From Mytilus edulis (lineage: Eukaryota), in assembly GCF_963676685.1 (NCBI RefSeq), contig NC_092355.1:11222001-11286000 (forward strand): a DNA stretch of 64,000 bases, in the 5' to 3' direction. How positions within the stretch are numbered: position 1 is the first letter of the stretch; each line of letters opens with the position of its first letter. Made by a program: the position numbers and the translations under genes. Below are positions 1-64,000 of this stretch, one piece after another. The notes under the pieces were generated by a model that saw nothing but the letters and a program-made list of their open reading frames with translations, was not told where the DNA came from and ran no database searches.

Positions 1-700
1 TTTGTATATGATATCGAACAGTTTATGCGCTTTTGAAATTTACCCTGCGTAAACGAATATTTTTCTTTGTAGGAGTTATCTCCCCAAACACTGTTTTCCT
101 TGTTATGGCATCTCCTTCGCAACCGTTAAAGATTATGACAAATTTATTTTACAAAATTGTTCGTTACATCCTCAGTAATTTTTGGCGTATTTGGATCGAA
201 GCGATTCGAAGAAATTTTATAGGAGTTATCTATCTTTTCGGAATAAATTTGTCGGTATGTTTTTTTAACTCATAAACCGTTAACCGTATAACCCTGGAAT
301 GTTTTTATTTGAGTCCCCTGATTCCTAACTTAGAAAATTAGGTCAAGGTCACAGGTCAAGGTCATATTTTAGATTTTCATGTGTCTTTGATTTCCCTATA
401 ACTCTTGAACGGTTATAGATACAAAAAAATTAAGCAGTGAAAAATGCTTGGTACTTCAAGGGGCAACTTTTTTTACATTATGACTATATTGATTTTACCA
501 TCATGTAAGGGACATAACTCCCATCGATGGTTTTTAAAAGGCCATTTTTAGGCAAAACTCTAAAACAAAAGGTCCTTGACCCATAGGGTCTTTTGCAATG
601 ACCTTGTGGAGCAATGACCTTGACGAAGGTTACAAGGTCAAAGGTCAAGGTCATCAAATTATGTGGTTTTGGCACTATTTAAACAGTTTAATGTGTGTTT
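1..700 (+). mobile_element. Partial Helentron-associated (HINE/DINE-1-like) element, same family as 30511-31712
   Basis: Window starts inside the element; 5-130 is near-identical to ~30635-30760 (GTATATGATATCGAACAG...GGAGTTATCTCCCCAAACACTGTTTTCC); recurrent AGGTCAAGGTCA motifs. Confidence 0.7.
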
Positions 701-707
701 GAATTTC

Positions 708-738
708 AACCAACCAACCAACCAACCAACTAACCAAC

Positions 739-777
<39 letters not shown>

Positions 778-875
778 GATCATGATCAATCAACCAATAA
801 TGATCATGATCAATCAATCAATCATGTTTCCGTCTCATGTGTTTCTTATAGGGTTCAGCCAACCAACCAACCAAC

Positions 876-910
<35 letters not shown>

Positions 911-1043
911 GATCATGATCAACCAATCATGTTTCCGTCTCATGTGTTTAATATAGGGTCCAAGATCTTCTTTGTGTCTTTTTCCGTGTTTCACTTGACC
1001 CTATCCAATGTGTTTAACCAACCAACCAACCAACCAACCAACT

Positions 1044-1085
<42 letters not shown>

Positions 1086-1564
1086 GATCATGATCAATCA
1101 ATCATGTTTCCGTCTCATGTGTTTAATATAGGGTCCAAGATCTTCTTTGTTTCTTTTTCCGTGTTTCAATTGACCCTATCCAACGTGTTTAACCAACCAA
1201 CCAACCAACCAACTAATCAATTAATCAATCAATCAACCAATCAATCAATCATGATCATGATCAATCAATCATGTTTCCGTCTCATGTGTTTAATATAGGG
1301 TCCAAGATCTTCTTTGTTTTTTTTCCGTGTTTCAATTGACCCTATCCAACGTGTTTAACCAACCAACCAACCAACCAACCAACCAACCAACCAACTAATC
1401 AATTAATCAATCAATCAACTAATCAATCAATCATGATCATGATCAATCAATCATGTTTCCGTCTCATGTGTTTAATATAGGGTCCAAGATCTTCTTTGTT
1501 TCTTTTTCCGTGTTTCAATTGACCCTATCCAACGTGTTTAACCAACCAACCAACTAACCAACTT

Positions 1565-1599
<35 letters not shown>
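708..1599. repeat. Compound minisatellite: ~150-185 bp units of (AACC)n(AATC)n plus a constant core
   Basis: Units start ~708, 858, 1017, 1191, 1357, 1540; core ATCATGTTTCCGTCTCATGTGTTTAATATAGGGTCC...GACCCTATCCAACGTGTTT; length varies mainly in the tetranucleotide tracts. Confidence 0.95.
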
Positions 1600-2319
1600 T
1601 GTATGACTGTTTAATCATGACAGTTTATTGAAGGAACAAACTCTCAATTATTCAAGAAAAATTGAAATTTAATATTGTTCTTACGTCACTTCTGAAAAAA
1701 AATCCACATGTTCTCTGAAACTACAAGTACAATCGACCTCAAAATTTGCAGTCAGCAGGGCATACATGTACTAAACGTTTATAAAAAAACTTGGTGCAGA
1801 TATCTCTCAAAGCTTTTCCTAGAGAAAAGAAATGGCAATGCCGTAAAAATAGCTTGCTAGGTCCGTAAATCTCAGTAAAAACCTACAATAAAATGTCCGC
1901 TCCGAGTTTGAAATACTAATCTGTGTTACAAACAGGTGCTGAAAAATGTACATTATCAGAAAATAATCAATAAATGTGTTTTAAAGTTACACCGGATCAA
2001 TTAAATCCAAAACATGCACTACTTGTGAACTGTCATCAAAATGTCAATTTCCTACAATGACAAAAGAAATAACATTGTGTACATTCCATCTCTATAGATG
2101 TTGTCTGTTTAACGTCCCCACCTAAAAAGAAATAAAAAGACTATCTTTTCGTTATTATAAACCCGTGTCACGTGATGTGGCGCGCGCGCTGTACCTAAAA
2201 TAAAAGAAAAACTTTCCAAACTAAACATGAAACTTCTCCGGTAGCAATAATATAGACCCCATACAGAAACAAACAAACAAACAAACAAACAAACACCCCC
2301 CAATTCAATTAATTTTACA

Positions 2320-3257
2320 GGGGGAAAGACCCCCTACAATTGCTTTTTTAAAGCAATTGATTTTATATTTATTATTATTATTATTTTTTTTATTCTTCCG
2401 CCTAATTCTTTTCTTGCGTAGTATTGATGTTTCAAAAGATGTCGCTTAGATATTTGGAATATGATATTGTAAAGCGTATGCACTTTTAAAACTAACCACT
2501 GCGTAACCAAATACTTTACGTTGTAAGAGTTATCTCCCCAAACACTGTTTTTCTTGTGGCCACTACTCCTTCGCAACCATAAAAGATTACGACAAATTTA
2601 TTTTACCAAATTGCTCGTTACATCCTCAGGATGTCTGTTTTATTTTGACCGAAGCCGTATAGAGACTCCATATGAGAGTTAGTTCCCCTTTTGTATTTGA
2701 AATTTTGAAATGTATTTTAAACTGGAAAACCATAAGTGATAGAGACCTAGGGTCTTTTGTTTTGAGATCATTGGTCCAAAAAAATGAAAATTAGGTAAAG
2801 GTCAAAGGTCAAGGTCATATTCTAAATTTTGATTTTGGCCTATTTTCACTAATTTTCATTAACCTTATAAGATACCGACAAATTATTTTTACTAAATTGT
2901 TAGTTGCGACATGTCGTAACTTATATATTTTGGTTAAAAGGGTGTGTAGACATAAAATGGGAGTTTTTGCCCCTCCTATATTAAGAATTAAACGTAAAGT
3001 GATATAACTCATTAACTATACATATTACAGACCTAGGGTCTTTTTATTTGGGGTCCCTGGTTTATGACCTTGAAATATAGGTCAAGGTCATCAGTAAATG
3101 TGACGTTCTAGATTTTGACCTTTGCTCAAAATTCATATTTATACATCATTAAGCCATAGGAACTGACATTTTCAACTCAATTTTAATATTTTCATATCAA
3201 AATAGATCCTTATTGGTGGAAAGACCTTCAATTGTTCTCTGAACAATTGGTTTTTAA
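2320..3257 (+). mobile_element. HINE/DINE-1-like element, diverged relative of 30511-31712
   Basis: GGAAAGACC at the 5' end, (ATT)n tract, TTCTTCCGCCTAATT, internal AGGTCAAAGGTCAAGGTCA repeats, 3' GGAAAGACCT then hairpin CAATTGTTC-TCT-GAACAATTG and GTTTTTAATT, the same terminus as 31672-31712. Confidence 0.8.
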
Positions 3258-3259
3258 TT

Positions 3260-3610
3260 TTATCTTGTTTACGTTATTACGACTTATTATAAACATCCGG
3301 TGAATGTCTACGACTACGTCCTTCGTAATAAAATAGCTGGACATTGACATCAAAGTTAATTCAGTTATTTATCCAAATAATGTGTGATTCAATGTAATGG
3401 TCTAACGGAAGAAAACAAATATAATATCATACATAATTGTGTGTCATCCTTAGTTAATAGACAGATAAGTACTGTATATATAATCTATTTTCAATGTTCA
3501 TGTATCAGAGTGAAATCCCTATAGGTAGAGCTATAACAAGTATTCTCATCATAAATAACAATCAGTGTCAAGTGTCATTACACATTCATGAATGATGCAA
3601 TACTTTATAT
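3260..3610 (-). repeat. Inverted partial paralog of the tandem unit (homologous to ~16200-16550, ~26640-26980, ~40680-40960)
   Basis: Reverse complement contains GATGTCAATGTCCAGCTATTTTATTACGAAGGAC...GACATTCACCGGATGTT, as at 40871-40930. Confidence 0.85.
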
Positions 3611-5034
3611 GGGTTTAGGTTAAACTCATAAACAGTATAATAACAGAAATATCGAACTTATAAAACGGAAGGTCCTTAATAAATTTGCAAAATCAAAAGC
3701 ACACGTAGTGAATGGAAAATAAATATCGTATTCCGTAGTTGATACATGCCATATGTAAATAGAAAACACGGGTTTGTACCTGGTTTAATAACCACGTTAT
3801 CTGTTATTTTGGATTACAGTAGCGCATAATATTTCTTCATTGAACAGACAACAACAGACAAATAGGAACAATAAAAATAAAATTAACAGTAACGATAAAA
3901 GATTGAAAAGAGAGAGGTAATATCGAACATCGTTTGTTGTATTTGTGAATAGCAAATGCCCAATTGCAAAAAGCTACTTCTGCATGTTTTTAACTATGAT
4001 TTTATGCCGATTTTGCTAGACCTTTTTTGTTAAAAAATCATGTGTATGAAATTAGTTATATACAAATTATTGATGATCGAATAATAAGTAAGACACGGGA
4101 TTCATTAGTTTTAAAGCAGTTACCTACATTGGCATTCCGTCTGACAAAAAACGAAAAAGATAAAATTTTCACTACACATTCCTATATGAGGGCGCTAATC
4201 CATCATTATTTTTAATACATTTGTCTACTGCCTACAAAAATTAGAAGCACACAAATAACAACATTTTTATTCATTTTCTACTGACAATTTCATATTTAGT
4301 GCCATTGTGATTGATTTATATTCTATTGTGTTTTAACATTTTGTCATCATATAACAGTGGTAACTGTTTACAAGCATGCAGACACTCGAAAATTTGAAAA
4401 AACTTAAAAGTCAAAGGAAAAAGACAATTGATAATATTTCAGATTATTCTTATGTTCCAGTTTTCGTATTTTCTTCAAATTATAAACCCACTTTCTTCAA
4501 TTATATTACATGAAACATGCTATTTTGCTATGTTTGTATCACATAAATCGTGTAATTATATGCCATTACTGCTGTGTATTATATCACATAGAACTTAACA
4601 GGACTACATGGTTCTTATTTTTATGTTGTACTAAATGTTATATGGTGCATACATACAGAACAACAAACATCTTGAAACAATATATTTCATGAACTTGTAT
4701 ACTTACTTTGAACGTCATATGCGTTATATTGATTGCAGCAACTCATAAAGTAAGTTTCAAATAGGAAATTTGGATGTTTATGGGTAGTCATTTCAAAAAG
4801 CTATGTTAGTTTCAAAATAACTACATTAGTGACGACAATTTTGAATGATGTCCCTATATTAATGTATATCTATATAATACATGATATATCACTACTTCGT
4901 AAACAACGAAATAAAATCTCCATGTATTATATCGATGTACCGAATGATCATTTTGAAAGACACATATGGATATACATATGAACTCATGGATAGAAAACTA
5001 CCCAATCCGCTAAAACTACTCCGAGTATCTGTCG

Positions 5035-5178
5035 TCAGGGGTTGAATTTTAAAACTTTGCTCGGTGATCACAGCATAAAACATCATACTCAAAACATGAA
5101 ATCCAGCATTTTGATTGGTTGAATTTGGAGTATGGGTACAAAAAACAGACTCGAAAGTTTTATGACTTTAAGGCCTGA
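5035..5178. mobile_element. Small MITE-like insertion with imperfect TIRs
   Basis: TCAGGGGTTGAATTTTAAAACTTT ... AAAGTTTTATGACTTTAAGGCCTGA; absent from the paralogous site at ~43885. Confidence 0.6.
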
Positions 5179-5529
5179 TCTTGCATTTGAGCGTAAGCTT
5201 CACACAAATCCAGTACGTGGTACTGACAATTATAAAACATGGATATACCTGACACGTCAAAAATATCATGTTGGCAATCATATGATTGAACAGAGATTAT
5301 AGCATTGAATGCATCAAGACTCACAGGATTTCCATGATGTGAGCTGTAATCTTTTAGAACGGACATCATCATAAAAAACTAGTCCTTGGATACGTACCAA
5401 AAAGACAGAATTGCATAAAATCAGGTTTTTAACCGTTGCTATGTACTTACGGATCTGCCTTGGTATCTTGCAACTATTTTTTTTTTGGTAATCGGAATGT
5501 TATAACACATTTCTTGTTTCCAATGGATA

Positions 5530-5871
5530 AAAGAGGGACGAAAGATACCAAAGGGACAGTCAAACTCATAAATCTAAAACAAACTGACAACGCCATGGCT
5601 AAAAATGAAAAAGACAAACAGAAAAACAATAGTACACACGACACAACATAGAAAACTAAAGAATAAACAACACGAACCCCACCAAAAACTAGGGGTGATC
5701 TCAGGTGCTCCGGAAGGGTAAGCAGATCCTGCTCCACATGTGGCACCCGTCGTGTTGCTTATGTGATTACAAATCCGGTAAATAGTCTAATTCGGTAGGT
5801 CATATTCATGAAAGGGAAGGGGATTGTAGTTACGACGTAAGGAACATATCCGATATCATTTGTGAAACGGT
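5530..5871 (-). mobile_element. 5'-truncated retroelement 3' fragment (AAAGAGGGACGAAAGATACC family, probably Penelope-like)
   Basis: Same left terminus as copies at 14017, 24439 and 32423; variable right end; absent at the paralogous site ~42985. Confidence 0.7.
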
Positions 5872-8756
5872 AAAGGCATATGCTTTAAATAGATATTAAT
5901 TTTTATTTCCTTGTCCCTTCCTTCAGATCTTTGTCAACATAATGGAATATGCTACGACTGTCTTCCAAGTGCAAATTTGAGCTAACTATAAAACCAGGTT
6001 TAATCCATCATTTTCAATATAAGAAAATACCTGTATCAAATCAGGAATATTACAATTAATATCCATTCGTTTGATGTGTGTGAGCGTTTGATTTCGCCAC
6101 TTAATAACAGATTTTCCATTTCAATTTTTTGTCGAAGTTTGGTATATTTGTTATTTTTGGGTTGTTTTTTTTTGGTCAATTAACGAGGCCAATTTTAGCC
6201 GACATGGTAATGCCATGTAGGGATATTTATATGCAGGAAAACACTTTCTTGAAGGAAAACAATTATTTTTACGACGTAATATATTGACCTTGTAAATTTA
6301 CAGTACTTTCATGAGACTCGTCATATAAGCTTTTTACTTATTCACAATGCCACTTTTAGTGCGATAATAACTATAAAATTACATATCCCAAGGTAGTAGA
6401 TGACATTAACAAATGGGAAAAACTAATAATATTAAAGATAAAACACATGGAACTGTGCAATAAAACAAATAATTCATATGAACCTACAAATTAATTTGAA
6501 TGTTAGGCATTCCCTTGACAATCAGAAGCAAGTGGGAGTATATGCTACCAATTGGATGCATTTCATGACACAATAACGCTATATAGATATCCAATGTAAA
6601 ATGTGCGATTTATTCATGTTATTATGTTGGATCCAACATGTACATATGTTCGAAACAAATTTCTATTTGAACAATAAGTCAAGATGATTCTCCGATTTGT
6701 GATTTCCAGATAATGGATTCATTGCTGGGCGATTGTTTCCTTCATGGATATATAACAAATCAATCAGGGAACCAAACTTGCTCAAGTGATGTGGACTTTA
6801 AACATGTATCAATGTAAACCCTTTTCGGTTGATAGTTTTGTTATGTACCTGAAAACCAAATATGACAATAGCCATGTCTACCTTACTTTAATTATAAAAA
6901 GAAGATGTGGTATGATTGCCAATGAGACATGTCTCTACAAGATACCAAATGACAACTATAGGTCACCATACTGTTTTCAACAATGAAAAGATCCATACGA
7001 AAGTCAGCTACGAAAGACCTTGAAATGGCAACGCAAAACAATTTAAACAAAAAAACAAACGACCTTATTTATACACAAAAAATCAACGAAAAAATGTATA
7101 TGTTACGCATTAATAAGTGAAAACCACTGCAACACACGAAAACCAGTAAATTACAGGCTGCTGAGTTTGAACAGGTACTGTAAGATTTTGGCGGGGTTAT
7201 ATTAGTTTAAAAAGGTCAAAGATTACTTCAAATGGTGTGGCTTTTATTTTCGTTTTCGGTTCGTCATCATACTAAGAGTTTACATATTTGGTTGACGTCA
7301 AATCCTGTTAAATCGTTTCGAACGTATGCATTTTTGAATTATTGCTTTCATATTTAATCACAATTACTGCCACTTTTCCTCATAAATACAATAGAAGAGG
7401 TGGAAGGTACTCAATGATAATTCAAAATTCACAAAGCCATGGTCAACAAGTAAATGACTACAAATAGAAAAAAAAAGTTTCATAAAAAACTCTACTGGAC
7501 AACTGAAGTAATATTCACACAAACCGCACTTAACATGGAAGTCAATGGTTTACTAGCGATACCCGTCATATTGAATTTGCCAAATCAAACTTTTTTAATA
7601 AGCATGACAGGTGTCTTTATTTGCCAAAGTAATGTTTATGTTTATATTGTTAAAGAGCCAGCTTTCATAAAAAAAATAATCAAAACAACGACATCAATTT
7701 AAAGCTCTTCCGCTTTTTTTATCCGAATAAAAAGAATAGACGTGTTTAATGTCATCATACTGTATATGTGTTGTGAGTCAAGGAAAGTACATGAATTTTA
7801 ACAATTTCTTATTATTCTCGTGTAAGGTTTAGTATTTCATAAATGACAAAAAAAACAAGGATTATACGCTTACTGGCTATATACTATAATACATACAGAC
7901 AGCACACTACAAATAGATTCGACAATGACAAATATAAGTCACTATTGCAACACAGTAGAAAGATGACCAACAAGATTTCCGAACTCTGATCATAATTCAA
8001 AACAAAAAGTCAGAAATCAAATACAAAAAACCCAAACTCATGAAACAAATAGATAACCACTGTCATACTTCTGACTTGAATACAGTTGCAATGAAACATG
8101 TTAAAGTTAAAAGTCATAATCTGTTAAATAACTATCCTTTTTACGTTATTAAGACTTGTTATCTGTGTTCGATGGTTATGTATCAGAGTGAAATCTCTCT
8201 AAAGCTAGAGCTATAACACGTATTCTGATCATAATCAAAAGTCAGCGTCAAGTATCATTTCATGAATTATGTGATACTTATGTATATTTTAATCAATGTG
8301 AAGTATAACTACAGAAATACATAACTTTAAGTCAACATAAAAAAAAATCCTTATCTGATACATACGTTTCCTTATCATGCTTATATATAAAACAGGGTTT
8401 TAAACCTGGATGTATAGCCATATACAATGCTTTATTGTATGCCAATATTACAGAATTTCATTACATTGACAATAATGTGTAAAAATACCACATACATAGT
8501 CTTACTTTGTATGAATGTAAGGTGGATAGAGTGTCTTCCTCCACCCTGGATTTTGCAATAGCAGATAAAAATTGGTCTAGGTTTTTTCACGGACTTTACA
8601 ACATTCGAGAGTCATATGTAATCTATGCAAAAAGCTTCTTAAAACATCCAAAATGATATTTTTTTTCTATCATATTCGCGGATGTAATTTACAAAACAAA
8701 GTTTGTGTTGCTTGGTTGGTTCATCGAAGCTCTGAACAAACTTATAAATATGTTAA

Positions 8757-9210
8757 CAGTAGTCAGCACTTCGGTGATCAACTGTATGGCCTTTTATAAT
8801 ATTTTCCTTTGAATTTTTCGAACAAAAAATAAGGATTTTCTTATCGCAGGAATAGATTACGTTAGTCGTACTGTTTTGGAATTTAGGGTCCTCAATGCTC
8901 TTCTTCTTTGTTCATATTTGGCTTCATAACTATTTTGATCTGAGCTTCACTGATGAATCTGATGTACACGACACGCACGTCTGACGTACTAAATTATAGT
9001 CCCGGTACCTTTGAAAACTTTTAACACTACTGGATCGATACCAGTGCTTGTTGACGTTTCGTACCCGCGGTTATCACCAATAAAGTAGTCAGCACTTCGG
9101 TGTTAACATAAATATCAACTAAGTATATGGTCTTTATTTAAAAACAATTCTGAAACAAAACTTAGAATTTTTCGAAAAACTAAGGATTTTCCTATCCCAG
9201 GAATAGATGA
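8757..9210 (+). mobile_element. Decayed retrozyme-like unit (~1.3 monomers of ~330-350 bp) with a degenerate hammerhead
   Basis: AGTAGTCAGCACTTCGGTG at 8758 and 9084; AAGGATTTTC(T/C)TATC(G/C)CAGGAATAGAT at ~8831 and ~9182; hammerhead remnant CTGATGA-ATCT...ACAC-GACA-CGCACGTC at ~8943-8987 (GAAA mutated). Confidence 0.6.
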
Positions 9211-9807
9211 TCCAATTATTGTGTTATGATTAATTTCACAACATTCCAAGTCAAGAATTGTTTTTGTTTAGAGAAGCATGTCAAACTAAACTAATTAACA
9301 AATTAATTGTTTATCAACTTTTGTTAATGTAATAACCGTTATATTTCGAACATCAACTTCAAAAGGTGTTGGTCGTGTTTACAGTAACAGGCAATTTTAT
9401 GTTCTTTCAACTCATTTTTCATAATAAGTAAGTAATACTGAGTATTTGATTGTACTTCTACTTGTACGCAAATGAAGTCCAAAAACAAGTAAAAATAGTT
9501 ATTGTTAGTAATTTCAAGTAATTGTAAGTAATTACCTAGGTATTAAATTTAAGTAGATTTTTGCACCGAATCTGATAATTTGACGTACTTTTTATTTTGA
9601 TTTCATAGATATTTGTTTTTTAGGTTATATCCGATTGTGCTGTCTGTTGATTTGTAGTATTGTACAGCTTCAATTGTTATAAACCATGCATTGTTTAAAA
9701 TAATTTAGTGATGATTGTTACGAAAACAAATGAAATTTATACGAAATAATATTAACAACTATCCCGAGCTAACTGATAAACAATATTGAATCAAAGTATA
9801 TAATAGT

Positions 9808-10284
9808 TATACCCCCGCTTTGAAAAAAGGGGGGTATACTGTTTTACCTCTGTCTGTCCTTCCGTCAGTCCGTCAGTCCGTCAGTCCGTCCGTTCCATGA
9901 ATATTTTTCGTCGCATTTTTCTCAGGAACTACAATATAAGGATTTCTGAAATTTGGTTTCAGGGTTTATATAAGTCTGCTACACCGTTTGGTGCCTTTTC
10001 AGATTCATCACGCGACAACTTCCTGTTTACCGAACACTTGTATTATTTTACACATGATAACCAAGATGAAAATTTTCGTCACATTTTTCTCAGGAACTAC
10101 AATACAAATTTCTGAAATTTGGTTTCAGGATTTATACAAGTCATCTATACCGTTTGATGCGTTTTCAGATTCGTCATTCGACAACTTCCTGTTTAGCGAA
10201 CACTTGCATATTTTTCCACTATTAAAATTATCCACTTGCGGCGGGGGTATCATCAGTGAGCAGTAGCTCACAGTTTCACTTGTT
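9808..10284 (+). mobile_element. Complete HINE/DINE-1-like non-autonomous Helentron
   Basis: 5' subTIR ATACCCCCGC (9809-9818) with adjacent IR GGGGGGTAT, (GTCC/GTCA)n microsatellite, two ~170 bp core repeats, 3' subTIR GCGGGGGTAT (10241-10250), 3' hairpin GTGAGC-AGTA-GCTCAC (10256-10271); empty T-rich site in copies 2 and 3 (~19897, ~30327). Confidence 0.88.
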
Positions 10285-11703
10285 TATTTTTCTAATTGTA
10301 AAAAGCAATAGCAAATCAGTCAACCGCGTCAATGCTCTTATAAATGAAAATGTTAATAGGTATTTTATTATTCGTAAGTTTTTAAAAAGTCGCTTCATTC
10401 CCTAAAACACTTATTGCTTTCCTCACGAACTAACATTTAAGTTTACACTTTGTTGTCAAATTGGTCTTATGGGATTAAATTAATAGTATTTTCCTTTTAA
10501 ATCATGTGGTCGACAGACAATCAAAATAAAAACCAGTTGTTAAATTGAGACATGCAGCTATTCATAGGTATACACCAATATAATTACATCTGCTACTCTT
10601 ATACTTGTACTTATTTTTCAAATGTGTCTATCACTATGGTTAATATGAGGAAGGTCCGTATAGAATATTGTAATACTTATCGAAACTACACATTTTCTCA
10701 ACAATTAACACTGATGGTTTATAAGTTCGATGTACGGCTTTTATTTATGTGAATTTAAGCAAATTATATGAAACATCTGTCTTATGCCAATTAACGGTCT
10801 GAAATATGCTTTATATCATGTATATGTCTTAGCATCAAAAGATATCAAAATACATTTTTATATATATAATTAGTCACTTCATTCATATTATTAATACATT
10901 GAAACATGCAACTATCCACGTGAATCCACATCAAACAAATTATCTAACAGATGAAAGTTTAAACAGAAATGGTTTTTCAATATCAAATATATCTGCTTTT
11001 ATACTGTTTGGTGAACATCATCATTTGCTCATTAGGTATATTATCATCTTGCGTGGGTATAATTCAAATCCTACAAATTTAGTTTATAAAAATACGTATA
11101 TACATTCTAACAAACATGTATAATTATTATAAATATGATTATTAAAAGTACATTTACCTTCTTTTTCATTACTATATATGGTAAGGTGACCCGGATTTGT
11201 TGGTTTTTTTTCTATGAGTTTTGAACATTGGTATACTACTGTTTCCTTTATTTAATGCTGAATATCGCAAAGTATTACTGTTTATTGTATTGCCTTTCTT
11301 TACTGCTTTTTAATTGTTTTTTTCCCAGATATTTTATGTTTAAGTTTTTTGGTAATTTTGTATAGTCCGAAAATATGTTAACCTGTACTGCTAATCATAT
11401 AATTCAAAATGCAGCATTGGAACTTCCAGGTAATAAAACTGATTTCATTCGCCCCTCTAGAATACGTGACATTTTTTGTTTACTGTCAATGTTTTAGGAC
11501 GGGCTTTCCTAATCCCAATATCAGTCATATACTGTTACGGTGAATTGAAGCAATAGACATCATTATAAAACAAGGGTAATGAACCAGTTGTTACTTTCAG
11601 TGTATGTCGTGTAACCATGCTCTGCACAAAATTAAAAGGTTTGAAGTATCAAACTTAATTTATTAACATGACATGAAATAACATTAACGGTACCAATTTT
11701 CCT

Positions 11704-11747
11704 GCACCAGATGCGCATTTCGACAAAACATGTCTCTTCAGTGATGC
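11704..11747 (-). ncRNA. Minimal type I hammerhead ribozyme in a ~195 bp insertion (11678-11872)
   Basis: Minus strand GCAUCA-CUGAAGA-GAC(AUGUUUU)GUC-GAAA-UGCGCA-UC-UGGUGC: intact CUGANGA/GAAA core, stems I and II, palindromic stem III, AUC cleavage triplet. Confidence 0.85.
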
Positions 11748-14016
11748 TCGTGGCCAAAATATTTGAAATCCAAGGCTCATATAAAAGAGGAAGAGCAATA
11801 ATTCAAAAAGGTCCAAAACGTATAGCCAAATCCGTGAAAGGAATCATATCTTTGCATGAGGGAGATACATTGAACTAACACGTAAGAAACATCAAAGGCA
11901 AAATATATGCTTACTGAAAAAAGCAGACATGTTAGGTGCACCTGACTCATTTTAAAAGGTATGCATACATGTAATTTAAACATGTGTAAATTTATTAGTA
12001 AATTTAACTTTTTGACTGAAAAAAAACCTTTTGGAAATTAGAAGATGTGGTATGGTTGTCAAATGAGACAAAAATACACCAATGTTTAAACGTAGTGGAT
12101 TTAAGCAATGAGAAAAGTCCATACCGTATAGTCAGCTATAAACGGTTAAAAATCAGTAAATGAACAGTCTATTAATAATAACAATGATACTAATTACATT
12201 TTTTTTTAGTTTAGATCATGTACACGCATACATTCGAATAAGCAGTTTCTTATCGAGAAATTATTGACTCCTGTTTTGATCCTGGCATTCTATAAATCAT
12301 TAGTTTTAATTAGATATTGACTCTTTGGTAATTCTACGAATTGTATGCTCACCCTTGTATTTTGTTTTTAGTCAGCTAAAAGTTAAATAGGCACACGATA
12401 TGCTGCAATAAACAAAAACAACAGAAGAATACCGCTGTTTAAAAGTTATATATAGATTGCGAGAAAACAAATCCGTGTTACAAACCAAGGGAAACACACT
12501 AACTATAAGAGGAAAACAACAATGAAGTGCAACAAAAAACATACGACAACGCAACATAGATAGAAACGAACTATTTGAAACAAATGCCATGTGTTCGACT
12601 TGGTAATGGATTGAACCTGGTTTTGTTGCTAGCGGTAATTCGTAATTAGACCACTTGAAACACATTACACAAACTACCAATACAGTTTGACTTACATCAA
12701 ATAAAATTGTTCAGACTTATATAGTCTTATTCCTTTTCATAAGAAATTAATGAAAGTAAAAAAAAAACCTATCCTAATCCCCAACTAACTTTTAAACGAA
12801 TGTTTATGGGTTAAAGATATATAAGTCCGTTAGAACTATCACAATATCATTTTTATTAAATTGACATATATAATTAAGTGGAAACATATGATTTAATTGA
12901 GAGTGTTGATATTTTTTATTTTTATTAATTATCTTATATATAATCTAAGGCATTTGCATATGTGTGATCCATATGTATTTGTTATTGTAAATATTTTAAT
13001 GGACTTAATATTTGACATACTTGTGTTTTTGTCAATATTTATCTGTACTCAATCTAAACAAGATACAATTAAAAGAAGCATTTATTTTTGTTGAATAGAT
13101 TTTAAAATTTTTGTCAGAGACGTAAAGATTGTTTTTGGAATTACTACCCAGAAATATGACAATTTCTTATTTTAAACTTACTTTACAAATAGCTGCAATC
13201 AATAGGCCGCATATGACGTCAAAAATAAGTATACATGTGAACGAAAATAATCATTGTCAGATGTATGTGGTTCTATTTCATGTATGCATAGTATTAAAAT
13301 TAGTACAAAGTAGAATCATGGAGTTCAGTGTGATATAAACACAGCAGTATTGACAAAAGTTACATGAATTAGACCGGACTTGTAAAAATATGGGCAACAC
13401 GACGGGTGCTACATTCTGGAGCACATAATATCATGCCCGCTTTTTTTGTGGGGTTTGTGATTCATAGTTTTCTATTTTGTGTCTTGTTGTGTTACTTGTC
13501 TGTTTGGCTTTTTTTTTAAGACATGACGTTGTTAATTTGTTTTCGATCTATGAGCTTGGCTGTTCTTCTGATATCTTTCGCTCCTCTTTTCATGATTTAT
13601 GTAATCTTAATTCGGAAATATAGCATATGTCATATACTATAATTTACAAAAGATGCTTTCAAATTTAAAGAAGAAAACAAATATGAAAACCGGAATATAA
13701 CATGATTTGTAGTATTTCAACTGTCTACAAGTATTTCTTTTCCCTTTTGAATTCTTGCAAGATTACTATATGCTTGTAAAACGGTTATTAGTAAACATGT
13801 CTTTTACATCAATGCTTCGTTTGCAAAAGATAAAACACAGTGGAATATAAAACCATCACACAGGCACTTTGAATTCGTCAATATTTTTTGAATAAATAAA
13901 ATTGAGTTTTAGAGCTCAATTTACCGAAAGCTTTTAAAATCATGTTAATGTATTGATATTTTCAGAGAATATAAAGCTGAATGCACTTATATACTAAGTA
14001 AATATAACATTGTTTC

Positions 14017-14424
14017 AAAAGAGGGACGAAAGATACCAGAGGGACAGTCAAACTCATAAATCGAAAATTAACTGACAACGCCATGGCTTAAAATGAAAAA
14101 AGACAAATAGACAAACAATAGAACACATGACACAACAAAGAAAACTAAAGAATAAGCAACACGAACACCACAAAAAACTAGGGGTGATCTCAGTTGCTCC
14201 GGAAAGGTAACCAGATCCTGATCCACATGTGGCACCCGTCATGTTGCCTATGTGATAACAAATCCGGTAAATAGTCTAATTCGGTAGGTCACATTCATGA
14301 ATATTGATAGGGATTGTAGTTTCGACTTATAGAACATATCCGATATCATTTGTGAAACGGTTATTCCAAAACGGTCAACCAACTCGTGATGGCGTCCGTA
14401 ACATTTACGAAGGAATGATTTAAA
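14017..14424 (-). mobile_element. 5'-truncated Penelope-like retroelement 3' fragment
   Basis: AAAGAGGGACGAAAGATACC family; minus strand encodes FKSFLRKCYGRHHELVDRFGITVSQMISDMF, resembling an RT C-terminus. Confidence 0.65.
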
Positions 14425-17400
14425 AGTCCTTTTCGCAAATGCATTTAGTCATGATTTTACTTCATATATCCTGTTCTTCTTTACGACCAGTTTTGATTGT
14501 TTTTGTCTTAACATCAGAGGACAATAATATGTCAGTTCGATTTGTAGACAAATTATTGTTCATCCTTTACAAAATCACAATTTTTGTAATATGAAATGAA
14601 ATATATTTTTTACTTAGCTAATTTTCTTGTATTAAATTATCTAGAAAAGAAAGTTCCTTAATATATACAAGGTTAATCATAAACGACATCCTAATGATTA
14701 ATTCTCAGAGGCAGCATATACATATGATTTGAATAGGGATGGGTTGGCGCTCTGATTTAGTAATGTTTAATGAAAAGTTCATCTTTGTCGTCAGACAGAA
14801 TGCCAATGTTATGTAATTGTTTGAAATGTATGATTCCCTTGTCAAACATATTAATCGATTAGCAAGATTATAACAAAATAATTCGATTATAACTAATTGC
14901 AGACCCATCATTTTATCTGATATATTTAAACACCAGTAAAGCAAAATCAGTAACAAATCCTAAGTTAAAACACGGAGATGTTTTTGTATGCGAACATTTG
15001 CTATGTTGGCTCTCTTTTAATATTATGCAGTAAACGTGTTTAATGTTTGAATGTTTATGACTTTGAAAATAATAATGATTAGCAATAAAAGTATTTTGAA
15101 TCATACAATCAAGTTTTAATAATGAGCAGAAAGCTTATGAGTTTAAAAACAGGCAGTTACTTTTGTTTCTATAATTATTTCGATTTATTACCTTAGTCAT
15201 GTTGGTTGCAATGAATTGCATTGATTTTCCAGTGAAATAAAAACCGATAATTTCACATACAGAAGGACGCTGTGAGGCACAATCAGTCTACCTGCCACAA
15301 GTGGAAAAAATGACACATTTGGTAAATGTACATATCAGGTACGGCATAATGTTGGCTTTTGCAAATAAAAATAGACAAACAAACCATATAAATTAGGTGA
15401 TGACCAATATAATATTTTTATTAATTGCAAACAGTGACAAAATGTACTTCTTATATTTCCTTCTTAAACATGACACTTAAAATTCAATTGATGACAATTG
15501 TTTAATTCATATAAAATGTTGATTCTGTTTTAACTAGTTCTTACTACCTTGTTTATCAATGGCACAATTGTTTATAAATTTTGTTAGGTTGATTACCAGT
15601 CTTTAGCTCATCAACATTCAAGTGGTAAGTGCTTCTTTACTGGCATGATGTATTCCATATATGTGTTTGCAATGTATAATCCGTTTAGTCATATAGCTCC
15701 CAAGCTTTATGTGTCCTTGGAAATTCCTGTTTTTCGAATATATAAGTTTGGGCGTTGATCGTTAATATTTATCTTGAAAACTGAAGCGACACACTAAATG
15801 ATTGTTATGGTCATGCATTTCAATATGCTATTTAGTTTTCCTTTGTTGAACAGATATCAGTGTAACAATGATTAAGATTGCAACACAATGCTGTATTCCA
15901 TTTTTTTTTTAAGTTTAAGCTATTTGTCTGTTTGTTCGGCTAACACATTGTGTCAAGGAGATATTATTGTGTGGTACTCTCAGACAAAAGAGCAGGGTAT
16001 GTGTCTATGAAACCAGGTTTAATATCCTGTTTCCTACATACGAAAATGCATGTATCAGATAATAAACATTACCTTTTTCCATTTGTTAGATGTTATCAAT
16101 TTTTGATTACTCCGTTTCATGGTGAACTTCCCATTGTATAAGTTACCTTAGAGGGTAGTTTTTCTGTTTTTTACTACATGTATTCATTAGTTTAACATTT
16201 ACCCTTGTAACGTATGACATCATTGATAAATGTGTGATGACACTTGACACTGACTTTTAATTAAGATCAGACAACTTGTTAACGCTCCATCCATAGGGAT
16301 TTAAACCTGATACATGAACATTGAAAATTGATTATATATACGGAAAAGTACTATCTGTCTAACTAAGGATGGCATACAATTATTTATGGTATTACATTTT
16401 TTCCCCGTTACTTCAAACCACAACGTTATTTTGATGAATTGCCAAATTAGTTCTGATGTCAATGTCCAGCTATAATATTACGAAGGACATCATCAACGAC
16501 ATCTACCAGAGGATAATACCAAGTCTTAATAACGGAACTAAGATAAATTTATTTAGCAGGTTATGAATTATTACTTTTATCTTGTTTCATTGAAATTCTA
16601 TTTAAGTTAGGAATATGACAGTGGTTATTCATATATTTGGTGTGTATCAGATTTTGATTTTGAATTTGATCACTGGCCTTTTGTTATGAATGTTGCCCGG
16701 AGTTTGGGAACTTTGTTGGTTATCTTTCTACTGTGTTACAATAGCAACCAATTTTTGTCGTTGTCGAATCTACTTGTAGTGTGACAAGGTTCTGTTTGTA
16801 TTGATGATAGTATATAACATGTAAAAACACTAGGTGTATTATCCCTGCTTCCTTGTCATTTAATAAAAAATAATAATAATCAGAAGGTATTATACTTCAT
16901 ATATTTGTTTGAGATTGACAATAAACAGACATTATGATGACAGAGCATACATCTTTTTTTTTCGGATAAAAAAAAAGAAGCTGAAGAAATTTTAATTGAT
17001 GTTGTTTTGATTATAAATTTTGATATCTTAACAACAAATTAGTTTTAACACGAGGCATTTGATTGATAAACATTTTCTGTGCAAAAAAGACCTTCCTTGC
17101 TTATTCGTCTAATTTTGGTGGCAAATTCAAACAGGACGGGTATCCCTAGAAAACCTTTGAATTTATGATTAAGATGCATATCTTTTTTAATGAGGTTTGT
17201 GTTAATATTTCGTCAGTTGTCCGTTTGTGAAACTTGCTTTTCTATTCATAGTCTTAAAATTGCCATGGTATTACTATGTTTCACCCTAACTTGTGAATTT
17301 TGAATGATCATTTGGTACCATCCACCTCTTTTGGTATTATGAGGAAAACTGGCTGTAATTGTGATAAATTATTTTGGTCAAATCGTTGTTATTGGATCAT

Positions 17401-20400
17401 TATTCAATTAAATATTTCAACTCTTAGTATGAAGACGAACCGAAAACGAGACTTAAAGACAGTCCATCACAAATACAACTCAGGACCAGTAAAACTGATA
17501 TTACCCGGCCATATTCTTTATGTGCTTGTTCTAAGTCAACAGCCTGTTATTCAATGGTTTTGGTTGGTTTCTTTATATCAATTTTATTTTCCGTTCATCA
17601 TTTTATACATGCAACACACCCTTAGTACGAATTCTCCAGCATTTGTAATTTTAGGGCCTTGTATAGCTGACTTTGTGGTACGGGTTTTACTCATTGTTGA
17701 ATACCTTGCGGTGACCTACGTTTGTTATTTTGTGTGTAATGTTGGTATTTTGTTGAGAGTTGTTCATTTTGGCATTCTTTTCAAGGTATATAATAGAAAT
17801 CACATGATAATGGTTTACCTGTATACAGGCTAAAAGTTTCGCTTTAAAATGTATACCGCATATTTGTGTCCGGAAATTCATCAGCATATTCTACCACTTC
17901 CCTCTGATCGTCACTACAATGCTTAACATTGGAATTAACTTTTTTATTCACATGAATTATTTGTTTTTATTGCATCATTCCGTGTGTTTTATCTTTGATA
18001 TCCTTGTTTTCCATTATCTGTAAATGTCATCCATTACCTGGGGATACGTATTTCTATAGTTATTATCACCTTCATGACCGTAAAAGTGGTATTGTTTAAA
18101 TAATTTATAAAAGCCTGCATGACGAGGCTTGCTAAATTACTGTCAATTTACAAGGTCAATGTATATTACGACGTACATATGATTGTTTTCCCCCAAGAAT
18201 GTTTTCCTTCAAGAAAGTGTTTCCTGGTAAATATCCCTCAGCTGCATTTACGTGTAAATCTAACGTCAGCTAACATTGGCTGCGTTAATTTAAAAAAAAG
18301 AATATCAATAAGTGGAATAACATTGATATCGAACTCGGAAGCAAATTGAAAAAGGAAAGTCTCTTATCCAGTGCCGTAATCAAACGCCCAAACACATGAA
18401 ACGAACGAATAACAACTTTGATATTCCTGACTTGGTCCAGGCGTTTTCTTATGTAGTAAAAGGTGGATTAAACCTGGTTTTATAGTTAAATAAAAATCAA
18501 ACTTGAATGACAGAAAAAATGAATTCGTACGCCTATATGCCTTAGAAGAAAGAAATGTGTTCTAACATTCGGATTCCAAAAAGAGAATCGCAAGATATCA
18601 AAGGCACAATCATTAGTATATAGCAAACGACAATGTTATGCTAATGTCTTACTCTGTAATTGTCAATGTAAATGTGGATGTACTGACTTTCTTCATCTTG
18701 TAGAGTACATTAGTAGAAAACTTTGCTTTGCGTTGCATATTAGACGTAAAACACTATTATTAACATTACCGACGAATAAAAAGAAAGGGTTACTTGCAAC
18801 CACTCAGTCAAAGGCGTGAATATTTAAAATCTAAATTGTTCTGTTTCAGATTTTTAAAAAGTGTGAGAAACATTTGTGGGTGTTATTTACACCATTATTT
18901 ATTCTACTGTGAAACCAGAGGTGTGTCTTTTAAAGGCAGGATATTCGTACAAGACAAGACACTGCTTAAACCAGTGAATGCAATTCCTGCAGTGTTTGTC
19001 AATTATCTTAATTGGTTTCTCAATTGGATCGTGAGGTCACATCGATCATGCTGCATATGTGTAACAAAAAAAAAGGAAACGGAAATCGTCACAATGTCTG
19101 ACATTTTTACAGCGAATTTGAACGAGTAAAATACGTATTTGGCATTGTTTTGGGAACTAACTGCATAACATCATTATACTTGTTTTGCAGGGTTATGAAA
19201 TTGTAGATAATGTTTTTTCTTAGAGAGGGGGGAATTAACGGCAATTCAGGTCAATTGAAAAGAAAAATCCGTTCATACGTGTTAAACACTCTGTTATTTT
19301 AAAACTCTGCAAGAATTGACAACTTCTGTCATACATTTACGGTCTGTCTCTTTATCTGTTTCGTGTTGTTTTATTATACGAAACAACTGTTCACGAATAC
19401 AGCAAATGCTATCGTCTTTTCGATTGAGCTATATACAAACTATATAAGTATACACATATTTTCAATATTATAATATCAATTATTATAATATCAATTATTA
19501 TAATATCAATTATAATATTGCTGTAAGCCCTTAATTATTTTAATGATTAATTTTATATAGTTAATACTTATCTAAAATGCTTATACTACTATTTCTCCAA
19601 TAAGCACAGATTTTTCAATAACATGTTTATACATGTTGAATTAAGAAAAAAGTGTGATTGCAACAAATCTTAAATTTGAACTATTTTTCACTCTGATTTC
19701 ACAAATATTGGTATTAAGGATATATCCGGTTGTGCTGTTTGTTGTTTTTTAGTGATTTACAGTTTCATTTGCCCAAACAATGCATTGTTAAAAGTAAGTT
19801 GATAATTAATACGAAAACAATTGATACTTATACGAAATAGTATATATGACTATCACGAGGTTACTGGAAATCAATATTGAATCAAAGTATAAAGTAGTTT
19901 TTTTTTAATTGTAACAAGCAATAACGAATAAGTCAATCTCTTTTAATTGATAATATTGATAGGTATTTTATTATTCCTATACCCAAGTTTTCAAAACGTC
20001 GCGTCATTCCCTTAAAACATTAAATACTTTCCTCACAAACTAACATTTAAGTTAACACTTGGTTGCCACATTGGGCTTATGGGATTAATTAGATAGTATT
20101 TTCCTTTTAAATCATGTGGTCGACAGACAAACGAGATTAAAACCAGCTGTTTAATTGAGACATGCAGCTATTCATAGGTATACACCAATATAATTACATC
20201 TGCTACTCTTATACTTGTAGTTATTTTTTAAAATGTGTCTATCACTATGGTTAATATGAGGACGTTATTGCTTTCGAAGTTGATAAGGTTCGTATAGAAT
20301 ATATTAATACTTAACAAAACTACACATTGTTTCAACAATGAACACGGATGGTTTATAAGTTCGATGAATGGCATTTATTTCTGTGAATTGAAGCAAATTA

Positions 20401-21326
20401 TATGAAACATCTGTCTAATGCCAATTAAAGGTCTGAAATATGCTTTATATGTCTTAGCATCAACAGATATTAAAATTAATTTATATATATATAATTAGTC
20501 ACTTCATTCATATTATTAATAAACTGAAACATGCAACTATCCACGTGAATCCACATCAAACAAATTATCTAACAGATGAAAGTTTGAACAGAAATGGTTT
20601 TTCAGTATCAAATATAACTGCTTTTATACTTTTTGGTGAACCTCATTAGGTAGATAATCATCTCGAATGGGTATAATTCAAATCCTATAAATTTAGACTA
20701 TAAAAAAACGTATCTACAATCGAACAAACATGTATAATTATTATAAATATGATTATTAAAAGTATATTTACCTTCTTTTCATTACTATATATGGTAAGGT
20801 GACCCGGATTTGTTTTTTTCTATCGATTTATGAGTTTTGAACATCGGTATACTACTGTTTCCTTTATTTAATGCTGAATATCATAAGGTATAACTGTGTA
20901 TTGTATTGCCATTGTTTACTACCTTTTTATAGATTTTCCCCAGATAATTTACTATTCAGGTTTTTGTTAATTTTGTACAGTCCGAAAATATGTTAACCTG
21001 TACTGCTAATCATATAATTCAAAGTGCAGCATTGGAACTTCCAGGTAATAAAACTGATTTAATGATATCATTCGCCCCTCTAGAATACGTCACATTTTTT
21101 GTTGACTGGCAATGTTTTAGGACGGGCTTTTCTAATCCCAATATCAGTCATATACTGTTACGGTGAATTGAAGCAATAGACATCATTATGAAACAAGGGT
21201 AATGAACCAGTTGTTACTTTCAGTGTATGTCGTGTAACCATGCTCTGCACAAAATTAAAAGGATTGAAGTATCAAACTGAATTTTTTAACATGACATGAA
21301 ATAACATTAACGGTACCAATTTTCCT

Positions 21327-21370
21327 GCACCAGATGCGCATTTCGACAATACATGTCTCTTCAGTGATGC
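21327..21370 (-). ncRNA. Minimal type I hammerhead ribozyme (duplicate of 11704-11747)
   Basis: GCAUCA-CUGAAGA-GAC(AUGUAUU)GUC-GAAA-UGCGCA-UC-UGGUGC; the only difference lies in the stem II loop. Confidence 0.85.
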
Positions 21371-22417
21371 TCGTGGCCAAAATATTTAAAATCCAAAGCT
21401 TATATAAAAGGAAGAGCAATAATTCAAAAGGTCCAAAAAGTATAGCCAAATCGGTGAAAGGAATCAGAGCTTGACATGAGGGATATACATTGAACTTACA
21501 CGTAAGAAACACCAAAGGCAAATTATATACTTACTGAAAAAGCAGACATTTTAGGTGCACCTGACTCATTTAAAAAAGTATGCATACATGTAGTTTAAAC
21601 ATGTGTAAATTTGTTAGTAAAAAAAAACCTTTTGGAAATTAAAAGATGTGGAATGGATGTCAAATGAGACAAAAATACACCAATGTTTAAACATAGTGGA
21701 TTTTAGCAATTGTTGGGCCTTCAACAATGAGAAAAGTTCATACCGTATAGTCAGCTACAAACGGTTAAAAATGAGTAAATGAACAGTCTATTAATAATAA
21801 CAATGAGACTAATTAAGTTTTTTTTTAGTATAGATCATGTACACACATACATTCGAATTAGCAGTTTCATATCGAGAAATTATTGACTCCTATTTTGATC
21901 CTGGCAATCTATAAATCATTAGTTTTTATTAGTTATTGACTCTTTGGTAATTCTACGAATTTTATGCTCACCCTTGTATTTTGCTTTTAGTCAGCCAAAA
22001 GTTAAATAGGCACACGATATGTTGCAATAAATAAAAACAACAGAAGAATACCGGTGTTTAAAAGTCATAAATAGATTGCGAGATAACAAATCCGTGTTTC
22101 AAACTCAAACCAAGGGAGACACACTAACTATAAGAGGTAAACAACACTGAAGTGCAACAAAAAAAAATACGACAACGTAACATAGATAGAAAGGAACTAT
22201 TTGAAACAAATGCCTTGTGTTAGACTTGGTAATGGATTGAACCTGGTGTTGTGGCACATAACACAAACTACCAAAACAGTTTGGCTTACATGAAACAAAA
22301 TAGTTCCGAATTATATAGTCTTATTTCTTTTCATAACAGATTAATGAAAGTAAAAAAAAAACAACCCTAATCCCAAATTGACTTTTAAACGAATGCTTAT
22401 GGGTTAAAGATAGATAA

Positions 22418-22664
22418 TCAAATTGAGAATGGAAATGGGGAATGTGTCAAAGAGACAACAACCCGACCAAATAAAAAACAACAGCAGAGGGTCACCAACA
22501 GGTCTTCAATGTAGCGAGAAATTCCCGCACCCGGAGGCGTCCTTCAGCTGGCCCCTAAACAAATATATACTAGTTCAGTGATAATGAACGCCATACTAAT
22601 TTCCAAATTGTACACAAGAAACTAAAATTAAAATAATACAAGACTAACAAAGGCCAGAGGCCAG
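22418..22664. mobile_element. Interspersed repeat insertion private to copy 2 (AAATTGAGAATGGAAATGGGGAATGTGTCAAAGAGACAAC family)
   Basis: Absent at the copy 1 site (~12823); a short inverted piece of the same family is inserted at ~27351-27410. Confidence 0.75.
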
Positions 22665-22790
22665 AGTCCTTTAGAACTATCACAATATCTTTGTTATTGA
22701 ATTGACATATAGAATTAAGTGGAAACATATGATGTAATTGAGAGTGTTGATATTTTTTATTTTTATTATTTATTTTATATATAATCTAAG

Positions 22791-23150
22791 TTTAGTTCAG
22801 TTTAAACATATTTATTTATAGTGGATTGGGAAACAAGTTTTGCAACTTATATTAATCCCTTTCCACGTTGCGGGTGCGAGTGCTGCCTTTTAGCGGCATT
22901 AGCTTGTTCTTTTTCGAAATCTACAAGGGTGTCTTTAACGTGCAAGAGATACGGCTCTCTCTTAACACGGGTCAGCCATTTATCGTCCCCGTCCGACGGA
23001 CTATCATCGTTTCCTCAAGACCATACTCGCAAATGGTGTCAAGGGAGAGCCGAAAATTCAGTCCCTGAAATTTTCATCCCAGACGGGAATCGAACCAGGA
23101 ACCTTTGTGTTAGTAGTCCAATGCACTAACCACTACACCACGGCTCTCTG
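22791..23150 (-). mobile_element. Full-length tRNA-derived SINE with a Nin/Deu-like central domain
   Basis: 9-bp TSD TAATCTAAG (22782-22790, 23151-23159); A-box TGGTGTAGTGG (23130-23140) and B-box GGTTCGATTCC (23086-23096) on minus; core GGACGGGGACGATAAA...GCACGTTAAAGA...TTCGAAAAAGA; AAACT-like tail; empty site in copy 1 at ~12940. Confidence 0.9.
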
Positions 23151-24438
23151 TAATCTAAGGCATTTGCATATGTGTGCTCCATATGTATTTGTTATTGTAA
23201 ATATTTTAATGGACTTAATATTTGACGTACTTGTGTTTTTGTCAATATTTATCTGTACTCAATCTAAACAAGATACAATTAAAAGAAGCATTTATTTTTG
23301 TTGAATAGGATAAAAAAAAAAACTATATTGCTAAAAAGGAAAATGTTTCAGTCGTGCCTAACTAATAACGTTGGTCATTTGCTTCCCTTGAGATCCATAT
23401 CCATATGTGTTTTTCAATATTATCGTTTAGTATGTAGGTAGGGTATATATATAGCTTACTTTCGTTGTTTATTTAATATTTTATATGATGAATATATAGA
23501 GGTAAATTAATATAAGGACATGATTTCAAAATTTTTGTCAGAAACGTAAAGATTGTTTTGGAATTACTATCCATAAATATCACAATATCTTATTTTAAAC
23601 TTACTATACCAATTGCTGCAATCAATATGCCGCATATAAAGTAAAAAAAAAGTATACATGTGAACGAAAATAATCATTGCCAGATGTATGTGGTTCTATT
23701 TCTTGTAATCATAGTATTAAATTTGGTACAAAAGTAGAATCATGGAGTTCAGTGTGATATAAACACAGCAGTATTGACAAAAGTTACATGAATTATAACG
23801 GACTTGTACAAATATGGGCAACACGACGGGTGCTACATTCCGGAGCACATAATATCATCCCCACTTTTGTTGTGGGGTTCGTGATTCATAGTTTTCTATT
23901 TTGTGTCTTGTTGTGTTACTTGTCTGTTTGGCTTTTTTTGAAGACATGGCGTTGTTAATTTGTTTTCGATTTATGAGCTTGGCTGTTCTTCTGATATCTT
24001 TCGCTCCTCTTTTCATGATTTATGTAATCTTAATTCGGAAATATAGCATATCTCATATACTATAATTTAAAAAAGATGCTTACAAATTTAAAGAAGAAAA
24101 CAAATATGAAAACCGGAATATACCATGATTTGTAGTATTTCAACTGTCTACAAGTATTTCTTTTCCCTTTTGAATTCTTGCAAGATTGCTATATGCTTGT
24201 AAAACGGTTATTAGTAAACATGTCTTTTACATCAATGCTTCGTTTGCAAAAGATAAAACACAATGGAATATAAAACCATCACACTGGCACTTTGAATTCG
24301 TCAATATTTTTTGAATAAAAAAAATGAGTTTTAGAGCTCAATTTACCGAAAGCTTTTAAAATCATGTTAATGTATTGATATGTTTAGAGAATATAAAGCT
24401 GAATGCACTTATATACTAAGTTAATATAACATTGTTTT

Positions 24439-24846
24439 AAAAGAGGGACGAAAGATACCAGAGGGACAGTCAAACTCATAAATCGAAAATTAACTGACAA
24501 CGCCATGGCTTAAAATGAAAAAAGACAAACAGACAAACAATAGTACACATGACACAACAAAGAAAACTAAAGAATAAGCAACACGAACCCCACAAAACAC
24601 TAGGGGTGATCTCAGTTGCTCCGGAAAGGTAACCCGATCCTGATCCACATGTGGCACCCGTCATGTTGCATATGTGATAACAAATCCGGTAAATAGTCTA
24701 ATTCGGTAGGTCACATTCATGAATATTGATAGGGATTGTAGTTTCGACTTATAGGACATATCCGATATCATTTGTGAAACGGTTATTCCATAACGGTCAA
24801 CCAGCTCGTGATGGCGTCCGTACAATTTACGAAGGAATGATTTAAA
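24439..24846 (-). mobile_element. Penelope-like 3' fragment (duplicate of 14017-14424)
   Basis: Equivalent position in copy 2; encodes ...LRKLYGRHHELVDRYGITVSQMISDM. Confidence 0.65.
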
Positions 24847-27800
24847 AGTCCTTTTCGCAAATGCATTTTGTCATGATTTTACTTCATATATCCTGTTCTT
24901 GTTTACGACCTACTGTTATTTTTGTCTTAACACCAGAGGACAATAATCTGTCAGTTCGATTTGTAGACACATTATTGTTCATCCTTTACAAAATCACAAT
25001 TTTTGTAATATGAAATGAAATATATTTTTTACTTAGCTAATTTTCTTGTATTAAATTATCTAGAAAAGAAAGTTCCTTAATATATACAAGGTTAATCATA
25101 AACGACATCCTAATGATTAATTCTCAAAGGCAGCATATACATATGATTTGAATAGGGATGGGTTGGCGTTCTGATTTAGTAATGTTTAATGAAAAGTTCA
25201 TCTTTGTCGTCAGACAGAATGCCAATGTTATGTAATTGTTTGAAATGAATGATTCCCTTGTCAAACATATTAATCGATTAGCAAGATTATAACAAAATAA
25301 TTCGATTATAACTAATTGCAGACCCATCATTTTATCTGATATATTCTAACACCAGTAAAGCAAAATCAGTAACAAATCCTAAGTTAAAACACGGAGATGT
25401 TTTTGTATGCGAACATTTGCTATGTTGGCTCTCTTTTAATATTATGCAGTAAACGTGTTTAATGTTTGAATGTTTATGACTTTGGAAATAATGATTAGCA
25501 ATAAAAGTATTTTGAATCATACAATCAAGTTTTAATAATGAGCAGAAAGCTTATGAGTTTAAAAACAGGCAGTTACTTTTGTTTCTATAATTATTTCGAT
25601 TTATTACCTTAGTCATGTTGGTTGCAATGAATTTCATTGATTTCCCAGTGAAATAAAAACCGATAATTTCACATACAGAAGGACGCTGTCCATGTGCCGA
25701 GGCACAATCAGTCTACCTGCCACAAGTGGATAAAATGACACATTCGGTAAATTTACATATCAAATGACTTTCAGGTACGGCATAATGTTGGCTTTTGCAA
25801 ATAAAAATAGACAAACAAACCATATAAATTAGGTGATGACCAATATAATATTTTTATTAATTGCAAACAGTGACAAAATGTACTTCTTATATTTCCTTCT
25901 TAAACATGACACTTAAAATTCAATTGATGACAATTGTTTAATTCATATAAAATGTTGATTCTGTTTTAACTAGTTCTTACTACCTTGTTTATCAATGGCA
26001 CAATTGTTTATAAATTTTGTTAGGTTGATTACCAGTCTTTAGCTCATCAACATTCAAGTGGTAAGTGCTTGTTTACTGACATGATGTATTCCATATATGT
26101 GTTTGCAATGTATAATCCGTTTAGTCATATAGCTCCCAAGCTTTCTGGATCCTTGGAAATTCCTGTTTTTCGAATATATAAGTTTGGGCGTTGATCGTTA
26201 ATATTTATCTTGAAAACTGAAGCGACACACTAAATGATTGTTATGGTCATGCATTTCAATATGCTATTTAGTTTTCCTTTGTTGAACAGATATCAGTGTA
26301 ACAATGATTAAGATTGCAACACAATGCTGTATTACATTTTTTTTTTTTAAGTTTAAGCTATTTGTCTGTTTGTTCGGCTAACACATTGTGTCAAGGAGAT
26401 ATTATTGTGTGGTACTCTCAGACAAAAGAGCAGGGTATGTGTCTATGAAACCAGGTTTAATATCCTGTTTCCTACATACGAAAATGCATGTATCAGATAA
26501 TAAACATTACCTTTTTCCATTTGTTAGATGTTATCAATTTTTGATTACTCCGTTTTATGGTGAACTTCCCATTGTATAATTTACCTTAGAGGGTAGTTTC
26601 TCTGTTTTTTACTACATGTATTCATTAGTTTAACATTTACCCTTGTAACGTATGACATCATTGATAAATGTGTGATGGCACTTGACACTGACTTTTAATT
26701 AAGATCAGACAACTTGTTAACGCTCCATCCATAGGGATTTAAACCTGATACATGAACATTGAAAATTGATTATATATACGGAAAAGTACTATCTGTCTAA
26801 CTAAGGATGGCATACAATTATTTATGGTATTACATTTTTTTCCCCGTTACTTCAAACCACAACGTTATTTTGATGAATTGCCAAATTAGTTCTGATGTCA
26901 ATGTCCAGCTATAATATTACGAAGGACATCTACCAGAGGATAACACCAAGTCTTAATAACGGAACTAAGATAAATTTATTTAGCAGGTTATGAATTATTA
27001 CTTTTATCTTGTTTCATTGAAATTCTATTTAAGTTAGGACTATGACAGTGGTTATTCATGTATTTGGTGTGTATCAGCTTTTGATTTTGAATTTGATCAC
27101 TGGCTTTTTGTTATGAATGTTGCCCGGAGTTTGGGAACTTTGTTGGTTATCTTTCTACTGTGTTACAATAGCAACCAATATTTGTCGTTGTCGAATCTAC
27201 TTGTAGTGTGACAAGGTTCTGTTTGTATTTATGATAGTATATAATATATGCTTCCTTGTCATTTAATAAAAAATAATAATAATCAGAAGGTATTATACTT
27301 CATATATTTGTTTGAGATTGACAATAAACAGACATTATGATGACAGAGCATTGCTCTATGGTCGGGTGGTTGTCGCTTTGACATATTCACCATTTCCTTT
27401 CTCAATTTTATCTTCTTTTTTTTCGGATAAAAACAAAAGAAGCTGAAGAAATTTTAATTGATGTTGTTTTGATTATAAATTTTGATACCTTAACAACAAA
27501 TTAGTTTTAACACGAGGCATTTGATTGATAAACATTTTCTGTGCAAAAAAGACCTTCCTTGCTTATTCGTCTAATTTTGGTGGCAAATTCAAACAGGACG
27601 GGTCTCCCTAGAAAACCTTTGAATTTATGATTAAGATGCATATCTTTTTTTATGAGGTTTGTGTTAATATTTCGTCAGTTGTCCGTTTGTGAAACTTGCT
27701 TTTCTATTCATAGTCTTAAAATTGCCATGGTATTACTATGTTTCACCCTAACTTGTGAATTTTGAATGATCATTTGGTACCATCCACCTCTGTTGGTATT

Positions 27801-30510
27801 ATGAGGAAAACTGGCTGTAATTGTGATAAATTATTTTGGTCAAATCGTTGTTATTGGATCATTATTCAATTAAATATTTCAACTCTTAGTATGAAGACGA
27901 ACCGAAAACGAGACTTAAAGACAGTCCATCACAAATACAACTCAGGCCCAGTAAAACTGATATTACCCGGCCATATTCTTTATGTACTTGTTCTAAGTCA
28001 ACAGCCTGTTATTCAATGGTTTTGGTTGGTTTCTTTATATCAATTTTATTTTCCGTTCATCATTTTATACATGCAACACACCCTAAGTACGAATTCTCCA
28101 GCATTTGTAATTTTAGGGCCTTGTATAGCTGACTTTGTTGTACGGGTTTTAGTCATTGTTGAATACCTTGTGGTGACCTACGTCTGTTATGTTGTGTGTA
28201 ATGTTGGTATTTTGTGGAGAGTTGTTCATTTGGCATTCTTTTCAAGGTATATAATAGAAATCACATGAGAATGGTTTACCTGTATACAGGCTAAAAGTTT
28301 CGCTTTAAAATGTATACCGCAAATTTGTGTCCGGAAATTCATCAGCATATTCTCCCACTTCCCTCTGATCGTCACTACAATGCTTAACATTGGAATTAAC
28401 TTTTTTATTCACATGAATTATTTGTTTTCATTGCATCATTCCGTGTGTTTTATCTTTGATATCCTTGTTTTCTCTTATCTGTAAATGTCATCCATTACCT
28501 GGGGATACGTATTTCTATAGTTATTATCACCTTCATGACCTTAAAAGTGGTATTGTTTAAATAATTTAGAAAAGCCTACATGACGAGTCTCACTAAATTA
28601 CTGTCAATTTACAAGGTCAATATATATTACGACGTGCAAATGATTGTTTTCCTTCAAGAATGTTTTTCTTCAAGAAAGTGTGTCCTGGTAAATATCCCTC
28701 AGCTGCATTTACGTGTAAATCTAACGTCAGCTAACATTGGCTGCGTTAATTAAAAAAAAAATATCAATAAATGGAATAACATTGATATCGAACTCGGAAG
28801 CAAATTGAAAAAGGAAAGTCTCTTATCCAGTGCCGTAATCAAACGCTCAAACACATGAAACGAATGAATAACAACTTTGATATTCCTGACTTGGTCCAGA
28901 CGGTTTCTTATGTAGTAAAATGTGGATTAAACCTAGTTTTATAGTTAACTAAACGTCAAACTTGAATAACAGAAAAAATAAATTCGTACACCTATATGCC
29001 TTAGAAGCATGAAATGTGTTCTAACATTCGGATTCCAAAAAGAGAATCGCAAGATACCAAAGGCACAATCAAACTCATTAGTATATAGCAAACGACAATG
29101 TAATGCTAGTGTCTTGCTCTGTAATTGTCAGTGTAAATGTGGATGTACTGACTTTCTTCATCTAGTAGTGTACATTAGTAGAAAACTTTGCTTTGCGTTG
29201 CATATTAGACGTAATACACTATTATTAACATTACCGACAAATAAAAAGAAAGGGTTACTTGCAACCACTCAGTCAAAGGCGTGAATATTTAAAATATAAA
29301 TTGTTCTGTTTTAGATTTTTAAAAAGTGTGAGAAAAATTTGTGCGTGTTATATACACTATTATTTATTCTACTCTGAAACCAGAGGTGTGTCTTTTAAAG
29401 GCAGGATATTCGTACAAGATAAGACACTGGCTAAAACCAGTGTATGCAATTCCTGCAGTGTTTGTCAATTATCTTAATTGGTTTCTCAATTGGATCGTGA
29501 GGTCACATCGATCATGCTGCATATGTGTAACATGAAAAAAAGGAAACCGAAATCGTCACAATGCCTGACATTTTTACAGCGAATTTGAACGAGTAAAATA
29601 TGTATTTGGCATTGCTTTGGGAACTAACTGCATAACATCATTATACTTGTTTTGCAGGGTTATGAAATTGTAGATAATTTTTTTTTCTTAGAGAGGGGGG
29701 AATTAACGGCAATCCAGGTCAATTGAAAAGAAAAATCCGTTCATACTTGTTAAACACTCTGTTATTTTAAAACTCTGCAATAATTGAAAACTTCCGTCAT
29801 ACATTTACGGTCTGTCTCTTTATCTGTTATTTTATCATACGAAACAACTGTTCACGAGTACAGAACATGCAATCGTCTTTTCGATTGAGCTATATACAAA
29901 CATATAAGTATACACATATTTTCAATATTACAATATCAATTATAATATTGCTGTCAGCCCTTAATTATTTTAATGATTAATATAGTTAATACTTATCTAA
30001 AATGCTTATACTACTATTTCTCCAATAAGCACAGATTTGTCAATAACATGTTTATACATGTTGAATTAAGAAAAAAAGTGTCATTGCAACAAATCTTAAA
30101 TTTGAACGTTTTTTCACTCTGATTTCACAAATATTGGTATTAAGGATATATCCGGTTGTGCTGTTTGTTGATTTTTAGTGATTTACAGTTTCATTTGCCC
30201 AAACAATGCATTGTTAAAAGTAAGTTAGTGATAATTAATACGAAAACAATTGATACTTATACGAAATAGTATATATGACTATCACGAGGTTACTGAAAAT
30301 CAATATTGAATCAAAGTACAAAGTAGTTTATTTTTAAGCAATAACGAATAAGTCAATATCTTATATTTGATAAATTGATAGGTATTTTATTATTCCTATA
30401 CCAAATTTTTTAAAACGTCGCGACATTCCCTTAAAACACGTAATACTTTCCCTCACGAACTAACATTTAAGTTAACACTTGGTTGCTAGATTGGGCTTAT
30501 GGGATTAATT

Positions 30511-31712
30511 AGGTCTTTCCACTTTTCTGTGGAAAGACCTATTGTTTTTCTTCTGATTATTTTTTTTTTTTTCTTCCGCCTAATTTTGTTCTTGCGATAA
30601 ACATTTGTTTCGCAATATGTCGCTTAGATATTAGGTATATGATATCGAACAGTTAATGCGCTTTTGAAATTTACCCTGCGTAAACGAATACTTTTCTTTG
30701 TAGGAGTTATCTCCCCAAACACTGTTTTCCTTGTTAGCGCATCTCCTTCGCAACCGTAAAAGATTATGACAAATTTATTTTACAAAATTGCTCGTTATAT
30801 CCTTCGCATGATTTGTCCTATTTTCACCGAAGCGATATGACCGCTCCATATGAGAGTTATTTCCCCTTATGCATCTGATATAAGTGATATGAATTTCTAT
30901 CTTATAAATCATAAGTGATAGAGACCTAGGATCTTTTGATTTGAGGTCCTTGGTCCCAAAAAATGAAAATTAGGTCAAGGTCAAAGGTCAAGGTCATATT
31001 CTAATATTTGAATTTGGCTTATTTTCACTTATATCCAAAGACTGTATAAGATATCAACAAATTATTTTTACTAAATTGTTAGTTGCGACATGTCGTAAGA
31101 TGTAAATTTTGATTGCAAGCGTACGTTGAATGTAAAAGGGAGTTTTCTCCCCTCTTGTATTTAAAAATACGCGTTTGGTGATATAACTCATTAACTAAAT
31201 ATAATAAAGACCTATGGTCTTTTGCTTTGAGGTCCTTGGTTTATGACCTTGAAATTGATCTCAAGGTCATAGCTTATATGACGTTCTAGATTTTGACCTT
31301 TGCTTTTATTCTATATGTATACATGATAAAGATATACAACTTTTTGAAAAAGGTATCAAACCATTTAACCTTGTAAAACACAACCGGAAGTGACCTTTTG
31401 TAAACCGGAAATAGCTGTTTTTTTGTACTTTATTAATATAAAAGTATATAGAAGCAGATATTTTTGGAATCAGTGTCAAGTAAATATTCAAATATAATCG
31501 GAAGTAACATTTTTCAAACCGGAAGTAACAAATTATCTCCCTTATTTAAAAAAAATGTATGGAAACAATATATTTTTGGAATCAGCTTACTAGGAGCTAT
31601 CATTTGACGATTGAAATGACATTTTAAACTTAGTTTCACAACTTTTCATATCAAAATACATTGTTTTGATGAAAAGACCTTCAATTGTTCTCTGAACAAT
31701 TGGTTTTTAATT
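30511..31712 (+). mobile_element. Complete ~1.2 kb HINE/DINE-1-like Helentron derivative
   Basis: 5' hairpin AGGTCTTTCC-N10-GGAAAGACCT (30511-30540), T-rich tract, internal repeats, 3' AAAAGACCT plus hairpin CAATTGTTC-TCT-GAACAATTG (31682-31702); TTAATTA at both junctions; empty site GGGATTAATTAGATAG at 20081. Confidence 0.9.
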
Positions 31713-32422
31713 ATATAGTATTTTACTTTTAAATCATGTGGTCGACAGACAAACGAGATTAAAACCAGCTGTTTAATTGAGACATGCAGCTATTCATAGG
31801 TATACACCAATATAATTACATCTGCTACTCTTATACTTGTAGTTATTTTTTTCAAAATGTGTCTATCACTATGGTTAATATGAGGACGTTATTGCTTTCG
31901 AAGTGGAGAAGGTTCGTATAGAATATATTAATACTTAACAAAACTACACATTGTCTCAACAATGAACACGGATGGTTTATAAGTTCGATGTACGACATAT
32001 ATCCCTGTGAATTGAAACAAATTATATAAAACATATGTATAACGCCAATTAACGGTCTGCAAAATGCTTTATATGTCTTAGCATCAAAGGATATTAAAAT
32101 ACATTTCTAATTAATATATATTGAGTCACTTCATTCATTATTTAATAAAATGAAACATGTAACTATCCACATCAAACAAATTATCTAACAGATGAAGTTT
32201 AAAGAGAAACTGTTTTTCAATATCAAATATAACTGCTTTTATACTATTCTGGTGAACCTCATCATTTTATCATTATGCAGATAATCATCATGAATGGGTA
32301 TAATTAAAATCCTATAAATCTAGTTTATCAAAAATGTATATACAATCCATCAAACATGTATAATTAATATAAATATGATTATTAAAAGTATGTTTACCTT
32401 CATTATATATGCTGAACATCAC

Positions 32423-32794
32423 AAAAGAGGGACGAAAGATACCAAAGGGACAGTCAAACTCATAAATCTAAAACAAACTGATAACGCCATGGCTAAAATT
32501 GAAAAAAGACAAACAGAAAAACAATAGTACACATGACACAACATAGAAAACTAAAGAATAAACAAATCGAACCCCACCAAAAACTAAGGGTGATCGCAGG
32601 TGCTCCGGAAGGGTAAGCAGATCCTGCTCCACATGTGGCACCCGTCGTGTTGCTTATATGATTACAAATCCGGTAAATAGTCTTATTCGGTAGGTCACAT
32701 TCATGAAAGGGAAGGGGATTGTAGTTACGACGTAAGGAACATATCCGATATCATTTGTGAAACGGTTATTCCATAACGGTCAACAAACTCGTGA
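32423..32794 (-). mobile_element. Penelope-like 3' fragment, independent insertion in copy 3
   Basis: AAAGAGGGACGAAAGATACC family; absent at equivalent sites in copies 1 and 2 (~11270, ~20885). Confidence 0.7.
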
Positions 32795-33409
32795 CCGAGT
32801 TATTAAGTTATTAATGTTCATTTTATTTCTTTTATTTACTGTTTTTGATGGGTTTTTCCCACGATATGTTATTATTAAGGTTTTTGTTAATGTTGTGCTG
32901 TCCGAAAATATGTTTATCTGTACTGCTAATCATATAATTCAAAATGCAGCACTGGCAATTCCACATGCTAAAATTAATGTAATCATCTATGAGGTATATA
33001 TGCTTAAAACTCACTTTATTTTTCAATATGCTGGTGTTCATTATTACGAGTATATATGATATTTATTTGAAGAGCATGCGAACCAGAATCTGCTTGGCCT
33101 TCCGAAGCACCTGATATCAAACCCAGTGGAGTTCGTATTGCTCAATCTTTAATTAGTTTTCTATGGTGTGTCTTGTTTTCTTTTATTGCTTGTTTATCTT
33201 TTTTCTCTTCTATCCATGGTGTTGTCAGTTTATTATCGATCTATGAGTTTGAATGTCCCTTTGGTATCTTTACCCCCTCTAGAATACGCCACCCTTTATG
33301 TTGACTGGCAATGTTTGAGGACGGGCTTTTCTATTCCAATATGAGTTGTATACTGATACGGTGAATTGAAGCACGAGACATCATTATAAAACAAAGGTTT
33401 GTTTAAACC

Positions 33410-33602
33410 ACTTGTTACATGCAGTGTATGTCGTTTACCAAGCTCTGCACACAAATAAAAGGATTGAAGCATCAGACTTAATTTATTAACATGACATGAA
33501 ACTTATACTTGTTACATGCAGTGTATGTCGTTTACCAAGCTCTGCACACAAATAAAAGGATTGAAGCATCAAACTTAATTCATTAACATGACATGAAACT
33601 TA
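33410..33602. repeat. 97-bp direct tandem duplication
   Basis: CTTGTTACATGCAGTGTATG... starts at 33411 and 33508. Confidence 0.95.
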
Positions 33603-35854
33603 CACGTAAGAAACATCAAAGGCTAACTATAGGCTTACTGCATAAAGACCAAAAAAAGACATGTTAGGTGCACCTGACTCATTTAAAAACGTTTGCATAG
33701 TTTAAACATGTGTACATTTGTTAGTAAATTTAACTTTTTGACGGAAAAAAAACCTTTTGGAAATTAGAAGATGTCGTATGGTTGTCAAATGAGACAAACA
33801 CACATCAATGGTAAAATGAAGTGGATTTAAGCAACTGTTGAACCTTCAACAATGAAAAAAACCATGACGTATAGTCATCTTCAAACAGTTTGAAATGAAT
33901 ATATGAACAGTCTATCAATAAAAACAATGAGACTAATAAAGAATTTAATATGTATTTGTTAAGGTCTTGTCTTGTTATCAATCTAGTCTTTTGACAGATG
34001 GTATCTCTGTGTGAACATGGTTAATCATTGTTAATTATCCTTTTTAAACATCTATCGCAGGTAACATTTAACTAGTTATGTTAAAATTAGAATTGGGACA
34101 ATTAAAGACATATCGTATTCGTATATGATACGTTGACGTATCTGAACGCTACTATGGGTTATTACTTAAAAAAATTATTATATACGTGTTTGAATAATAC
34201 ATCTTTATGTGGATTTTGTTTGTTATGTTAGATGTTTTTCGGTCATTAAATACACTCTCTTTTTTAAACGATACTTTTCATGTTTACTGGTTTATATCTA
34301 AACACTCGATATTTAAACCATGGATCATCGCTTTTTAGGCATGAATTTAAATGATACCAATGCATATAAACTTAATGTTTGAGTCAAAAACTGTGATAAT
34401 AATTTCGAGAACAGGGATGTAAGAGGGAACACATAGGGAAAGGTTGATGAACATTTTAATTTCCTATCATTTTTAATATTTGGAAAAAAACGTTTTGCCT
34501 GCTAAATGTATTAAAATTTGTATCAGTCACCAATCCGACTCTGCTGTTATTAAGTGATTCATTTATAAAACAATTTAAAGTACGCGTATATATATATATA
34601 TATATATATATGGTCAACGTTAACTTTATTTGTTTTATAATTAAGCTTCACGCCTGGGTAGTTCTAATGATTTAAATATCGAGTGCTAATACATATACAA
34701 GTATATATATATATATATATTGACACGAAACACACCTGATTGTTAAATGTGGGATGATGTTATCTTCTGCTACCGTCCAGGCTTTCGTTATTGAATTATT
34801 AGTTTTTGTAAATATATACCGTAGAATTATCAGGGGCAATTATTAATGTATAACAATAGATAACAGAAGTCTGGATTTCGACATAAAAAGCAAGTATATA
34901 AACACATTTAATGCATCTATTAAACAATTATCAGAAACATTTGAGGTATTAAAAATGAAAAAGACCAAACATAGTCATTAACCTACACTTTTTTCACACT
35001 TTTTTTGCCTATTCCCGATTGCTACATGTTATTAACATTAACCAATATGATATGTATATGTTCAGATACGTCAACATATCAGATACAAATACGATGCGTC
35101 TTTAAATTTCCCACTTCTATCTATATGCAAAACTTCATGTATGCACATACATTTCAATTGAAGTTTTATATCGAGAAATTATTAATTTCTGATGTGATCT
35201 GGCAATCTATAAATGCTTAGTTTTCATTAGGTATGGACTCATTTGTCAGTTCTTGGAATGTTACAATCCCCATGCTATTTTGATTTTAGTTAACATAAAA
35301 GGGCTACTCGATATGATTTATGCTGAGATTAGACTATTTGATAACACGAACTACCAACAACAATATGATATGCAACAAACCAAACTGTTCAGACTTGCAT
35401 AATCTTAATCCTTTTCATAAGAGATTATCATTAAGAATGTGTGAACGTTTCTGTACAATATTTCCCTTTTAATACACATGTTATCAGTGGGAAAGTTTTT
35501 GTCTGTCGAATAATCATTTGAAATGATATGTCATCCATGTAACCTGTTTATGTTTATAGATTTTGAATGTTTAGTTAAAGGTGATATGAGTTCATCAACA
35601 CATTGTATGGTAATGTCCAATATATGGATAATTCATTGGTAGTGTAACACCCGGATGTCAAAATATTCTTATAGATTGTCAAGTTATTTCATTATTTGTT
35701 TTAGGGACGTAATAGTTATTTCGTTTGTGCTTTGTTTACGTATGCAGTTGCACTATTAATGAAGTCTAGGAAAATAAAGCAATTATTTAAAGAGCGTTAT
35801 AAACATGATAACTGGAGAAAAATGAAAATGTATGTATTCTGTACTTTATTATCA

Positions 35855-36200
35855 AAGGTTCCAGGCTTATCAATTGATAAGCAAGACGGGCGATGTGTCT
35901 AAATAAAACTCATCAGTGACGCTCAGTACAAAACAGTTAGAAACTATAAAGTTGAAGATTATTGAGGACCCAAAACTACAAATGGTAGGCCAAATACGGC
36001 TAAGATTATATATGCCTGGTACAAGAAAATACTTAGTCTTCTTTCCACTTAATACATCTAAACTCAACTATTTAAAGAAAAAAACAACACAAACTTATGT
36101 TGTTGACTAGCTCGAGTACTGCAAATTGTGAGCTGCCGATTTAATAAGACAAATGATCAAAATAAACATATTATACACTATACAATGTCAAAACAGTAAT
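35855..36200 (-). mobile_element. Decayed retrozyme-like fragment with a broken hammerhead
   Basis: Minus GAGCGTCA-CTGATGA-GTTT...AGAC-ACAT-CGCCCGTC (GAAA lost) at ~35881-35924; flanks resemble 8800-9020 and 55340-55550. Confidence 0.5.
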
Positions 36201-39200
36201 ACCATTGTTCAACAAAAATATATACTTATAAATGTTAACCTCTTGTATTTGAATAACTGAATAAATGAATGTTTCGTTGCCGCCCAGGAAAAACCCATTT
36301 AAGAAACCTGTGTCCTTTTATCCATGCCAGCGAAACTCTAAGTGTTGGACCTCACTTATCAAATGAGAAAAAGGAAAAACATAATTGTGTTTGTAAATAT
36401 TGAAACAGAAGAGAAAGCGAGTCATTATGACTCAAGGGCTATATAATTTTTTGGTACAAAAGACGAAATACGATTACGTCTGTATAGCCATTCAACCTAC
36501 ATATAAATCAATATATTTATCAAAATACAAAATTATGCAAACCTTTTTCCCTTAAAAAAACCCTTAAAAATACGATGTTCACAGTACGAAGTACAGGCTA
36601 GAATTAACTGTATAAAACAGTCACTTTACAACCTAATTTATGGCGCCATAAATTCCTACGCCTACACGTACGTGTATTACACATGCGCAAGAAGACAATC
36701 AATTCCCGTTTTAATTATGTGCCTCGGGAATTTTTTTGTATTCAAGTTGTTCATACTTTTGCAAACATATTATTTATAAATGAGTCAGTTTTTGACAAAA
36801 TGCGCGACTAGTGTAGACATTTATCCCTGTTATTCATAAAGGCTTTGTCAACCATAGAGTTGATATTGGCCATTATCACCAGTCCAGTTTTGAGAACTGA
36901 TGTGTTGAGATTCTTTAACTGGTATATATTCATTATTATGTATTAACTGCTTTCCAACCCCAGAAGATATAACCTTTGTATAAGTTGTATTAGGGATAAA
37001 CTATCGAAATAATGGATCCACAATACCCTTCAACTTCGTAATTTATTTTTCAGTTTGTGTTATTCGAACGTCACAGTTGGTGAGTCATGAATAGACAAAA
37101 CACATGTCTGCTGCAATTTACAATTTCGAATCTGATATTTTTTGTATGAGTGATGAGATTATTTTCGTATAGATTTAACTACTTTGGACAAATGTTATCA
37201 TACATCTTGTTTGTTTTCCCGTGATGAACACAAACTAATCCCTGCACATGTCAAACGTGAAACAATGTCTTTCAGACGCACCTACTAAATGGTGGATTCT
37301 GGGTCAGAGATAAGTCTATTACAATGTCATTTTATGAAATAGACATATATGAAGAATTGAAAACCTATGATTTAATTGGGACTGTTGAGTGTTTATTTTA
37401 GTATTTGTATATAAATTCAAGATATATGCATATGTTTCATATATATTTGTTATTAAGAATGTATTTTTTTTAAAAGATGGATTAAATATTTGATAAAGTT
37501 GTATACTTTTGTCAATATATTTCTGTACTCCTCTAACTAAGCTACAATTAAATGAAGCATTATTTTTGTGTAATGTAATAAAATAAAGTAAAACGTTAAA
37601 TCAAACACTACCTATATTGATCAAGGGGAAATCTTTCCGTCAAACCTATCAATTAATTTGGGAGTTGTCACATTGACAATCATACCACATCTTCTTTTTC
37701 CATATAACAACTGTGTGCTAACAAATTATTTTTAACAGAAGTACAGGAGTTTGCTTTCTATGATTTCATATGTTTATCCATTTTACACCGTGGTCAATTT
37801 GTATATCGGTTTGATACATGTAGGTTTCTTTCGTTGCTAACTTAGTAGTGTTATATCATGAATATATAGATATTCATTGAAATAAGGACATCATTTAAAG
37901 GGGTACTAGCTACGAGATATATATAAAAAATCTCATTTGTTATTTTGTTTGCTCAATCATTAATGAAATGCAAATAATGAAATATTAATTCGCTTTAAGC
38001 AGCCAGTATGTTTCAATTTTGTCAAAATGAGCTAAGAAATATTGATTATGAATTAATTCATCCTCATTGAATCCGTATTCATGTGACCTTTAATTTAACC
38101 CCTTACCTAGATGGATATAACATGTATTTTATGTGTAAAGTTATTTAAAGGAAAATAATGTCAACATTGAAAGTGAAACAAAAGTAAATCATTTGATTGA
38201 CTGATCCGATCCACAAAAAAAATCAGTCTTATACAGTAAAAACGATGATAAACATTTATTTAGATCTATGATATGAAATTAAATAGATCTAAAAAAAATC
38301 CAACAGCACGAGTTTACTTAATCTATTTATATCTATATTTATGTTTACATCGCTTATATGGTCATCAGATGACTTTAGAGGTCAACTCGATAGTTAATTA
38401 GACGGCATCTAGACTAAATACACACGAAACGAAGCTACGTAAAATCATACCCGTGCCCTGTAAATTGCTTGTTTTAGACTTTTAATAGTTTGCTACACAT
38501 ATGACATACATAATTAGTTTCACAGATGTGTGGTTCTATTGTTTATATGGATAATATCAAATTAAGTATAAAAGAGGAATCAGTTCTACATGTATGTGAT
38601 GTAAGACAGTATATATATATATATATATAACAGTAATGACATAAGTCACATGAGTAATGTAATACAAAAACAAACATATAACATATAACTGACGCTTATC
38701 AATTTGAAAAATTGAAGAACAGAATATAACCATTATTTGTATGCTTCAATCTGTTTATACCCACGCATAAGTCCGAAATTGTTTTTTGACATTGAAAATA
38801 TATAATATCATTTTAAGTTTTACTTCTTATGTCCTGTTCTTGTTTACGACCAATTTTGTCATTTTTGTCTAAACATCAGAGGACAATGTTCTTTCAAATC
38901 GATTTGTAGACTCATTAATGTTTTTTTCTTTACAAAATAACTATTTTTGTATTATGAAATATACATCTTTAACAAAACTTATAGGAACTTGTATTATCTT
39001 TTAAAAAATTCCATTATTTATACAAGATTAATCATTAACGACATCCTGGTGATTATTTCTCTGAGTCAGTAAAAAAATTTGTTACAAATAGGGATGGGTT
39101 AGCGTATTAAATTATAAGCCTGGTACCTTTGATAACTACTAGCGCTCTAATATAGTAATATGTAGTGAAAAGTCAGACACAGTGCCAATGTTATGTAATT

Positions 39201-42200
39201 ATTTTTTAAGATAATGATTCCTTGTCAAACATATTATTCTATGAGCAAGATAATAACAAAATAATGTGTATAAAACTAATTCATACAAAATATAATTTAA
39301 AAAAAAAGTGAAACAAAATTAGCAAAAAAACAGGTGAAAACATGCAAATGTAGGTTTTTGCATGCGACCATTTGCTATTAACGATGAAAAAAACAAATGA
39401 TGTTCGATGTTGTCTGTCTCTTTAAATCTTATGTTGTTAATGTGTTTGATATATGAATGTCCCTTACTGTGTAAATTGATGTTTAAATAATTAATTGCAA
39501 AAGATAATGATGTCCGATGATAGCGATAAAGTTATTTTGAATCCGATAATCATGTATTTATGATCAGCAGACAACATATGAAATTAGGAACAGGTAGTAA
39601 CTTTTATTTCTTAAATTATTTCGTGTAAATTGCGATTTATTGTACATTGCGCTATGAATCCTAAACAAACATCTATGTGCATAACATATGAAATTATTAA
39701 GTAAGGGATTTCATTACTATAAGTTAATACTAACATTACCAAATTCTTTCTTAGATTAAAATACATGATTAATAAATTTGGCTATATCTGTATAAAAGTT
39801 ATTTAAACGGTATTAATTTTTGTTAATTTTACGATAATATCATACTTAAAGCGCGGAAATCACTGTGCGATCCAGGTAAACTCATCGACCCTCTGAAGGG
39901 AATTGTCAGTAAAGATTATCTTACCAATAATGCATCTAGATATTTGATTATAGTTAACATTTGCACATATATCGATCGGGCTAACACATGGATTACTATT
40001 CTCGATATTTGCAAACTCGTAAAAATTCGACACCAATTGTGTGTTGCTATTGTAAAATCTAAGACACCCCAACCGCCTAAAAGTAATGCAAAGTAAAGAT
40101 AGATATGGTACACGTGTATTGCTGTCATATATCTCCTGCCAACACGCACTAAGTCTCCCTGTCACAAGAGGGAAACATTCGGGTAATTAACATATAAAAT
40201 GACTCTCATGATATCATAATATTTTGATAAATTTCCAACAGGGACAAATTGCACTTCTTATATTTTATTCTTAAATCTGACACTCACATTGTAATTAATG
40301 AAAATTGTTTAACGTATATACATTGTTGATTCTGTTTTAACTAGTTCTCATCAATGGTACATTTGTATTTATCTAAAGGTAGACTACTAGTCTTTCAGGT
40401 CATCATCTACCAAGCAGTCGTTACTGACATGATTTATAACATACATGTGTATATTATTCTGTTAGTGATTTGAAATTCCAAGTTTTCAAACATACAAATT
40501 TGAGCGCTCCTCGTGAAAAAAAATCGAATAAAAACTGCTGCGACGCTCTAAATTTTTGACATGTTAGAGTCATATATGTCAATATACTATTTAGTTTTAC
40601 TGTGTTGAAAAGATATTAGTTAAATAATGATTTAGATTGTAACGCAATTCTGTATTTTCATTGGTAGATTAAGATCAGTTTACTTGTTAACGCTTTACAT
40701 ATAGGGATTCCAACCTGATACATGAACATTGAAAATTAATTATATATACGGTACAGTACTTATCTGTCTAACTACAGATGGTTCACAATTATTTACGGAA
40801 TTACATTTTCTTCTATTAGACCGTTGCATTGAATCACACCATCGTTGGGATAAATAGTTAAATTAGTTATGATGTCAATGTCCAGCTATTTTATTACGAA
40901 GGACATAGTCGATGACATTCACCGGATGTTAATAACAAGTTCTAATAACGTAAACAAGATGAGTTATTGAGCATATTATGACTTCCTTTTTATATAGTTT
41001 TAATCAAACTATACTCAAGTCAGGAATATGACAGAGGTTATCCGTTTGTAGATTGTTTTAAGCATTTGATTTTATTACTGGATTAAGGATTTTCCGTTTT
41101 CAATTTTTTATCGTACATTGTAGTTCTGTATTTTTGTTATTGTGCTTCCAATTGTGTTGCAATAGTGATTACTATTTGTCATTGTCGAATATATCTGTGG
41201 TCTATATTTATGATAGTATATAAGCACTTAGCAGTATTGTCCCTGTTTTCTTATCATTAATAAGAATATAAACTTACACGAGAATAATCAGAAGGGATCG
41301 TATTTCTAGTACTTTTGGTTGGTGGAAAAAAAACATACATTGCACAAATCGGATTTTTTTGGTTGAATGTGTGGATAAATAACAAAACGCCGAAATTTAA
41401 ATCGATGTCGTTGTTTTCATTATTGTTTATGAATGCTGGCACATCAACAACAAAATAATTAGTTTTAAATTGGACATTTGATTAATAAAAAGTTCCTGTG
41501 CAAATACAGACACCTTCCATGCTTATTCAACTAATCTAAGGAGGCAATTTAAACATGACGGGTATCGCTAGTGTAGGGGACCTTTCATGATTAAGATTCA
41601 CATCCATGATACCTGCCACCTCTTGTGATATTTATGTAGAAAATTGGCTTAAATTGATTGGTTTGACCTCAACCGAATACTTGAAATCTTAGTATGAAGT
41701 CAAAATGAAATTGAAAATAAAAGCTAGTCCATTTAGGTCCCGTAAAACTATTTAACCATGCCATATTCTGTGTGTACTTGGTCCAAGTCAGCAGCCTGTA
41801 ATTCAGAGGTTTTCGTTTGTTGCTGTATATCATATTTGTTTTTCGTTTATTATTTTGTACATAAATCAAATCGGTAGTTTTCCAATACGCATTTTCTTAG
41901 ATTTGTCATTTTGATGCCTTTTTATAGCTGACTATGTGGTACGGATTTTACTCATGATTGAAGACCTTGCGGTAACTTATAGTTATTTTTGTTTGTGATG
42001 TTGGTATTTTTTGTGGATAGTTGTTTCGTTGGTCATCATATCACAGTACATCTACTTATTATCATAGTAACACAATCCGTATTTATAAACGTGCAATCAC
42101 TGTAGTTTATATTATTATTGTCATATTTAGTGTGCATGTATTTCAGAACGGCCAACCGACAAGGCTTCACCTGTATACATGCCTAAAGGATACATAACTT

Positions 42201-45200
42201 TTACAATTTTTCGCTCCTTGATTGAGTTGTTATATCTATGGAAGAAGTAAAAGTCCAGTGAAGAATGAATTATCTGGCAATCCCAAATTGGATAAAGAGA
42301 AACGAAAGATACCAGAGGGACATTTGGAAGTATCGTCTTGAAAAAAGGAAAATAAAAAAAATACAGAGCTCCAAGGATAATTCAAGAAGTAAAGTCCCTA
42401 ATGAAATGGCAAAATCAAATGCTACTATTATTATAAACCATTATATTCCTAACTTGGTACGGGTATTTTCTTATGTAGAAAATGGTGGATTTCTATTGAA
42501 TTATGTTTAAAATAGACAGATGTACATTTCGCATCCCAAAAATTTATTAAGAATTTCAAATTAAAAATGTGTATTGCGTTGTTGTGTCATGTAATGCATC
42601 AAATTTGTAGCATATTCTCCCACTTCCCTCTGATTGTCAAGATTAAGCTAAACATTGGAATAATGCGTATATTCAAATGAACTGTGTCAAAAATTGGAAA
42701 CGGAAAGTCGGTAATAACATGTCGAAATTAAACGCTCAATCACATCAAACGAACGGATAACAACTATTCTATTCAGGCATTTTCGTATGTAGAACCTGGT
42801 TTATGTCTGTGTCATTTTGGTCTCTTGTGGACAGTTGTCTCATTGGCAAGCATACCACATCTTCTTTTTTATATTACAGTTATTTAAAACTTGCACATGA
42901 ATGACAGTCGAAGTAAATTTCATTATATTGACAACGATGTCTAAAAAGGGACAAAATAAAAATTGAATTACAATTTAATTCGTTTATATCCCTTGGAGGA
43001 AAGAAATGTGTGATAACATTCGAATTCCCAAAATTTAATGGCTAAAAACCTGATTGTATGCAATTCCTACATTGTTTGTCAGTTTCTTAAATGTTTTTTT
43101 TTTAATCGGATCATGATTTTACATTAACTATTTTGCACATGTTCAACCAAATAAAAATTAAAGGGCAATTATCCGAATTTCTGACATTTTTACAGCAAAT
43201 TTTAACGAGTAATATTCCATTCGGCACTACTTTGGGAACCAACTGTGCTTCTCCTCATTAGACTGCATTTGTCTGTTTTAATCTGTTTATACTGTTTTTT
43301 ACTGGTAAAAATTAAACGTACGATTATTTAGGTAGATTTAAACAAAAATGCATGCAGGCTTAAGAAATAACAAACTCTACTATATCAAAACACTGAACGA
43401 ATGAAAACATCTGTCATATTCCTGACTTATAACAGGCATTTGCTGAATATAATGGAACCTGGTTTGCATTGTTAAGAGTCAGGGGTCTTATATCGAGATG
43501 CCTATCACACTGAGATATAGATAAAAGTTGCCTAGATAAACAACCTGATTTTTATTCAACATTTGACATGATGGTGTTCTTCAAGAAAGGCTTTACAACA
43601 CAATTTATAATTCAAAAAACCATATGCGAATCTTAGTGTATGTGTATAGGATTTTATTGAATACATCTTCTGTTAAATACGTATTCAAGGACTAGTTTTT
43701 TTATAATGATATCCCTTCTAAAATACTGCAGCTAACATCATGGAAATCAAGTGAATCTTGATACATACAATGCTAGTATCTCTGTTAAATCGTATGAATG
43801 CCGATATGTTTTTGAAGCTTCAGGAATATTTGATAATTGTCACCACAACGTAATGGATTTGTATGAAGCTAATGCCAAAAAGCAAGGCTACTCTGAGTAG
43901 TTTTAGCAGATTGGGTAGTTATATTTAAAATATTTAAGTTGTAGTTCATTTCAAATACAAATTTGCCTTAAACATATAATTGACTTTGTCTAGTTTCTAT
44001 TTATTTAGATATAGAATACAAAATTTGCATTTTAAACATAATAATAAAACAGATTTAATTTTTTTTTATTGTCACTCCTTTTTCTTGTTTGTATCTTTTC
44101 TAGATAATACTATTAGTCCCCTATAACCATTAATAACATATAAGTGGTATTATTTTTACTTTTGAACGTTCCTTTAAAAGAAAATAATGGTATCAATAAA
44201 ATATAGAAAAAAATATACCTCCGAGACAAAAGAAAATAATTATACTATAATAATCTCTGGGTTTTTTTTCTACTTTTCAAAGCTTTTAAAAGTATTTATG
44301 ACTTTTACATTTTTTACAATCATAATAAATTCGTGTGTAGGGATTTGTTCACATATTCCGAAATCAAATTACCATAGGCAATTTTTCATAATGTCTTTCA
44401 GGAGTTAATCAACAAATTACGAGAAACATATCTTTAAAGATAGCGGTTCAAAGAATAAATAAAATTGTTAAAAGAAAAAAGTAACATATGCTAGCATGTG
44501 TATATTCCAATTAGTACAAATACACATACACATAAAAAAGAATATATTCAACAAAATGTATGACCATTATTTGTCGAAGTGCTAGAAGTCCTTGATAGAC
44601 TAAAAGAAGATACCACGGGGGTATTCAAACAAATAGGCAAACACAAATTGACAATGAAATGGTAAAAACAATGACAGAAGATACATATCAGTACACAGCT
44701 CACAACACAAAGTTCTCAATGTAGAGCAACACAAATATCGTCAAAACAAGGGGATATCTTAATCGTTTCTTTTGTTGTTTAAATATGTGGTCTTGCAGTA
44801 ATGTTTTTGTTCGTTTCTTATCCAGACAACACCGTCAATAATGTTACGATACGCAAATTGCAACAACTGATGAATTACAACTTTTGTTGTACGTGTTACT
44901 ACTTAGATTACCACTAAACATGTTTTACAAAATTTTTTCAATGTTTTATTTGAGATTTCTCGACCCTTTTTTTGACCTTCAATCTCATTTATAAATTCCT
45001 GATGCTCTCTTTGGTAATCAACCTCTCACAAGTATGGTAAAGGTCAATAGACAATTAACACAGACCTTGAGTCAACATTTTACAGCGAAAACAGCAATAA
45101 ATATACCAAATTTGCAGAATGCCTTCACACTTTCATGATACAAAATAACGGAACGTTGTTCATTTGCAAAACTATCCACACATAACATTTTACATACTCA

Positions 45201-45306
45201 TCCTATGCGTATTAGAATCATGTAATGAAAAACCGCTTACGTATTTCAATATGAAATTAACTTTACAATATAAACTAAACAATATACAAATAAATTACGA
45301 ACTTAC

Positions 45307-45793
45307 TAGACATCAAAGAAATATTGATAAAAATATATTCTGTATGGCAATGGTCATCTGAATGCTGAAAAATATCTGTTATATAGAATAGTATCTTGAT
45401 ATTTTTTTTTTTAAATGCTCTGAAACAGTTTGTTTCAAATTGTAATTTAATTTGCTCCCATTGATCAGGAAATTGTGCTCGATTTGTAAAATCAGTGTTT
45501 CAAACATCCATCAAATGCATGAACGTCATTTACAAAGCATCACTGACATTTTGAGAAGTTTTGTAATGTATTATAATTTTGAAGTATATGCTATAATTGA
45601 CCTATAATTTGCTAGAGTCTAGTAACATGTGATAATCATCTTTAAAGTACAACACACGATTATTGACTACTGCACTTTTGATAGAAGTTCCCGATCTATA
45701 GAAACAGTCATTGAACATTTTGATTTCAATGGATAACGTATGTAGAGAAAGGAACTGTACAATGATTGTAAATGATGGGGTTAGCATGTCCAT
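45307..45793 (-). pseudogene. Candidate decayed coding exon (signal-peptide-like start, family unknown)
   Basis: One frame from ATG 45793 runs 162 codons with only 3 stops and ends at a perfect GTAAGT donor (45306-45301, phase 1). Confidence 0.3.
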
Positions 45794-47049
45794 AATGGAA
45801 TAAACTTGTTATTGTTAAAGCTTTTGTTCTAGCAGTTAATGTGTATTGATTAGAGGCACCAATATGTTTCTATAAAAACTGGGTTTTTTTATAATTTGAC
45901 TAAACAATACCTACGCCAGTTTTTTTGCTAACAATGTGATTTGCAAAATGGCAACCGATACTTTATCGTTCGAACCCGTCTTGATTTCTTTTTTTTTTTT
46001 TTTAACATTCATAAATTCTTTATTGCACTCTTTGCTGTTTTAACAAATTACTTAATGTACAGCATTCCATCAAGTATCCCTGTTACATACAATTATAACT
46101 GATATCCAGGGAGAATATACAGTAAAACTTATCTTATTTTATACATAGCCATTTAATACATTTCTATTTTCTATCATTACTTTATAAATATACATAATAT
46201 CATATAAAATCTTATCGAAGTACTTAAAGATGTTACAGACCATGTGTCGTGAAATTTACGGAGAAAAATCCGTTATCGGTTCTTTTAATAGAATTTTGAA
46301 CCATATGAAAATATGAATGAGATACAGCGTGGTTACTGTTTCTGTTAACTTTTGTTAATTCGTACCTTTGGATTTATACAATTCTTTGGAAGTGTTTGTT
46401 AATACTAAAAAATGGTAAGTAAAGTATTCTCTTTGTATGTTTCTTATAAGCTTTTGTCATGATTTTTGATTTTACAAATTTGACCCAAATTTTATTACCT
46501 GTGAACAGTCTGTGACCTGTCTGTGACCTTTATATTGTAAACATTAGAATTATCCTTATTATTCTTGTACATAATATGTTCATATAGTTTCACAAAAAAA
46601 AAAGAAAAACATCATTAAACATATGAAAATGTACATAATCTTTGTTGTACAGATATAATAGAATACATGTTGAATATTTATTTTTTTTACCTTTATCCCC
46701 CCTTTTGTTTCCAAATTATTTTTATACTTCACTTTCATGCATACATAACTTACATACCTACATACATGCATTCACACTTACATATATATTCATTCACACA
46801 TATGCTCTAGTTACATACATACATGTCCACACACATATAACATGTATTAAGACCTTTACAAAAAGATGCATTCACATACATTGTACATGTATCTACATGT
46901 GTTTTCATACATTTTTTGTACATAGACACCTATACTTATATTATAGTATCATATTTTTTTACTAGTCCACTGGTGAAATATTGAAAACAAGTACACAATA
47001 TTAACATTCTAGAACATACATTCTGTTTTTTTCCAAGAGTTAATTTTGT

Positions 47050-50000
47050 TTATTTCAAGATCTGCAACACTTTTTTAAACATTTTGTTTATTTCCATATT
47101 GGCCGTATAATATAATTCAACTGTACCTGAGATTTCATATTTAAAAATTTTCACTATATCTATTTTTTTTGCCTTATTATTGGATTTATAATTTGATTTA
47201 TAGACTGAAAAAAACATTAAACTCAGCAAGTGATTGAGTCCAAAATAAGCATCATCATGAATCTTGTATCCTATTACTAGAGAGTGTAGGCTTATAACAT
47301 GTTTGTCAATACCTATTTTGTTAAATATATCTCTCATTGATCTCCAGAAGTTTGTGTTATATGCGCATGTGATGAAAAAATGTTTGTAGTTGTCTTGTTC
47401 ATTACAATATGCACAAAGGCTGTTTTCAGAAATTTTCCATTGAAATAATAGCTCTTTATTTGCTAAGATGAAATGCATTAATTTCCACCTGAACATCTTA
47501 ATTTTATTATCTTTTAAGTATTCAAAAGTGAATTTTATCGTGTCTTTGAATTCACTATTTATATTTCCTGTATGTAATATCTTTTCCCATTTCAAAAAAC
47601 CAATGGGTGTTTCTGTTTTTATTCTACTTTGCACTATCTTATAAATATCTTTATTATTAATGCCGAGTATATCCTCATGGTCTCTTAATCTGATTTTTTC
47701 TCTGTTAATATTTACTTTAGTTTTGAATGATCTCTCAGTTTTAAGCTTCTCCTCCCAGTTATTTGGTATGGCTTTTTTAAGTTTTGAAAATTCAGCAATC
47801 CAATTACCTTTGTTTTTTAGTTTTAAATTGATTACTTTTTCTGATATTTGTCCTCTATTGTCAATTATGTCATTTATAAATAGAATATCACTTTCAATCC
47901 ATTTATCAAAAAACAGACATTGTCCTTTAAATTTTATCAAGTTATTGCCCCATATTATTTGCTTTCTGATCTCTAAAAAGTTCCATGTTTTATTATTTTT
48001 AGCTTCATTCAGATTTACCTGAATCCATGATTTTATCAGTTCTTGATAGAATTACGGTGTATTGTTCCATATTTTTTTGTCAATTAATTTTATATTTCTT
48101 ATATTTATCTTGAAAATTAGCAAATTTTTGCCAAACTTATTCAGGTATAGTTTAGGCAACACTGACCAGTTAGCATTTTCTGATTGTATTATTTTTTTAA
48201 TCCATTTTATATGTATTGACATTATATAAGACTCCAGATCAATCATTTTTAATCCCCCTTCAGCATAATTTTTTGTTAATATTGACCTCTTTATTTTATC
48301 TTTTCTGCCATTCCAAACAAACCTATAAATTATATTGTTGATGATTTGCAACTTATCTTTAGTAATAATACCATTAGTAGCAAAATAAGTTAAATTTGGT
48401 AGCAGAAGAGCTTTCACAATTAAAATTTTTCCAAGCAATGTTAAATTTCTTTTTGACCATCTGTCTACAAGTTTTGTAATTTTATCCAAGATTTTTTCTA
48501 TGTTCAATGTTTGACATTCCTTATTATCATATCCAAAATAAATACCTAGACTTTTGACTGGTTTATTTGTCCAGTTTATATTTTCATATTTATCTTTACT
48601 GCTTTTTAATCTCCCTAACCATATTCCTTCTGTTTTATTCCTATTAAGTTTCAGCCCTGATAGACTTCCAAATGTCTCTATTATACTGAGAGCTAGACTT
48701 ATATCTTTACGAGACTGAAGAAATAGTGTTGTGTCGTCTGCTAATTGACAGATTTTTAAATTACAAGATTGTCCGTCTAATTTTATTGTTATTCCCTTAA
48801 GTTCTTTATTTTTTCTTAATCTTATGGCCATTAATTCAACAGTTATAACAAACAGTAACGCAGAAATCGGACACCCTTGTCGAATACCGCGGTATATTTT
48901 AAATGGACCTGAGACCCACCCATTATTCAAAATACACCCTTTAATATCATTATACATAGTTTCAACCCATCTGATAAATCCACTTTTAAATCCAAAATTT
49001 TTGAGAGTTTCTGTCATAAAGATCCATTCTAAGGAATCAAAAGCCTTACTGAAATCTAGAAATAGTACTGCTCCTTCTATGTTAAATTTCTCTGAATAAT
49101 CAATTATGTCTTGAATTTGCCTTATATTAAAACCAATATATCTATTCTTTACATATCCAGTTTGGTCTAGACTTATAATAGATGGTAAAACTTTTTTTAG
49201 TCTTTGTGCTAACACATAAGCCAGTAGTTTTGTATCTATGTTAAGTAATGTAATTGGACGGTAATTATTTAATGAAAGCGGGTCATCTTTTTTATATATT
49301 AAGGAAATCGCACCTTTTTTTTGTGAATTGGTAAGTTCTTTTTTCTCATAATTATTATTGAATACTTTAACCATAATATTTTTTAAATTATTCCAAAATT
49401 GCCTATAAAATTCCACCGTCAGACCATCCAGGCCAGGGGATTTATTTAACTTCATTTTAAAGATTGCTTCTGTACATTCTTTCTCAGTTACTTCCCCTTC
49501 ACATTGATTGCTTTCTGATTCATCTAGCTGTTTTGATATTTCTGTTTCTGTTATATACTTCTTAACCTCATTATCACAGGGATTAGTTGATTCATAAAGT
49601 TTTTTATAGTATTTTACTTCTAACTCTAAAATTTTATTTTGATTTTTAGTAGCCAAACCATTTTCATCATATAATTCAGTAACAACTTTTTTTGTTTGAC
49701 GACTCTTTTCTAGCCCCAAAAAATATGCACTATTTTTTTCACCTTCTTCAAACCATTTTACCCTTGACCTTATTTTTTGACCTTTAATCTTATCTTTATA
49801 CAGAGTGTCTAACTTATTTTCAACATTCTGTATTTCTTTTTGTAATGTTTTATTTATATCAGTACTATCATTTATTTTATTATTAAGGTTATTCAACTTT
49901 GTTTCTAGAACATTTATCTCATCTTTTCTTACTTTAGCTTTTCTTTTACAATAGTCTAAACTTGCATCCCTTACTTCTATTTTCAAATTATCCCAAAGAA

Positions 50001-50869
50001 TCCCCAAATCATCACAGTTGGTTAATTCTTTTTCATATTTAGATATTAGCTTTTTAATAACATAAACATATTCTTCATTGTTCATTATGCTAGCATTTAA
50101 CTTCCAATACCCCCTTCCTTTATTTCCTCTTTCAGTATTTATTTTGAGTGACACTGCATTATGGTCAGTTATTTTTTGGACAATAGGTCTAATATCACAA
50201 TTTTTGCATTTTTTTTGTACTTCTTTAGAAACAAAAAAATAATCAATTCTGGTAGCTTCTGTTCTATCTTTCCTACACCAAGTAAATTGTCTAGTATTTT
50301 TATTTTTATTTCTCCAAATATCAATTAGTTTACATGATTTTATAAGCCCGTTTAAACTTGTTACAGGTTTATCAAATTTTTTGGAAGATTTAGTTTTATT
50401 TTTTGTATCTAGCAGTGACCAAATGTCATTAAAATCACCTCCTAGAATGACTTGCCCGAGTCCGTATTTATTAATAAACACTTTTATTGTTTTAAAGAAA
50501 CTATTTCTTTCTCTTAATCTGTTCGGAGCATAGATATTAACTAATGTGTATTTAAATATTTTCATCAATTTCAATATTAATCATAATGACTCTCCCTTCT
50601 AAGTCTTTATGTTCATCTATGTATTTGAATCTGGTTTTATCTTTTATCCATATCGCTACCCCACGTGAATTGCTTGTCCCATCGCTTCTAAAAAGATTTT
50701 CACCAAATTCCTTTTCTAATGTGAACTTCATTTTATTTGTAAAATGGGTTTCCTGTATGAATAGAATATCATTTTTTTGTTGATTCGACCAGCTTACAAT
50801 TTTACTTATTTTTTCAGGTTGTTGCAGGCCATTGGCATTGACCGTGCTTATATGTAGATTATTCTTCAT
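47050..50869 (-). pseudogene. LINE ORF2 (APE endonuclease, reverse transcriptase, C-terminal zinc finger), ~1270 codons, one frameshift and one nonsense codon
   Basis: EN motifs TVNANGL, FIQETH, NIYAPN, GGDFN, RIDYFF, TDH; RT motifs KSPGLDG, YRPITLLN, LDFSKAFD, GIRQGCPIS, LADD; CAYC..H..C at the C-terminus. 1-nt frameshift at ~50555; in-frame TAA at 48054-48052 followed by FYQELIKSW in the same frame as 47940. Confidence 0.95.
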
Positions 50870-50875
50870 TTTGGA

Positions 50876-52277
50876 TTAAAAAAAAATTTGATTGAGCGTT
50901 TTATCTGGTAAGTACCATTTTCTAATCATAGTTTTCAAAATATTTTCCATATATAATATACAGCTGTTGCTATACATTTGTATATCATTTTTATACTTTG
51001 CTTTTTCATAGGGCTTTTTATTCATTTTTTGGCAGAAACCTTTTACCATATATGTAGCATTTTTATAACTTTTAAATGTATGTTTACAGAAAGGTTTTAA
51101 ATGGCTTTTTCTTTTCATATACAGGTATATTTCCTGAGTATTTACAAAATACGCTTCACTGATTCTTACGGATTTAAATTGTATCGATGTACCTTTAAAC
51201 AATTGTCTAGCTTTTACTACCGGCGATTTTTTATTACGGTTTATCCTACATTTATTTAAATTTGCTTGCCTCTTTACATATGTTCTAGATTTTAACCTAC
51301 TGTTATTAATAACTCTTCTATTGAGTCTAATGTTTAAGGCTGAATCGAATTTTGATGATTGTTTCCATTGTTTTAATGATTTACACTCATTATAAACTAT
51401 GTTATAAAATTTAATAGACAACCATTTAAGACATTCGTCAGTAGATCTTGTTGCAAGATACAAAACTTTTGAAATTGATTTAATAGTCCGTTCAAGGTCG
51501 AATGACCTATATTTACTTGCCCACGTGACACTGTATGTAAACACAAGCACGTGTTGACACACTTTTTTTAACCACAAAATAATGCATGTAAACTTAGGCG
51601 CTTTTTGGCACAATATGCAGTTATCAGTACTCTTTTCATCATAAATATGATAAGATAATTTTATCACAATACATATCTCTAGAACGTATATCATTAGTAT
51701 TAATAGATATAAAAATGTCCATACATAATAGCATACATATACATATAAATTTCTTATAACAAAAACATGTGATATATAGTATACTGTTTTTCTCAAGTAC
51801 ACAGTTTGAAAAATAGCATTTTTAGAGCTATTACTATTAGGCAAAATATTAAAAACCTTTTCTGAAGCTAATCTGAGTATTGAATGTGTGCTTCTTATAT
51901 ATTTTACAAACAAATTTAACATTATTATCATTTGACAAGTCATAATTCGCTTTGAATAGAAAAGATTTGTTTTACTCAAATTTATTAAATGTAATTTATT
52001 CACTATCTTAGTACACCTTTGTTCTATATCAGAATCTTCATATTTTATTTTTACTTTTTTTCTTTTTCAGGTTAAACATTTCAAACAGGATTAACTTCAG
52101 TAGAGTTAAAGAATCTGTTGAAACTAGACCTTCAATTCTCTTCACAACTTGCTGCAATAGAATACAGCTTACATCAAATTTACAGATCAAACATTTTAGA
52201 TAGTAAATACTGGATGATATAAATAAAAACAGTGCTGTACAAACTATTTTGTGAGACATTTTAACATGGCAATGCAT
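50876..52277 (-). CDS. Extra inter-ORF reading frame of the LINE ('ORF-X'): 79 aa and 375 aa pieces joinable to ~466 aa; hydrophobic segments and a basic C-terminus; function unknown
   Basis: 396 stop-free codons (52066-50879) in very AT-rich DNA; stop is 6 nt before and in frame with the ORF2 ATG; the upstream 79-aa frame overlaps it across an A7 run (52061-52055). Confidence 0.65.
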
Positions 52278-52356
52278 TTTTTTTAATGTTTATATATAAT
52301 TTTTATTAAAAGTATTTCTATCTAAAGTTTGTGTTTTTAATATCATCATCATCAAG

Positions 52357-53027
52357 CTAGCGTCTCTTCTTTGGCTTCTTTGCATCTCTCGTTGCGTCAT
52401 GAAGATTTTCAGTTGGCGTCACAGGAGATTTTTCAACGTTTGGATTTTTATTTCTTAACTGTTTAGGCGTATCATTAATATTGTTAGTGCTGTCTTGATC
52501 TCTGCCTTTTGTTGATAGATATCTTGTTATGCTCTCTTTGTGGCCTGTGTTTTTGTTGTTCTTTGGTGTTTGACCTTGTTGTTTCTTGGACAACACACTT
52601 TGAGTTTCAAGGATTGACTGAGACTGTTCTGGATTGTTATCCGTCTTCTTACTTTCCTCGATACTCATTGACGGCTTTGTTATATTTTGGGAATTTCCTT
52701 CCTCAAGAGACTGATTGTTTTCACCTGTGCAATCATCATTGCTTTCGTCATCATCGTCATCATCATCATCATGATTTTCTTTGTTGAACGTGTTATTCAT
52801 TTCATCACCATCATCATTTACCTCACTATCAGAATTCATATTTTCTGTACATTCAAATTGTTTATGCCCAAATTGCCCACATTTTTTGCATTTCCAGCCA
52901 TTTGGACATTCTCTTGCTGTATGTCCTTCATCAAGGCACTTGCTGCATTTTGTACTTGGCCTTGTTGTATGAGGTTGACCATAATGATTTATGTTGGCCC
53001 AGTATTTCCCAACCTGCATAGTTGATG
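52357..53027 (-). CDS. LINE ORF1 C-terminal part (gag-like, two CCHC zinc knuckles), 5'-truncated
   Basis: HYGQP...CSKCLDEGHTAREC and CKKCGQFGHKQFEC (CX2CX4HX4C twice), acidic tract, basic tail KKPKKRR; frame is open up to the TSD. Confidence 0.9.
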
Positions 53028-54954
53028 CGTCTTGATTTCTTAATCATCAATATACTATTATCTTATACAATTTCCGGAACATTTTGCGGCTGGATCACTT
53101 TGTGGAATGTAATTATAGAAGTCTCGAACAGAAACAGAAATTGTCTTTAAATTGCAGTTTAGCTATAAAGTACCTTAGCTACACGTGATGTATGTTCTAT
53201 TCTTATAGAACTTGTTTACATACATTTCTAGGTAACAAGGGTATGTTTTTTTATAGAAGATAATGATTGTAAAATGCTATAAACGATCTTTACAAAAAAC
53301 GTAGTAAAATATATTTTCATTTAGTTATAATCAATGACAAATGTTAAAAATTTGAAAGCGCTTCCAAATTATAACCAGAATGCATTCAACGACGCGTAAA
53401 TCAACATCTTAAAAATAAGTAGATTTGTATCTTTATATGTGACTAAATTTTTAGGAATGCCCTGTCGGCTCTTCATTCCTATTTTGTTTTTTCGAAGCAA
53501 TAAAACATTTAAAAACTATTTCAAACGTTTGAACAGTTATTTAATTTGAGTATATGACCATGATGACATAGTGTATTAAATTTGACCATATATTTTGAAT
53601 TTGAACACTCTAAATTTTTTTGGGACCCTTTAGGATGCACTTGTGTAAATGCCTAAATTGCATATGCAGTCACTCTTCATTCAGGAAGTTTCGCAGAGAA
53701 TGTTATATTTCCCTGGAAAGGAGACATGCATTTCTTTTTTTTTTGCACTAATAAAAACATATAGCTGTGCAGCATATTTTCAAGTTGTACTGCCCTCCAT
53801 TTATACACATTGCAGGTTCGCACTGAATTGATCCATTAAATTTGACTCAACACCCAAATGTCTTCCAGTCCTCCTGAAAATTAAGTTAAATACATAGACA
53901 TTTTTATTTATATCCATTTAATTCTCAAATCAAGTCTTAATTTAAAAAAAAAAACTTTGCATCCATGGCAACAACTATGTAAACAGTAGCAGTATTTAAT
54001 GCACATTCAATTTCTCCCCAAAAGAGGCGTGACTTGCAAATCACACGTGATTTACAAAGTGCAACCTTTAATAACAAAAATACCGATTTCAGAGAAAACT
54101 TTTAAACACAAAATTCACCAGCAAATAGCAAAATCGATAGCTGAAACACATCAACAAACAACGTATAACTGTTATATTCTTAAATTGGTACAGGTAAATT
54201 ATCTTGTATAAAATGGTGGATTAAACAAGGTTTTATAGCTAGATTAAGGACTCACTTGTATGACAATTTGCAGTAGCGTAAAATTCCATTACATTGACAC
54301 CCAGGTTCCAAGGATATTGTAAAGGTCGTTACTCGGAGTTGTTTTTGTTGATTATTGTTTCACATTCGTGCTCGACCTTACGGATAATGCCTCCAATGAC
54401 AGATTCAAAACATGCTACATCTACTATCCGATTTATAATTCGAATTCTATTAATATATTTCCACTTGCCTCAAGTCAATCAGACGTAATACTTCTCTTCT
54501 ACTGTAATATCGACTACTTTTAGTTTAAAATTGGTCGCGTTAAAAATATAAATAACAATATCTACCGGCAATAAAGTAAATACCATTTCAACATTGTCAA
54601 AACAAACATAGTCTTATTTCCTTGACCTCTCGTTTGCCACACAAATATGAAAAGGATATATTAACTTCAACAAAACCTAGGGTTGGGCATGCTTAATGTT
54701 AACTTTAAATATATAAACGACTAAAAAGTGTACAAAACATCACCAATAACAGAAAATGAAACATTAAATGTAAAATATCTAAAAATATTTCGGATAACAT
54801 ATATCCTTCATCAGTAAGAATATAATGTCAAAGGAATCATAGCAATCTTCTTTGATTAAACTTTAACAATCTTGAAATGTATACAATAAAACAGTTAAAA
54901 CCTTAATTAAGATGATTGCACAATTGTAAAATATTTATAGGTAGTTATAGTATA

Positions 54955-55310
54955 TATAAAGGCAACAGAAGTATACCTCTGTTCGAAAATCATAAATCGA
55001 TTGAGAAAAAAACAATCCGGGTTACAAACTGAGGGAACACATATCAAATATAAGAGGAGATCTGCGACACAACAGAAACACAACACTAGAATTAAACACA
55101 CACATAAATGAACTATAATATAACAATGGCCATTGTTCTGACTTGGTAAAGGACATTTTAAGAAAAATATGTTGGGTTGAACCTGGTTTTTTTGGCCAGT
55201 CAAACCTCCCGCTTGTATGGCAATGTTAAATAGAACATCTAAATGTCAATATTTCATGACAGGACTACAATATAAAAAAATGAGAAAACATATAGGAAAG
55301 AGAAACACAC
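54955..55310. mobile_element. Interspersed repeat (AAGGCAACAG.AGTATACC family), related to ~12405-12680 and ~22025-22270
   Basis: Shared CAACAGAAG.ATACC..TGTT....AAATCCG.GTTACAAAC motifs; inverted pieces at ~11187-11253 and ~20800-20870. Confidence 0.6.
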
Positions 55311-55329
55311 ATTTTAGGTATCAAACTGT

Positions 55330-56200
55330 ACCACGTTTATAATTTGATTCGCCAGACGCTCGTTTCGTCTACACAAGACTAATCAGTGACGCTCAGATCA
55401 AAAAAGTTTGAAAGCCAAAAACAAATACAAAGTTGAAGAGTATTAAGAACCAGATGTTCCGAAAAGTTGGACCTTTTAAGACTAAGGTTTTCTGCCTGGG
55501 ATAAGAACAACCTTATTATTTAGAATAATTCATACTTTTGCAAACAGTAAAGGAGAAGGTCCAGTAAGACCCCTTTTTGGCAAAAAAATATAACAGTTTT
55601 ACAAAATTGTTAAAATGTTAACTTTTAGTTATTTATTGGAAAGTAGAATGTTTCTGCTACATAAATAAACATACAAAACAATGCACATATATCGGGTACT
55701 AACATCGTTAAGTCATGTTAAATTACTGAAATCGTCATAATTTTAGCATTTTAGTTAAATTTTAGACGGTTTTCGTCTTAAATGAAAGTGGCCGCATTGG
55801 TGTTCATTCCTAATATTCAAATGTAAATTGTATTTAATGATAATACATAACATAAATAAAGTCTGAGGATGAACACGGATGCGGCCACTTTCATTTTTGA
55901 CAAACAAAACATCTAAAAAGTTTATTTTTGTGGGCAAATTTGATTGATTTTTCATATTTAAACTTGAATAGGAGCGTTCTTAATGACTAAATCAGTTATA
56001 ATCTTTCATATCAACTAATTGAATCAACTGAAATAGACACTTAAGTGTTTAAAAAGTGTCCAAAATCTTTCATCAGATGAACCTGATATTTGAGGCCATA
56101 GTCGGCCCTTATTGGGCTTACTCCTTTATAAAAATGGCTATATTATAGATATACATGATAATACCGAAGTGGTGACTAACTACAGAATAAAACCGAATGC
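55330..56200 (-). mobile_element. Retrozyme-like monomer with a mutated hammerhead (55351-55395), interrupted by a MITE
   Basis: Minus GCGTCA-CTGATTA-GTCT(TGTGT)AGAC-GAAA-CGAGCG-TC-TGGCG; the sequence resumes after 56125 (ACCGAAGTG.TGACTA matches the reverse complement of 9085-9102). Confidence 0.6.
55552..56124. mobile_element. MITE with imperfect TIRs, TTAA-like flanks (Kolobok-like)
   Basis: TAAA|GGAGAAGGTCCAGTAAG ... CTTATTGGGCTTACTCC|TTTA; internal inverted repeat AAATGAAAGTGGCCGCAT (~55779) / ATGCGGCCACTTTCATTT (~55879). Confidence 0.65.
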
Positions 56201-57014
56201 ATAAAACAACCAAAACCAGCACATAAAAATTCCCAGCCGAGTCAGCGAAAGAGATCGACGCAACAAGTGACGTCATATTTGAATTTCTAAAAATTTGAAA
56301 AAAAAGATAGAATTAGGATGGAATTCAAGATTAGTAGATTTGGACATGCGTAATGTTACTTTATATATGGTATATATTTAAAATTGTGAGACGAAATTAA
56401 AAGAAAACAAACAGAAACATTAAAAAACAAAAATACATTTACATATAGTATCAACACAACAAATTAACACGACAAAACGATTTTAGAGTACTCACATGCT
56501 TCAAATAGTAATGTGCGATAATAACAAGTACAATTATTCTAAAATTTAAAAGGTGACGAAAGCTACAATGTTACAATAATGAATGCGTGCGTAGAGATTC
56601 CCAATGAATAGCACTGACCCATCTAAGCTTGTATTATATTGGAAATTGAACTGGGGTAGTAAAATAATAACAGAGTCTGCTTTTTTAAATATCCCAAATA
56701 AATAGCAGTTTTAAATTGATAATAACAAATTATAATAAATGTTGAAAAAAGTTGAATAGTTGAACGACATTTGTGTTTAGCATTGAACAGTGAAATATGA
56801 GACCATATTTATTTTCTGACATTGAAAAAAATTAAATATAATACAGAGCGTTCTAGAGCATTATTTGTTTAATAAAATATTGTTTTAGAAACTGTCGATC
56901 AAAGGACGACAATCCAAATAAGCACGTAAAATAATATATCAAACCGAATAGCAATAAAAAGTAAACATAGGTTACACACTTTTGAGAAGTAAAGTAATGT
57001 ATTAAGATAAAACA

Positions 57015-58585
57015 TATAAGCTCTCTTATACATCTGTTAGAGATCCCAAGCTTATCTCAAATGCATTTGAATAAGAAAGGGCACTGCTTTGCATATCATA
57101 ATATGATTACGGTCGAATCTACATTTGGTTGAGCAATTGTACAGCTTATCATTCACCTACTTGAGTTGTAAATTCTATGTACTTCAAGTTTCACTTGTGT
57201 TATGAATGAGTAGGGGCACAGCTTTGCATACCAGAATATAGTTCCAGTCTAATCTACATGTTATTGAATGCTACAGCTTCTAACTCATCCGACTGAGTTA
57301 TAAGTGCTACAAAATTAAGTATGTGTATTTAATTTTGTTATAAAAATATACTTAGTGCTAAGCAATAAGAATGTATCTTGTGTAATGCTTTACGAATTGA
57401 GTACCAATACACCTACTCATTCGTGTGATTGAGAATGGATACATCATATGTGTCTGTATGGCTTTGGGTGAAGCTTTCTTAAACATCTGCTAGAGATCCC
57501 AAGCTTGTCGCAAAAGCATCTGAATAAGTAAGGGCACTGTTTAGCATATCAGAAGATGGTTCCAGTCGAATCTACATTTGGTAGAGTAATTGCATAGCTT
57601 CTCATTCGTCTGATTGTGTTGTAAATTTTATGTTATTCAAGTTTCCCTTGTGTTATGTTTTAAGAAAGTACTTAGTGCTATGCTATAAGAATGTACATGT
57701 TGATGTGCTACAACAGGGCTACAGTTTCTCAATCATCTGCCCGATATCCCAAGCTTGACTCAAATGCATCTGAATGAGTAGGGGCACAGCTTTAATATCA
57801 CAATATAGTTCCAGTCTAATCTACATTTGATTGAGTAAGTATACTTCTTCTAACTCATCCGATTGAGTACCAAGTGCTACAAAATTACATGTAATTAAAT
57901 GTCTTTAGTTTTGTTATAAAAAATATACTAAGTACTATGGTATAAGAATGTATCTTGTGTAATGCTTTACGAATTGAGTAAGATTACACCTTCTCATACA
58001 TGTGATTGAGAATGGATACATCATATGCGTCTGTATGGCTTAGGCTGAAGCTTTCTTATATATCTGCTAGAGATCCCAAGCTTTTCTCAAATGCAACTGA
58101 ATAAGTATTATCGCGACGCGGGTAAATAATCACGTTGTGATTGGTTTAACGCCGTCACTTGGTGACCCCTATGAGACCGTATGTGGTTTGTACATTTCAT
58201 AGGGGGTTCATGACGCGTTAATGGCGACGTCATCCATTAATGTTGTTGTGTTTCATTGTTTATTTTTCAACAAAACGCAGCAGAAAAAGTCTAGCGTAAG
58301 ATAAATTCGTAGAGAGTGAATAAAATCCATAGGAGACTCGGCCTCCGGCCTCACCCCCTATGGATTTAACTAACCCTCTACGCAAACCATATAACTTATA
58401 AGGGCACGGCTTGCATATCAGAATATGGTTCCAGTCGAATCTACATTTTGTAGAGTAATTGTACAGCTTCTCATTCATCTCATTGATGAGTTGTAAATTC
58501 TATGTTATTCGAGTTTCCCTTGTGTAATGTTTTAAAAAGTACTTAGTGCTATGCTATAAGAATGTACATGATGATGTGCTACAAC
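57015..58585. repeat. Degenerate higher-order tandem array (A-B dimer ~577 bp, about 2.5 copies)
   Basis: ATCCCAAGCTT at ~57043, 57496, 57746, 58073; AATCTACAT at ~57116, 57251, 57569, 57818, 58438. Confidence 0.85.
58108..58397. mobile_element. ~290 bp CpG-richer insertion at a TA site within the array
   Basis: Splits the array motif GAATAAG-TA-AGGGCAC, with TA on both sides. Confidence 0.65.
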
Positions 58586-58708
58586 AACATGTTATACATG
58601 ACACCTACGATTGCAATAAAGAATGACAAAAATAAACACGCAGGCAGGTTAATGCAGTTTTAAAAAAAATTAGCAATGATTTTCGGTGTTTGCATCGCAA
58701 TCTAAATC

Positions 58709-58878
58709 TGACGTCATTTTCCTAATTATTCGACACGTGATTGGCTAGAACGTTTCGTCGACGTCAAATTTGATCTTGTCACCAACAGCTGATCGGGCAC
58801 CTTGTTATGATAAAAGTCAATGTCTTCAGTTCGACAACAGCACGTTAATATAGATGTGGGTTGCTTATATTTTGAGGT
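58709..58878 (+). promoter_or_regulatory. Promoter-like motif cluster followed by a splice donor
   Basis: CRE TGACGTCA 58709-58716, E-box CACGTG 58734-58739 abutting ATTGG (inverted CCAAT), GACGTCA ~58760, GAG/GTACGT at 58877. Confidence 0.3.
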
Positions 58879-61003
58879 ACGTTAGTTTTAAATTAGTTTA
58901 GCCTTCTTCCGAGGATATTGGATATTCATTTCATTCCCGATTATGAATGTTGTCTGAAGAGAAAGCTGCATGTTTACTTAAAAAATGTGGTTATTTACAA
59001 GTTTCGCTGTCAACATGATGTAGGCAGTCTGTTGAAACTTCCTTTGAATTAATTTTTCACGTTAACACTATTTTACTCGCTTATAAACAATCCAATCTTT
59101 ATTGACTATTGACTTTATAAATATAATTTCACGTCGACAGTTTGCAGACTGACCAGGGATGCATTCATGCGGGGATCTCAGTGGTCAGAAACCATGATCA
59201 ACCATGCAACGAAAGGAGAAGAATTTGTTAAAATGTCCGAACAACATGCCGGCTGAGGCCCGCCACTTTCACCTATGCCTTTATCCCTCACCCCTTAATA
59301 ATTAGTCTCGTATGCAAACACCTTAACATTTTCTTTAAATATCTATCAGGTATATTTGTACCTGAATCTTAAATCGATCGCATGTTAAATCATTTCTTAT
59401 TCCAATTTATAACATATTGTAGAAGTAAAACAAAGAATTATTCAAAATATATGCTCTGTGCATCATACTTATGCCTCAGTCTGTATTTAATAACATTGTG
59501 TATAAAGCATTCACATTAGATGTTATATGTGAGAAATAGTATTTATTATCATGGCCATAATCTATTAACAACTTAAAGTTTTCATTTATGGTTTTAAATC
59601 TGATGCTAAGTCATTATAGTGTTATTTTAAATCATCCTTTTTTAGTGTACATTTGAATTTTTTGTCTTTATTAATTTTGTGTTCTTATCTTTTTTTTATT
59701 ATATAGACATAAGATTAAATTAAATATGTACTTTTAATATTGATTATTATATGCATGAAAAGAAAGTGAAATCAATGTTTTTTAGATAAAAGCTTGATGA
59801 TATAGCAAAAATATAACAGTGCTGAATATGAAAACCCCATGCCATGTCACATGTAACTTATGGAATGCAGAGATTTTCAGTATTACAATAAAAGGAAGGA
59901 TTTCATTACTGTTAAAACTGACTCTGGAACATTCAAGACAACGAAATAAAGAAATAAAAACATAAGAGGAAATGACTGTGCACTTCTTTTTTGAAGGATC
60001 AACACACAAAAGGAAATATTCATATCAGTATGAATCATGTGCAGTAGTTGAGATAATTTTGGATATATAGATAAAACTGTGAACTAAGTGATAATTTTAG
60101 TTCAAACATCATATGTGGTACCTTACTGGTATATATATATATTGTAATTCACAACATTTTACATGGGAATATTCTTTGCATGATACATGTGAAATTAAAA
60201 AAGACAAGTATAGGAATAAAGAATTATCTATTACAACATTATCATATGAAAACCAGCAGGATGAGATGTCTACATTTATTATGGATTATGGAAACCCACA
60301 AGAAAGTATTGTATGGATTGTAATTATCAGTTTTAATTCAAAGTGACATATGCAATGCTTTTTGTTTTAATTTTGAGAAAACTATTTGTAATGAATTACT
60401 CATAATGACCTCAATGCTTTCACATGCATACAACTTTATTGAATAAACAAATATTTTTATCTCAAGGAAATTACTTTTTTTAATGTTTTTTTTTTTCTAT
60501 AACAATTTACTGTTTTATACTGAAAAGACTGCAATGAATGAATGATGCATGTTCAACAAACGAACATAGTACAAATTCTTGCTTACATGCAGCTGATATA
60601 GTTTTAAAAAAGGACCCCTTCACACATGTTATGTGACAGTTATTGATCCTAATAATTCAGTGAACTAATTAAAAATGATTTTAAATAAAAACATTTAAAA
60701 AACTTTAACAGGGCTGAGCAGATTACTAGTATTTCTCATAAAACATGAGTTTGATGGAAGGGGCTCCATGCTACCATGGACTGGTGCTTGTTAAAGTATT
60801 TTTCCCTATCAGGAGAATCATATTATTTTAGAAATACTGGTTAGCCGTTCGTCATCACGTTATTTTACTCTCGATTTTACTATTTATGTCAAACCTTGGT
60901 AATGTAAAAGGCGTTAAGACCCAATGATAATCAAATTTAAGAAAGTAAGCAAGATACTTTTATTTACAATCGACACATATGACACACATGTGCAGTTAGA
61001 AAT

Positions 61004-61202
61004 GAGGGGGATAGGACCTTTATCGGGACTCCGGGATCGGATGTTTTTAAGCTCGGGATTTCGGGATTGACCCTTTCGGGATCCGGGAATCCTTTTTTTC
61101 GGATTTCGGGATGTCGGGATTTGCTTTATTTAAATTCGGGACCTCGGGATTTCGTTTTTTCAAGTCCGGGATTTCGGGATCAAGACCCCTCCTATCCCCC
61201 TC
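61004..61202. mobile_element. 199-bp MITE with perfect 13-bp TIRs and a 6-bp TSD
   Basis: AGAAAT|GAGGGGGATAGGA...TCCTATCCCCCTC|AGAAAT; interior has many (T/C)CGGGA(T/C) repeats. Confidence 0.9.
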
Positions 61203-62814
61203 AGAAATGAACATAGGGTTACGAAAGCTCTTTTAAATACAAAGTATAACGTTAGCGCATCCCCCCTTTTTCTCTTCGTATGCACGGTGATACTTTAAAC
61301 ATGTTAAAGATGCATAAACACCTCAAGAGTAAAAATGAAAAAAATAACATTATTTCATATCTTTAATGTGTCTATTTCTAGTCAAAATCTATCAAAAGGT
61401 CGATTATTTTTTCCCCGGCATTTTTACACCGAAAAGGGGAATAATCGATCTGAATCAATTCAGTGTTTAAATGTCGCCGCGTAAGGACTTGAATATCATT
61501 TATCTATAAAGATCGCATTGGCACACCCCATTAACATTTATTGATCTCTTTAAAACTTGGCATATTTATTCTTAGAAAGCTCATGAATACCAAGATTGCT
61601 GTTTCTTGTTTTTAAAATGAATACAACATTATAAAAATTGACAAGATAGTTGACTTTTGGTGTGGCCACGGTTGGATTGTATGTCACTTCTGTTATTTTT
61701 TATTTCAAAAGGGCACATTTAAAGAAAGAAACAGCTGTTACGGGAAAGATAGCATCTTTGTCAACCAAATACAACTTTATTTTCATTCATTTGTCTAGTT
61801 CTTTGGGGTGTGCCAGGCTCTTGAAGTTGGACGTTCAAACGCCATATTTGAATGCTGGCCGTTACCATGGTAACCAGGTGGGGAGTTCTGATACACCAGA
61901 AATTAAAACTTAGGATGATATTAGGGATGATAAAAATAAGTTCTGGGTAAGAAAGTTTCTAAATATTCTAAATAATTTCAAATTTCATTGATTTTTATAT
62001 GAATAAATAGCAGATTTACTCCAGAACAGCATTAACCTACCTGCGTGCACGCAATTGTTTGGAATTAATAATCTTTTTTTTTTAAATGTGAGTGCCAATG
62101 AAACAACTCTCTAACCAAGTCACAATGTATGAAATTTAACAATTATAGGTCAAAGTACAGCCTTTACTTGAGTCTTGGCTCCCACCGAGCAGCAAGCTAT
62201 AAAGGGTCCCATAATGACTAGCGTAAAACAATTCAAACTGGAAAACCAACGATATAATCTATATAAAAAAGAAACGAGACACGCTTATGGGCCACATCAA
62301 CAAACTTCAACCTCTAAACAACGGCACCTGACTTAGGACGGTATTCAAAATTTAAACAACCCTAGTACATTACGTAATGCAGTCTAATTTTCCTTTTAAT
62401 TGAAATCTGAACTAGATTTACCAAAACATTAAAAGGTATATAATTAAATACAGCTTGGGAATTGGGCCACGTGGCTATCCTTTTTTTCCTTCGAATGCAA
62501 AGCGGGTTAATGGACCTTTTTAAGAATGGAGGAAAGAGTTTCATTATTGCTAATTACATGAATTTTGATTTATGTTGAAGGCTGTTTGGTTACCCTTAAA
62601 TGGGCTTCTTCTCCTTGTTGTATGAGCTCAAGTAGATAGTTGTACCATTTGCAATCAAAATTTATTTTTTCTACTTAGTATGAATGTTCAATCCGGAGAT
62701 GTTATTCCATAAACTTATTTTTGTATTTTAAGTTTTCAAAATCGTTCGTTTGACACTTTTAAATATGTCAAGTCAATCTAATATTGAATTAAGGGACAAC
62801 TAAAAAGTACTTAC

Positions 62815-62984
62815 ATTAACAAAAGCAAATCCACTATCCGTTTGAAAATTCTTTAAAATTATTCGAATCACCAATCCAGGTGTGACGGTAATATAATAAT
62901 AACAATTACTGTTTATAGGGTAGGTGCCAGGAACATTTTGGGAATTGAATGATCCAGCCATTTCTGTATGATATCCACCACAAC
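62815..62984 (-). pseudogene. CUB-domain gene exon (N-terminal half of the second visible CUB)
   Basis: TTTTTTCAAAG acceptor, phase 1; (S)CGGYHTEMAGSFNSQNVPGTYPINSNCYYYITVTPGLVIRIILKNFQTDSGFAFVN; GTAAGT donor, phase 0. Confidence 0.9.
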
Positions 62985-63301
62985 CTTTGAAAAAAACAGA
63001 TAATTCGAATTTAGATATGTGACAAATGTATTTCGAGTTAAGTTTTTTGTTTGAAGTCTGCGGCATTCTAATTATATAGCTGTATATGCTTAGTGACACT
63101 TTTTTTAACGGTTGCTTTTATACCAAGAACAGTTTGTAAATTAGAAATGAAAAAATGTAAACCTATCCAGTTAGATTTGTTAAAATTATATAAGTGATTA
63201 TACTTTTTTATTTTTTAGCAAAACCATTACAAACGATGTCATATCATAATGGTAAATACAATATACTTCAAGTAAAGAGTATATTTATTATATAAACGTA
63301 C

Positions 63302-63470
63302 TTTGACTTAACGTTATATACTGTGCATCGAATCCATAATCTGTAACGGTACCATCTGAGTGAAAATGGATCATCATTTTGTTTGTAGTTGACATTCCTA
63401 CAGTACCTGCCGAAACATGTCGTCTTAAATCTACCAACAATTATTGGTTTATTGTAGTTCTGTCATATAC
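63302..63470 (-). pseudogene. CUB-domain gene exon (C-terminal half of the first visible CUB) with in-frame TAA
   Basis: TTTACAG acceptor, phase 0; VYDRTTINQ*LLVDLRRHVSAGTVGMSTTNKMMIHFHSDGTVTDYGFDAQYITLSQ; GTACGT donor, phase 1; stop at 63443-63441. Missed by the ORF track. Confidence 0.9.
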
Positions 63471-63880
63471 CTGTAAATATAAAAATTAGCAGACTCTTAT
63501 ATTGTGCCTCTACTAGATACCTTATAGCACCAAGACAGATATACATCTATAATACTTTTAAAAAAGATATAAACAAGTGAGATGTCAAATTGTCTTTCCT
63601 TCACGAACTGACTGTTTTCTGAAATAGCAATGCAATCAGTCATGAATATGTGCAAATTTCTGATACAAACAAATGCGGACGGCAAATAGAGCATACATGC
63701 AAACTACGTGTCTATAATATGAAAACAATTCTACGCATTGAATGAAACATTCACATAGTACACCTTCCTACCGTTTCACTGAATACAGATAAATTAATAT
63801 TAAAAAAAGATATTTTCTGCTTTTCGCTTACTTTCTTACAGAAAATAATTAAATCATACATTAATTGTTAAAAGTATTAC

Positions 63881-64000
63881 CTTCAAATATTCACAACAGC
63901 TTTCAGTGCGAAAATCCTTGATTATTAGTTCTATTATATATCCCGTAGCCACTGTGATATAGTAATAACAGTCAACTGTAAGAGGATAGTTGACTCGATA
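63881..64000 (-). pseudogene. CUB-domain gene exon (N-terminal half of the first visible CUB), continues beyond the window
   Basis: YRVNYPLTVDCYYYITVATGYIIELIIKDFRTESCCEYLK then AAG/GTAATA donor, phase 0, compatible with the next exon. Confidence 0.9.

Follow-up and report, generated by a model that had tools for sequence, protein, structure and literature searches.

The Mytilus edulis retrotransposon described here carries a third open reading frame between ORF1 and ORF2. This frame is real and clade-wide, it is held open by selection, and its amino acids evolve neutrally. Based on comparisons of element sequences, we suggest that it probably acts as a sequence-indifferent relay, which would bring ribosomes to the ORF2 start by termination-reinitiation. 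The sequence-only reading had proposed a three-ORF LINE lineage with an accessory, possibly membrane-anchored protein; the lineage stands, and a conserved protein of this kind is not supported.

The element lies on the minus strand at 45991..53027 of the window (the whole 64,000-nucleotide stretch of contig NC_092355.1 that was analysed). According to its Pfam domains, target-site duplication and poly(A), it is an L1-group (Tx1-like) non-LTR retrotransposon copy of about 7.0 kb, poly(A)-tailed and 5'-truncated inside ORF1. A 14-bp target-site duplication borders its 5' end (53028..53041), and the identical 14-mer recurs after the poly(A) tail (45977..45990), so the middle frame does lie inside the TSD-bounded element, as first proposed. 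The remaining 3' half of ORF1 (52357..53023, stop at 52357-52359) encodes two CCHC zinc knuckles (Pfam zf-CCHC) and an acidic/basic tail. It is followed by an A-rich linker of 79 nt (52278..52356) with three other AUGs inside, and by the middle ORF, or ORF-X (50866..52277), which has 469 codons in intact sisters and is split in the window copy. The middle-ORF stop, placed as in the intact sisters, overlaps the ORF2 start codon as AUGA (50866..50869). ORF2 (47050..50869) encodes an APE endonuclease, a reverse transcriptase and a zf-RVT region and is broken near 50555 and at 48052. The 3' UTR of about 1.06 kb (45991..47049, AATAAA at 46019-46024, then poly(A)) is without a long sense frame and served as an internal control.

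The N-terminal APE, RT and C-terminal zinc-binding region of ORF2 are all present (Pfam Exo_endo_phos, RVT_1 and zf-RVT), and its best match among solved structures is human L1 ORF2p (E 3.5e-93). The family also has the L1-type hallmarks of a poly(A) tail, variable target-site duplications and 5' truncation. Three intact sense ORFs, and not the two of a bicistronic element, were found in L052, L054 and L055; the three-ORF element is a variant L1 layout with an unchanged set of enzymes. The CCHC zinc knuckles found in ORF1 with Pfam are associated with the Tx1 clade (PMC5203782, in part). We call the element Tx1-like on the basis of this ORF1 type, the RT tree having included only elements of the Mytilus genome and the metagenome contig L189. 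One sister copy has an ORF1 with a 100% match (rounded) to a Mytilus edulis protein.

A DNA search of the 1.37 Gb assembly with the window element gave 22 matches, which correspond to about 14 copies of the home family. Three of them (L052, L054 and L055) are full-length elements in which none of the three ORFs is broken, and in L053 and L057 the middle ORF and ORF2 are likewise intact. The intact ORFs encode 420 aa (ORF1, from the first Met in L052), 469 aa (middle ORF) and 1271 aa (ORF2). In the intact copies, the middle-ORF AUG stands 79 nt past the ORF1 stop (window 52277), and the TGA overlaps the ORF2 ATG as ATGA. The window copy matches the full-length sister L052 at 99.4% over 6951 columns, with 30 substitutions in 6945 columns. 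Its spacer has one additional base in an A-run near 52060 and another in a T-run near 50880, its ORF2 is disrupted by four inserted bases near 50555 and by a stop at 48052, and its ORF1 is 5'-truncated. Given the two single-base insertions, the family frame comprises 469 codons, from the ATG at 52277 to the TGA overlapping the ORF2 ATG. The insertion near 52060 splits the middle ORF of the window into an 83-codon piece (52038-52289) and a 396-codon piece (50876-52066). The latter is the stop-free minus-strand frame originally noticed between the ORF1 stop and the ORF2 ATG (50869), and it was recovered as described. It is indeed longer than random AT-rich DNA allows: at a stop probability of 0.092 per codon, the chance of 396 open codons is about 3e-17, and the longest open run in 3000 base shuffles was 130 codons.

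The contexts of the copies vary. Among L062, L060/L061, L057 and L079, one sister directly adjoins an L1-type element that differs from it, one is split by about 6 kb, one lies in a tandem repeat, and one locus holds three tandem endonuclease fragments. Elsewhere in the window there is a tandem segmental duplication of about 10 kb (~11.4-19 kb vs ~21-29.4 kb, 94-100% identity), which includes a frame of 170-178 codons at 17297-17833 and 27759-28268, and a satellite-like array at 690-1630 with units of about 170 bp and internal AACC/AATC microsatellites.

An endonuclease search of the assembly gave 1693 candidates, the best 150 of which were scored, and 80 outside the home family were taken. 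Together with the home family, these relatives form 21 clusters at 85% nucleotide identity, treated here as families, with endonucleases 45-83% identical to that of the home family. The ORF1 end, the ORF2 ATG and a spacer of 0.5-2 kb were all available in 56 of 87 rows. In 48 of these 56 copies, which include at least one from every one of the 21 families, 80% or more of the spacer is taken up by a single sense frame; this frame is 200-476 codons long in spacers of 0.6-1.5 kb. The frame begins 19-248 nt after the ORF1 stop, and its own stop falls within 20 nt of the ORF2 AUG in 15 families and within 47 nt in all 21. The offset between this stop and the ORF2 AUG ranges from -47 to +38 nt among families, and all three phases occur (+4, +8, -39 and others). 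Each of the 20 spacers checked contains 17-41 AUGs. In 3' UTRs of similar composition (18 copies), the longest open runs reach just 30-104 codons. With three full-length copies bearing three intact ORFs and the frame in 21 of 21 sampled families, the proposed tricistronic LINE lineage that retrotransposes as a unit is borne out, and a nested insertion or an accident of one copy is ruled out.

A second search started from a distant element; the best 150 of 1223 candidates were scored and 40 were taken, and 9 more groups with a located ORF1 were sorted by eye. A filling frame is present in six of the nine, with 95-535 codons depending on the copy; in a seventh the filling is partial (62-68%), and the remaining two are unfilled. 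The unfilled groups (L160-L164, L175, L170-L171) have a non-CCHC ORF1 and spacers of 1.2-1.6 kb, in which a short frame of 54-125 codons terminates at the ORF2 AUG (+4 or +8); several short relay ORFs in series may be used there. These two distant families indicate that a filling frame is not the sole solution.

Three of 15 metagenome loci span ORF1 to ORF2. The contig L189, whose best match in the Mytilus assembly is 70%, has the three-ORF layout too, its frame ending about 90 nt before ORF2; the spacer frames of L196 are fragmented (90, 72 and 253 codons), and L194 has a spacer of about 500 nt without a filling frame. In the contigs L186-L188, L190 and L191, ORF1 is present and the contig ends at most about 210 nt beyond it; these could stem from RNAs with ORF1 alone or from assemblies that broke at the A-tract. 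Furthermore, 14 public runs (seven organism codes) and a sediment metagenome contain 87-96% of the words of L052:4700-6400, which suggests that the home family is of recent origin and occurs widely among the sampled hosts. No three-ORF Tx1/L1 element was found in literature searches, although Repbase, Dfam and the supplements of bivalve libraries may note the frame, and such an element is not mentioned in the available sections of PMC10294476, PMC5203782, PMC11203168, PMC7140322 and PMC1965478.

Selection on the frame was assessed with nine within-family pairs, one for each family with a diverged alignable partner, the other twelve having none or near-identical copies only. The middle frame gained 3 stops vs 48.1 expected, and the two shifted frames gained 49 and 45. 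When indels not more than 30 nt apart were merged, 34 of 38 indel events kept the frame in the middle ORF vs 8 of 26 in the 3' UTR. Scattered stops and frameshifts in sister copies, which would have spoken against the frame, were thus not seen. The middle-ORF AUG is kept in all seven partners fully aligned there (two of the nine are not aligned at this place). Among the shared variants of the home family there is one nominal stop, yet a second change in the same codon makes its carriers stop-free.

The amino-acid sequence is not preserved in the same way. Over 2833 codons of the nine pairs, omega of the middle ORF was 0.93 (LRT vs 1 = 0.64), with 0.95 for conservative and 0.91 for radical changes and 1.21 for the first 50 codons; in the same analysis, ORF1 gave 0.19, with conservative above radical changes. 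Purifying selection on the middle-ORF protein is contradicted by this value, dN/dS being about 1, an outcome which the sequence-only reading had itself named as refuting its proposal, although a pairwise omega may mask a mix of purifying and positive sites. An earlier fit to 23 pairs, from which near-identical and redundant ones had been dropped, gave a pooled omega of 0.97 for the middle ORF, 0.21 for ORF1 and 0.15 for ORF2. Variants shared by at least two of 14 home-family copies have nonsynonymous to synonymous ratios of 86:30 in the middle ORF, 13:23 in ORF1 and 34:86 in ORF2. The divergence of the middle ORF at codon positions 1, 2 and 3 (0.095, 0.100 and 0.104) is below that at ORF2 fourfold sites (0.12), so there is no overall excess over neutral. 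Amino-acid change in the frame vs shifted frames was 0.200 vs 0.193 in the middle ORF (p=0.48) and 0.102 vs 0.190 in ORF1. Retention in the true frame is no better than in the shifted ones for any amino acid, and this holds for Cys as well (0.15 vs 0.17); an apparent conservation of Cys and Trp (20 changes vs 38 expected) disappeared against the shifted frames. The codon-position base bias per 1000 codons is 1.1 in the middle ORF, 83 in ORF1 and 33 in ORF2. The base composition of the middle ORF by codon position is that of stop-free random DNA, and its amino-acid composition is like that of shifted frames.

Some spacers also hold signals at the nucleotide level. A hairpin was found at L129:3451-3511 and at homologous sites in families 9-12 and 15-20, located 117-237 nt after the ORF1 stop and directly behind an A-tract. 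In 11 sequences, 93% of cells are paired, 10 of 13 pairs have compensatory changes, and none of 500 shuffles scored as high, with the structure taken from RNAalifold on the very alignment that was scored. A cross-family N-terminal protein motif detected by blastp was reassigned to this RNA hairpin. A conserved block of about 30 nt, located 300-580 nt before ORF2 and containing AAGTCA and two TGAC(C) words, is shared by the spacers of L075, L084, L088 and L096; we presume that it resembles nuclear-receptor half-sites.

The spacer of the home family is also crossed by a spliced transcript, which appears to be antisense to the element. Splice joints were found in contigs of three studies (X8, X15 and X19; X15 and X19 are RNA libraries, and the RNA status of X8 is a guess), placed on L052 and mapped to the window by sequence. 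On the plus strand, an exon in the 3' UTR (46328..46414; L052 251-338) is spliced across ORF2 to a cassette exon over the ORF2 start and middle-ORF stop (50818..50907; 89 nt in L052, 4742-4830) by a 4403-nt skip in X8 and X15. A GT-AG intron across most of the middle ORF (50908..52070; 1162-nt skip in X8, X15 and X19) then leads to an exon beyond the spacer intron (52071-53027; L052 5993-7664). Since the contigs are strandless, the antisense direction is taken from the GT-AG ends. The runs X15-X20 have small word shares, and of these X15, X17 and X19 were used; the X17 contigs contain neither joint. No joint for sense-strand splicing of the spacer was present in the assembled contigs of four runs, and a loose end that X15 shows attached to the antisense exon had no match among the loci compared. 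The best antisense spacer donor lies 6-44 nt before the ORF2 AUG in 7 of 7 home-subclade families and in 0 of 14 other families; all seven have a GTRAGT donor and a pyrimidine-CAG acceptor in ORF2. A 3' UTR donor scores at least 4 in 16 of 18 copies. The longest AUG frame of the spliced form is 86 codons, and the promoter of the antisense RNA is either in the element or in host DNA.

The frame remains stop-free while its amino acids drift like non-coding DNA, and this points to ribosome delivery to ORF2 as its likely role, in place of a membrane protein. So many AUGs would block 40S scanning and let an elongating ribosome pass, which likewise makes the frame a likely relay. We suggest the following pathway. 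A ribosome finishing ORF1 would reinitiate at the middle-ORF AUG. Elongation through the middle frame would then carry the ribosome past the decoy AUGs, on which a scanning 40S subunit would be caught; the ribosome would next terminate on the ORF2 start and reinitiate there. The middle-ORF peptide would be a by-product and be degraded, and two low-yield reinitiations would hold ORF2p far below ORF1p. As termination-reinitiation demands, the upstream stop is at or near the downstream start, namely within 20 nt in 15 of 21 families. Against the relay, 1-3 other AUGs stand between the ORF1 stop and the first AUG of the frame in 12 of 20 families checked (three in the home family), and 6 of 21 families have a distance of 34-47 nt between the stop and the ORF2 AUG. 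These distances exceed the stop-start distance of about 30 nt in TURBS viruses (PMC10275272, in part) but are still inside the 63-nt spacer of human L1. Moreover, reinitiation after long ORFs is rare, according to the available text of PMC5972666, and the relay requires two such steps. The relay alone leaves the spacer length (0.4-1.7 kb) unexplained. With less support, the spacer may have escaped deletion because of its nucleotide-level signals (the covarying hairpin in one subclade, the antisense splice sites in the home subclade) or, alternatively, because damping of ORF2 is itself favoured.

It is also possible to regard the middle ORF as a working protein. The hydrophobic stretch (51662..51748, KD19 peak 2.65) and the Cys cluster (51584-51619) are present as the sequence-only reading quoted them; its weaker second hydrophobic stretch falls below KD19 1.6 in the intact protein, where only residues ~11 and ~187 reach that value. 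Hydrophobicity was judged by Kyte-Doolittle alone. In 6 of 6 sister rows, which differ by about 10% or less, the stretch has no new charges and three Cys are kept, one row altering only the third residue after the first pair. The home-family peak has P=0.02 vs amino-acid shuffles and P=0.07 vs random ORFs of local base composition. In the 21 families, the peaks differ in number and place, and the other families have no alignable counterpart of the home stretch; P<0.05 was reached in 5 families vs amino-acid shuffles and in 3 vs the composition null. These results count against a conserved membrane or envelope-like protein. The closest family, with an 83% identical endonuclease, shares only about 130 nt with the home spacer, at its 5' end, and blastp of its middle ORF against the home one gave no match. 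As the protein sequence is unconserved, the membrane-protein reading is poorly supported. A fast-evolving accessory protein, such as a sequence-tolerant membrane anchor of the RNP or an arms-race antagonist, in which mixed sites average dN/dS 1, is a rather improbable alternative. It agrees with the retained AUG start (7/7 aligned partners), with the short hydrophobic run followed by lysines at the start of many families, with the stretch and Cys cluster kept inside the home family and with the three families above the composition null; in addition, signal-anchor functions accept much sequence change. However, comparison with shifted frames reveals no conserved amino-acid class, hydrophobic-to-polar changes number 33 vs 38 expected, and frames of 95-535 codons have no common domain or topology. 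No homologue of the middle ORF was found among 5.8 billion proteins (lengths 257-821 aa only) or 1.84 billion representative proteins, no Pfam domain in five middle ORFs and no match in the Atlas (best 0.78); the AlphaFold single-sequence model, with a pLDDT of 39.8, is weak evidence in the same direction.

Other explanations accept that the frame is translated or treat it as an accident. Translation of the spacer could protect a long RNA against decay, nonsense-mediated or of another kind, or strip it of structure or bound proteins, ORF2 being expressed from an IRES or a shorter RNA. This would account equally for an open frame and a neutral protein, and the spacer does hold conserved nucleotide-level elements; for the long spacers of vertebrate L1, in silico work has predicted IRES-like elements (PMC5381506, in part). 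We nevertheless consider it unlikely, because it would explain neither the stop sitting at the ORF2 AUG in 15 of 21 families nor the short frames of the two unfilled families, which terminate at that AUG (+4/+8). Ribosomes translating through an IRES would also disrupt it and not help. It is very improbable that readthrough or programmed frameshifting yields a fusion protein, with ribosomes passing from ORF1 into the middle frame or from there into ORF2. The A-tract directly before the conserved hairpin in one subclade resembles a slippery site with its stimulator, and in copy L089 a 25-nt deletion has turned the middle frame and ORF2 into one continuous frame of 928 codons. However, the middle frame has its own stop, in-frame stops separate it from ORF1, and its phase relative to ORF2 varies between families; the occurrence of all three phases at this junction argues against a single programmed frameshift. 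We give almost no credence to a chance open frame or a nested insertion of one copy, which only the random-looking composition would favour, against a probability of about 1e-17 for one frame, its presence in 21 of 21 families and the identical layout of the unrelated contig L189.

The relay may have a wider application, which we put forward tentatively and hold to be doubtful in its full extent. Long-spacer LINEs might generally use a junk-coded relay ORF (up to 500 codons), selected only for openness and for ending on the ORF2 AUG, and in the home clade the spacer might also serve as an intron of an antisense RNA encoded by the element, which would mask the relay junction and adjust the output of ORF2. 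The translation of ORF2 in long-spacer L1-type elements is an open question in print, and a frame selected for openness alone offers a third, testable answer. It would be a natural example of a kilobase-scale ORF maintained because it is translated, whatever it encodes, and it bears on the interpretation of long neutrally evolving ORFs, of de novo gene birth and of 'third ORFs' in repeat libraries.

The mussel element can be compared with several known systems. ORF2 of mammalian LINE-1 is proposed to be translated by an unconventional termination-reinitiation (Alisch et al. 2006, as cited in the available sections of PMC5972666, PMC4072516 and PMC5381506). As there, ORF1 and ORF2 do not overlap on one RNA, and the decisive feature is proposed to be an upstream stop near the start of ORF2. 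The human L1 spacer, however, is about 63 nt long and is scanned, whereas the mussel spacer of 0.6-1.5 kb is filled by one selected frame, implying two reinitiations. A low output of ORF2p has been argued to be advantageous (PMC3894237, in part). Long AT-rich spacers persist unexplained in L1 of megabats, afrotherians, marsupials, fish, frogs and lizards as well (PMC4072516 and PMC5381506, available sections). In the megabat, removal of AUGs from a 445-bp spacer lowers retrotransposition about 3.3-fold (PMC4072516, in part), and reinitiation across long L1 spacers has been called inefficient and risky, an IRES being suggested instead (PMC5381506, in part). In the available text on these vertebrate L1s, small ORFs or predicted IRESs are reported in spacers of 257-1032 bp and no spacer-filling frame under selection for openness, unlike in the mussel.

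Antisense transcription within an L1-type element is shared with the mouse L1 antisense promoter and its spliced antisense transcripts (PMC3985663, in part) and with primate ORF0 (PMC5203782, in part); in the mouse, it limits retrotransposition, according to the same part of PMC3985663. Unlike in these cases, the mussel antisense RNA has exons within the 3' UTR and across the ORF2 start, and splicing removes ORF2 together with the greater part of the spacer. Termination-reinitiation has been proposed for L1 and SART1 (PMC5972666 and PMC10275272, in part). In SART1 (UAAUG) and in calicivirus TURBS, as described in the same sections, the stop overlaps or adjoins the downstream start, similar to the AUGA of the mussel home family. 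However, the upstream ORF of SART1 and caliciviruses encodes a functional protein, whereas the mussel middle ORF appears to be sequence-indifferent, and its stop moves between -47 and +38 nt around the ORF2 start.
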